NCBI GenBank assembly: GCA_004431415.1
Contig: QPMI01000436.1
Coordinates: forward strand, 558,001 to 622,000
Direction: 5' to 3'
Length of the DNA: 64,000 nucleotides
From: Cyanophora paradoxa CCMP329
Taxonomy: Eukaryota > Plantae > Glaucophyta
The translations under genes were made by a program, and so were the position numbers. Below the pieces are notes generated by a model. The model saw only the letters and a program-made list of their open reading frames with translations. It did not search any database and had not been told where the DNA came from. The first letter of the stretch is position 1; the number at the start of each line of letters is the position of its first letter. Below are positions 1 through 64,000 of this stretch, in pieces.

Positions 1-199
1 GGATTGCCCCCACTTCCGCCCCCCCCCTCCCTCTCCCCCCCCCCCTTCGATCGCCCCCTACCCCTGTTCAGGTACTTGCCACCACTTGGCAGTGCTTGCC
101 ACTGAGCGCCCACCGCAGCTGGTAGCGGCACACTCTACGGAGCAGCTATAGGCGCCGCAGTCGCACGCCGGTTTTTGAATTCAAATATTAAGCAGCAGC

Positions 200-2948
200 A
201 TGTCAGACGAATGGGAGGAGCAGCCGGAACAGATGCGAGCGCTGCTGGAACGAAAAGGCGGTCGACCGATCTGCGAGCTGTGGCGTAAGAAGTTGGCGCG
301 CGTCCAGAAGAGGCGCGGGGGCAAGGAGCTGCGGACCTTCTGCAATAAGTGCGGACACACAACGAGTTACATCGACGGCAGCACGACAAATGCGATGAAC
401 CACCAGAAATCTAAGCACCCGGACCTGCTTGAGCGGGTCAGTGCGCCGCCAGAGGACGAGCTCTCCGCTGATCATGATGTCGCGCGAACGCTGAGCTTGC
501 TCCCTGCAGGAGGAAGATGATGCGGAGGACGATGACGAGCCTTTTGTGCGTTGCAATTTCTCCAGTTTGCGTCCGGGGCGAGCGGGCGTTGATTGTGATC
601 GCGCGGGCGCCCAGGATCCGGAGGACGACGTCGCGGAATACCCGAGGGATGCGCAAGCGACGGGCAACTTTCGGAGCAGGTCAAAGAGTGCAAACGAGGT
701 TAGCAATCTCGCTAGGTGCTTTTCAATTGCTAGGCGCCGATGTACCGTACGCGTGCCTGCGGCATGCGCAGCCCCAGGCGGAAGATGTGTACGCATCGGC
801 TAGGGCTGGCGCCGTCAAAGGAAGGGGTCGGCTAGGGCTGGCGCCGTCAACTTCCACCGGTGATAGCGAGCAGGTTCGCACCACAAAATGAAATCCATTT
901 CTTCTCACTGCAGACAATTTTGCCACATTTACAGAGAGCTGGAAAGAAAAGGAGTACTCAGGTGCATTATATGCCTCTGATTCGCAATCTCATTCTCTGC
1001 CCTCTAGTCAAGCCTCCGCAGGGCGAAGATACGGCTGCTGCTACCAGCTCGCCAAAGCGGCACAAAGCTGCTGCTTCGGGATCGTCTCAGGGCGACTGGA
1101 GCAGTGTGATGGACTTTCTGGGTGATCAGAAGAAGGTGAGGCTTGCTGAGGTTGTCAGCAGAGCAACATGAACACGCCAGCAGAAACTTGATGATGCCTT
1201 GAAGGAGGCCACTGCTGCAAAGAAGGAAGCCACGACTGCAAAGAAGGTTCTGAACTGACCACCACACATCTGAACTGATGTACATCTGAACTGAATGTGC
1301 ACAGGAAAGTGAGAAGGCGGCTAGAGAACTTGCAGCTGCCAAGCAGGCGGCCTCATCGGCAAAGGAGGAAACTGCCAGGCTAAGCAGACGGTTTGCCAAA
1401 GCTTCCCAGGAGATCAAGGAGATTGAGAACGAGAGGAAGACAGTGCGTACATGGCCTTGCATTGATGTCCTTTCATTGATGAGTCGACAACAGGCTGATG
1501 AGGATTTGAATAGGGCACGGGAGAAGGTAAGCTTGCATCATTTAACACCTAATAGGAGTGCTTACTGTTCTACATGCAGATCACGACCCTCAGGGACAGG
1601 CTTAGCAAGAGTGTGAAGGCAAAGGATGCAGCAGTGAAGGATGCTGCAGATCGGAGCAAGGAGATTCAGCTGCTTAGGGAGCAGCACACCACAGTGTGCC
1701 ATCAGGTATGTTTGCAACCCTTTGTTTGCATGCCATCTTTTGCTGATCGCTTGCTCCTTGCAGAAAGTTGCAGCAACAGAGGAAGCTGCTGCCTCAAAGA
1801 AGATCGCTGAGGCAGCTACAAAAGAGATTCATACAGTGCGCAACTGGTTGCTGAGGAGAAATGATTGCTGATGATTTCGAATAGCTCAGAGACTCTGTGC
1901 AACGTGCACACAACGACGTGACGCGACTCGACTCTCAGCTTGACAAGGTGAGATGGCGCGTTGGTGCACTGAGCATGTCCTCACTTTGCTTTCGTGCAGG
2001 CTAAGAAGAAAGAGGCCGAAATGCAAAAAACGGTATGGAAACACGTGCACAAGTACATGCTTGTGCTTACAGCTGGCACTTACTCTCGTTTGTGCTTGCA
2101 CAGATTGATGGCTTGAGGATCGAGCGTGACAGCCTTGCAAAGGATGCTGCAGATCGGAGCAAGGAGATTCAGCTGCTTAGGGAGCAGCACACCACAGTGT
2201 GCCATCAGGTATGTTTGCAACCCTTTGTTTGCATGCCATCTTTTGCTGATCGCTTGCTCCTTGCAGAAAGTTGCAGCAACAGAGGAAGCTGCTGCCTCAA
2301 AGAAGATCGCTGAGGCAGCTACAAAAGAGATTCATACAGTGCGCAACTGGTTGCTGAGGAGAAATGATTGCTGATGATTTCGAATAGCTCAGAGACTCTG
2401 TGCAACGTGCACACAACGACGTGACGCGACTCGACTCTCAGCTTGACAAGGTGAGATGGCGCGTTGGTGCACTGAGCATGTCCTCACTTTGCTTTCGTGC
2501 AGGCTAAGAAGAAAGAGGCCGAAATGCAAAAAACGGTATGGAAACACGTGCACAAGTACATGCTTGTGCTTACAGCTGGCACTCACTCTCGTTTGTGCTT
2601 GCACAGATTGATGGCTTGAGGATCGAGCGTGACAACCTTGCAAGAGCCAACGCGGCATTGGAGTTCGAGAAAGACGCTCTTGCAGAGAAGGCTCAGATCC
2701 TAGTCAACGAGATGACGCTGAGCCAAGATTTCTTTCTTGAACGGATGAAAAAGTTCCAGGAAGACATACGCAGCCGCTCCAGCAGCAGCGATTCCTCAAG
2801 ATCGGAGGCTCCAGCGGCTTCAGCAGCTGCCCCTCCAACAGCTGCTGCTCCAGCATGTACAGCGGCATCACATGTACAGCCGGTGGCAAATGCTCCAGCT
2901 CCTGGCAGCACCCAGCACCGTGACACCTCACTTGTTGGCATCCACTAG
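200..2948 (+). CDS. BED zinc-finger plus long coiled-coil protein (multi-exon)
   Basis: The first exon encodes W-x(19)-CNKCGHTTSYIDGSTTNAMNHQKSKHP, which matches the zf-BED pattern (W..CxxC..Y..GST.N..H...KH). Downstream short GT-AG exons encode K/E/A-rich heptads. The last exon ends ...TSLVGIH* at 2948. Joining all exons into one gene is inferred. Confidence 0.7.
1637..2642. repeat. 503-bp intragenic tandem duplication (two near-identical copies, exons plus introns)
   Basis: aaggatgctgcagatcggagc starts at both 1637 and 2140. The copies stay collinear to about 2139 and 2642 with very few substitutions. Confidence 0.95.
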
Positions 2949-3734
2949 CCTATACAGTCTTTTTCCTCAGACCCGTAGTCTTCCATAGTCTTTTTCCTTG
3001 TTTTCTTTCGTCAGTCTTCTTTTCCTATCCATAGTCTTTTTCCTTGTTCTTTCACAGCTATTTAGTCTTGGCTCCGTTTCCTTTTTCTCCGAGACTTGCA
3101 ATTTGACCTTCGTCGTACCAGCAATTAGAATTTGAGATGTATTGATGATTTGATTTTGTATTGATGAATTCCTTGAATTCAAATTCGAGCAGCACTAGTG
3201 CATGCATATGGAACTGCCCGCATCCATATGAGCTATCTCGAGCTCGGCAGGGCAGATTTAGATGCAAGGACGTCGTTGCAGCTGTACGTATACGTGTATA
3301 CGTATACGCAGAAATTAAACTATGACAGTTGCCTCAGTGTTCCAACGTGATAACTTGCAATTGGCAAGTCTGCAGCTGGGTCGACGTCTATCCCGAAGTC
3401 CGGATCCGTGGATCCAGCAGCAGCTTTACATATATATATATCTACGGCGTACCCGGACAACGTACACGTAAACGTATATATATATATATATACGTCCCCC
3501 GTATACGTACATATACAGAGCCCTATAGCTAGCGCTAGCTATAGGGCCTTTAAAGAACATTGCGCATATGCATGCGCTTGCGCATGCGCATGCATATGCT
3601 AGCTATATATATATATAGCGCTCATGCTAGCTATATATATATATATACTATAGGCGCTCATCAACTTAGTAATATTGGTGCACGTGCGCATGCGCATGAT
3701 AGCTATATATATACAGCTATATATAGCTATATAC

Positions 3735-4885
3735 AGCTATAGCTAGCAGCTCGCGATCGAGCTCGAGCTCGAGGCTCATATGCATGTTGGACATAACTTA
3801 GTCGAACCCTTTAGCTATACTATGATAGCTACTAGGGGCCCGGCCGCGTTTGGCGCGCCGGGGGTGCAAGCTTAAGGGGGGAATCGGGATCTAATGAAAG
3901 AGTAGTAGTGGCACGAACATGCACGGGGCAGATGTAGATCGACCCCGGCCCGGCCCAGCGCGCGCGGCAGGTTGAACTAGTCTGCTGGCCAGGTGCCGAG
4001 CGCAACAAGAGCGCCCGGCGGCCCGGCCCAGCAGGCGTGCTCGGCCGGCGCACGCGGTTCTGCGGCGCACGAGATGTCCGACGGTCGGCGGCTTGCTGAG
4101 CGCAGCAAGAGACTACAGTCTGGACTCAGTGACTGCAGCGCAAAATTTAGAGGAGACAGCTGGCCATGGGAGAAGTGGTTGCCATGCAAAACCGCCGCGT
4201 GACACCCCAGCGCCGCGCGAAGGATCCCGGAGAGGCCCGGAGAGCTCAGATCTACAGCTAGAGCCTAGCAAAATTTAGAGGAGACAGCTGGGAGAAGTGG
4301 TTGCCATGCAAAACCGCCGCGTGACACCCCAGCGCCGCGCGAAGGAGAGGCTAGCAAAATTTAGAGGAGACAGCTGGGAGAAGTGGTTGCCATGCAAAAC
4401 CGCCGCGTGACACCCCAGCGCCGCGCGAAGGAGAGGCCCGGAGAGCTCAGATCTACAGCTATAGCTAGAGCCTAGAAATTGGTTTTCCCCGAGTTCCTGC
4501 AGACCGCCGGGCAACCTGCTCGAGACTCGAGTTCTGACTGCAGCTGCAGACTGGAGAGAGGAGAGGAGAGCTGTCGCGAACTTCGGAAGAGACGAGAAGA
4601 TGGAAAGAGCCTCGGAGAGAAAACTGGTTTTCCCCCTCGAAAACCGCTTTTTGCGTGCACGCTCCCAGCGACAAACACGTGTCGCAACCCCATTTTGGCT
4701 CCTTTTTTTGCCGCGTTGCATACTGGACCTCGAAAACGGCCTCATAGAAGAATTTTGGCTGAAGCGAGGGAACGGGAAGCAAGGGGGTCCCCTTCCCCCC
4801 TTGCAATATACAGCTATAGCTATAGCTAGCAGCTCGCGATCGAGCTCGAGCTCGAGGCTCATATGCATGTTGGACATAACTTAGT
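3735..4885. mobile_element. Putative non-autonomous element bounded by 68-bp perfect direct repeats, with three internal ~80-bp tandem units
   Basis: agctatagctagcagctcgcg...ggacataacttagt occurs at 3735-3802 and 4818-4885. The unit gcaaaatttagaggagacagctgg...gcgccgcgcgaagga occurs at about 4140, 4268 and 4354. No credible protein is encoded. Confidence 0.5.
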
Positions 4886-5017
4886 AAGAAATAGATAGCT
4901 TGTGATTATGTTCTGTATGTTCTGGCTTGTATTGGCAAGTTGACTTGTATTAGATAGCTTGTATTAACTATAAGACAATGTTCTGTATGGATCAAAACGT
5001 AAAGTAGAGTCTAGTGA

Positions 5018-6631
5018 CTAGAATGCAAGCTGGAGGCGGTACGGGTCAACTCCTGCTGCATAGAGGGCGAGGGTCACTACTCCGCCCGTCACCACGGGGA
5101 TCATCTGCCACGGGACGGGCCCAGGGGCTTGGCGTCAGCTGCGGAGTCAAACAAGAAGGCTTGAGGGAGGCATGTGCAAGGCTATGCAGACCCACGGTCC
5201 TAGGACCGCGGCCTAGGACCGCGGCCTCCCGTCCAAGCGCGCCACGCCCCCTCGCAATCGCCTACCCCTCCCCCGCCCCGCCCCGTGCGCACGAAGTTGT
5301 CGTCGAAGAAGATGGGCCCGCCTACCCCCGAGAGGAACTCCGTCGCCCCGCCTGCAGCGCCCGGGATCAAATCGGAGGCTTCAATTCGATCTGCGAGGGC
5401 GGAAGCCCAGGCCTAGGGCGCCGGGACGGGAGGCGGACCGGCGGCGCCGGCGGCGAGGGAGACCAGGGGCACGGTGGCCCCCGGGAGGCCCTGCTTCGGG
5501 TCCAGGCCCGCCCCCAGCACGCACCACGCCGTGATCTGAATGGGGGTACAGATTAGGAACTGGGGTACAGAGGAGATCGGGAGGGGTACGCGTACGGTGC
5601 AGATGGCGGCGTTGGCGAGGGCGCCCAGCGGGCTCTTCCCGTTCCGGAAGCGAACGAAGGAGTCCCCGAACATGCGCGCCTGGGGGTACGGGTGCGTGAG
5701 CGGGGGCGGGGGCGGGGGGTACAGGGAAGGTGAGGGGGGGCGGGGCGGGCCTGCATGATGCCTACGGCCGACGCGAGGGGATCTGCGGAGGGGGCGGGGG
5801 CAAATGAGCCCCGACCGATCAGGGTGGGCCGAGCGCGCACCGCCGAAAGCGAGGAACTGAGAGAAGGATGGAAGGCGTGGCGGAGCACGTTAGCTACAGG
5901 CAGGGGCGTGCGGGGGCGAGGCGGGGCCTGCGGCGGCGCACGAGCATGGCAAGGAGAGCAACGGTGCGGGAGTACAATGCGATCGTCGTCAGCACGCCCG
6001 CCATGTAGAACACTGCGAACGCGAACGAAGGGCGGTCGGCGTCGGCTCCAGGCTACAGCTACAGCGCCGCGTGGCGTGCGCACCGCCGGGCGTGTAGCTG
6101 TTTGTCTCGTGCCTCCGCATCACGGGGCCCATTACCTTCATGAATCCCCTCTGGAGCGCGCCGTTCGGGTTTCGGATGCGCAGCGTCTCCACTGTCACCA
6201 GGACGATCCAGGACGGCACCAGCGCCGCGAGCGCCACCCACTTGTTCAGGAAGAGCACAAAGACGCTGGCGAGGAGCACGCCCTGCGCGTCGCCGGCGGA
6301 AGGGATCAGCATAGCGTTCGTCTATCCGGATCCCTCCCGGCGCCGCCCGTCGACGCGGGCCGCAGCGTGCAAGATGATGAGCTAGTTCACTCTGCGCGAG
6401 GCTCAATGGCGAGCCGCACCCCGAGGCTGTGGAAGAGCTTGCGCTGCGGCAGACGCGGGAATCAGCGGCCTGAACATGTGGCGGAAGAAGCCCGCACGCC
6501 GAGCCGAGGCGCGCGCGGGCACGCCGTATACGCGTCGCCCAGACGCAACGCATCGCCATATAAGACGCCCCGGCACGTCGGGCTGGGCGCACCCTCGCGT
6601 GAAAGTCCGTCCTGAGCGGGAGAGCGCCCAT
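5018..6631 (-). CDS. DGK1: Dgk1-like CTP-dependent diacylglycerol/polyprenol kinase (cytidylyltransferase family)
   Basis: Spliced motifs: MGALPLRTDFHAR|RKLFHSLG, TM segment followed by GPVMRRHETNSYTPG, FRNGKSPLGALA, and IFFDDNF|MIPVVTGG...QLAF*. These match the RKxxH, MRxxE, KSxxG and DDNxxIP hallmarks of the Dgk1/phytol kinase family. Confidence 0.8.
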
Positions 6632-6838
6632 CTCTGCGTCCGCGTCCAACAGCGACCCTGCTTGCTTCTCTTTCGCTGATGACGATGCCACGGTGCTGTG
6701 AGGCTGGGTTGAAATGCAGCGAATGTTTTTTTGCGGGGGTACCTGTCACTCCTGCGCTGCGGCCTACCGAGCGCTCTCTATCGGACGGAAAGCACGCGCA
6801 TCGTCGTTTCACGCGCTCAGCGAGCGCCCTTGAGCGCG

Positions 6839-8756
6839 ATGGAGGCGCCGCTCGCCGGCTGGTCGTACACACCCGAGCAGATCGCGGACGTGAAGAGGCG
6901 CGGCAAGGACGCCGGCAAGCGCCTCATCAAGCAGCTCCTGAGCGGGAGCGGCGAGCTGTTCAGCCTGTCGGTCCCGATCGACCTTTACGAGGCGAGCCAT
7001 TCGAATTTCGATCCCCGCGCTCGCACGCGCGAGTCTTCAGCAGCCCTCTGACCGTCCTGTGATCTCCGGCAGGGCCGCAGCTTTCTCCAGGTAGCGCGCG
7101 GCGCAGCTCTTGTTGCAGCTGCCCGCGTGCCTGCGCGGCTGCGGCTGCGCCGGGCCCGCGCGCGACTCTGACACGCCTTCCAGCGCGCGGCGGAGCTCTT
7201 CCGATACGCGCCGCTGCTGTCGCAGGCGGCCCAGTCCGCCGACCCGGCCAGGCGCCTGCACCTCGTCATTGGGACGATCCTCGGCGGGTTGCACCTCGTC
7301 GTGCGGGACCCGTACAGGTCAGAGAGCGTTTCTCTTCATCTCTTCCGCGTCTTCTGATTGCCTCTCAGGCCCTTCACCTCGCTCCCCGGCGAGACGTACG
7401 AGGTGGCCGGCCGCGGGCGGCGTTGGCGTTCCCTGCGGCCCGTCTGCGCGCTCTCATCCCCGGCGCCCAGGCGGAGCTCGGCGACGGCGCGCGCTTCTAC
7501 GCGCAGGGCGTCGCGCGCTTCCCGCGGCCGATGATGGGCGTCTCGCTGGAGGGGCCCGGCTACGTCCTCCGCGGAACCCTCGGGCTCGTGCCCCACCTGA
7601 ACTGGACATCCCTCCACGTCGGTCCGCTCGGCCCAGCTCCGCGCTCCGCCCCTTCCTCTCCGTATCTCTTGACCCGCGCGCGCCGCAGAGCCTATGGGAG
7701 ACATGTCCGTCTCGTTCGCGGACGGCGCGCGCGTCGCCTTCCGCCTGCCGAAGCTCCTCTTCCCGTCGCTCGTCCTCTCCTGGACCAAGCGCGTCCTCCT
7801 GGAGGGCGACGCGAGCTTCGCGTACTATTCTCCGGGCGGCGCCGTGGCCGCGTGGGCCCTCGCCGAGTTCTCCGAGGGCCCCTCCGCCTCCGCCTCCGCC
7901 TCCGCCTCGCCCGAGCCTTCTCCGAGCCGCTGGGCCTTCTGGCGCCGCCGGAGGTGCCATGCGCCTTTTCCTGAACATCGCCGATGGAATTTGGTCGCTT
8001 AGATCTCTCTCGTGCGGCTGAATTTGATCGCAGCACGGGCGGCGCGGCGGGGCCGGCGCAGGAGAACCGAATCACGGTAGCCGTGCGCGAGGGGCCGGGC
8101 CCCGCCGGGCGCCTCCTGGGAGCCGGCGAGGGTGTCTTCGGCCACCGCGGCGCGTACCGGACGTCGGACGGCGTCACGGTCTGGGATCTCTCGCGTACCC
8201 CCGGCGCGCCCTTTCCCTGCGGCCCTGAACCTCACCTGACCGCCCGACTCCTCCCCCACAGCGCCGCCCGCGCAGCCGTCGCCGCGCGTGCTGCCCACCG
8301 ACTCGCGGCTTCGCCCCGACGCCGCCCGCCTCCGCGCCGGCGACGCCGCGGTACCCCCCAACCTTCTTTCCCCCCCTCACCGCCGTCCAACCGTACCCCC
8401 TTTCAGGGCGCCTACCAGATCAAGCAGGAGCTCAAGCGCCTGGTCAAGGCCGCCGAGGAGGGGGTACGCCATTCAATGCCCTCTTCCCCCCCCCCCCCCT
8501 CCCCCCAGCGAGCGACGCCGCGCAGCGCCCCATCGCGTGCCAGCTGCCGCCTGGGAACCCCTCCTGCCGCCCCGTGCGCCGGCCGCGGCCCCGCCCCAGC
8601 ACACTTGATCCCAAACAAAGCGGTCCCGCGCGCAGCTCCTGGATTGGTTCCTGGCCCTCCGCGGTTCGTCCCCGCCCGGCTTGGGCTAGCCGCTCGCTCG
8701 CCTTCCCTCGGGGGGCGCTGACCCTGTCGCACGCAGCGCCGGCGCGGGAGGCTTAG
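6839..8756 (+). CDS. Short oxysterol-binding-protein-related (ORP/Osh-like) protein, divergent
   Basis: LFSLSVPIDLYE|GRSFLQ resembles the sLPv.l.EP.S.Lq motif. PFTSLPGETYE resembles KPFNPiLGETyE. These are followed by beta-barrel-like exons. The 3' end is approximate. Confidence 0.7.
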
Positions 8757-9518
8757 ACGCTCTCTGCGGCGAATGTGAGCGATATCGATATCGATCCGCG
8801 TTCTCCCTGCTCAGCGGCTGTACATAAATTCAATTGCAAAGGCACGCCCGCCGCGATCGGCGTTTAAATTTGTGTCGTCGACGTCTTTAATCCAATTTAC
8901 ATGACGATGACGTTACACCGCTCTAAACGATTTACGTTCGATACCGATATCGATATCAATATCAGGAGACAATTGCAAGCGGCGGCGGCCCGGCGCTGCC
9001 GCAGTGCTATATATACGCGCGCGCGCGCGGCCGTGCATAGCCGCTGAGCTATACTATGATAGGCGTTGCAATTGGCTCGAGCTCTGGGCCCGGCCGCGGG
9101 GGCAGCAGGGCGCGGCGCGGGGCGCCGCCCCTCGGGGCGCGGCGCCGGCGCGGCTCACTTGACCGGCGCCGAGCTCGAGCACGCGTAACGTGCACCCCGG
9201 CGAGCGGGCGGGGCGCGCGCCGGCCCGGGACGCCCGCAGGGACCCGCGGGCCCGCCCGCCACACATAAAGAAAAAAAATTTTAATCCCTCCGGCGATCAT
9301 GCCTCAGGGTCTTCTGGCCCCTTGCTTTGTTGTCCTTAATATCACTACCTACGGGGGGTTCGCCCCACCGTAGTCTCTCAAAAAAAAGGCCCCTTGATCG
9401 ATCCAACAATATTAAATATAATATAAATCATGCATAAAAAAAAGCGGATAATTATAATCGACATTCGGGCCGGGGTTGAAAGAAAAAGGGAAGTTTACGG
9501 CGTGGTGCCGGCCGCGGG

Positions 9519-11136
9519 CTATACGGAGACGGCGGGTGGCGGGCGGGACACGTCCTCGCGGCAGAGCGGGCACGTCCGCTTGATCGCGAGCCAGGTGTCT
9601 ATGCACTTGCGGTGGAAGTAGTGGCTGCAGGGGAGCTGCCGCAGCTCGACCCCGGCCTCGTAGGCCTCCAGGCACATGACGCAGTTCGCGTCCTCTGCGG
9701 GCATGAGGTCCTGCCCGAAGGGCATCTTTGGGAGGGAGGCGAGTTCGGGCCTGCATGCGAGGCGTGAGATCTAGAGATGTCCGCGGGACGATGCATGCAG
9801 AGAGGGACAGGCAGGCACCGGGTCGCGGCCTGGTGCCCAGGAGTACGTCGTATACGAGGGGCGAGGCGGACAACGAGTAAAAGTATCGGTAGCAAGCAAG
9901 GAAGGCAGAGGCACAAGGCACAGGGGATTGCCACCACCAGGTTCACCAGAGTACCATTCTGCAACGGACGTCAGGAAGAGGAGGGGAGGGGAGGGGGAGG
10001 GGGAAGGGGGCCGCGGGGGGGGGGGGGGGGGGGGGAAGGGGAGGGAGGGCAGACCAGGCAAATCAGGACGATGCAGAGGGTCCAGAGCATGTAGGCGCTC
10101 TCCTTGCAGCCATCGCATCGACTGACGAAGATAATGCCACGAATCCACCTGAGGAGGTCAGGGGGCCGATCGCGAGCTCGAGGGTCAGGAGGCTGAGGCT
10201 GATAATGATCATGATGACGTCGACAGATAGATAGGCACCACGCGAAGGCAAGAGAACCAGCAAGGTTATCGAACGCTTTCTTCCACGAGAAGCCCTCCGA
10301 TGAATCCTGCTGCTGATCGCTCGCCCCCGAAGCAGGGGCCGCTGCCGCGGGCGCGCTGGCGGCTGCAGGGGTCGAGCTAGCGCCCGAGCTCGCGCTTAAG
10401 CTTGCAGGCGGCTCCGTTGAGGGCCACGCCTTCCCGAGGAGTGAGATTAGCAAAGGAAAGCCTCGAACGCAGATCTGCGATGCGTCGTCAGTCGGCTGGC
10501 GGTCGGCGCAGCGGGGCGCCCTCCGGGACGCGACGACGCACCCATACAATCAGCCAAGTTTTCAAGGGCTGGCTCGTTTCCGCGCCCCAGCTCAACTTGA
10601 GAATCACAATCGAGACGATTATTTCAGCAAGCTGGAACATAACGAGGCCCCTGTTGTCCGCTGTCAGGTGACAAGCGCGACGTCGACGGGACGGGAGGGC
10701 AAACCAGAAGAGCACGGGCTCCAGCATGTCCCTGCAAACCGTTAGCTCTGGTCGCTCGTAAGGGCATATACGAACGAACGCACAGAACTTCCTCATTGAT
10801 ATTAGAGCGAACCTCGCGAGCCGAAGCAGTCCTGATGAGCGACGCTCCCTGTGAGCGCGCCCGGGTGAGCTGTTGTGCTTCCTCGCTTCGCATGATCGTC
10901 CCCTCGAGCTCAGCGCTGATGTGTGTGAAGGTGCTCGCCGAACACACCGGGCCGCAAAGCGGCCGAACCGCTGGGCCAGCTGCGCTGACGTCTGATGAAA
11001 CGGCGAGCTTCTCAGGAGCTCTTCCAGCGCCCAGGAGCTCTTCCAGCCTGGTGGCGACCGGTCGCAAACCGACCCTGGCCCGGAGTCGAACCCGTGGTAA
11101 CAGGACGCTTGGGCATCGCGCACTCGGTGACTTCAT
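9519..11136 (-). CDS. Multi-pass membrane RING-H2 E3 ubiquitin ligase
   Basis: C-terminal CVMCLEAY...[26 protein letters not shown] (C3H2C3). Upstream TM exons include [12 protein letters not shown]...PLKTWLIV and [17 protein letters not shown], typical of plant/protist TM-RING-H2 ligases. The start codon is uncertain. Confidence 0.85.
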
Positions 11137-12088
11137 CAGGAATTGCCATCATGATCATGGCATGCGCATGCATGCGCATGGCATGCGCATCCGAAAGCTT
11201 AATTAAGCTACTACCAGGTAGGACGAAGCCCGGCGGCCCGGAAGCAGGCGCCCGGCGGGTGGCGAGCATGCTGCAGCTGCAGCTGTCGTCTCGATATCGA
11301 TCGAGCTAGCTATAGCCTAGTAGGGCGCAGCTAGCCGCGCCAAGTAGCGCTGCATGCAGGCGCCGGCCGGCGCCGCGCGCGTGCGGCGCGGTGCACGCGT
11401 ACGTGGGCCGGGCGGCCGCGGCGCCGGCGCCGGCGGCGCCGCGCGCGCGGCGCCCGGCGCGGCTCCTTAAGCTTGCAATTGCCAGTTGGCCATGGGCGGG
11501 GCGAAGGCGGGCCCGGGGGCGCCGCGGCGGACGTCGACGGCAGCGCGGCTCCTTGCAATTGGGCGGGGCGGATGCGCGGCGGGCGGCACTGCGGCAGCGG
11601 GGCTCCGGCGCTGGGCGGGGACTCTCCGGGAGCTCGCGATCGCGGTCACGGTCGAGGCCGGAGCCTCGGAGGCGCGCGCCGCGCACTGCGGCCGGGAAGC
11701 GCGCGCGCGTGCATGCCGCGCGCTGCCAGGCTGCGCCTCCGGATCCGAGCTCGAGGCTCCGCGCTGCGGCTGAGGATTGATAGCGACGGCTGAGCGGCGC
11801 CGGAATCGCTCGGCATTTGAGCCGTCGTTTATCCAATTTACATAATAATGACATTATACCATCGGTATCTCGTTATCTTTCTGCAGTCGCTCTGAGGCGC
11901 GGCGCGGTCGCCGGCCCGCGATTCAAAGCTGGCGCCGCGGACTGCTTATACTTATCGATCTGCGCCTGGCTACCCTGCTAACCTATAGCTAGAACTCGCT
12001 ATTGAAGCTACGATGCGGAAAAATCACAATTACTGTACTGCGTGCGGAATACGAAGCAAGCGCGAAAAGAACGAAAACGGGACAGTGT

Positions 12089-15000
12089 TTAAGGGCCCTC
12101 CTCCATGCAGTCCTCGTCGATAACGACCTGCGGCTGCGCGCGGGCGGGGAAAGGGCGTCGGCGCCGGCGCGCGGAGAGAACGCGGGGCGACGCGGCGCGT
12201 GGCGTGGCACCTCGTCGTCGTCGGGGCAGTCCTCCGGCTCGTGTGGCGCCGTTGCCGCCGGCTGGGCCGGAGCCGCCGCCGCCGGAGCCGCCGGGGCCGC
12301 CGCCGCCGCCGGGGCCGCCGCCGCCGCCGGGGCCCGCGCCCGCGCCCGCCCGGGCTCCTCGCCGCCGGCCAGGGCCAGCGCGGCGGCCATCGGCTCCAGC
12401 GGGCCCCCTCCTCATCCTCCCCTCCTCCTGCATACGCCCCTCCTCCTCATCCTCCTCCTCGTTCTCCTCCTCCTCCTCATCCTCCTCCTCCTCGTCGGAG
12501 CACGGCTCCTGCCCCGGGCGCGACGCGAACGGGACCGGCGGCCGCCGCCGCCCCTCCTCCTCCTCGGCGCCGGCGCGCTGGATCGCGGCGAGCGCGAGGG
12601 CGGGTCCGTCGGCGATGCCGAGGCGCGCCTCGCCCTCGAGGATGAGCCGCTCCTCCTCGGCCTCGACGGCCGCCGCGGCGTGGAGCGGGGCGAGCGCCTC
12701 GGGGCCGCCACCAGCCGCGGGCGTCCGGCAGGACCAGAGGCATGAGCGGCGGCGGGCCCTCCGGGGCGGCGGCGGGGCGCCGGGGCGAGAAGCGGGCGGG
12801 GCGGGGCGGCGGCGAGGGGAGGGGGCGGGCGGGCGCGGGGGGCGCGGAGGGCGGGGCGGGTGGTCGAGGAGCAGGCCGTCGAGGGGCGCCGGCCCGCCCA
12901 GGACGTCCACGAAGCCGAGGAGGGCCGCCTCCAGGGCCGCCGCGGCGTCGGGGGCCCCGGGGCGCCCCACAACAGCGCGTCGGCGGCGGCCGCGGCGGCG
13001 GCGGCGGCGGCGGTGCACGCCCCCGTGCACGCCGGCGGGGCCGCGGAGGAGGAGGACGAGGGGGCGGCGGGGCAGGTGCAGAGGGGCAGCAGGCCGGCGT
13101 CCGACTCGTCGGACGCTGCGCGGGCGGGCGGGGGCGGGCGGCGGCGTCAGATCGGAGCGCGCAGCCAGCGGGCGGGCGGCGCACCGAAGCTGTAGGCGGG
13201 GGAGTGCGGGTTGCTCGAGAAGTCGGACCCCGAGTCGGACGCCTCGTCGTGGATGCGGGGCGAGCCGACCGTCGCGGGCGGCAGCGACCCTGCGGAGGGG
13301 GCGCTCAGGGGCGGGCGGGCGGGGAGGCCCGTGGGAGGGGCGGCGCACCGAGGACGCTGTCGGCGAAGGCTGCGGCGTCCGAAATGTACGCGTCCTCCGG
13401 CGGGGCGGCCGGGAGCGGCGTCGGCGGCGGGGGCGGCGAGGCCGGCTCCGAGCGCGGGGCCCGGATCACGGCCGGCGCCCGCAGCGGTGCGTACGCCTGC
13501 ACGGCCCGCATCCGCGGTGGCGCCGGGAAGAGCGACGGCGGCGGCGGCGAGGAGGAGGAGGACCCGGCGGCCGTCGGCCCCGGCGAGGGGTACCGGAAGC
13601 GGGCCTGGGCGAGGGGTGTAGGGGTGCCGTGGGCGAGGGGCGTCGCTGGAAGGCTGCGGGAGCGGTGGATGTTGCCGGAGGGGGCGAGGGGGCTGGGGTG
13701 GAGGGGGCCCCGGTGGCTGGGGCTCGGCATCGGAGCCAGCTCAGGGCCCCGGGGCGACGGTCGCGGGGCGTACGCCGACTCGAAGAAGGGGGTATGGAAA
13801 TGTGGAGCGAGCCGGCGGCGCCGGCGCCGGCGCCGCCGCGCTCGGGGTCGCTGCTGTAGCCCTCGTGCTCGCCGTACGCGGCGGCGGCGGCGGCGGCGCG
13901 CCGGCCGGCGCGGCGCTCGCGCTCGGCGGCGATCGCCGTGTCCTCCATCATCCGCTGCCGCTTGAGGAGCGAGGCCAGGCCCATCTTGCGGCCCCGGCGC
14001 TTGCCCGAGCCGGCGGCGCCCCGCGGGGTCGTCGGGTTGTGCGCCGGGGACGCTGAGAAGGCGGAGCGGAAGAACTGCGGGTCCGCCGGTCAGGCCCCGA
14101 AAGAAAGAGAAAGGAAAAGGAAAGGAAAGGGGGGACCTGGACGAGGCGGCGCTCGAGGGCGCGCATGGCGGCGGCGTGCGCCTCTCCCGGCTCGAAGTGG
14201 CGCTTGGAGGGGAGGAGCCGCAGCGCGGGGGCGTGCACGGCGCCGACGACGCCGAAGGTCGGGAGGCCCTCGAAGGCGACGTCCGCGAGGACGCCGACCC
14301 GCGCGAAGGGCGCCGCGAGGCGGTTGCGGTGGTACAGGTGGAGGCCCCGCAGGCCCCGCCGCGCCAGCGCCGGCGAGTAGGCGATGAGCGCCCAGCCGTC
14401 GCGGCCCAGGAGGCCCTGCTCCTCGGGGCCGTCTAGGAGCCGCCGGAGGAGCAGGAGCGGGCCCGGGGCCGTCGTGTGGTGCCGAAGGTCCACCGCCTCG
14501 ACGGGCCGCCCGCGGAGGAGGACCGCCGGCGGCCGCAGCGGCGGGAGGTAGAGGAGCGCGAGGAAGGCGCGCAGCGAGGAGGACTCGGCAGCGGGGCCGG
14601 CGAGGAGCGCGTCGGCGCCCTCGGGGCGCGCCGCCCCGTCGACCAGGCGGATGTCCCACGCGTCGCTCCGCCAGTCTAGCTCGTACCGGTGGCTCGGCTG
14701 GCCCGGCGCCGCGGCCGGCCCCGGCGGGGGCGGCGCGGCCGGCGAGGGGGCCCCCCTCTCCGCCTCCTCCTCCTCCTCCTCGCCCTCCTCGGCGATATCC
14801 TCCAGCTCGTGCTCCGCCGCATCGTAGAGCACTTCCTCCTCCTCTTCCTGCGGCGGCGGCGGCGGCCGCGGCGGAGGCCGCGCAGGCTCCTCCGCCCGCG
14901 CCGCGGCCTCCTCTTCCTCATCATCCTCCTCGCCCTCATCCTCCGACATCGCCTCCAGCGGCGGCGGCGATGCCGGCGACTGCTGCGGCTGCGGCAGCGG

Positions 15001-16494
15001 TTGTGCCGGCGGCGCGGCTTCCTGCTGCTGCTGCGGCTCGGCTGGCGGCGCCACCTTGCGGGGCGCCCGCGGGCGCGCTTGACGACGGGCGCCGCCTGCG
15101 AGGCGGCCGCCGGCTGCTGCGCGGGGTTCGCCGCCGCCGCCGCCCTCCACTCCTCGCTGTGATCGCTCGCCTCCGCCGCCTCCGACTCCTCGCCCTGCCC
15201 GGCGTGAAGCGCCGCGACCGCCGCCGCGACGGCCGCGACGGCGCGCTCGCGCTGCTTCCTCCTGCAGCCGGCGTCCCCGGCGGCGCGCGGGCGGCCTTGG
15301 GCGCGGGCCCGGACGGCGGCGGCGGAGCGGGTGCCGCTGCCGCGGGCCGGCGGACGGGGTGCTTGCGGGCGGTGCCGGGGCGGGGGCGGATGGACGGACT
15401 GCACACGGAGGCGGTGGACGACGTGGAGGCGGCGGAGGAGGAGGTGGACGCGACGGACGAGCCGGCGGCGCTGGCGCTGCTGCTCGCAATGCCGCCGCCG
15501 TCGCGGTACGAGGCCGTGCGGCGGAGGTTGAAGATGAGGACGCGCGTGCCGGTCTGCGACGTGATCGCGTTCGCCTGCTGGAAGAGCTCGTCCAGTGAGG
15601 CGAACGGGGTCAGCTTGAAGAGCAGCCGCAGGCGCTCAGCCGCCTCGGAGCTCTCCGTGGCAAGCTCCACGCCGTTCTCGAGCTCGCCGCTGGTGCCAGC
15701 GTCGTCCGCGCCAGATTCGATCCGCGGCGAAGACCGCGTGTCGCCCGCATCGCCGTCGGCATCGCTCGAGCAGAAGGAGCGCTTCGCAGATCTTCTCGGA
15801 GCTGCGAGCCGCCTCCAAGTCACTGCGCGAACACCGCCGTGGTGAGTTGCGAAGTCAAGGGAAAGGACGGAAGGAGCCGTAGGGGGCGATAGGAACAAAG
15901 TACGCGTTCTTATAGATGAAAACAAGCGGTCTAAAAGATGTCAACAAGGAAGGCTGCGGCGCACCGACGACCACGTTCGCGTCGTGCGTAGCGTCCATCA
16001 AGCGCAGAGAGAGCAGCGCGATAGTGAGCGTCTGCTGGCACTTGGTGATGATCAACGCGTCGTCTCCGAGGCGAAGGGACCCTCGCTTGAACCCCATGCC
16101 GAAGCGCCCGAGCCGGGTGGAGTCGTGGCCTTCAGGTTCGTAGCCCCAGCCGACCATCCGCAGGACCGCCTCCTCGCTCATACCTCTTCCATTGTCGGTG
16201 ATAGAGAGGATCGGAGGCGCGCTGCCCCGCTCGATCAGGTCGACCGCTATCCGCGAGGCCTTGGCATCCACGCAGTTGTCCAGCAACTCGGCGATGGCGT
16301 CAAAGGGCCTGCCCCCCCGTCCGCGCGTCGATCAGTACGGCGACTGTAGAGCTGTTCGCGCTCTACAGGCTTGCGGAATCGCCCCCCCATTCGCCAAACT
16401 TGTGGAAGGCGCACCGCTCGTGGAAATGACTCTCACGTCGAAGCAGACCCGCGGCAACGGTCAAACTTGTTGTCTTCTTGGTAAGGAGCGACAT
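12089..16494 (-). CDS. MORC: MORC-family GHKL ATPase with S5 domain and long disordered regions
   Basis: PFDAIAELLDNCVDA, ITDNGRGM, LGRFGMGFKRGSLRLG and GTRVLIFNL, then YELDW..DIRL, SLRAFLALLYL..LRGRPV, GLHLYHRNRL and GVVGAVHA..LLPSKRHF (MORC S5). Probable start MSLLTKK at 16494. The 3' end at 12089 is less certain. Confidence 0.88.
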
Positions 16495-16876
16495 CGCAAC
16501 CGCCCTGCCGCCTTGCGGCCTGCCCGCATCAGGCAGTTAGGCGCTGGCGGGACGGAAGCTGGCCCTCGCCCGCGCACCAGGCCTGCTGGCAGCGACCGCG
16601 ATTCGTACGCAGGGGACAGTCGCTGTCGAACTCAGCAGTCGCGTGGCCGCCCGCCCCTCCCTTCACTTGGGCACCGACGCATAGCCGCTCGGGGGGACTG
16701 GCCTATGCGCTGTCGCAATCGGCTGAAGCTGCTCGTGCGCGAGGAAGCTGCCGCGCTGTGCCGCCTGCGCTGCACGCCACTGAATCGCTCGAGCGACAAG
16801 GAATACGAGTCGCGCCTCTACCCCCCGCAGGAACTCCTACCCCTCCCTGCCAGCTCCGTAAAGCCCGCCGTTCGCA

Positions 16877-17922
16877 ATGGAGCGCTTCCTCGACGACTTT
16901 ACCTCCTCCCCGACCGCCAACCCGAACATCGACGCGTGGCGGAAGACCATGGTCAGCTCCCTCGCCCAACGCGCGCCCCGCACTGCAGCTGAGCGAGCGC
17001 ACGTTCGCTCGCAGCCGTCGGTGATGGACGGCGAGGAGGCCCGGAAGCTCATCCTGGACAAGGTGCGTGGAGCGGCGGCAGTTAAAACCAGAGCGGCCAC
17101 CCAGTCTAGGCGACCTCTGACCTCGCTGCGATGTGCCCTGCAGGTGTCCCAGCACTTCTCGAGCGAGCACGACCGCAACCTCTTCCTGGGGGCTTACTCG
17201 CTCATCAAGGGCACCGAGCTCGGCAAGGTGGCGTTGGCGTTTCTCCGCTCCTGCCGCCCGCAGGTCGCGTGCGGGCGGCCGACGTGTGGATTCCGCACGC
17301 GCAGGCTATCTTCTTCCCCAGCGAGCCGAACTTCTTCGCGTTCGCGCGCTACCTCGAGTGGACCAAGCGCACGATGGGCACGCGCTCAGAATTTGATCCG
17401 TCGTCCCCTCGCCCGACTCACCCCATTCCGTAGATATCTGCGTGTTCACCATCACGGACGACAAGGTGGGCCGCGCTTTCGCGAGCCGCGCGGCCGATCC
17501 CTGAGCTCACGCCCTCGCGCGCGCCGACAGATTTCCAACCGGATCCTCGACGCCCACCGCCGCGGCGTGCGCGTCCGCATCATCACCGACAATGACAAGG
17601 CGAGTTTTCTAGCGCGCAGAGTGCTCCAGGCGAGCTCCAGGCAGCGCGCTGACGCCGCCCGCCCGCCCGCGCGCAGTCGGCGGACCGCGGCTCGGACATT
17701 GAGCGTCTCGCGGACGCCGGCATCCCAATCAAGGTCGACAAGACGGCGGCGCACATGCACAACAAGTTCGCGGTCCTGGACAACAGCATCCTCCTGAACG
17801 GCTCGTTCAACTGGACCGTCTCGGCGGCGCGCGACAACAACGAGAACATCGTCATCACGGACAACGAGCGCATCGTCGCGCAGTTCGCCCGCGAGTTCGA
17901 CGCTCTCTGGGCCAAGTTCTAG
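16877..17922 (+). CDS. PLD6: Zucchini/MitoPLD (PLD6/Nuc-like) single-HKD phospholipase D/nuclease
   Basis: Spliced sequence: AIFFPSE..., DICVFTITDDK|ISNRILDAHRRGVRVRIITDNDK|..., HMHNKFAVLDNSILLNGSFNWTVSAARDNNEN...FDALWAKF*. It contains one HxKxxxxD motif plus GSxN. Confidence 0.9.
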
Positions 17923-18488
17923 ATCTAGGCCCAGCGCTAGGGCCCCCCGGTGAGTCTATATTGAACCAAGCACGAGTGAGGTGAGGTCGCAACCGCTCGG
18001 CCCTGGCCTGCTCGCATGCACGCGCCTGCCTGCCATGCCCTTGCACGCGATTCGTACTACAGCACGCAGCTGCAGGGAAGAAGCGTTTTGATCGAGGGCC
18101 TGCAGGGAATAAGGCCTAAGCCTGGCTGGTAGGCGCCGGCCTTTTGCCTAGGCTGGCGCCTATAGCTAGCATGCGCATGTGCACGCCATGATGCGGCCCG
18201 GGCCGGCGCCGGCAGATGCACAGAGGCTCGGAATTCAGGCCGCCGGGCGTCGACGTTCACTTTAACTACCCTGTTTTTGACCCTAGCCTGGCCCATGCCA
18301 TGATGGCCATGGGGACCCCGGCTGTCGCCTCGCCTCGATCGACGGATCTGGATCCGACCGCCTCGCACTTTTGATCTGGCAAATGCATCTCGCATAAAGA
18401 AATTACGTATACGTAAGCGTGTACAGGGGGTTATCTACATGTAACCTGCGCGCCTAAGACAGACACTCAAAAAAGCGCCCCCGGGGCC

Positions 18489-20971
18489 TCACGCGAGGGC
18501 CGCGGCGTCGGCCTCGGCGGACTCCGCCGCGAGGCCGCCGGCGCCCGAGGCCGCCGCCGCGTCCTCGAGGGACGCGTACAGCTCCTCGAGCTCCTCGGCC
18601 GCCGCCTCCGCCGCCTCCGCCTCCGCCTCCGCCGCCGCCGCCGGGAGCGGCTCGACCTCCATCGCCTCCGCCTCCTCCGCCCCCTCCGTCGCCGCGAAGA
18701 GATCCTCCTCCGAGGGCGGCGCCGCCGTCGCCGCCGCCGCCTCCGAGTCGACCTGGGCGGACCGCAGGGCGCCCAGGCCGGCGATCTTGCAGCCGCGCAC
18801 GATGCCGCCGGCGTCGCTGCACGTCGGCGGGAACTGCGCGGGGTACAGCGTCTAAGAAGAGGAGAAGCCCAAGAAGAAGACTCGGGAGGCCGCACGATGA
18901 CCCGGGAGCCCGAGGCGATGCCGAAGTCGACGTGGCCCGAGGCGGGCGCCAGCGCCCCGTGCTCGTGCGGGTCGTAGATGGCCGCGTCGCCCGGGACGAC
19001 CCCCAGCTTCTGGGCCGCCTTCTCGCCCTTGGCCACGTCCGCCTTCTCCGTTCCGGAGATCTTGGACCACTTGAGCGGGCCCTGAACGTCCACGACCTTC
19101 TCCGCCGCGACGCCCGTGACGACGTACCCCTTCTTCGCCTCCTCGGCGCCCGTGTGGACGTTCTTGGCGACGGCCTTGCCCGGCTGGCGCCCCGCGGGGA
19201 CCGCGCACTCGAAGACCTTGACGGTGCCCAGCTCCTTCCCGGGCACGTAGTAGATGCCGTGGTGCTGGTGAACTTCCTCGCGGGCGTACGTCCCCACGCC
19301 GAGGTTCACGCCGCGCTGCGTGAAGGGCACGGTGCCCGTCTTGGCCACGTCCTGGTGGAAGTCCTTCACGAGGTTGAGGTCGTAGTCGAATACGTAGTCC
19401 TGCCGGCTGATGACCGCCTTGTAGGGCCCCGCCTGGATCGGCTTCGTGCTCTTCACGTCGAACTGCGTCGTGACGCGGAGGAAGTCCCGGAACTCGGCGG
19501 GCACGTCGTCCGGGCAGATGGTGCGGCCCTCGTAGGCGACCGGGATCTTCTGGAGGGGCGCACGCTCCACCTTGTCGTAGTGCACGTCGACGTTCCTGTA
19601 AGGGGAGGCTCAGGAGGCTCCGGGGGGGGGGTAGACGGCGTTTTTTCGGCGCACGAGATGAACTTCTTGGCGGCGTGGTCGGCGTAGTGCTTCTCGGAAG
19701 TGGCGACGGTCTTGAGGTCGGCCACGTGCTTCCCGTACTGCTTCGGCTCCAGCGCCTTGAACTGGGGAGCCGCCGCCTTCTGCTCGACGCGCACCGCGCG
19801 GGTCAGCCGAGCCGGCACAGAAAGAAGGCGGGGGAGGGGGGGGGGGTACCAGGAAGACGTCCTTGCCGGCGCTGACGACGGGCTTCGCCGAGAACTTCTG
19901 CTCGCCCGAGCGAGTGAGTGGGCGGGTGGATGGGGCGGGGAGGGGGGGGGGCGGAGGGGGGGGTACGGCACGGACCTCGACGCGGCCGCCGATGGCCACC
20001 TCGTGCGGCTTGACCTCGTGCGACGTGTACACCGAGCCTGGCCGTAACCCGGCGATCAGATCAAATTGCAAATTGCAAGGGTGGGGCGGGCGGGCGCACC
20101 CCACTCCCGGACGTGCTGCGAGAAGATGTCCTGGCCATCCCTCTGCAGAAGAAGGAAGATTAGAGGCGGGGTCGGAGGCGGGGCTGGGGGCGGGGCGGGG
20201 CCGGGGCGGGGCCTCGGCGCGCCTCGAACTCCTGCTTGATGGTGGCCGTACCCCGGAGCTCCGCCTCACGCGCGTACTTCGCATCTCCCACGACCCGCGC
20301 CTGCACACACGCCGCCGGGCCTCAGCGGAGGCGGAGGGGGCAGCAAAGGCGGAGGCGGAAGGAATAAGGGAACCTTGTCGGTCTGCACGAGCCGCCCAAT
20401 CTCGCTAAAGGGCCGCACGTACTTCGCGTCTGCCACCACAGCGCACTTGCCTGCGCCGCGCCCGGCCCCGTCAGCCCGGCCGGGCAAGGCGCGCGAGCGA
20501 GACGCAGCGAGAAGCTATCCGCGCTCTCTGCGCGTGCTAGTCACGGCGGCCCCCTAGAGCGGACGGCGGGGCCTCCCCGCCGACAAGGAGCCCGTCAGTT
20601 GCAACGCTGGGAGGGAACGGACCCTTCTCGAGGTGCGAGTCGTAGTGGGCAAACTTCCTGCTGTCGTCGTTCGGCTGAACCACGACCCGCGGCTCCGGCT
20701 TCTCCACGATGGGCACCGGGGCCGCGAACCGGATGTTCGGGTCCCCGGTGGCCAGCGCCTCCAGATCCTCATCCCAGTCCGTGTCGATTCCCATCCCGAC
20801 CGGCGCGCTGCCAACCGCGACGGGCTCGCTCACGCGGACCGGCTCCACGGGCGCGGCGCTTGTCGCCTCCGGCTCGGAGTAGGTCTCTGGCGCTGGGGCC
20901 TCGGACACCACCTCCGGGTCCGTTGAAGGCGCGCCCGGCTCCAGGATGAGCGGCGGTTCTTCGGACGCCAT
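18489..20971 (-). CDS. Uncharacterised protein with acidic N- and C-terminal tails
   Basis: ATG at 20971 with an in-frame stop just upstream. Several GC3-rich exons, including a long one at about 18900-19595 (VHYDKVERAPLQKIPVAYEG...). Ends in an E/A-rich tail ...EADAAALA*. No family recognised. Confidence 0.7.
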
Positions 20972-21295
20972 CCCACGGCCAAAGAGCTAGTCGGGCTCCT
21001 AGTCGGGGGTAGACGTACCGCCCCGCTCTGCAAGCAAAGTTGATCGTACCCGGGCTCGGCAGCGCGCGAACCGAGCGAGAGAGGCGCGAGGCGGCGAGGA
21101 AGCGAGGCGCGCGGCCTGAAGAGCACAGCGGATCCGTCGAGCGAAGCGGGAGCAGCCGGCCGAGCGCGTTGACCGCCAAGCGTCGAGCCGGTTCTGCCGA
21201 GCGGCCGTGCGGACCGTAGTCTGCAGGAGGAGGCGTGCGGGAGCTCTGCAAATCCAGCCGCGGCGCCCAGGAGCGCTCCCGTGCACGCCGAGCCA

Positions 21296-22803
21296 ATGAC
21301 GCCTGCCGAGATCTTCACGAAGCATGTCGTCCCGGCTGCAGGTGCGCGGCACCAAATGAATCGCGGCGGCCGCGTGCCGCCCCGGCCCGCCGCCACCCAT
21401 CGCCGCAACCAATCTCCCCCTGACGCCCGCGGCGCCGCATAGGCAACGCGTGCGGGCTGTGCGTGTTCCTCTCTCCCTGGCGCGAGGTGCGAACCCTGCC
21501 GCGTGGCGCGTTCTCGTGGCCGCGCTGCCGCGCGCGCGAGAGAACGACCCCCGAATCGGGCGTGCGGCGCGCTCACCGCGGCCGCGGCGGGCGCGCAGAT
21601 CATGCGCATCGCGAAGACGAACGAGCTGAAGGATCACAACCCGATCGTCTACCCGTTCGTGGTCATCAATTGCCTCTCGTGGGTCCTCTACAGCTACCTC
21701 CTCAAGGACTTCTACGTTTTCTTCGGCAACGGCGTGGGGTACCTCATCGGACTCTACTTCACGCTCATCTGCTACAGGTGCGCCGCTTTCGCGTACCCTC
21801 CCGCCCTCGGCCGCGCCGAGCTCGAGCGCGCGCCGCGCACGCAGGAGCGCGACGCTCGTGCAGAGGCAAATGCAGGAGGCGGTGCGAACGAAGCGGCGCC
21901 CGGCCCGGGACCCCGCGGGCCGGCCCCACCCTTCCCCGCAGCGCCCCGACACCCCGCGCGCAGGTCCTCCTCATCGGCCACTTCGTTCTCTTTGCGGGGG
22001 CCACCGTGCGGCACCCCGTACCCCCCGGGCTCTCCGCCCCCACCTGAGGACGGCCCCCCCCTCAGGTTGCGTTCATCGCGCTTAAGGAGAACGGCATTGG
22101 ACGCGAGATCGCCGGCATCCTGTGCGCTTGTACCCCCGCTCTCCCCCTCCCCCCTCCGCCCTCTCCCTACCGGTACCCCCTCCCCCGCAGCACCATCATC
22201 GCCCTCTGCTCCTTCTACTTCTCCCCCCTCTCCACCCTCTACAAGGCGAGCGTACCCCCGCCTGCCGTGCCGAAGCCGAACCTCACTGTCCCTCTACCCC
22301 CAGGTTGTGAAGCAGAAGAACAGCGTCTACTTCTACGGCCCCATCTCCGCGACGTGCATGGTCAACGGGGCGCTGTGGACCGTCTACGGCTGGGTCATGA
22401 AGGACCCTTACATCTGGGCTCCGAACGGTGCGCGGGCTTCTTTTCAAGCGGCCCGCGCCGCTTGGCGCGGGTCGGGTCCGATCCCTTCCGCCCTCGCAGC
22501 CGTGGGCGCATTTACGGGCGCTCTCCAGCTTGTTTTGAAGGTCGGCCCCTGGCGCCAGCGCCAGCGCCCCCCGGTCCTAAATGCTTCGAATTCTATTCTG
22601 ATCCGTCGACGTCCCCGCAGGCGGTCTTCCCGTCTAAGGAGCTGACGGCGGCGGAGAAGGACGGCAGCGCCTTCATCGAGATCCAGACGGTCGGGACCGG
22701 GGGCGACGGCAAGGGGACGCCCACCGCCCACAACAGGCACTTCTCGCTCGGCACGGGCGACGCGGACCACAAGGGGCCGCACGACGCCCTCTCTATCATA
22801 TAG
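21296..22803 (+). CDS. SWEET: SWEET (MtN3/saliva) sugar transporter
   Basis: First MtN3 repeat: MTPAEIFTKHVVPAAG|..FLSPWRE|IMRIAK..NPIVYPFVVINCLSWVLYSY..NGVG. Second repeat: FYFSPLSTLYK|VVKQKNS..NGALWTVYG..DPYIWAPN|AVG..LQL. Confidence 0.92.
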
Positions 22804-23204
22804 CGCTCTTAGATACCGCGGCCGCACCGTTACGTAGGCGCCTGTCAAAGGCGCCAGCATTTCGTTCTCGCGCGCCCGGCCGCGGCCCCGCGCGCTGCGG
22901 CGCCAGGAGGGGAAGGGAATCCTGGGGATCCGAACCCGGTCACATTGTCGTTTGGCCAGGTATATACGTAGCTAGCTCGTTCCCGTCGACTAGCAGCCGA
23001 GCAGCTCAGTGCTACACAGGCCGAGCAGCTCAGTGCTACACAGCAGCGAAGCACGCCGATAGCCTCCGAAGCGGCCGTAGCCTCGCGCGCGTCGGGAATT
23101 CGCCACGCCATATGCGCAGGCAGGAAGGCCGGCCCGTAGGTGATCTGGGCTCGATCAAGGCCTGCAGCTGAGCACGGCGGCGACGGCAGTGGCCCAGTCG
23201 CGCG

Positions 23205-25716
23205 ATGGGGCAGGGCGCGAGCGTCAGCTATGAGATCGAGCCGGCCCTCGCTGGGCTGGTGGAAGCGGCAGTCTCGGGAAAGCCGCTTTCAGATGTGATG
23301 ATGGAGATGCATCAGAAAGATGCCCTGGAGCGCCCGCTGGAGGCTGGCCCGCCCCGGCCAGAAACGCCCGAAGCGTCGATCAAGGAGCTCCAAATCGGTT
23401 CCAAGCCGCTGGCGGAGCGACAGGCGTCGCAGCCGAAGCTATACACATCCCTCTCCACGCGGCGGGCTCCCACGCGCTCCGCGAGCGCGCTGGCCGCTTC
23501 CGCAGTCCTTTCGGCGGCGGCGGCGGGCGGGCCTCCCGTCGCGTCCGACCCGCCGCTCCAGCGGCTGGGCACCTCGCACTCCCAGCGCGCCCTCACGTCG
23601 CACTCCCAGCGGGCCGCGCCGCAGCGGGCGGCCTCGCACCGGCAGTCGGCGCGCGGCCTCTCCTCGCCGCCCGCGGCCGGGTTCTTCCCCCTGCTGGCCG
23701 CCGACGCGCCCCACTCGGAGCGGACGGGCTCCCCGCCGCCCCGCACGGCCTCGCTCCCCACCCGCGACGAGGCCGCCTTCTTCGCCGTCGAGCGTCTCTT
23801 GAGGTCCGCCTTCGCCACCCCCACAGCCTCCGCTGCCCGGCCGACCGGACTTATTCGCAGCACGGACGAGGAGGAGGCTGAGGCGCGAGAGGTCGTGTCC
23901 GCGCGCCTCAAGACGCTCAGCACCGACGGTGCTCCCCGCGCCCCTCCGCCCCGCCGCCCCCCAGCTGATCATCCTCTGCAGAGCCGCCCGACACGCCCCG
24001 ATCGTGCGCCGCGGAGCCGCCCGCCGCGCCCTGCCGCCCGCCCCGCCGCCCGCCGCTGCGTCCTAACGCGGCGCAGGGACCCGCGGCCCGACTCGGCCAA
24101 GTCGCGCCCGCGCTCCGCCGACACCCGCCCGCGCTCCACGGAGAGTCGCCCCGTCTCGGCGGACGTGCGGACGCCGGCGCGGGGCGAGGCGGGGCCGGGC
24201 CCCGGCACGCCCCCCACGGGGAGCCGCTCCGAGAAAGGGGCCCGCGGGGCCTCGATCCTGGGCTTCGCCCACGCCGTGCCGGACCCGGCGCTGCTCGAGC
24301 GGCTGGCGCCGCCGGCCCCCGCGGCCGGCCTGCTCCAGCGCATGGACGCTGCTCTGGCGCGGGCCCACGAGGAGCTGGAGGAGGCGGGGGCCAGCCTCCG
24401 CCGGGAGCGGTCCCTCGCCCTGCTCGACCGCGAGCGGGCCCTGGGGCGCGCCCCGTCCTTCCCGGCGGAGGGGTACGAGCAGGTTGGAGGCGCGGACGCG
24501 GACGACGGGGGAGATCCCGTACCCCTCCTCGCGATCGCCCCCCGCCGGTCGGAAATCCTGGGGAGGCTGCAGACCGCCCGCGGGGCGCCCTCGGCCCGGG
24601 GGGCGGGCGACCCCGGGGCCGCCCCTCCCCGCGAGCTCGTACCCCGGCCGGGCCGGGGTACCCCGACAATCTCCCTGGACGCCCCCGCCGGCCCCGGGGC
24701 CGAGCTCTCCCCCCTCTCCCTCGGCCTTCAGGCCCTGGTGCGCGTACCCCCCTCCCCCCCTCCCGTCAAATCCTAACCCTGTACCCCCCCCGCAGCGCGC
24801 GCTGGAGGCGGCGGGGGGCGCCGGGGCGCTGCAGACGGGCCGGAGCCTGCGGCCCAAGACGCCCGGGTCGCCCGGGAGCGGAGCCTCGGCCTCCGCCCGC
24901 TCCGCCCTTCTGCTCCTCGCCAGCTTCTCGTCCCCGGCGCTGCCCCTGGGGCAGGCCGTATCCCCCGCCGCCCCTTCCCCCTGGGACGGCTCCTCGGAGC
25001 TCGAGGGTCCGGAGCCCGAATCCCCCGGTACCCCGGAGCCCGCGCCCGCCCTCCCCCCGCGCCCCGCCTCCCGCGCCGCAGCTCCGGCGAGCCCGAAGCG
25101 AAGCCCGCGGGGCAAGGCGCCGCCCCCGCCCCCGGCCCCGCCCCGCCCCGCCCCCGCCGGCCGGCGAGCGCCCGGCAACGGCCCCGAGCCTGCCGCTGGC
25201 GCCCGTGGCGGCCGGGCGGCCCTCGACGGCGCCCTTTGCGCCCGGGCCGGGGCCGGGGGCGCCTTTCTTGGACTTTCGACTCCACGAGCGCCCGCAGCCG
25301 CGCGAGGGCGGGCCCCCCGTCCGCCCTTCCTGCGCCCGCCCCGCGACCCAGCCACGCACGGGCCCCTCCCGCCCCGCCTCGTGGGCGGCCTGCGCCCCGG
25401 AGAGGCGGCGCCCCTGCCCCGCGCGGACGCCCCCGCCGCCCTAGGGATCGCCCCGGCTCACCCGCACCCTTTGCTCGGACGCCCCCGGGCGCTGCGGGGC
25501 AGCCTGCCTAGCCTTCCTTTCGCTGGGCCCGAGGCCCTGGACCTAGCGCTCGCGGTGGGGCGCCGGCGCCGGGCTCGCCCCCGCGGGCCCGCTCCGCCTC
25601 CGCCTCCGCCTCCCCGGGCCCCGGGTCCCCCGCGCGGCGCGCCCCGCCCCACGGGCACCCGCCTCGCTCGGGGCGGCCCCCCATCAAACTGTGAGCGAGC
25701 GATACGTATACTATGA
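23205..25716 (+). CDS. Low-complexity Pro/Ala/Ser-rich protein with putative N-myristoylation start (MGQGAS)
   Basis: Long ORFs at 23205-24776 and 24484-25716 can be linked by a short intron near 24743-24795. The start fits MGxxxS. No folded domain recognised. Confidence 0.5.
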
Positions 25717-25982
25717 TAATAGCAAGAGTGCAGCTGCATGCAGTCGCTGCATGCGACACGACAGAGTCTGACAAATCCAGCTAGCAGACACTAGAATTTT
25801 AATGCGGCAGACACTAGATATAGCTAGCATGCATATGAGCTGCAGCGACGAAAAATACTCGATCCTATGAGCGAAAAATACTCGATGCATATGCACTGCG
25901 GCAAAAGAGGCAGCTAGTCAAAGCTTAAGACAGGGGAAGGGAACGGCGCCGGCTCTGGGAACAAACAGCACTGGGCTCGACG

Positions 25983-27947
25983 CTAGTCGAAGATGGGGGA
26001 GGAGCCGGTGAGGGCGCAGCGGCAGGCCGGGCAGAGGCCGTGCCCCGCGAGGAGTGGCGGGGCGCAGGTGGCGCAGAAGACGTGGCCGCACGGCTGCAGC
26101 ACCCGCCGCGACTCGCGGGGCCGGCGCGCCAGGCAGATCCCGCACTCGAAGGTCGTCCGCGGGATCTCCAACTCCGCAAGCAGCAGCGCGGCCCGCAGGC
26201 GCCCCGCAAGCAGGCGCAACTCCTCGCCCGAGAGGGTCCGCAGGCGCCCCTCGTCCAGGCTGTGCTCCTCGAGCTGCCGCTGCGCGTCTGCGGCTCGCTG
26301 CTCGGAGGCGGCCAGCTGCGCCAACAGCTCCCCGTTCCGACGCCGCACGTCCGCCGCGCGCTGCTCCGAGGCAGCAAGTTCCGCTCGCAGTTGATCGATC
26401 TGCCGCTGAGAATCCTCCGCACGCGCCTCGGAGGAAGTCCACTGCAGCTGCGCCTGTAGTCTTTCAAGCTGCTCCTTCAGATCCGTTTCCCGGTGCTGAG
26501 ATCTCTCGAGCTGCTGCTGCAGATCCGCTGCACGCTTGTGCGACGTCTCTACCTGCCGCTGGGCATCTGCTGCGCGCTTTTGGGACTGCTGCTGTACGTC
26601 GGATGCACGCTTCCGCGACGCCTCAAGCTGGCGCTGCATATCCTCGAGTTGTAAGAATGAATCCGCCACTTGCTTCTGGGAAGCCTCGAGCTGCCGCTGC
26701 AAATTTGTTGCATCCGCCACTTGCTTCTGGGAAGCCTCGAGCTGCCGCTGCAAATTTGTTGCGCGTTTCTGCGCAACCTCGAGCTGCCGTTGCACATCAG
26801 CATTGAGCTCCTCAAGATGCCGCTGCAGCTCGTCAGCGCGATTCCGCGCGGATTCGCGCTGCCTCTGAGCGTCCACAGCGCGCTTCACAGCCGCCTGCAG
26901 GCTCTGCTTCAGCCGCACCACCTCCAGATTCGCCTCTGCTTGCAGCTGCAGCTGCTTCGTCACGATCGGACTCACGGACAGTTGCACGCCACTACGACAT
27001 GTACATGTACATGGGATGAAAGGATGACGTGCGTCAGCTGCAGCGGCGTACATATAGCAAATAACAACAGTACCCTAGTATGGAAGAGGGTCCGGTGACG
27101 TCAGCAGAATTCGAAACTGAAGGTCCCTGTATCACGATATATATATCAGTTTCGCAATAAATGAAACCTTAAGCTTAGGGGGCAGGACATGTGCATCATT
27201 ATCACGCACTGCGACGTTAACGTTGCCCAAGACATGGGAGAGATGGGAAACGTATAAGTACGCCCTGCGCTGTGCTTCGCCTTTACGTTTCCATTCTTGC
27301 TTGTTATCTGATCTGGATATTTTGTTGTCGTAGACGACGCGGCGAGCAGGCTGGGGCCATGCGTCTACCATAGGGTTGCCTTCAACAAGCATCGATCGCA
27401 AACTGAACATGTTGCACATCTTTGGCATCTCCATCAGCTGGTTATCACGGATGGAAAGCTCTCGCAAGTTGAAGAGCTGCCCGATCTCCGGCGGCAGAGC
27501 TGTCAGCCGGTTCGCATCCACATGCAGAGTTTCCAGGTTCTCCAGATGCCCAAGCTCGGGCGGCAGTGTCGTGAGCTCGTTTCTGTCCGCATTCAGCATC
27601 TCCAAGTTCGCAAGCTGCCCGATCTCTGGCGGAAGAGCTGTGAGCTCGTTGCAACTTATGTTCAGGTCCTTAAGGTTCTCCAGCTGCCCGATCTCCGGCG
27701 GCAGCGACGTCAGCCAGTTGCAGCTCAGATCCAGCACCGTCAGGTTCTTCAGCTTCCCGATCTCTGGCGGCAGAACCGACAACCTGTTCACGGCCAAATC
27801 GAGCACGCGGATGCAGATTTGCCCCTCGGACGCGATCTCCGCCGCTGGCCACTCCGTCAGACAGCAGCTCTTCATGTCCATCTTGCCCTCGCGATCGCTC
27901 GAAATCCACGTGCCGCGGCCGCAGCGCCGCTCACGGCTCCGAGTCAT
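25983..27947 (-). CDS. LRR - coiled-coil - RING (C3HC4) protein, LRSAM1-like architecture
   Basis: About six 23-aa repeats of the form LxxLPPEIGxLxNLxxLxLxxN (27400-27800). The Q/E/A heptad region includes an exact 51-bp duplication. It ends in CGIC...PCGHVFCATC...CPACR. The two ORFs can be joined through introns at about 27167-26992 (inferred). Confidence 0.8.
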
Positions 27948-29060
27948 CGCTTTAGGATCGGAGCTGGATCGGAAGGAAGCCTATGATTATGATGTGATGA
28001 TCAGAATTCGAAGCAACGCGACACGTACTTTCAGCTATATACGTTGAATGATGCTTGCAAGCCGCCGATCGACGGCTATGCGGGAACGCGCATCATGATC
28101 ATGAGATTTACGGCTATAGCTAGATCTAGATCTAGATCTAGAGCGCCCTAGCCTGCGGCGCCCCGGCTGCGGGTCGGGCCGGGGCGCCGGCCGCGGCCCC
28201 GCGCGGCCGCGTGCGCGCACACACGCCATATGCATGGCCAGCCCCGCCGCACCCGTACGCGTGTTGAACGCCGAATGCTAGCGCTGGTTGAAGCCGCTAT
28301 GTGGAAAGCCCCGCGCGCGCGGCGCCCCGGCTCTACATGCGGCCGCGGGCACTCGGACCATGAGCCTGCAGCTGCGACACCTGCAGATCGGGGATATGAA
28401 GCACCCGCACCCGCGAATTCGAATGCAGGAGTAGGCCGGTTGCAATTGCATGCTGCAGTTGGTTTGCAGGAGGCCTAGGGTGAGACCCGGCCCCTAGGCC
28501 TGGGCTCTAGATCTGCGGGGGCGCGAAGCATGAGAGCAATTGCATGCGCTCTCCGGGAAGCGCCGCACCCACAAATACTGGCCGCCGGCCGCGATGCAGC
28601 CCGCGATGGTTTAGGAGCCAGGCGAGCTCGGCTCAGTAGGCACGCGTGTCAAGAAAGCTTCTAGCTGCTGGCGCCGAGCTGTCTGGTGGACGCGAGGGGC
28701 CGCTCAGTGGCCGCTGAGTGGCCTCAGTGGCCGCTGAGTGGCGCGAGCTGGGGGTACCGCGATTAAAGCCGGCAGCTCTTGGCAGTGCTTTTCGCCGTAT
28801 ATACGTATACGAGTACTGCAGCGGCTCACACGTGCAAGCGAGCTCACACGTGCTCACACGGCAGTTCAAGCGAGACCGCTGCCGGCAATTGCAACACTGC
28901 TCGCTCCGATCCGTGCGTTCGATCCGTGCAGGTCGAGCCGTGCGAGGAGCTCGAGGAGCTCGAGGGGCGCGACTGCTCCGAGCGGCGCGGCCGCGGCTCA
29001 TGCATATGTCTCGCTCGCGGCGCGCTCGCGGGCTGCTGGCGCCTAGTCGTCGGCTTGGAT

Positions 29061-29157
29061 CGAACGACCGCGCGCAGGTACGATGCCGCCGCCCCTACGG
29101 TGCTGCCGACCGCAGGACCGTAGGGGCGGCGGCATCGTACCTGCGCGCGGTCGTTCG
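29061..29157. repeat. Perfect 41-bp inverted repeat (pre-miRNA/MITE-like hairpin)
   Basis: 29061-29101 is the exact reverse complement of 29117-29157. The 15-nt spacer can pair further (ctgc/gcag) around a 5-nt loop. Confidence 0.95.
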
Positions 29158-29299
29158 GACCGCCCTTAAGAAGTTGCGACCGGCGTGCCCGGCCCGCGGA
29201 GGCGGGCGGTGTTCCATCGAGGGCGCGGCGCGTGCGCTGACACGGACCGTGGCCTGGTCGGTCCGCGGTCGCTTGTCGCCTGTATTTATCAGTGCTCAC

Positions 29300-31200
29300 G
29301 CTCTGCGCCCAGGTGAGGTCGGGGCGGTCCTGGAGCTGTACCCCCCGGGGCCCCCTAGCCCTTTGCGATCGGGCCCCGCGCCGCGGCCTCGCCGCCCCTC
29401 CGTCCGCCTCCAGGAGCTCTCAATGAAGGTCCGCCCAGCCGCCCTCGCCCCCGCCCCGAAGCCTACTCACGCCGGCAGGCCGGCCTTAGCGGCGGCTCCG
29501 TCGCGGGCCTCTTACGGGCCGGCGCGCCCTGGGACGAAAGGCAGCTGTACCTCTTACGGGCGGGCGCGCCCCCGGCCCCGCATCCACGGGCGCTCCCGTT
29601 GGCGTGCCGCGCGGGGCTCCCGCCGCCCGCGGCGACGGCGACGGCGACGGCGGCTCCGCCGCGGCTCCGGCAGCGCTCGCCACAAATCCACGGCGCGGAG
29701 GGCTCCGTAGCCGCCCCGCCCTGCAGCTTGGGACCGGCTCTGGGTCGACGGGGCGCCCCCCGCGCCGGCATTTCTCTGGGCGGGGGCGGCTGAGCGGCGC
29801 GGAACTGAGCCCGCAGCTCAGATCCCCTCCGCGGGCTCGGCGCAAGGCCTTCGCCGCTCAGATCAGATCTGAGCTGGAGCCCTCGCGTGGCGGCGCCGGC
29901 CGGGTGGGGCGCCCCGCCCGCTCGCCGGCCGGCTCGACGCGTGGGCGGCGCCGGGCCTCCTTCCGGATCCCGTCCAAGGGAGCCGCACCGGCGCCGCGCC
30001 CCGAGGGGCGCGGCGCCCCGCGCTTTGCTGCCTTCAGCGCCACCGCCTCCGCCCGTCCGCCCGACCGCCGCCCTGGGCGCCGGGGAGACGGTCCGCGGTC
30101 GCCCCCTGCGCTCATCCTTCTCGCGTTGAAGCTCACTCTTCGCGCGCAGGCGGGGCTGGGGCGCGCCCGGCTGGGGCTTGGGAGGCTCTCGGCTTTCGCG
30201 CGCCGGGGGGATGGAGCCTCGGCCCCGCGGCGGACCCGCCCCCGCCCCCGGCCCCTGCCGCCGCAGCCCCTTTCTCTCCCTCGCCCCTTCCGCCGTCCCT
30301 CCCCGCCGCCGCGCGCGCCCCGCACGGCTCTGCACTTACGGTCCCCCGACCGCCGCCGCGGACACTGCCGCTCCCCTGCGGGCCGCCACCGCGGGCCGGG
30401 CGGCAGCGCCGCGGCTGCGGAGGCCCTCGCTGCAGGCTCCGAGTCGGCGGGGCCCCCCCGAGGTCGCCTCGGCCCTGGGACCAACGACGTCTCGCCTCAG
30501 GCCGGTCCTCTCTCCTGCCCGTCTCCCCGCTCGCTCGCCCTGACCGCATACCCCCAGGGCCTCGCGAAGCTGGCGAAGCTGGGGTGGGGACCCCGCGCCC
30601 CACGCGCGGCGGGCCCGAGGGAGGGGGGGCGCCCCGGGGCTCGAGCTCGAGCTACGCCGGGGCGCCCCGGGGCCGCCGGGCCGCTCCGGCCACGCTGGAA
30701 GGCGGCGACGGCGCGCTCCGAAGGCGCCGGCGGACAGCGCTCTGGAGGCGCTCCGGTCCAGATCTAGAGGCGAGGGCGGGCGGCGGCGGCGGCGGCGGCG
30801 GCTCCCAGCGGGCGGGGCCCCGCGTGGGGCGTGAGGGCGTGACGGAGGCCCTCGAGCCACGCGCGCGCATCGCCGCCTCCGGCGCTTCCAAGACGCTCGA
30901 TGGCGGCCCGCCGCCCTCTCCGCCCCCCCCCCCCCCCCCCCCCCCCCTTGGCTCGCTCCAGCCGCCCCCGCCCCACAGGCCGGCGCCGCCCCCGCAGGCC
31001 TCGGGGCTCTTTGAGGGGCCGCCGCGCCTCCGGCCCCTGCCCGCCGCCGCCGCGCTCTCGCCCCGCGCGGCCCGCGCGGCTCCGGTGCTCTCCGGCGGGC
31101 ACCAGCGGCGCCTTCAGCTCGAGCGCCCCGACGCCCTGGTCCGGAGCATTAATACTACTGGGAAGCTAGAAAAGGTTTTTGCGTCTACTGGGGATTAATA
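29300..31200 (+). CDS. Possible multi-exon low-complexity (P/A/G/R-rich) hypothetical protein
   Basis: Intron-like segments with genome-typical donor, branch and acceptor sequences (e.g. ctgac...cag near 30540-30557) separate open GC-rich stretches. No domain recognised, and the bounds are rough. Confidence 0.3.
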
Positions 31201-31831
31201 CTACTAAGCATCTATATATAAGTACTAAAAGTTTTTGCCTCGGGCTCGGGCGCCCCGACGCATGCCCCTTCTGCTCGTCTCCCCCCAGGCCTTCCGACCT
31301 CGTAGCGCTAACTAGCCCCAGGGCCCCGGCCCGCCGGCGCCGCGACACACGTACACCAGCTCCTCGCCGGCCGCGCGACTGGGCGCATCCGCTCGTCCAC
31401 CGCCGCCACCGCCACCGCGCCCGGTACCGTCACCGCCTCTCAGAGTTTCCGCCCGCCGCCCGCACCAGAGGGCCCGCGAGCCTTCGCCTTCGAATTCGCC
31501 GGCTTCGGGCCCCGCCCCACTCCGGTCGGCCCGACCCGCCTCCCCCGGCCCCTCCCCTCCCTTCCCTCCACCCTCCCCCCCCCCCCCCCCTCCGCCCCCC
31601 CAACCCATCCCCTCCTCCGGTCCCTTGCGCGCGTACCCCTTCTGCCGGCGCCCGTCCTCCCACTCGGCTGGGCGTGCGCGTGCCCTGACCGCGTGAACGT
31701 TCCCTCGTGCACGGGGCCGCCGCCGGTCTCAGGCCTCTAGAAATTCACCAGCTGCTTAAGTCTCATTTTTGGCGAAGTACCAATTATTTTCGCCCCAACG
31801 TACGTAGACTTCGTATACCGAAGTACCCGAA

Positions 31832-31985
31832 GGCCCGCGGGCGGCCGGGCCCCGCGGCCGGCCCCGGGTCCTGGCCCCCGGGCCGGCCCCGCGGCCGGCC
31901 CCCGGGCCGGGCGGCCCGGCCGCGCGCGGGCCGGGCGGGCCGGCGCGGCCCGGCGGGCGGCCTGGGCGGCGGGCCGCGGGCCCCG
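31832..31985. repeat. Almost pure G/C low-complexity block (ggccc/ccggg units)
   Basis: About 150 nt with only a few A/T bases, at the border of the AT-rich transposon island. Confidence 0.8.
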
Positions 31986-32180
31986 TAGCCTGGGGCCGTA
32001 GGCCAGACTTCCCACAAGTTTGAATCGATATCCCAGTGAGATACCCAGTAGTGAGCTACTACTAGGCTAGTACTGCCACTGTACTACGGTACTGGCCCTA
32101 CCGTACTACCGTAGTACTGGGGTCACCGTGGCACACTGGCACAGTCTCACAGCCTGGCAGACTCACAGTGGGGTGTAGAC

Positions 32181-32686
32181 CAGTGATGCTAAACTTTCAC
32201 TTTCCAAACTTTCAACTTGAAAATTTTCATGTAAATTTTCAGTAAATTTTCACCTCCAAAATGAGCAATGAAAACTTTCAATAAATTTGCAAGGGGGGTA
32301 CCCTTGAAGAGGCCATTCTGGGGGCGTTTCACGCCATAAACGAGGGTCAAATCCGTCGAAATACGAGACTATGGAGGCCTGGACACATTCTGGCGGTCTC
32401 TGCTGGTGTCAAGAGACCAGAGTATGCATTTCTCAGGAACCGTACCCCCCTCCTCAACGTGAAAAGAACGGCAAAGATACATCTGCACCTCGTGCACTTG
32501 TAATACAAAGGTCGTCAATGACATCCTAACGCATATCGCTCGTGTCTGGAGGCTTCTCTGCAGAGAAACGTGTCACTTTCGCTGTGCAAGTAAACTTTGT
32601 ATGGGTGAAAATATTTGCTGAAAGTTTTCGAAAGTTTACTGAAAATTTACAGGGCATTTTGGGATAATAAAATTTCAGCAACACTG
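32181..32686. mobile_element. Non-autonomous hAT element (MITE) 1, 506 bp
   Basis: TIRs cagtgatgctaaa ... ttcagcaacactg. Perfect 8-bp TSD gtgtagac at 32173-32180 and 32687-32694. Inverted subterminal motifs taaattttcagtaaa. Confidence 0.9.
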
Positions 32687-33174
32687 GTGTAGACTCTCAC
32701 TGTAGACTCAGTGTAGAGTCACTGTAGACCATATATAGCCTATCATAGTATAGGGTTGCGCTTTTTTTGTCACAGTGTCTAGAGATTGTGGCCGGTAAAT
32801 TCGGCGGTAATTCACAAAACAAATGCATGCGCTTTATAATTACTTTTGCCGGTAATTTGTTTTTGGAAATTAGTTTTACTGGTAAACCTTTGGTAAACAG
32901 CCGTATTAGTACCGTATTACCTATAAGTTTACCTTTACAGAAAATACAGTGCTTCACTCGGTAATCCCGAAATTCGAATGAGAACTCGCGATCAAATTCT
33001 AAGGGCTAAGTTCCGAAAAGTTCGCAAAGGGCCAATTTCCGTGTAAAGTTGCAAGGAGTCTTGTGCAAAAAAAGACAAAGAGCCTGCAGCGGTTATTTTT
33101 TTGGCCATTTCCAAGGTCCAACTTCCAAGCCTGACTCAGTGAAGTTCCAAGTGCGCATGCCGCCGGCCCGCCGC

Positions 33175-33693
33175 CAGTGATGGTATTATTAATTCTTGGC
33201 AAATCGAGACTGCTATTGATAATCTTTAGCACCATTATTTTATATTATAATTATGGCACCGTATGTTATCGATAACCATCCCCACACGCGCCATAGAAAC
33301 CCCGCTCGGACAGAGCAGAAACGTCGCCAAACTGTTCAGAACGCTCTCTTACTAAGTTATCCACTATCCAAAGCAATTAAACACTGCTGACCACCTCATA
33401 GAAGTCTACATGGGCACTGCGGCAGAAAGACGAGGGGTTGTCATCCGGCATCCGTCGCATCAGAGCCTGCTGGCTGTTTCCTGGTGTCTGACAGCATTTT
33501 TAAACGTTCTGCTGTCATTCTTAATCGTTTCTGCGCGTTGTTGCGCGAGGAAAACGGGAGCTTTGCACCGTACCCCAATTTATTAGCGGTGCTATCGATA
33601 ACCCCTGGAATTCGGCACCACTATCAATAATCAAAATACCTGGGTTAAAATAATGGTTGCTAAAATATGTTATCAATAACCCAGCCATCACTG
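33175..33693. mobile_element. Non-autonomous hAT element (MITE) 2, 519 bp
   Basis: TIRs cagtgatgg ... ccatcactg. Perfect 8-bp TSD cccgccgc at 33167-33174 and 33694-33701. Confidence 0.88.
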
Positions 33694-33752
33694 CCCGCCG
33701 CTGCCGCAGTGCCGGCACAACGGCGGCACTGTGCCGCGCGCGCAGCCGCGGC

Positions 33753-34260
33753 CAGTGTTCGGTAAAGTTTACTCCCCCAAAATTGCCCTGAAAACTTTCT
33801 GCAAGCTTTGGAAAAGATTGTGCAAATATTTGCACCATAGAAAACATTCCAAGCACCGCAAAAGCACTGTATTCCTTGGCAAATAAGCGTCTAAACGAGA
33901 GATATAAGCTTTATAATGATATCTGTGAGTTTAGATTCAAAGTTTGCACGCGTTTAGTCTTGTTTTGGCCTTCTTTTCAGGGTCGCCGAGAGGGGGGTAC
34001 CCATCTGAAGGAGGCGACCTTCGCCCTCCTGACACCCTTGTAACTCTATCAACTCTAGAATTATGTCAGAACCGAAGGAAATGCCGCAAGCAGCCGGTAA
34101 ATCTTGCTCGTAACAGGCGGTAGGGTGGGGTGGGGAGGGGGGGTCAAGTGCAAATTAACTGAAAGTTTTCTAGGGTTGTAGGAGGGGGTGAAAATTAACT
34201 GAAAGTTTTCAAGTAAACTTTCAAGAGAAAGTTTACCCAGCGCAAACTTTCCGAACACTG
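33753..34260. mobile_element. Non-autonomous hAT element (MITE) 3, 508 bp
   Basis: TIRs cagtgttcggtaaagttt ... aaactttccgaacactg. Perfect 8-bp TSD gccgcggc at 33745-33752 and 34261-34268. Confidence 0.92.
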
Positions 34261-34408
34261 GCCGCGGCACTGTGCCAGTCTGTGCGGCCTGCCAGGCTGT
34301 CACAGTGTGCCGCGCCGGCGCCGTGCATTGCACACTGCAGACTGCAGTACTAGAAACGTCTGCAGTGACTCTGCACTGACTCTGCAGTGTGTGTGACAGG
34401 CTGACAGC

Positions 34409-34787
34409 TAGTGCTGGGTTCAGTCAGGCTCCACCCCTGACCCAGTCGCTCAGCCCCCCTGACTGTGACTGAATCAGTCAAACTGAGGTTCAGTCAGGCT
34501 ACCGTGCAAAAACTGAGGAAAATGACCCGGAAATGACCCAGATGCGATCCATCTAAGCTGCCAAGCACAGTGCGCGGGCAGTAGGGAGTGATTAGGCGAG
34601 CAAAGCTTATAAGAACACTGGTGAAAGGAATTCGGCCCCCGTTAGCCTCGTTAGCGCCGCGGCGCGGGCGGTTTCGTTCAGATTTCGTTGTTTTTCTGGA
34701 GGTAAGACGACAGAAGATCCTTTTTAGGTCGATCCACGTCGAGCTTCAGATCGAAAAAGCCCACAGGGGGGCACGCTCCCAGCCCTA
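34409..34787. mobile_element. Non-autonomous hAT element 4, 379 bp (older)
   Basis: TIRs tagtgctggg ... cccagcccta (9/10 match). TSD ctgacagc / gtgacagc (7/8 match). Confidence 0.7.
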
Positions 34788-35210
34788 GTGACAGCACAGT
34801 GAGTGGCACTGAGTGCACGTGCCGCAGTGCCGGCGCTTTAATTTACGGTAGGCCCGCAGGCTCCGCAGCACGCTAGGCCCTAGGCTAGTGAGATCCCGGA
34901 TCCATAGCCAGAAACGAAACCGCCGGCAGATCTAGAGCAAGTTCAGCGCTAGCTATAGGCTATAGCCGTACGCGTTGACTATCATAGTATAACCGTTGAA
35001 CGCGTATACGTACGTTCAACCGAAACGGGTGCGCGCGCGCCTTAAGCTTCATACGTATACGTCAACTTAGTAACCGCTTTGTGCGCGCGCATCATACATA
35101 TGCATATATATATGTGTGTATAAGTATGCATATGCATGGGTCGGGTGTTCCACGGTTAGAGTCTGTAATTACTGTGCATGCTCGCTGAGTATTTCTTTGC
35201 AGTAACTGCA

Positions 35211-37990
35211 ATGGGCGCCAAATCGTCTGTGATGGGATGGAGGAGCGAGGAAGATTGCGCTGCCGGGACCGACACCAACGCGCTCTTCAAGCGGGTTGTC
35301 GGTTACGCGAATGTGCAAGATAAGTTGGACGCATGTGCCACGCCGGGCGTTACGCACTACAATTCAGTAAAAGGTCTATTCCTGGGCACAAGTTGGAAGT
35401 GTTCGACGTGGTGCGTAGCCTAGTAGATACACACATATTGCATGCATATGCATGCGAATCGACAAGCTTTTCATGATCATGTATATTCGTTGCTATAGCT
35501 ATCATGATCAGTTCACTTATATTTATTTTAAACTATACAACGCTGCGCAGCCCGCCGGTGAACAAGATTGCGACGTACAGCTCGGCGGACTGCAGCGGGG
35601 CGGCAATCAGGGAGACCAGCTACGCCGGCAGTGCCAGCGGTGACGTCGTCCCGTTCAACAACAACGTCGCCGACGCCTGCGGTCGCTCCGGGGCCGGCAA
35701 CGGGGCTCCAGTGTACTTCACCGCGTCCGGCTTCAATGGCGCTGTGGGCGCGGCTGCTTGCACACCGTGGTGCGCCGGATCGGAGCCGGGCGCAGCCGCG
35801 CGCTGCGCAGCTTGTATTTGTTTCATAATTTAATCATGATCGCGGCAGCCCTCCGATCACGGTGGTCACTGCCTTCAAAAACGAGCAGCCGACCACGGGC
35901 CCGCCCGTCTGCAAGTCTGACAACGTCGCCTCCGTCAAGTATCACTACGGGGCTCTTCCGGAAGACGCCCCCGAGCTCTCGGCCGACGCTGCATGCGGTG
36001 AGGCGCTAGCTATATAGCTATATAGCCCATGCATATGGACAGCTCTAAATCCTCAGAGTTCATAATCATGATAATCATGATCAGAACATAAAATATCATT
36101 GGATAGCTTAGTTTATATGCTACAATTCCGAAGTTCAGAGCAGCTGCAGCGCGACATTAATTATAATGCACGCTGGTCATGACTGATCGCTTATTCAAAT
36201 ATTCAAATCCAGACGCCAAGTTCTCGACTGCCTTCGCCGTCAAAGGCATCAACGGCGGAACCACCGAGCTGGCGTGCACCGCATGGTTCGGCTTGCTTCC
36301 TTAATTTCCATTGACATCGCTCGAATTCAATTCGCCGCATCGATATCGATATCCTCTTACAAACCTGTTTGTCTGCAGCCCCGCGCAATACAGTCTGCGG
36401 TTGTATCCGAACGGCGGCGGGTACGCGGTCGCCAAACACGACGGCGAGTACTGGGACGGGAAGCGAGCCAGATTCGAGGAGCTCAAGAGCAAGGGCGCGA
36501 CGGCCCTCTCGGACATAGACGTCTTCAACTTGCAACTGGCCGAGCTGAAGGAGGACCCGGTCAAGTGGGAGTCGCTCACGACGAAGGGCGGGCTGACGGA
36601 GGCCGAGGGGAAGGAGCTGGTCGACCTCGCGATTCTCCTGGCCGACAAGACCGACGTGAGCCTGCCGGACGTTGTGACCTTCGACGTCCCGCGGGGCTGG
36701 GCTCCACAGGACGCGTACGACTGGTATGCGCACGTGCACGTGAACAATCATTTTGAAATCATTTCATGAGACCTATATATACTTTTGCAGGAACGATCTC
36801 CCGCCGGTGGCGGTGGAGGCCCTTCGGGAGGCCTGCCACTCCGGGCACACCTACAAGAAGTTCCTCGCGTGGGGCGACTCGGTCGCCCCGGGGGGCGAGC
36901 ACGTCGTCGGGAGGGCCCAGTACGACCCGTCCGCGCCGTACTTCGGCGTCGCGATCCAGCCCAAGACCTACCAGGCGACCACGGGACAGGGCGCCGGCTC
37001 GCTCTCCGGGCGCGTGCTAAACTGGTGTGTATATGTACCGCGTCGTATACGTAATATATTAATAAGAACGTTGACTTTTTCATCGCCCAGCTACGACGTG
37101 GTTCCCAAGACCAAGTGCTTCCTCCACAACGAGCAGACTCAGCGCCTGGACTACGAAAAATGCGACAGCCGCGCCCTGAAGTTGGTCGCAGATGGGCACC
37201 CCACCGACTCTGAAGATCCGTACGTTGCTGCCTTCCCTTTGAATGCAGTAGTCCTCTATAGCTATAGCTAGATCTCCGAGGCTCGATCTCGATCACATTC
37301 TCAAAGTTAATTTCGCGTGCGTGCAGGTGCTATCCCCTGTACGAGCAGAACCCGCCGTACACACTTGGGGAAATAAGAAGCATGTATGCAATCCGCGTGC
37401 GTGCCGCAGTGCCAGCTCCGAGATTCTCGCAATTGCCATATATTAAATTGCAAGATCTAGATCTAGACCTCGTGACGGCGAATTGACGCCCTTCTCGTTG
37501 TAATTAGGTCCAGGATGTGTGCACCCCGGGGTGGGACGTGAGGGCAGGCGCGGAGAGCAAGTGTGAGGCTGCCTCCGAGTCGCCCTGCGAGCTCAGGCGC
37601 CACGGATACCCCAGCGACTACATGGCGAAGCTCTTCTCCCAGACCTTGACTGTCCACCAGCAAGAGATCTCCCAAGACATCATGGCGGCCAACGAAGCGA
37701 AAGGCCAGATCGAGTACTTCTACTCGGACGAGGAGCGATACGAGATGGCTGTGAAGACAGGGACTCACGGCTATTTGCAGCTGGATACGTATGCGGAGGC
37801 CCACGCGGATGCGGAGGAGGAGGAGGACATCGAATTCGATCTCGAGCTGGAGGAGCCCGACCTCGATCTCGATCTCGATCTCGATCTCGAGGGGGCGGCC
37901 GCCGCGCTCGAGCTCGACGCCGTGCACGTGCGCACGCGTACCCCCCGGGCCCCGGGGCTCCCGGGGCCCTTCCGAAGTTCGCGGTCGTAG
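35211..37990 (+). CDS. Uncharacterised Cys-containing multi-exon protein with acidic C-terminal tail
   Basis: GC3-rich exons (e.g. YSSADCSGAAIRE, PAQYSLRLYPNGGGYAVAKHDGEYWDG, NDLPPVAVEALREACH) are separated by AT-rich GT-AG introns. Ends ...EEEEDIEFDLELEEPDLDLDLDL...SRS*. The true start may lie upstream, since there is an acceptor at about 35202. Confidence 0.7.
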
Positions 37991-40569
37991 TCCCATGAAT
38001 ATATACGTATACATAGGATATCGATGCAAATTTTAAAGACCCCTGGCCCCCCGCCCCTGATTTAATATTTATTGCGCGCACGCGCAGGCCTAGGCAGCTG
38101 CAGCGGATCGGCCCGGCGGAGGCCGGCGCCGATCGCGAGCTCAACGCCAGCGGATCCGGACTCGCTCAGTGACCACGTGCACGTGCACGCGTACGATCAC
38201 GACCTCGTGATTGGGTGCATGCGGCCCGCAATTGCAACGCCCGATCGCGAGTGCCAGATCCAGATCTATGTATAGATAGCTAAATTAAAGCTAATATTAT
38301 AGTATCCTTCATCGATCAGTCGATTGAGAAGTTCAAATTCAGCTGCGCATGAAGATACCGATGTCGACGCCGACTTATGTAAACGTACGCTAATAATTTA
38401 TGATACGTACTTCAGCCTCAAAAAGCTTGTCTCAGCCTTCAAGGCTTGGCGCATGTTAATTATATAACGTTAGATCATCGGATATGTTGATTTACGTTCG
38501 CAATGAACAATTGAAACTTCGCAAATGCATGCATATGCTTAGCTTCACCCGTCGGCGCCAGGCCCGCTGCCGCTCCCGACTCTCGACGCCTTAACTTCAA
38601 GTTTTGATTAAGATATTAATATGCATGGGCAGCTTATCTCACGTCCCGCCGGTCCCCCCGGCCCCCGGCCCCCGGCCCCCGGCCCCCCCCCCCCCCCCCC
38701 CCCCCCCCTCCCCCTCCGCCCCCCCGGCCCTTCCCCCTTCGATTCCCCCGGAACTTCCCTCTTCCCTCTCCCTCCCTTCCCCTCCCCCGCGCCCCGGCCC
38801 TCCCGCCTCGCCTCTCCGCCCCCGTCCCGGAGTCCCGCCTCCCGAATAATTCAAGACGGGCGGCGGCGCCGGCCCCGCCCCGCCCTGCCCCGCACCGCTC
38901 CCTCCCTCCCCCCCTCTGCTTCCCCTCCCCCTCCCTCGGCCGGGCACATCCAAGGTCCAAGTCAAGGTCCAAGTCAGCCGGGCGCCCCCATCCGCCGCCG
39001 CCTCCGACGCCCCCGCCGCATGCGCACCCCTGCCCGCCCGTGCAAGAAGTCGCTCCGCCGTCCGGTCGCCCGCGCCGCCGTCCGCAGGCCTCCTGGCTAA
39101 GAATACCTCCATTCCATTTATATCTACAGGCATTCGGAGCGTCCAGGCCGCCAGGCCGCGGCCGGACGCGAGGGCAGCGGCGCCCCCGCTGAAGAGGACC
39201 TGAGGGGCCGGACGCGCCTCGAGCTCCGCTGCAGCTGTGAAGCCCACCCTCCCCCGCCCCGGGCCCGCCCGCGCCTGGCCCAGCCCCGGATCAGCTGGGC
39301 GCCGCCCGTATCGGAGCCCCTCGAGCTCGGGGCTCGCGCCGGCGCCCCTCCGCCAGGGTCGCCCCCGCCAGCGCGGGACCGAGCAGCGCGGAAGGGGAGA
39401 TCTAGATCTGAACCCGGAGCCCTCGGGGACCGGAGCGGGCCGAGTTACTCAGAAAGCCGCACCGTGGCACCGGCGCCGCGCCCCGAGAGGCGCAGCACCC
39501 CACGCCCCGTCCGACAGTCCGCGCCCCGCGCCAGCGCCCTGCTCCCGTACGTGCGTGCGTACCCCTACTGCCCGCCCGCCCGCCCGCCGGTCTCGCCCCT
39601 CGCGATCGGACAGCTCTGCCCTACATAGCTAGTCCGCCGCCCTCGCCGACGGCCCGTTCGCGATCGTCGGCAACCGCAACTCGGTACCCTTTTCCTCCCG
39701 ATCTCCCCTCGAGCTCGCCCCACTTCCGTCGGGCTCTGAGGATCGCTGTACCCCCGCAATTCAATGATTGCGCATGCTTCCATGTCCCCCCAAGGCCCCC
39801 CTCCACCCAAACCCTTTCCCTTTCCGCCGCCCGGCGGCCCTGCGGCTCATCTGTACCCCTCAGGCGTCAAGAGGCCTTCCTCCTCCGCAGGGTGGCGGCG
39901 CCGCGCCATGCACGTCCGGGGCGGCGCCCCTAGGCCAGCGAGCCCAGGCACGAGCCATACTAGGATCTCCGATAATAATAATAATGAGGATATCCGCTAC
40001 GTGCCACGGTGTAGCTGGCCCACAGCTAGTTGCATCTGGCATCTGGCTGTTTTACTGCCAGGCTGGCTAGGACTCCGGACTGGCTAGGTTTTACTGGCTA
40101 CGACTAGCTATCAGAGTCCTTCGAATTGGCCACGAGCTTACTGGCTACGAGCTTACTGGCTACGAGTGCCTTCGAATTCAAATTCCAAACAGGCCGCTGG
40201 CCGTCGGACTCACCATAGCACTACTCGACGAGTCGTCTCAACGGATCAGAAAATCGGACGTCGACCTGGGAATGCAATCATCTAAATGCTAGTACTACTT
40301 ACAACAATCTCTACATCAGCACTACATCTCTACTTACTACTGAATCATCGCTCCATGCAGATCGAGACGGCAGAGGCCGGGGCGCTGGGAGGTACTCGAG
40401 AAAGAAGGCGCCTTGAAAAACTTGAAAACAGGGCGGGGGAGAGGCCGCAGATCGGGGAGGGTAGAGGCAGATCGCTAGACTCGAGGGGGAATCTGGCAGG
40501 AGAGAAAAAGCGGGTCGATCGCAGTACCCCATCGCAGGGCTGTACCCCCTCGTAGGGGCTGTACCCCCC

Positions 40570-41991
40570 TCACAGGAGCTGGCCGTGGGCCTCGGCGGGG
40601 TACGCGAACAGGGCCGCGGCGCCGTCCTCGGCGGCGGGGGCCTCCTCCCCGCCCTGCGCGAGGGCGCCGGGGGCGCCCTCCGGCCCCTCGTCGAAGCCGT
40701 ACCCCCCCTCCAGCAGCTCCGCCTCGCCGGCCGCGTACGGGACGGCGCCGTCGGCTTCGGCGCCCGCGTACCCGTCCAGGTCCTGAAGGTCAGGTGAGGA
40801 GAAAGGCCGCGGAGGGCAAGGCGGCGGAGAGGGAAGGTTAGGGCGCGGGGCGCGGCAAGGCGGCAAGGCGGCGGGGCGGCGGGAGTCTCGGGGCTGGAGC
40901 GCGCACCGCGCGCCGGCCGTCCCGGAGCTAGAGCGCGCGGGGCGCAGGGCGGCGGGAGTCACTGAGTCCCGCGGCTATAGCTACCAGCTAGCGCTATAGG
41001 CTAGAGCGCGCGGGGCGCGCCGGCGTGGCGCGGGGGCGTGGCACGGACCGCTGCCTGGTCCACCTCGTCAGTCTCGGCGGCCGAGGGCGCCTCGTCGTCC
41101 AGCTCCTGGTCCCCGCCGCCGCTGCCGCCGAAGTTGAACATCTGCGCGCGTGCGTGTGTGAGCGCCGCGCCGCGTCACTGGAGCCTACCCTAGCCTGGAC
41201 GCAGCCGCGGCCGCCGGGCCGGCCGCCGCTGGCCGCGGCGCTATCGTGGTAGTGATCATATGAGCACCTTGTTGAAAGTCTGGACAGGCTTCTGCACCGG
41301 CGCCTCGCCCTTCCACAGACTCTTCACCGTGTTCTTGTGGCCGTACAGGGTGGTGGCCAACTGCGCCGGGCGGACGGACGAGGCCTTGTCAGCGTCTCTG
41401 AGCGCGCGTGCACGTGTGGAGGGCGCGACGTGGCGGCGGCGGCCCGGCCGCGGCCGCGCGCGCGCGGGCGGGGGCACGTGCCATCGCCCCTGTCTTGAAC
41501 ATCTTGCCATACCGACTGCCGCCCGGCACCATGGACAGCAGTTTCGGCGCCATGACCCCGGCGACTGGCTTGAAGTACTTCTGGTTCTTAATGTAGGTAG
41601 GCGCCACTTGCTGTCAACCGCACGGAGTGCTTGTCAGCTCAGGATGCGGCGATACACTCAGCGGCTGTTCCCGGCAGGGACTTCGGACCTTGCGCATGAA
41701 CTCGCTGTTGATCATGTCCTTTCCCATGTCCAATCCCGTCATCGCGGTGTTGATGAACGGGGTGGCGCCCATGCCAAACGCGATGGTGTTGGCGATCTTC
41801 TGCTGCGTCTCCGGTGAGACATACTTGTTCGGTGCGACTGTGCCGACGAGGCCTGTCGAGAATTGGTTCAGCAGGTTGCTCGAATCCGTTCCCGCCGACA
41901 GCCCGTCGTTGACCAACTCGCCCTTCTGCCCGACATTGTAGCCCTTCTGCGCGTAATTGTAGCCTTGTCTGATTTTATCAAACGCCGACAT
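40570..41991 (-). CDS. Uncharacterised protein (amphipathic G/M/K-rich N-terminal part, acidic tail)
   Basis: Five in-frame exons: MSAFDKIRQGYNYAQKG...MRK|QVAPTYIK...GAM|LATTLYGHK...FNK|MFNFGGSGGGDQELDDE...|DLDGYAG...GQLL*. Confidence 0.7.
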
Positions 41992-42632
41992 TGCCACCGC
42001 CGAGTCGGCGTGCTCGAGCTCAAGCAATTAAGGCTGCTGCGCGTGCGGATCGAACAGCTGGCGGGAAAAAAGGCGGCCTACGTGTACCCAGCGATGATGA
42101 AATTTGATCCAGAACTAATTTCGATCGCGATCGATATCGATTTCGCTAACTTCGGAATTCGATTAGCCTAGTAGCGCTATCATAGTATCGATTATGCGCG
42201 GGCGCGGCTGCACGCTGGAAGACCCCATACGTATATGCACAAGCGTAGCGGCGTACCGTAGTACACTTCAAGGCTTAATTATAAGCTCAGCTTGAGCTTA
42301 ATTATAAGCTTGGCGTGCCGCGGGCGTACGTATTCCGCGCGCCGGGTCCCGGAGTCCGATCCGATCCGGAGTCCGACGGTCCCTGTATACGTATACGTGC
42401 CCGCCCTGCGGCCCCCGGGCCGACGCGTACGCGTACGCCTGGCCCGCATGCGCAGCATGCATGTTTCGAATTCCGGCCCTCCGGATCCGTGGGTCTAGAA
42501 CTGGGGACAGTATATGTGCTGCCATGCATATGCTGCATCGGCATGCTGCGGTGCTGGTGTGGGCGCCGGCGCCGGGTCGACGGGCCGTCTGGTCCGTCTG
42601 GTCCGGATCAATGGGCCGGGGGCCGCCGAATT

Positions 42633-45608
42633 CTACTTGAAGTAGGCGACGGTGAGGCCGCCGCCGCCCTCCTTCGCCACCTCGTAACGTGCCACCAGCG
42701 GGTGCGAGCGGAGGAAGTCGTGCACCGCCGCCTGGGTGGGTGGGGGGCGGCGGGGGGAGGGGGAGGGCGGGGGGGGGGGGGGGGCGGGGATCAGGACCGG
42801 AAGGCCTAGGCCTAGGCCTGGGGGACGGAGGCGCGGGCCGGGTCCCACCTTGAGCTGCCCCGTGCCGTGGCCGTGGATGACGTAGACGACGTCGGAGACG
42901 GCGTGGGCGCGGTTCAGCCGCCGCTCGAGCTCCGCCTCCGCGTCGTCCACCCGCATGCCCCGCTGCAAATGAGAGGTGAGGGGCTTCTTCTCTTAGAAGA
43001 ACAATAGAAGGCTCTAGAATAATATAATGTAAGCTTCTAGAAGCTTCTCCGCGCCGTCCACCCGCATGCCCCGCTGCCGAGGCGAGGGGCGAGGAAGAGG
43101 ACGAGGAGTTAGGAGGTAGGAAGGAAGTGGTAAGATGAGGGAGGGGCGAGCTGGAGCGGGAAGGCTAGGGGGGGTAGGGAGGATCGGGGCCGGGGGCGAA
43201 GAGTGTAAGTATAAGTATAAGGTTCGATAGCTATAGATTGATGAGATTGGCAGGCACCAGGTCGGCGGTGTTGGCGTCCATGCGGACGGTCATCGGCTCC
43301 CGCTTCTTGGCGTTCGCGGGGCCCCCGCTCACGGGCGCCGACGAGCGCACCTGCGCGCGCGGGCGCCGTCAGACCGCCTGCCCGGCCGAGGCCTAGACGC
43401 TATATATGGCTGGGCTAGGCTAGGCTAGGCTAGGCCGAGCCTGGAGGACCTAGACGTCGATGCGGCGGGCGGCGGGCGGCGGGCGGCGGGCGGCGGGCGG
43501 CGGGCGGGCTCTATGAGGAGCAGGCGCGCGCGCGCGCGGGCTGGGCGCGCCGTGCGCGCCTGCCAGCATAGGCCCGCCGAGGGGCGGACGGCCGGCGAGC
43601 GCCCAGCTATAAATAGCCTACCCTAGCCTTGCCCCGCTAGCCAGCCCAGAGGTCCCCCGCCGAGGGCTGCCGGCCAACGCTAGCCCATGGCCAGCCCCGC
43701 TAGCCCGCCCCAGGCGCACCGTCACGGATCCCGTCGGCGGCTTGCTCTTTGCCTTGGGGACGGGGGCGCCGCGGCCGCGGCCGCGGCCGCCGCCGCCGCC
43801 GCCGCGGCCGCGGCCGCCGCCGCCGCCGCCGCGGCCTTGGCCTGCTTCTTGCTGCTCGCGCGGGCCTCCCCCGCGCCGCTGCGCACGGCGAGAAAAGTGA
43901 GGAAGGCAGAGGGTGGTCCGCAGAGGGCTCTCAGCTAGCCGGGTACGGGCCCTGGACCGCGCGTATGTGAACCTGGGCTCTGGGACGGGCCACCCCCTAG
44001 GTTCCCAACGAGCTAGCCGGCCGCGGGGTGCTAGCCGCACCCCGCGGCCGGCCTACTCTAGGCGCGCCAGAAGCGGGCGGCGCGCGCTGAGGACCGTCGG
44101 ACTTGGGGGCGGGCCCCCGGTCCCGAGCTCTCCGCCCCGCACGACCCCACGGGCCTATTTATAGCTCCCAAGCGCTGAAAAGCCACGGGCCCCGGGATTC
44201 CGACCGCGCGGATTCGAACCTGGACTCGGGGGTGGGCCCCGGGCTCTCCGCGACGACGCCCGCGGGTACGCCGTCCACGCTGAAGACCTCGTGCAAAGGC
44301 ACCTGGGGGGGGAGGGGGGGGGGGGGGGGGGCAGGAGGTCAGCGTTAACGCCCTCCGCCCTCCATGCTTTCGCGCTACGAGTACTCAGTGACCGCCACTC
44401 CCCATAAGGCCTTCAACCCTTATCTCCGCATCCAGACAGGAATTTGAGCGGGAGGGGGGCAGGGGGGGAGGGGGGGGAGGGAGGCAGGAGGTCAGCGTGA
44501 ACGCCCTCCAGCAGCCCCGGCGCGGCCGGCTGCTCCCCCCACTCGCTCGCTGGGAGGTTGGGGCGCGCTCCGAGCCCTGGCTCGCTTGTACCCCCCCCCC
44601 CGAATGTACCCCCGCCGCCCCGTAGTCCCCCCGCCCGCACGCGTAGGAGCGGGGGGCCCGCTACGACGCGCCCCGATCCCTGGCTCGCTTGTAACCCCAT
44701 CTCCCCCCCGCCCGCACCCCGGCGCACCTTCATCTTCATGAGGCCGACGGAGACGAGGACCTCGCCCCCGCTGCGAGGGGGCGCCCCCCGGCCCCGGCGG
44801 TCAGTCGGCGCAAGAAAGCTGGAGGAAAGGAGCGACGATCTCATAGGCGGCGAAGGGGGCGCGGGGCGGGGCGCGATCACACCCCCCCCCACGGATCCTA
44901 GGGGATGAGTCTAGATCTAGACGAGGGCCTCGCCCCCGCTGCGAAGGGGCGCGCCCGGCTCCGGCCCCGGTCAGGGCCTCCGGGGAGCGCAGAGCTGGAA
45001 GACAGGATCCTAGGGGTTGAGCCTAGGCTTTCTGAAGAGCGGCAGATCTCATATGCGGCGAGAGAGCGCAGAGAGCTGGAAGAAAGCGGCGCTGATCTCA
45101 TAGGCGGCAGAGAAGATTGCGCAGACCCAGGATCTGGAGAGCGCGGGGCGGCGCCCTATCGCGGATCCTAGGCCTAGGGCCTAGCCTAGGCTAGGGCTTC
45201 TGGAGAGCGAGCCTTCTAGCGGGGCGGGGCGGCTAGAGCCCATCCTAGGGGGGCCTAGCCTAGGGCTTCCTTCTTGCGGGGCGGGGTGGACGGACGGACC
45301 TGGGCTCGGCGGCGATCTCGCCGCCCGACCCGAGGCGCTTGACCGTGACGCGGTCCCCCACCCGCGGCACGTACAGCTGCGCCCCGCCCCGCGGCCCCCG
45401 TCAGCGCTTGGCGTGGCTTCAGGGGGGAGGCAGTGGACGCGAGAATCCTTAGGCAGGAGGCAGCGGACTCTACTTAGACAGGGGGCAGTGGACACTAGGC
45501 AGTGGAGGCAGTACAACCGTGCCTTCGTACAGGACAGGTCACCGTCGGCGTTCAGCTTTCAGCGGGAGGCAGTGGACTCTAGGCGGGCGCCCGGGCGGAC
45601 CTCGGAGG
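42633..45608 (-). CDS. Duplicated 3' part of MutS2 (KOW + Smr exons): stand-alone gene, alternative 3' end or pseudogene
   Basis: Exon-for-exon copy of 47792-50540 (LYVPRVGDRVTV, GLMKMK, ADL|RGMRVDDA...IHGHGTG..LK|...GGGGLTVAYFK*). As assembled, exon 43720-43878 is 1 nt short in a G-run at 43756-43759. Confidence 0.75.
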
Positions 45609-45842
45609 AACCTCTCAGGGGAACTCTCACTCTCTGGGGGGAACTTTCAGGACCGTGCGGGGGGGGGGGGGGGGGGGAGGGGGAGGGGGAGGGGAGGGGG
45701 GAGGGGGGAGGGGGGGGGGGGGCGTGCGTGGGCTTGCGTGGGATTGTGCGGGGCGGGGCGGATCCCGGATCGGGGGGTGCTCGCCGGGCAGCTCGAAGGA
45801 GCGGGAGGCCAGGAGGGGGACGGGGCCAGGGGTCGGGGGTAC

Positions 45843-45935
45843 CACGCGGTCACGCACGATAGGGTCCCGCCTCCTCCGCCTCTTCGGCGGGGGCTGCTTC
45901 CCCTCCGCGGCGGAACTCGTTCCGGACTCTGGCAT
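45843..45935 (-). CDS. Putative 5' exon with a basic NLS (MPESGTSSAAEGKQPPPKRRRRRDPIVRDRV)
   Basis: Open frame with ATG at 45935 (the frame stays open to 46049), a PPPKRRRRR motif and a phase-0 donor gtacccc at 45842. Confidence 0.45.
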
Positions 45936-46520
45936 TGCGTCCTCGCCGCTCTCCCCCGGCTGCGCCGGCGTCGCCCCCGCAGCGTCACCCGCACCGCCCT
46001 CCGCGCCAGACTCCCCATCCTCACCGTGCCGAAATAGCGGGCGGCCCAATCGTCACTACGAATGGCGAGCCGTCTGCCAGGCATGCGTAAGCTGCGGAAA
46101 AAGCAAGGCACTGTGCTGCGGCCCGACGAGCGGCGCTCTCGAACAAGGACCCGGGTTAGCTATATATGTCGCAGATGCCGCATTGCGTCCCACGCAGCCG
46201 CGGAAGCCGCTGCGGCGGCGGTCGTGGCGCGACGCACATTCCGTTGTCTCAGACCGTCTCTAGGACCATCGCGCCAAGACCATGCACGATTATGCGACGC
46301 GTCAAGCGTACCTCCCATCAGACCAAGTCTGGCAAGTCGGTGCCCCAAGTCCCTCGAACGGGGTATAGATAGATCCAGAGGAGCAAAAAAACAACCTTGC
46401 GCAACCGGCAACCGCAGGCAGCTGAACAGGTGAGTTTCAATCGCCGCGGCGCCCTTGAACTGTAAGCATTAATGCTGACAGCGATGCAGCCCCATCCGCG
46501 CGCGCGGTCAGCAGATCTAG

Positions 46521-47163
46521 ATGCCGGAAAACGTGAATACCAGCAACATCGGGGCGGAGCGCGCCCCAAAGGAGGTCGCCGAAGCGCTGGAAAAGCAGCT
46601 TGAGCCCGACGACGTTCATCCTGGCGAAGAGTACGGAGATCCCTACATCTACGTCGACTTCAATGAGGACGCCATTCAGGCGCGCCGCGATCCTGCCAAC
46701 AACTTTGCTCACCGCGGCATCATTCCTGCGAATCCCAAGGGAGCGATCGCCCGCGCCCTCACCATGCGCGGCGGCCGGGCTTATGTCTACCCGAGCCCGA
46801 CCGCGGCCGGTGAGTCGCAGTCGATCTTCTCGTTCGCCTCACGGCAAGAGATCGAGGTGCACATGCCTCTAAGTAATTAAATAAGCCTTGGACCGCCCTC
46901 GAGCTCACGCTGCTCCAATTCTCAGGACGCCCTTCACAACATGGTGGATGATGTCAACCTCATCTGGGCTCTGAGGGCAACTGGCTTTCCTGACGTCGCG
47001 CGGGTCGTCGAATTCAGAGCAGGTTCGGCGTATGATCGTTCGCATTCACGCTTCGGCTGCTTGAATCATCCTTAAACTCGTTTTTGCGGCAGTACGGAAG
47101 GACGTGCCCGAGAGTTTGCAGCACTTAGCGCCTTTCAATTGCACCGTCCGCGTAGGCGTGTAA
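46521..47163 (+). CDS. Small hypothetical protein (3 exons)
   Basis: MPENVNTS...SRQEIE|DALHNMVDDVNLIWALRATGFPDVARVVEFRA|VRKDVPESLQHLAPFNCTVRVGV*, with GT-AG introns. Confidence 0.55.
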
Positions 47164-47791
47164 GAATCGGGCCGCTGGCTGGCTTCAGACCAGAGTTTTG
47201 TTTGCAATTGCGCCGCCGCAGCAAATAGAACTAAATGGCTTTGCATGTAAATAATCCGCAACAGCTTTTCGCACTACCAAAGCGCCCCCTGTCGTGCATT
47301 GCAATTGCGGCGCCGCTGCGCACTGCGGCATGCCACTGGGCCAGGCTGGCTTGAGCCTCGAACCAGGTGCGCCTAGGCCTGCATGAGCCTGTCCGACGGT
47401 TTGTATTGATAGCAAGCCGCGTAGCTATAGAAGCCTGGAGCTGCGCTAAGCGCTAGCTAGCGCTGGCTATATATGGACCTGGCTGGCTATATATAGCCAG
47501 CCAGGACCAGCTGGCTATATATGGACCTGCAGCTGGCAGAGCTCGAGCTAGCGCGCGCGCGTAACTTAGTAACTCGTGGTCGACGCGCGCCCTTACGCTC
47601 GTGGTCGACGGGCGCCCGTACGTTTACCCGGCCCGGCCCCGCATGCGTGCCCGCCGTCCGCGGTGTGCTCGTGTACATGTGGGCGCCGGCCAGCTATTTC
47701 TGGTCCGGATCGACGGGCCGGGGATACACCTGCAGACGGGCCGGGGTACACGTATACGTAGTGCGGGCGCGCGCGGGCCGCCAGGGTACGG

Positions 47792-50700
47792 CTACTTGAA
47801 GTAGGCGACGGTGAGGCCGCCGCCGCCCTCCTTGGCCACCTCGTAGCGCGCCACCAGCGGGTGCGAACGAAGGAAGTCGTGCACGGCAGCCTTGGGGGGG
47901 GGGGGGGGGGGGGGGGAGGAGGAAGGGGGAGGGAGGGGGGAATCAGGACCGGACTCGGGAAGGCGCATGCCCGGGGGAAGGAGGCCCGGGCCGGGTCCCA
48001 CCTTGAGCTGGCCGGTGCCGTGGCCGTGGATGACGTAGACGACGTCGGAGACGGCGTGGGCGCGGTTCAGGCGCCGCTCCAGCTCCGCCTCCGCGTCGTC
48101 CACCCGCATGCCCCGCTGCCGAGGACGAGGACGAGGGGTTAGAGGGTAGGAGGTAGGCAGTGGCAGGCGAAGGCCTAGGGGTGAGTAAGCTATAGGCTAT
48201 GTAGATGTATGTCGGCGAGGATGTAGCAGGCGAATTGAAGGGGTAATGTAAGCTTTAGGGGAGGGGGCATGCCTAGATAGTTGATAGGAAGGCGGATAGA
48301 TAGATTAGCTATAGATAGCTATAGATAGAAGAGATTGGAGGGGATGAGACTCTGAGATTGGCAGGCACCAGGTCGGCGGTGTTGGCGTCCATGCGGACGG
48401 CCACCGGCTTCCGCTTCTAGCTCTTAGGCTTAAGCGAATAATGTAGTAACAAGGCTTCTTCTCTTAGAAGAAGAATAATAGGAGCTTCTAGAATAATATA
48501 ATATGAGCACCAGGTCGGCGGTGTTAGCGTCCATGCGGACGGTCATCGGCTCCCGCTTCTTCGCGTTCGCGGGGCCCCCGCTCACCGGCGCCGAAGAGCG
48601 CACCTGCGCGTGCGAGCGCCGTCAGAGACCGCCAGCCTGGCCGAGCCCACTGCTTCTAGCTAGATGCTATAGCTGGCGTCAATGCGGCGGGCGGCGGGCG
48701 GCGGGCGGCGGGCAGCCGCAGACTTGGCCGAGCCAAGCCTAGCGCCCAGCTGACTTAGCCGAGCCTAGCTATAGGTGCTAGGGCAGGCCTAGCGTGCACG
48801 AGCGCCTAGCCTAGCACGCGTGCAGGCCGGGCGCGCCGGGCGCGCCAGGCTGACAAATCTAGTCTACCCGATGAGGGGCGCCGGAGAGAGAGCCTGTAAC
48901 CTAGCCCGGCCCCGCTAGCTAAAATAGCCCGCCCCAGGCTTACCGTCACGGATCCCGTCGGCGGCTTGCCCTTTGCCTTGGGGGACGGTGGCGCCGCCGC
49001 CGCGGCCGCGGCCGCCGCCGCGGCCGCCGCGGCCTTGGCCTGCTTCTTGCTGCTCGCGCGGGCCTCCCCCGCGCCACTGCGCACGGCGGGAAATGTGAGA
49101 AAAGCAGAGGCGGGCGGCGCGCCCGCGCTGGAGACCCCCTCTCTCCGGATAACTGCCCCGCCCCCCGCCCCCGAACGGCCCCATGGACCTGCAGCTACAG
49201 CTCCCAGGGCGTCCCCTCGGAGGGCTTTCAGCTAGCCGGGTACGGGTCCTGGACCGCGCGGATTCGAACCCGGGCTCTGGGACAGGCTAGCCTAAGTGCG
49301 GCAGTGGCGGGCGCCGCGCGCTCAAGAGCGTCGGACGGACCTGGATTCAGGGGCGGGCCCCGGGCTCTCCGCCCCGCACGACCCAGGGGCCTATTTATAG
49401 CTCCCACGCGCTTCTAGAACACGAGTGGGGCGGACCTGGACTCGGGGGCGGGCCCCGGGCTCTCCGGGGCGACGCCGGCGGGTACGCCGTCCACGCTGAA
49501 GACCTCGTGCAGCGGCACCTGGGGGGGGGGGAGGCAGGAGGTCAGCGTGTACCCCCTCCAGCCCCGGCGCGGCCCCCCCTTTCCCCAACGACTGTACCCC
49601 CGCCCTGCAGGCCAGTACCCCCGCCGGCCCGTACCCCCCCCCCCCCCCCCCCCCCCGCCCGCACCCCGGCGCACCTTCATCTTCATGAGGCCGACGGAGA
49701 CGAGGACCTCGCCCCCGCTGCGAGGGGGCGCCCCCCGGCCCCGGCGGTCAGTCGGCGCAAGAAAGCTGGAGGAAAGGAGCGACGATCTCATAGGCGGCGA
49801 AGGGGGCGCGGGGCGGGGCGCGATCACACACCCCCCACGGATCCTAGGGGATGAGTCTAGATCTAGACGAGGGCCTCGCCCCCGCTGCGAAGGGGCGCGC
49901 CCGGCTCCGGCCCCGGTCAGGGCCTCCGGGGAGCGCAGAGCTGGAAGACAGGATCCTAGGGGTTGAGCCTAGGCTTTCTGAAGAGCGGCAGATCTCATAT
50001 GCGGCGAGAGAGCGCAGAGAGCTGGAAGAAAGCGGCGCTGATCTCATAGGCGGCAGAGAAGATTGCGCAGACCCAGGATCTGGAGAGCGCGGGGCGGCGC
50101 CCTATCGCGGATCCTAGGCCTAGGGCCTAGCCTAGGCTAGGGCTTCTGGAGAGCGAGCCTTCTAGCGGGGCGGGGCGGCTAGAGCCCATCCTAGGGGGGC
50201 CTAGCCTAGGGCTTCCTTCTTGCGGGGCGGGGTGGACGGACGGACCTGGGCTCGGCGGCGATCTCGCCGCCCGACCCGAGGCGCTTGACCGTGACGCGGT
50301 CCCCCACCCGCGGCACGTACAGCTGCGCCCCGCCCCGCGGCCCCCGTCAGCGTTCGGCGTTGGGCGGGAGGAGTGGCTGCCCGAGCTTAAGCAGGCGGGG
50401 AGCGAGGGAGGGGGGAGTGGGCGGGCGGGCGGGCGGATCTATCCTTTCCCCAATCCCGAGGATCTAACCGGCGCTCGGATCGAATCTGCCCCATCTAATT
50501 TCGTCTCGATCCTCTAATCCACCCGGCGGACCTCGGAGGCCTCGAGCTCGCCCGAGGCGAGGCGCTCCGGCGTGTACTTCGCCGCGATCTCTTCCACGCT
50601 GAGGCGCGCCCGCTGCGCCGCCCGCCCGCCCTGCCCGCCCCGCGCGTGAGGGGAGGGGCGTGAGAGAGGAAGGTTTTGGGGATTTGAGCAGCACACGAGG

Positions 50701-53700
50701 CGCCACGGCGGGGGAAGGAGGCTTTAGGGGACGCAACCAACGTCTAGGGATTCCAGGGACCAAGCGCGAGAAGCCCAGAGGCAGTATATAACCAGAGACA
50801 AGCTCCGGCTCTGCTCCGGGGCGGAGCCTGCTGGAGGCCTAGATATATTTAGAATCTAATCATAAATCCGGCACCTGGCCACCCTGCTGGAGGCCGCGGA
50901 TGACGGCGGCGATCTCCGCGCGCGCCTCCGCCGCCGCCTCCCCCACCGCCCGCTCCTGCCGCCCCAAGGTCGGACCGAGGCGGGAGAGAATGGCAGAGGG
51001 AAGGCCGAGAACCAGGCGGGCCTCTAGAGCGAGGAGCGCAGGGCGGGTTATGAGCAGGCTTACGCTAGCTTATGAACCTAAGAACTTCGACTAAGAACTT
51101 CGCAAGCATAAGCTTGCGCAAGCTTGAATCGGCTAATGCGCTTTCTAGCTTTGGCTTCGGCTCAAGGCGGGCGGACCTGGGCCTCGCGGAGCTCGCGCTC
51201 GCGCGCCTCGAGCCGCCGCTGCTTCTCCAGCAGCTGCCGCCGCGCCCCGAGTCAGAATAGCGGGACCGGCAGGCCCAGGGGCGCGGAAATGGAGCGCGGG
51301 GAGGGGGTGGGGGAGAGGGTACGGGGTTGGAAGAGGGGGGTGGGGGTGGGGCGGGTGGAGGGGTTGGAAGGAGGGTGGGGGGTAGGGGATAGGAGAGATT
51401 GGAAGGAGGGTGGGGGGTAGGGGATGGGTTGGGGGGCGGGAGGTGGGGTGGGGTAAGGGGTGGGGGTGTCGGAAGGAGGGGTAGATGGGGCGGGGGTGGG
51501 AGGGGAGTAGGAGATTGGAAGGACGCGGGGGTGGGGGTTGTAACGAGAGGGGGGGGGGGGGAGGGTGGGAAGGCGGGGGAGGGGGTACGGACCTTCTGCT
51601 GGAGGGCGTCGGCCTCGGCGAGGCGGGCGCGGGCCGCCTCGTTGCGCGCCTCGAGCTCCCGCCGCTCCCGCTCCATCGCCACGATCACCTGGGGGGGGGG
51701 GGGGGGGGGGGGGAGGGGGGAGCGGTGTCAGATGAGCGAGCGCAGCACGCACGCCGCCCTGCTGTGGCCGGGCGAGGGCGGGCGGGCGGATGGATGGAGG
51801 CGAGAGAGGCGGCTCGAGATCTCTGCGGCCCGCAAGCGCTCTCTCTTCTCGTCTAAACGGGCGGCCCCGCTCGAAGCTAGGCTCGCCTCGGCGATCGTGG
51901 CGACCCGGCGGGCGGGGCGGGGCCCCTCACTCCCGTTCCTCCACTAAGAGGGGGAAAGGGACCTCTCCTCCCTTCTCTTCTAAGAAGACCCGCTTGAAGG
52001 TCACTCCCGCCCTTCCCGAAGACCAAAGAACAAAATCCATCGAAGGAACCCAAAGACCGCACCTCGTTCATGTCGACCTGGGGGCGGACGCTCCCCTCCT
52101 CGCCCCCGGCCTCCCCCGCCCCCACCAGCAGGCCCCGCGCCGCCTCCACGATCCCCTGCGAGGCGCAGGCGCGGGCAAGGTCAGGTCTGTAGGCTTAAAG
52201 GCTAGCTGCAGCTGGCCGTTAGCTATAGGGCGGCGTTAGGTTCCCCGGGCCCGTTAAGGTCAGGTTTGTAAGGGCGTTTGTAAGCGAGGCTCGCAAGGTC
52301 AGGTTTGTAATATGAGGGCCCGGCAAGGCCATGCTGGTTCATAAGGTTCGTAAGGCCTAGGTCAAGCAGGTCTCTTCAATTGCAAGGGCGGCGCCCCCCC
52401 TCCCTCCCCCCCCTCCCCTCACCTCCTCCATGCCGAGGCGCTCGGCGATGGCCAGCGCGTTGGAGCGGCCCGGGATGCCCCACAGCAGCCTGCGCGGGGG
52501 AAGGGGGAGGGAGGGGGAGGGGGTCAAAGCTTTCGGAGGGGACCGGAGGAGATCGAAGAGTGGAGGCGAGTGATCGTGAGACAAGGAAGCTTAAGAGGCC
52601 AGCACTCTAATTCAGAGGAGGGCGTTTATGGATCTAAGAGTCAAAGCGAGGGACTGCAGGGAGGGTGAGCGGGCGGGCGGTTGCGGACCGGTAGGTGGGG
52701 CCCAGAGTCGCGTCGTCGAACTCCACGCTCGCGTTCTCGAACCGCGCGTCCTGCGCACGCGGGATGAGAAATTTAAAGCTGAGGGGAGAAGGATAGAGGG
52801 ATGGATTCTAATGAATTCTAATGGATGGCCGTAAATTTAAAGGTAATCGCACCTGGTACTTGAGGGTCTTGAGCTCGCCGAAGTGGGTCGTGGCGAGCGT
52901 CACCGCGGCGCGCCCCGCGAGGGCCCGGAGCAGGGCGATGCCGAGCGCCGCGCCCTCCTGCGGGTCCGTCCCGCCCCCGACCTGCCGGAGAGTCAAGTTT
53001 TAATACCATGATACGGTGCAGGTTCCTTTAGATCTTGTCTACAATCGCTGAAATAAAGCTAACGCAATTTCCCCGTTTCTTTCTTAGACGATTTGAGAGC
53101 GAATCCGAGGAGAGTGCGGACCTCGTCGAGGAGGACGAGGGAGGAGGGCCCGGCGCGCGCCAGGATCCGCCGGATCCGCCGCACGTGCCCCGAGAACGTC
53201 GACAGGCTGCAGCCAGTCACCCGAAAAGGTCAGAGGGAGAACACGCTGTAGGGGGAAGGGTAGGATCCTGGGCCTTTTAGACGACACGACTTCTAGACGA
53301 TCCATAAGCACAATCTAGCTAGATAGTCTCTTAATAACAGCAACGAGGACGCGCCTCTGGACGAGCTTGAGACTTGAGACAAAGTTACGACATGAGTTTA
53401 AGAAATACGATCCGTAAGCTTATAATTAAGCACGATGTAGTATCTATCTTAATAAGATAAAAACAGCAACGAGGACGCGCCTCTGGACGATGGACTGCTC
53501 GTCACCGATGTCCGCGAGGACGGCGTCGAACCTGCGCGCGGGGGGACCCGCGCCCGTCAGAGGGGCGCCCCACGGCCCAGGCCCTAGGGGGGCCCAGGCG
53601 GGCCCAGGCTTCTTCGCCGCGCGAGGGGGACCAGAACCCTTCAGCTCAGCCCTTCAGAGGGGCGCCCCCAGGCCCAGGCCTAGGCCTCCAGCTTAGCTTG

Positions 53701-56700
53701 CCTTGCCCCTAGGCCTAGGCCTAGGCCCAGGCGCAGAGTCTCCAGGCTGGGGCAGGACGGCGTCGGAGCGCGCACCAGGGGAGCTCGGCCGGCTCCTCGG
53801 CAGCGACGAACATCCCCGCCTTCGCCATCAGGCACGCCAGGCCAACCTGCGCGGTCGGAGGGGCGGGGGGCGAGGGGCGGTGTCAGGGCACTGCAGCTGT
53901 AGCTAGATCTAGAGCTTTGTATAGGATCGCGAGGCGGAAAATGTAATTTGCTAGAGAGGCAGTCCAGCCTGGGGTAGCTATATCGAATATTAGGCTGGGC
54001 TGCCTAATATTCGCTCTAAACGGACGGCGCCCACGTGCGTGGCGCACCGTCTTGAGGGAGACGGTCTATCCACCCAAGGTTGGGCTGGCTAATATTCTAA
54101 TACTAATACTACTACTAATAGTCTAAATAGGATCGCTGGCTGAAAGGACGTCTTAATAGCTGAGGGCGCACCGTCTTGAGGGCGACGGTCGGTAGCTAGA
54201 TCTAGAGCTTTGTATAGGATCGCTTTAAGCTTTAAGCAATATATAGGATCATTTGCTAGAGGCAGTCCAGCCTGGGGTAGCTATATATAGAATAATTGGG
54301 CGCACGGTCTTGAGGGCGACGGTATACACAGGGACCCTACAGCTATACACAGGGACCCTAGGACAGCTGTGTATAGGATCTTCAATGAGCTACCTAGAGG
54401 ACCCTAGTCTTTTCTCTTTTCTCAAAAGATCTCTCTAAAAGGACGTCTTAATATATATTAACAGCTGAGGGAGGGCGCACCGTCTTAAGGGCGACGGTCT
54501 TGCCGCCCGTGTTGGGCCCCGTGATGGTCACCACGCGCAGGCCGGGCGCCAGCGCCACGTCGATCGGCACCGGCGCCGGGCCGCCCTGAGACAGAAAGAG
54601 GGTGAGAACGGGCGGCGTCCCCTCTAGCCAAGCGTAGCCGCCCCGGAGAGAGAAAGAGCGCGCGCGGCGCGCGCAGACAGACAGACACGGATCCAGTCCC
54701 AGCCTAGCGTACAACCCCCCCCCCCCCCCCCCCCCCCCCCCGTACCTCTTTCTCGTGCTGCCAGACGAGCAGCGGGTGCCGGCACCGCGTCAGGTACAGC
54801 CGGCCCGCCCCCTCTGCCGGGCGAGGGAGCTGAGCAATGGAGACGAGCAGGTGCGGGCATTTATGTATGTATGCGCCGCACACACCTCCGGAGGGGGGCG
54901 CGAGGGCCGGGGCGGAGGCGCGGAGCCAGCGGGCGTAGCGAGCGCGCGCCGTGGCGCAGTCGAGCGCCGTAACGATCTCCACGAGCGTCGAGATGTCGGG
55001 CCAGACCTGCGGGGGGAGGGGGGGGGCTCAGGGAGGGGTGGAAGCCTGCTTGGGCTCGCAGTGGCTAACGAGCCAGCGCAAGGGGCGCGGCAGACCTAAG
55101 AGGGGGAGGGGGGGGGAGGGGGCGGATGGCTCGGGTAGAGGTGGGACGAGGGGGCCTGGAGGGCGGCTCGCGCTCTCTAAAGACCCGAGACGGGGCGGGG
55201 GCGGGGGCGGGGCGGGACGAGCTATCGAGCTAACGAGCTAACGCAAGGTTGGCGAGCATAACTCATGGAGACGGGTTCTAAAGACTAAAGACGGGGGTGG
55301 AGAGGGCGGGGGGGTACAGGGCGCGCCTCGCGGACGCGGTCGGAGAGGGCGAGGAGGACCTCGCGGACGGCCTCCTCCTCCGCCCGCGCCAGCTGCCGCA
55401 GCGCGTTGTTCACCGTCACCGCCTGCGCCGGGGGTATGGGTTAGACGGGGGAGGGGGGGTGCGGGCGAGAGAGAGAGAGAGCGAGGCGGGACAGGGCGAG
55501 GCGGAGGAGGAGAGCGAGCCATAGGGCGGGGGGGGGGGGGGGGGGTGAGGCGGGGAGGGGGGTGCGGGCGAGAGAGAGAGAGCGAGGCCGGGGCGGGCGG
55601 CGGCAGTGCGGGCCTGGCGGGGCCTCTAGGGGGTGGGTTGGGTGGGGGGGGGGCGGGGGGGGGGCGGGGGGGTGGACCCAAGCGGGCCTGCTGGGCTCGA
55701 CAATGAGGCTGCTAGGGGGTACATCTCCAACGAGGAGGGCCCGAACCCCTTCTAGCCCGGGGGCTCCCGGGGAGGGGGGGTGAGGGCGAGAGAGAGAGAG
55801 AGAGAGCGAAGCGAGAGAGAGCGGGCGGGCCTAAGGGCGGGCCCTCAAGACGGGCCTAGAGGGGCCCCTTCTAGCCCCCCGGGCGGGCCGGGGGGATGGG
55901 GGGGGGGAGGGGGAGGGGGGGGGCGGGCCTGCTGCGGCTCGACGAAGAGGGTCATGCCCGAGTTGGACACGTCCAGCACGATGCCACCGACCCTGCAGAG
56001 GGGGAGAGTTGGGTTGGGTGGGGTAGAGAGGGTAGGATTGGGGAGGGGGAGGGGGGCGAAGGTGCGGGGGTACGCACGCCTCCTTGGCGACGGCCTTGAT
56101 GGGATCACGAAGCGGTCGTTGCGCGTCGTCACGATCGCCTCCTGCGACTTCGTGAGGGGGGGGGGGGGGGGGGGAGGGGTGGGGAGGAGGAGCCAGAGGG
56201 GGGGGGGGCGAAGTGATGGCATAGGAGGAGGGGAAGGGGGGGGGGGTGTAGGGCGGAGGGGGCGCTCAAGCTCTTCGGAGGGAGAGGGTGGGGGGTGAAG
56301 GGAAGGGGAGGGGAGGGGGGGAAGAGTGGGGGTACAGCGGGGCGCGCCTGGAGGGCGTCCTTGTACTTGACGAGGCAGCGCTGCATGATGTCCCGGGCCT
56401 TGCCGTACGCCTCCGCCTAGTTCGGGAAGGAGTTAGATAAGGTTATGAGGCTCAGTTTAGAATGGATGTGTTAGGTCGAGAGTTTCGGAAAGGAGTCAGA
56501 GAGGCTCAGAATGCTCATCCACTCTCTTTCGTTCAGAGTCTCTGTGCTTGGTGATCGGGCACCTTGCGGGCGCGGATCTGGGCCAGCTTCGGGCTCGCCC
56601 GGTCCTCCACCATCCCCTCCGGGTCCAGCGCGTTCTGTACCCCGGGGTTTAGGGGTGGGGGGCAGAGATCGGGGGTACGAAGCGTGCGAGCCTTGATGGT

Positions 56701-57764
56701 GCGCTCGAGGTCGGGGTGGGTGGTGAGGCCCTCGACGAGGCCAAGGAGCGAGGGGAACGCCCCCTCGGCCCCCTCGATCCCCTCGATCTGGCGCCGCAGC
56801 TGCGCTCGCGCACGCGCGGAGCTCGGCTTGACTTTTGATCTCCGCCAAGGCGGGTTCGAATCCGGGCGGCGGCGGCGGCGGAAGCGCACCGCACGGGCGC
56901 CGGCGAGCGTCGTCGCCACGCCATACAGCTCGCGCCCCGTGAGGACGTACCCCTCGATCCGCACGCGCTGCGGCGGGGGTCGGCGCAAGGCCCCGGGGGG
57001 GGGGGGGGGGGGGGGGGGACGGGGGGTACGTGCCTTGACGGATTCGGCGATGTCGCGTATCCCCTCGTACTTGAGGTCGATGCCCCAGCGGTTCTCGATC
57101 TCGTACACCTCCCGCGTCTCGCCCAGCAGCCGCTCGCTCTCCTCTGCGCGCGTGCGTCTCGTGAGCTCGAGGCGCAGCGGCGCGGCTGCGGGGCGCGCGG
57201 GCGCTCAAAGAGACCTCGGGTGGCGGCCGGGATGCCGGCGGGGCCCAGGGCGCGGCAGGCCGCGGCGCCGAGCTTCGTCGCCGCGAACGTGGCCAGGTGC
57301 TCGCAGACCTGCGCGCGCGACCGGCCTGAGGCGGCGCGGCGGGGGCGCGCCGTCTCGCGGCGAGGCGCACGCGGGACCACTCGAGCAGCTCCAGCGTCTC
57401 TTCCTGCACGGTCTTCTCGACCGCCGCGGCGCCGTCCGCCGGCGCCTCGCCCGCCTGCGGCACCGCAGACGCGCCTGGGGCGGAGGCGCCTGAGCGCGCT
57501 GCGCTGCGCTGGGCCGGCAGCGCCGAGCGCGTGCGCACGGGATTCGGGTGTGCGGGCCGTGCGGTCAGCGCGCCAGCGGAGGACCGGCCGGGCGATGCAC
57601 AGCCGCCAGCCGGTCGCGGGGGCACCGAAGAAGGCCCGCGAGGCGCTCGCCCTCGCCGGTGCCGCGCGCGCCGGCGTCCTCGGCGCGCGCCATGCGGAAT
57701 CGGTCCACGGACGCGACGCTAAGCAGCGCCCGATCGCAGGCACGGGGCTCACGAAGGAGCTCAT
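47792..57764 (-). CDS. MutS2: MutS2 (ATPase, coiled coil, KOW, Smr), probably plastid-targeted
   Basis: ETLELLEW, RASPKLAQIR, RNDRFVIP, GIVLDVSNSGMTLFVEP, Walker A TGPNTGGKT (~54500), IGDEQSI, SLSTFSGH, LLDE|VGGGTDPQEGAAL, TTHFGELK, GIPGRSNALAIAERLG, KOW, and Smr (DLRG..IHGHGTG). The N-terminal MSSFV... sequence resembles a transit peptide. Confidence 0.95.
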
Positions 57765-58199
57765 TGCAAATTGCGGATCCGCCGGATCGTCTGTCGGGGG
57801 TACGCGATGCTACTGTTTCCTGTACCCGGCGCTTGGGGCCGCAAGCTGCAGAAGCTGGATGGTCGGTTCCGGATTCACCGCGCATGCAGCTGCAGCCGCA
57901 GGCCTGCAGCTGCAGCAGAAGAGCTGCGCGATATAAGCCGCCTTCGACCGCCCCGCTCGAGCTCTTGATCGAAGGGCGCGCCCGCACGCGCGCAAAGCGT
58001 CATTCGATGGACGCCACGCGCTAGCGACTTTGCGCCCCGACGTCGACGGAGTGGCTCGTAGACGCGGCAGAGAGAGCGGATCGAGGCAGCCGCCGCCGGC
58101 CAGCCGATCGGGTTCCCGGCGGGACGGCCGCGGCCGCGGGAGCCAGTTCCCCAGCACGTTCGAGCTCCGATACGCGATCCGGCTGGCAAAGCGCGCTCT

Positions 58200-61100
58200 T
58201 TGGCGAACGATGTCGGCTGTGAATCCGGATCCCGCGATTTCGAACATGTACAGCGGGAGGAGTTGCGCGACGCATATGCAAGCTTAAGCGTCAGCGTAAT
58301 TTTTATAAAACTAATGTGCACAACGTTAGGGAGCCGATCTGGCGTCGCTAACCGCGCATCCCCCGCGCAGATTAGAATGGTGGGAGGTCCGTCGGAGGTG
58401 CTGCCATTCGATGGCGGCCCGGCCCACGGCCGGGTGCCTGTACACGTGCACGTCAAAGCGGAGCGGGCGTACACGCTCCGAGTGCTGGACGCGGAGATGC
58501 AAACGCGCGCCGAGTCGCGCCGCGCGAGCACGCCCACGGCCGCACTGGTCGTCCGGAGGCCGGGGCGCGTCGCGGTCGTCGAGATCGGCGCCTGGGGCGA
58601 CGGAGACGGGTCCGGAGGCCCGGGCTCGTTCCAGGGCGCCGACGCGTCGAGCCTGGGCGTCGCGATCGGTCTCGCCGTCTACAACGCCCCGCGGGTCCGC
58701 TATATATAATATATACGACACTCCGGTCGCCGACGCCGGCCCCGCCCCCCCGGATCCGGATCCCTGCGCGTGCAGCCGCAGTCGGCGGCGCTGACGCGTG
58801 CCCGCCGCATGCGCAGACTGCGCCGAGCGTGACGCTGCGGCTCACCATCGCCGACGACGGCGACGCTGTCGAAGCGATGAAGTGCGCTGCGCCGCGGGCC
58901 GCGCGCGCCGCCGCCGCGGGCCTTCAGGCGTTCCGCGCGCCGAGGTCCTCGCGATCGCAGGTTCTCGCTGCTGCAGCTGGAGCCCCCGCAGGAGCCGTGG
59001 CGCGATGTAGCGCTCCGCGGCTTCTGGGTGAGCCGTCAGGCCTAGGCCTAGGCTTCTGGGGCGGGTAGCTCTGCGCCCTAAGCCTAGGCCGCGCAGGTGG
59101 AGAGCGGGGAGCCGCTGCCCGGACCCCCGGCGCTGCGGCTGCGAGTGGAGGCGGACCCTGGGACCCTGGGCTCCGGCAAGCGCGCCCTCTCCGCCACCGA
59201 GCTGCGAGAAGGGGCCTTCGAGCGCGTGCGCATGCGCGCACTTAGGCGTGAGCGAGAGAACGGGGCCGGGGACGCCGCCACTCCTAGAACCAAAGCTCGC
59301 CTAGCGCCCCCACCACACCCGCGAGCTCGAGGGGCCTAGTTCTCCGCCTCCATCCTACCGCCCTCTCCGCCACCGAACTACGAGAAGGGGCTAGCGCTTT
59401 CGAGCGCGTGCGCGCGTACACGTACCCCGCCCCCGTTCCAGATCTGTTTCCTTTCCTTTTCCGCCCCTCGCGCCCCCTTTTCTCCCCCTTTCTCCTGTCG
59501 ATCGAAGTCCGAAGCAAAGGCCGCCCCGCCCCGCCCCGCCCCGCCCCGCCCCGGCCGCAGATCTCGAAGAGCCACCGGAACATGCCGCTGCCCCCGCCGC
59601 CGCCCCAGCCGCCGCCGCCGCCTCCGCCTCCGCCTCAGTCTCAGTCGTCCTCGACGACGCCGCCCCCGCCCCCGCCCCCGAGCCTCGCCGCCTCCTTTGA
59701 CCCCGAGAAGCTGGCGGCCGCCGCGCTCGCCGCCTCGGCCCTCGCATCGGACATCGATCCCCGGGGCCAGTTCGACCTCGAGACGGCCCTCTCCGGCCTC
59801 CGCATCGCGCAGGAGGCGCTGGACTCATCCCCCCCCCGGCCCCCATGGACCCCTTCCCCTCCCCCGCACCCGTCCCCGCCCCCGCCCCCGCCCCCGCACC
59901 CGCCCCCGGCGCCCGAGGGCGGAGAGCCTCCCCGCGGTTCGTGCACCTTTCCTTGAGCTTAGGCTTCGGCCTTCCTTTCCTTCTCTGAGGAAAGGGAACA
60001 TACGTTCGCCTCCCCCCGCAGCGCTGGCGTACGCCGTCGTTGACCAGCGGGACGCCATCATGGCCCTCGTGGAGCGCACCTCGGCCGCCCTCGAGGCCCG
60101 CCCGCTCCCCGACGGCCGCCCGCAGCCCGCGCTGGCCGCCCTCGCCGCCCTCCCCGCCGTGCTGCGCGCCCTGCGGCAGCCGACGGGCGTGGAGCCCTCG
60201 CCCGAGCCCTTCCTCGGCCCTCTCTTCGCCGGAGACGCGTTGGACGAGCCCTCGATCGCGGGTGCACTGGCCGCCCTGCCCTCCTGGGAGGATCCGGAGC
60301 CCCGCTTCTTAAACACGGCGCCGTACCTGGCCGGGATCGAGTCGTGCCTGGAGGCGGCGCGGGCGGCCCCCGGCCCCGCGCAGCGCGCCGCGGCGGCCCT
60401 CGAGGCGGCCGGGCGCCTCTGCAGCGACGCCCTCCTCCTGTCCCCCTGGGTACGTGCGCTCCTTCTGGAGCTCAGATCCCGCCTGTTCTGATCAGATCTG
60501 ATCTGATCCGAGCAGGTCCGCTCCTTCGAGGGGCGCCTCGCCCTCCGCCGCGCCCTCGTCGTCATCCGCGAGGCATCGGGCACCTTCGCACAGGTATTTA
60601 CACGTACCCCCCCCCGCCCCTAGGCCGTTCGGATTCGCGATCGTCCCCTCGGGTCGAATGAGGAGTCGAGTCGTTTGTGTGAGCAGGTGGCACGTGTGGC
60701 GGACCACTTGCGGGCCGCCGCCGTTCGGCGGCTCCGTTCCCTGTGCGCGTGTCCCCAAATCTCGATTGCGACGGCGCCGCCTCTGTCGGCGCTGACGCGT
60801 ATATCTACGTTCCCCCCGCGGCCGCAGACCCCGCTCGGAGGACGCGATCCGCGGCGCGCTGGACGCCGTCGAGGCGCTCCGGTACCCCTGCCCGACTCCA
60901 CCTGCACCTTCCTCCACAGCGCCTCTGCTGACGCCCCGCCTCCGATCCGGATTTCGATCCGTCCCGGCGTCGCATGCAGCCCTAACATGTGCGACCGCCG
61001 CGGCCGGCGCCTTGGACCCCCCCCCTTCCCCTCTCCTAATCACAGGTACGACGTACCCCCCCCAGGTACCACGCGGCGCCGGACCTGCACGTGGTACCCC

Positions 61101-63197
61101 TGGGGGCGGCCCTGGAGGTTCTCAGGCTGGCCCTCGCCTCGGCCCGCGAGCGCGCGCTGGAGTCTTCTCCGTCTTCTTCTCCGTCCTCTCTGGATGGGGA
61201 CCCCCGCCCGAGCCTCCTCTGGGCCGACGCGCTCGTCGCCCTCGGGGGCCAGTACGTCATGGTGCGCGGCCGCACAGCTTCAAAGATCTAATTATAAGCT
61301 TCACATCTAAGCTCATGATCAAGTATCTAAGCTCAAGCACTAGTGCGCGCGCTAGCGCCGGCGGAGGGAGGCGGGAACGGGAAGTGTGTCGCTCGCTCAA
61401 TTCTAAACTTGAAATCTAAGCTCAAGACGAGAGCGGCGCGCGCGCGCGCCCAGGCGGCCGCACTGAGCACACGTATCCTCTCCAAACTAAATCTATTGGC
61501 GCGCGCTTTGGTCGATCGCGAATCCTAGCTATAGCTCCAGACTGCGCTCGCGCTCAGCGGCTCCGTCTTATGCTCCTTCGCAGGACGGACTGATGGAGGA
61601 GGGGATCGGGCCCCTCTTTGAGGCCTGGTCCCTGTTGCTGCGGGCCGGCCCCGCCGGCTGCCCCTCCCGCCTCGAGGCCCGCATCATCCTCTACCTCGCC
61701 GAGGCCCACGGTCCGCCTTGAGCTTACGAAGCCTAAAGCACGAGCTAAAGAAGCTCACAGAAAGCTTATATATCATTAAGAAGCCTAAAGCACGAGCTAA
61801 AGAAGCTCACAGAAAGCTTATATATCATTAAGAAGCCTAAAGCATGAGCTAAAGCTTCGAGGCCCGCATCATCTTCTACCTCGCTTGCCCGGGGCCCACG
61901 GTCCGCCCGAGGCCGTCTCGAGCTTACAAAAAGCTCTAAGCTTGCACAAAGAAGCCTAAAGCATGAGCTAAAGCCTCGATGAGGAGGCCCGCCTCAACCT
62001 TTACCTCGCGCGCGGCCCTCAGGGCGCGCCTATAATTAACTCTAGGCTGGCTCGAGCTCTAGATCTAGCTATAGATTTGGCGCGCCTCTAGCCTAGTAGG
62101 CCAGCCCTTCTAGTCTTCTAGCCTTCGAATTCGCCTTTAGTGCTTACAATGTAATGTACAATCTATCCCTTGCGCTAGCTAGCCCTTCTAGTAGCCTTCG
62201 GCCTTCGTGCTTAAATTATACTCCGCCGCGCAGGGATCCGCCCGACGGCGTACAGCCTCGCCGAGCGTCTGTACTGGTACCGAGAGGGGGTAGAGGACCT
62301 CCACTTCGAGGCCCGTGCCTGTGCCGCGCTCGGTACCCCCTTCGCTTCCCTCCTCCCCCCCCTCCCCTCCCCCTCTCTTCTCCCCGCCCCTTACGCGCTG
62401 TAGCGCTCCTGGCGTTTGGGGCGGGCCGCCTTGCCGAGGGCCAGGGCTTCGTTGACCGCGTGCTCGAGATCCACCGTACCCTCTCCCCCGCCGAGCGGTG
62501 CGTTCCCCCGTATCCCCGTATACGTACCCCCCCTTCCCGTCTCAAACAAGCCGTAACAGGGAGCGGTACCCCATGGGACTCCGGGCCGCCGGACTCTCCG
62601 TCATGGCTGCCCTCCGCACGGCTGACTTCCACGCACTCTACGAGCACACCCGCACCTCCTACATACTCACCCTCGCCCACTCCGACCGCGCTCAGTCCGC
62701 CGACTCTGAACTTTCGCGTACCCTTTTTATCTGGCCCTGACGAGCACGCTCCTGTACCCCCGCAGCCCGAGCCTGGACTCTTGCATCGGCAGCTTACGCT
62801 TGCAGGTCATCGCGGGCGCCCCTCTGGGGGTACACCTCGAATTTTACAAGTTCTTCCTGTGCGTACCCCCCCCCCCGGGAACAGAATCGAGAAACGAATC
62901 AAAACGTGTAACCCCGCCCGCAGGTACGTCACGGCGATTGCGGACCCGCACAGCGTCGGCCCGGGAGCGATGTATGTCCTGTGCGCCGTGGCAGAGCTGC
63001 AGGCGCGGCTCGGCCTCTGGCGCCCCGCCGCCCGTGCCTTCGCCCTCGCCCTCCGCGCCGCCGCCCGCTTCCCCCTCGCCTTCCCCCCCGACCACCCCCG
63101 CCTCCGCCGCCTCCGCGCCGCCCTCGCCCGCTGCGAGGACCGCGCCCGGCGCTCCGCCCCTCTTCCTCCTCCGCCCAGCCCAACCCAGCCCAGCTGA
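58200..63197 (+). CDS. Large multi-exon protein with alpha-helical TPR-like C-terminal part
   Basis: Many A/L-rich helical exons (LWADALVALGGQY, LFEAWSLL, GRLAEGQGFVDRVLEI, VAELQARLGLWRPAARAFALAL..PPDHP), with a stop at 63197. The start is unresolved. Confidence 0.55.
61728..61854. repeat. Intronic 52-bp tandem repeat (about 2.4 copies)
   Basis: gaagcctaaagcacgagctaaagaagctcacagaaagcttatatatcattaa at 61728 and 61780, plus a partial copy at 61832. Confidence 0.9.
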
Positions 63198-63499
63198 TCA
63201 TCGGATCAGAAGCCAGCGCCGGCCGATCCCCTCGAGAGCCGGGCGCCCTCCCTCTGCACCCTCCTCCGGATCCGTCGGACCCCTGGTCATCGTATCTAGT
63301 GCTTATATCTACTTACTCTTGCTTCTTTGGAACTAGTGTCATCCGGCGCGCGCGCCGGGGCTGCTCCCCCATTCCCTCCGGATCCCTCCTCCGCCCCTTT
63401 CACGTCGGTCTCCCGATCACCCGCTGCCCTTTAAGGCTTCAACGTCAACGGTTGCAATTGGACTCGTGGTAATCGTATCTATAGCTCTATATATGAGGG

Positions 63500-64000
63500 C
63501 CATCAATGGGCCAAACGCGAAAAGTCAACTCCGAGAGCTCGAGACTCGGAAGTGACGCTTGGATTGCGGAGGTTCTTATAACCGCCGCAACAGCTGTGGG
63601 GGTACCCCTTCCGAGGCTGGCGATCGCGACGATCACGACCCTGGCGATCGCGATTTTCTCCCGATCGCGACCCTTTTCGATCGCGATTTCGAGATCGGGG
63701 ACATTAATGCGATCGCGAGAAAGGAAAAATCGGAAAAGGCCGAAAAGTGCCGTTTTCACGCGTGAAATCGATCGAAAACGAGGGTTCGAATCCCGGGCCC
63801 GGATTTGGACTTGGTCAGAATCTCGAGTCAAAATGGGAGAAAAATGTGACCTGGACTTGGACTTGGGACTTGGGACTTGGGACTTGGACTTGGGACTTGG
63901 AAGAGTTGGAATCAGAGTCTGGACCCAAAAGCGGGGAAATTTTCGGACGGGGAGAAAAATGTCAGGCAATCTCTATTACGATTTTCCCTTTGAGTTGAAT
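63500..64000. mobile_element. Probable non-autonomous DNA element truncated by the window end
   Basis: Non-coding and lower in GC. It carries repeated gatcgcga motifs, a gacttgg(g) array at 63852-63900 and a gggggtaccc motif also seen inside hAT elements 1 and 3. No ends or TSD are visible. Confidence 0.35.

Follow-up and report, generated by a model that had tools for sequence, protein, structure and literature searches.

A tail-only duplicate of MutS2 in Cyanophora paradoxa is probably kept by selection and probably encodes a small Smr protein

The nuclear genome of the glaucophyte Cyanophora paradoxa contains a second copy of the 3′ end of its MutS2 gene (copy A hereafter) which, judging from the substitutions that separate it from its parent, is probably kept by selection and probably encodes a small Smr protein. 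The window analyzed, a stretch of 64,000 nt, is C. paradoxa nuclear DNA, and two public EukProt gene models map onto it at 100% identity. Public annotation already holds a 143-aa Smr protein, g12476, on exons S5–S7 of copy A, in the form of an RNA-seq-guided BRAKER1 model; what is new here is the all-synonymous divergence of these exons from their parental counterparts. A search for contig records encoding the g12476 protein (P0001) returned none, and no paper mentioning tig00020629 was found in the literature.

The partial duplication is real, as the sequence-only reading of this DNA had proposed. Alignment by blastn gives colinear blocks (42633-45414 vs 47792-50360) that, outside one 712-nt block, are 88–95% identical with many indels, and copy A comprises the last seven MutS2 coding exons, their introns and ~70 nt of 3′ flank, together with the final 9 nt of the exon that precedes those seven and its donor site. 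All of its GT-AG splice sites are intact. The upstream limit had been placed near 45608, at an inherited donor, and this holds: an 18-nt match (45591-45608 vs 50522-50539) includes the donor cctccgag/gtccgcc, and above 45608 the copies share no homology. Downstream, homology decays ~70 nt past the stop codon, near 42565-42597. A blastn comparison of copy A with 50540-60000 found no homology except low-complexity tracts. Within the copy, the 712-nt tract that spans K1, K2 and their intron records a recent gene conversion (Table 1). Gene conversion and repeated splice-junction duplications occur together at this locus, within one gene.

Between the two copies lies a spacer of 2.1 kb with an orphan gene on the opposite strand, g12477, which faces copy A head-to-head and MutS2 tail-to-tail. 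Neither g12477 nor the spacer ORFs match an entry in Pfam, PHROGs or NCBIfam, terminal inverted repeats were looked for in the spacer and are not present, and no tRNA genes or Rfam families were found in 40–52 kb, despite T-arm-like GGTTCGAATCC strings within the K3–L4 introns.

Table 1. Features of MutS2 and its partial duplicate, in window positions.
Feature	Position	Strand	Remarks
Copy A, ~3.0 kb duplicated MutS2 3′ end	42565-45608	-	blastn and MAFFT against 47678-50539
Conversion tract, 712 nt	44703-45414	-	99.4% identical to 49650-50360 (blastn)
Exon K1	45300-45376	-	Within conversion tract; weak MSSS PF20297 match
Exon K2	44728-44770	-	Within conversion tract
Exon K3, end of KOW/SH3-like domain and linker start	44220-44302	-	3 synonymous, 3 nonsynonymous differences
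Linker exon L4	43720-43878	-	+27 nt of Ala codons and -1 nt vs parent; TGA at 43724-43722 in shifted frame
G4 homopolymer (C4 on coding strand), frameshift site	43756-43759	-	Parent G5 at 48980-48984
Exon S5, linker end and Smr start (...TADL)	43258-43350	-	4 differences, all synonymous
Smr exon S6 (RGMRVDD...HGHGTGQLK)	42849-42962	-	4 differences, all synonymous
Smr exon S7, including TAG stop	42633-42731	-	7 differences, all synonymous; Pfam Smr
AT-rich filler, ~85 nt, with 27-nt decoy duplicate of S6 acceptor and exon start	42963-43073	-	
g12476 first exon (MLAGAHG...RRID)	43456-43569	-	tblastn of P0001, 100% identity
g12476 12-nt micro-exon (RGMR)	43062-43073	-	Public model
Candidate first coding exon with PPPKRRRRR (MPESG...PPPKRRRRRDPIVRDRV)	45843-45935	-	Open frame only
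Candidate 33-nt exon RVRVPLRGSSE	45601-45633	-	Last 9 nt and donor from parent; acceptor after C-rich tract
Orphan gene g12477, three exons, 167 aa	46521-47160	+	In unique lower-GC spacer
Parent tail (copy B), all exons in frame	47678-50539	-	Exons 50246-50322, 49675-49717, 49436-49518, 48944-49076, 48511-48603, 48002-48115, 47792-47890
Parent MutS2 ATPase exons	52811-54789	-	Walker A ITGPNTGGKT near 54.5 kb; GGGTDP...ATTHF at 52.8-53.0 kb

Selection on the copy can be read from exons S5–S7, which offer 79 synonymous and 224 nonsynonymous sites. Here copy and parent differ by 15 synonymous and 0 nonsynonymous changes (dS 0.22, dN 0), where drift of the copy would be expected to yield ~24 nonsynonymous changes; the pattern has a P of ~2e-6 even with constraint on the parent alone. 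By way of reference, the introns of the two copies are 84–85% identical and neutral divergence between them is ~15–20%, and unused decoy duplicates in the same locus carry 4 nonsynonymous vs 1 synonymous change (Fisher p = 0.001). The Smr exons have thus been under purifying selection, and in-frame translation must have persisted almost throughout the period after the duplication; for the same reason, copy A is more than a dead relic. In L4, 3 synonymous changes accompany 1 nonsynonymous change, and the 27-nt insertion by itself keeps the frame. K1 and K2 say nothing on selection, because the recent conversion made both identical to the parent. Searches took the exons of the spliced model one at a time, and exons were joined solely for frame checks and substitution counts.

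As assembled, the reading frame of copy A is broken between the KOW-like and Smr parts, because L4 (159 nt vs 133 nt in the parent) has both gained 27 nt and lost one. The loss had been attributed to a G missing from a homopolymer, and the comparison of G4 with the parental G5 agrees, the shifted frame running into a TGA. Among the variants flanking the run, copy A has AGC where the parent has GGC, 13 nt away, and CCC for CCA. The sequence around L4 and S5 shows no alternative GT or AG sites by which the frame could be regained. The assembly was built from PacBio RSII reads with Canu and Quiver, and Illumina correction was limited to regions where reads mapped; the genome is haploid and has few SNPs. 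In metagenomes, a scan for the context of the G run gave 0 matches for either run length, and an exhaustive protein search with L4 as query returned a single low-complexity repeat protein, with no model of the parent and none of the K exons.

The parent was identified as MutS2 by its GPNTGGKT Walker A and TTH motifs, and matches TIGR01069 (mutS2) at profile positions 315–347 and 416–458. Copy A falls outside that family, being without the MutS core, clamp and ABC ATPase, whereas the parent carries the ATPase motifs; P0001 scores 67 bits against a TIGR01069 cut-off of 400. The Smr domain itself is secure in both copies (PF01713, E ~4e-12), with 46.5 bits for S6–S7 of copy A (gathering cut-off 25.7) and 47.0 bits for the parent. 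Its HGHGTG and DLR motifs align to HGKGTG and DLR of Bacillus subtilis MutS2, so that the HGxG and DxH/DxR signatures are both present, in the DxR form. The catalytic His of nuclease-active Smr proteins of the SmrB/Cue2 type is absent, its DxH being replaced by DLR, and the copy scores 20.5 bits against the SmrB equivalog (PRK04946; cut-off 128). The label of a nuclease module, which had been given to the copy, is doubtful for this reason. T. thermophilus Smr reportedly nicks DNA, and an activity of that type may remain compatible with the copy's DLR. For the KOW part, K1 by itself reaches 13.4 bits with PF20297 (cut-off 26.8), and the frame linking the two domains is the one broken by 1 nt as assembled.

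Taken together, these data make it probable that a tail-only copy of MutS2 has been kept by selection, or was a gene until very recently, and that its product is of the MutS2 Smr type, most likely still linked to KOW. The nuclear MutS2 gene is of cyanobacterial descent, and a 3.0 kb genomic segment with its last seven exons was copied, introns included, to a position 2.1 kb downstream of the gene and in the same orientation, leaving behind all exons of the MutS core and ATPase. The Smr domain would most likely still be joined to the KOW/SH3-like domain in a protein of ~220 aa plus an N-terminal part, and the 1-nt contraction in L4 would be a homopolymer error left over in the PacBio RSII assembly; should the contraction be real, an Smr-only protein like g12476 would be made instead. 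KOW and SMR recruit B. subtilis MutS2 to collided ribosomes, which it binds with a DLR motif while leaving the mRNA uncut (PMC10897456). By analogy, the module may bind collided bacterial-type ribosomes at their interface. Lacking the ATPase, it would be unable to split these ribosomes, and DLR in place of DxH makes mRNA cleavage improbable. Against this reading stand the broken frame, a public annotation that places no model on K1–L4, and K3, whose substitutions fit relaxed constraint. A more specific version, which we regard as unlikely, would see a young eukaryotic KOW-SMR gene in which the collision sensor of an organelle-targeted MutS2 was freed by partial duplication, has gained new 5′ exons and a new promoter common to it and g12477, and either works without an ATPase in the cytosol or nucleus or regulates MutS2 in the cyanelle.

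It is possible, though not likely, that the frameshift is real and of sufficient age to count, that only relics of the KOW and linker exons remain, and that a small Smr protein starts downstream of L4. The public model g12476 has exactly that form, and the frame as assembled and the equal numbers of nonsynonymous and synonymous changes in K3 agree with it. The first exon of g12476, however, is an intron in the parent, which has stop codons there, and it carries a (GCCCGCC)n 7-mer microsatellite; for these reasons it looks like predictor filler, and it is probably the predictor's choice of start codon. The 12-nt micro-exon of the same model is unlikely to come from a predictor that lacked intron hints, which counts for copy A as a gene. 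Three of the S5 synonymous changes lie upstream of the internal ATG and fit translation entering from an upstream exon, whereas the substitutions and in-frame insertion of L4 hint at constraint on the linker, and the splice sites of the K exons are all intact.

That copy A functioned for most of its history and was newly inactivated by the 1-nt deletion is unlikely. The L4 frameshift and TGA would create an NMD target, as such a history would have it. The absence of nonsynonymous changes in 224 sites confines any neutral phase to about the last tenth of the copy's existence, and a homopolymer error is at least as probable in a PacBio RSII assembly.

The sequence-only reading had proposed a possible nuclear chimera, which from ATG 45935 through an NLS exon, the 33-nt exon, KOW and linker to Smr would have ~264 aa. 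Both upstream exons exist as sequence where it located them, the chain is open, keeps phase and takes over the parental donor at 45601, a C-rich tract precedes acceptor 45633 as it does other acceptors of the gene, and the head-to-head arrangement with g12477 could supply a shared promoter region. The chain is nonetheless one of 155 single-intron GT-AG chains by which the retained donor can be reached in frame from an ATG within the 920 nt above it, leaving 154 others. KRRRRR is a candidate classical monopartite NLS, but runs of at least five K/R residues number 76 when the window is translated in all six frames, or ~0.5 expected per 920-nt upstream region, which places this one at chance level. 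Basic runs are common in the GC-rich DNA of the window. Two ATGs upstream of the candidate first exon (46084 and 46018) are in another frame, and a word search of protein collections with the 140-aa ORF that holds the basic run found no relative. The consecutively numbered g12476 and g12477 flank the region with no model between them, and g12476 begins inside the linker–Smr intron rather than at the candidate NLS exon. The chimera, moreover, holds only if the frameshift is an error. We consider it quite unlikely: the duplicated KOW-Smr tail, its splice sites and the selection on it stand, and the NLS chain is not supported.

Very improbable is a role as an alternative 3′ cassette, in which MutS2 pre-mRNA reads through and donor 50531 is spliced to acceptor 45376, giving full-length MutS2 with an altered tail. 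The K1 acceptor region is the same in both copies, and overlapping UTRs are frequent in the C. paradoxa genome. Such a cassette would need transcription to run past the parental 3′ end and through g12477 in antisense, would change the linker alone with no evident gain, and would itself be broken by the frameshift. A misplaced haplotype or collapsed repeat is hardly credible: cross-mapped correction could produce the near-identical 712-nt block, but the window has no Ns, the genome is haploid, the copies have diverged neutrally by the amount given above, the unique spacer has its own annotated gene, and filler insertions occupy different positions in the two copies.

If copy A is expressed, it would offer a dated case, traceable intron by intron, of a single functional module, the collision-sensing tail of MutS2, turning into a separate eukaryotic gene, in parallel to the KOW-SMR and SmrB proteins that stand alone in bacteria. 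The view that glaucophytes have one MutS2-derived gene would then need qualification, and the copy would provide a natural ATPase-less KOW-SMR fragment with which to probe the tail's own role in plastid ribosome quality control.

Among solved structures, the best match is the C-terminal KOW and SMR region of bacterial MutS2 (B. subtilis, PDB 7QV3, 8QPP; E 5e-6). The copy shares DLR and HGxGTG with bacterial MutS2 and matches TIGR01069 profile positions 708–790, but is without the coiled coil, clamp and ATPase, and the x of its HGxG is His, not Lys. Stand-alone bacterial KOW-SMR proteins have been described, those of Bacteroidetes keeping DxH (PMC10897456). One protein of the Bacteroidetes architecture (P0002, 161 aa, PF20297 and PF01713) aligns over the Smr exons (E 2.5e-4), carries DLRGMRV and HGHGTG like the copy, and has the same two-domain layout if the frameshift is an error. 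Copy A differs in its independent and recent origin, a partial duplication within a nuclear gene rich in introns, in having DLR where the Bacteroidetes proteins of that paper keep DxH, and in a KOW-Smr fusion that is broken as assembled. SmrB and SmrA of Escherichia coli, Cue2, NONU-1 and N4BP2 are likewise small or modular Smr proteins, acting on collided ribosomes; the copy is without their N-terminal hook, CUE/UBA domain and DxH catalytic histidine. Glaucophytes have been reported to have a single MutS2. In Viridiplantae, MutS2A and MutS2B divide functions among paralogues with or without Smr (PMC12292046); those are ancient whole-gene duplicates, whereas copy A is young, tail-only and found in a glaucophyte. 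At the DNA level, chimeric genes born of partial duplication show the same inherited splice donor and the same need for a new 5′ end, for which the 5′ exons of copy A are candidates only.

A partial duplicate of the 3′ end of a MutS2 gene lies on the minus strand of the window, as the sequence-only reading had proposed: blastn recovers colinear blocks, offset by 4.95–5.3 kb, that are 88–95% identical with many indels except over one 712-nt tract. The parent is identified as MutS2 by its ITGPNTGGKT and GGGTDP...ATTHF motifs, by TIGR01069 mutS2 profile matches (parent, 315–347 and 416–458; tail, 708–790 of 790) and by Pfam matches to MutS_V and Smr; its first tail exon weakly matches PF20297, the MutS2/Smr-associated SH3 (KOW-like) domain. 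The copy (∼3.0 kb) comprises seven exons (K1–K3, KOW/SH3-like; L4, linker; S5–S7, Smr), their introns and, from the exon before K1, the donor and 9 nt; blastn detects no MutS2 ATPase exon in it. Homology runs ∼70 nt past the stop codon. Upstream it stops at ∼45608, where it had been placed before, in an 18-nt match that holds the donor (cctccgag/gtccgcc, slash at the splice site) and is separated from the blastn blocks by unalignable intron; beyond this match no homology between copy and parent was found. Because introns and the inherited donor were carried along, the sequence points to duplication via DNA rather than an RNA intermediate.

Coordinates of features at the duplicated MutS2 locus
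Feature	Copy or spacer	Parent tail	Strand	Remark
Duplicated 3′ end	42565-45608	47678-50539	-	
Colinear blastn blocks	42633-45414	47792-50360	-	
Donor match	45591-45608	50522-50539	-	18 nt
Intron before K1	45415-45600	50361-50521		
Conversion tract	44703-45414	49650-50360		712 nt
K2-acceptor decoy	44919-44965	49865-49911		
K3-acceptor duplication	44330-44520			copy only
T-arm-like strings	44195-44225, 43955-43990	49250-49290		K3-L4 introns
G-run in L4	43756-43759 (G4)	48980-48984 (G5)		
Premature TGA	43724-43722			
(GCCCGCC)n microsatellite	43455-43507	48677-48713		7-nt unit, L4-S5 intron
AT-rich filler	42963-43073	48419-48510		∼85-90 nt
Exon-end decoys	43047-43073	48369-48418		not exons
g12476	42636-43569			public 143-aa Smr model
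Micro-exon of g12476	43073-43062			12 nt, RGMR
Proposed 33-nt exon	45601-45633			
Proposed NLS exon	45843-45935			
Spacer	45609-47677			2.1 kb
g12477	46521-47160		+	three exons, 167 aa, orphan, GC 0.54-0.61 (below surroundings)
Palindrome, three copies	47440-47530			CCATATATAGCCAGC, 18 nt, perfect-type, just 3′ of MutS2 stop codon

Across S5–S7 (306 nt), copy and parent differ at 15 positions, 15/15 third-position and 15/15 synonymous. With 79 synonymous and 224 nonsynonymous sites (Nei-Gojobori counting), dS is 0.22 and dN 0, and the introns, 84–85% identical over aligned pairs, place neutral divergence in the same order as dS. Had the copy drifted since its birth, ∼24 nonsynonymous differences would be expected where 0 are observed; even with constraint on the parent alone, the probability of 15/15 synonymous changes is ∼2e-6. 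Duplicated exon ends that are not exons provide the locus's own neutral control, and these decoys carry four nonsynonymous differences and one synonymous (Fisher p = 0.001 against the real Smr exons). Gene conversion cannot yield the synonymous bias, because it erases differences whatever their codon position. L4 shows three synonymous differences and one nonsynonymous, and K3 three of each; K1 and K2 are uninformative on selection because of the 712-nt tract, which, at 99.4% identity between flanks of ∼85%, is the product of recent gene conversion between copy and parent. The codon pattern indicates that the copy's Smr exons were read as protein, in the frame used by the parent, throughout nearly its whole history, and the absence of change in 224 nonsynonymous sites would confine any neutral phase to about a tenth of that history at most. 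Most probably the copy is a living gene that encodes an Smr or KOW-Smr protein derived from MutS2; the public proteome already holds an undescribed model of its product, 143 aa long.

The introns record a number of smaller events. The conversion tract ends upstream at the point where intron sequences turn unalignable; in its 5′-most two-thirds, the intron preceding K1 lacks homology between copies and carries agtccactgcctcc repeats in the copy and gattagat/ggatagatcc in the parent, minisatellites that have either been replaced or evolve fast. Inside the tract, both copies hold a K2 decoy (cgcag/cgggggcgaggccctcgtct, then tagatctag) made of the acceptor and first ∼20 nt of the exon, ∼170 nt 5′ of the true K2 exon. 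AT-rich fillers, whose core TTCTTCTAAGAGAAGAAGC occurs only twice in the window, occupy different sites in the two copies. Beside each is a splice-junction duplicate (27 nt of the S6 acceptor in the copy, ∼50 nt of the S5 donor in the parent), and since these differ at 1/27 and 4/50 positions, the two insertions are of different age. The filler has the appearance of a small insertion, either mobile or templated, and is presumably tolerated since splicing removes it. A third junction duplication, of the K3 acceptor's branch-point/polypyrimidine region (ggagggcgtt.acgctgacctcctgcc...) around a unique ∼95-nt filler, lengthened that intron from 156 to 425 nt. The tRNA T-arm-like strings GGTTCGAATCCGCGCGGTC, at which ARAGORN and Rfam report no tRNA, may be what is left of a tRNA-derived SINE.

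All parental GT-AG pairs are retained in the copy, and the parent's tail exons (77+43+83+133+93+114+99 nt) are in frame. The copy's L4 is 159 nt, having gained 27 nt of Ala codons and lost 1 nt, the G already noticed to be missing from a homopolymer. As assembled, the frame from the KOW exons runs into a TGA, with the Smr exons in a different frame; no compensating GT or AG was found near the frameshift. Contraction of homopolymers is a typical error of Quiver-polished RSII assemblies, and there is roughly an even chance that the frameshift is a residual one. The window evidently comes from the published long-read assembly, built from PacBio RSII reads with Canu and two rounds of Quiver and corrected by Illumina majority rule at 95% identity, zero-coverage areas staying PacBio sequence (PMC6704402); L4, at ∼90% GC, may have escaped Illumina coverage. 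A metagenome scan for the G-run site gave no match.

The frameshift could also be genuine, with translation of the Smr part beginning at a separate start, as g12476 has it; an Smr-only gene of this kind is conceivable, if unlikely. A word search matched the copy's S6 and S7 to this model (EukProt EP00741 Cyanophora paradoxa tig00020629_g12476.t1), which maps to the window at 100% identity, microsatellite included, as does its plus-strand neighbour tig00020629_g12477.t1; these matches identify the window as nuclear DNA from the glaucophyte C. paradoxa. The model begins at an ATG (43569) within the L4-S5 intron and joins a first exon, S5, the micro-exon, S6 and S7. Its first exon is probably the predictor's device to obtain a start, because it holds (GCCCGCC)n and the corresponding parent sequence has stop codons; the translated repeat is unlikely to be real coding sequence. 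The micro-exon exists because of the AT-rich filler just inside S6 and the 27-nt repeat there of the S6 acceptor and start. Prediction used BRAKER1/AUGUSTUS with RNA-seq (PMC6704402), and a 12-nt exon would be an unlikely choice over a simpler in-frame S5-to-S6 intron without RNA-seq intron hints, which makes it indirect evidence, from pipeline behavior rather than observation, that the copy is transcribed. Alternatively, the frameshift could be real and very recent, but a recent pseudogene, confined to the brief neutral phase that the Smr codons permit, is distinctly unlikely.

The sequence-only reading had spliced an NLS exon through a 33-nt exon to the KOW and Smr exons and proposed retargeting to the nucleus. 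Both upstream exons are present and in phase, and the acceptor at 45633 resembles the gene's others (C-rich tract and CAG). Any first exon would naturally end at the inherited donor (45601), and in the 920 nt between it and g12477 the chain is one of 155 in-frame single-intron GT-AG combinations leading from nine ATGs to that donor; 22 begin at the chain's own ATG. Ahead of that start lie two ATGs of a different frame (46084 and 46018), and the unspliced frame into the donor is open back only to 45852, with no ATG. The basic run is at chance level: translated in all six frames, the window holds 76 runs of at least five K/R, and ∼0.5 are expected in the upstream region. A word search with the 140-aa ORF containing the NLS exon found no relative of 77–245 aa, and public annotation has no model over the chain's exons or K1–L4, since g12476 and g12477 are numbered consecutively. 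The chain is possible, no better supported than many others, and the chimera improbable; since it presupposes that the frameshift is an error, the chimera falls within the main reading, a living KOW-Smr gene, and does not compete with it. Of the sequence-only reading, the duplication is confirmed and the interpretation partly supported; the proposal of nuclear retargeting is built on a chance-level reading frame.

The two tails are not adjacent: the spacer between them is unique and of lower GC, and g12477 sits exactly between the tails, convergent with MutS2 and divergent from the copy. Pfam, PHROGs and NCBIfam gave no match to g12477, and the word search turned up no homologue. Motifs similar to the palindrome (TATATAGC) occur at ∼46165 and in introns. 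That the copy serves as an alternative 3′ cassette of MutS2 is very improbable. An assembly artefact is hardly credible given a genome judged haploid (PMC6704402), 15–20% neutral divergence between the copies, insertions at different sites in each and an annotated unique gene between them.

The copy encodes the Smr motifs DLR and HGHGTG, and among solved structures the MutS2 Smr domain of B. subtilis (7QV3, 8QPP) is its nearest relative. B. subtilis MutS2 is brought to collided ribosomes by its KOW and SMR domains; the DLR and HGxG residues point towards the mRNA and are required for binding, not cleavage, and ribosome splitting requires the ATPase (PMC10897456). The proposed nuclease module is thus disfavored, its DLR being as in B. 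subtilis MutS2. The MutS2 of plants derives from cyanobacteria and localises to plastids, with one copy reported in glaucophytes (PMC12292046), and has been assigned to plastid ribosome quality control (2025 preprint). By analogy with these systems, the copy's product would most likely be a module that binds collided ribosomes and lacks the ATPase, rather than a nuclease. None of the parent's N-terminal exons is present in the copy, so any parental targeting peptide is missing too, and where the product acts would depend on whatever N-terminus it has. Stand-alone KOW-SMR proteins are found in Bacteroidetes (PMC10897456), and P0002, a 161-aa protein (PF20297 + PF01713) from the protein search, is of this kind.
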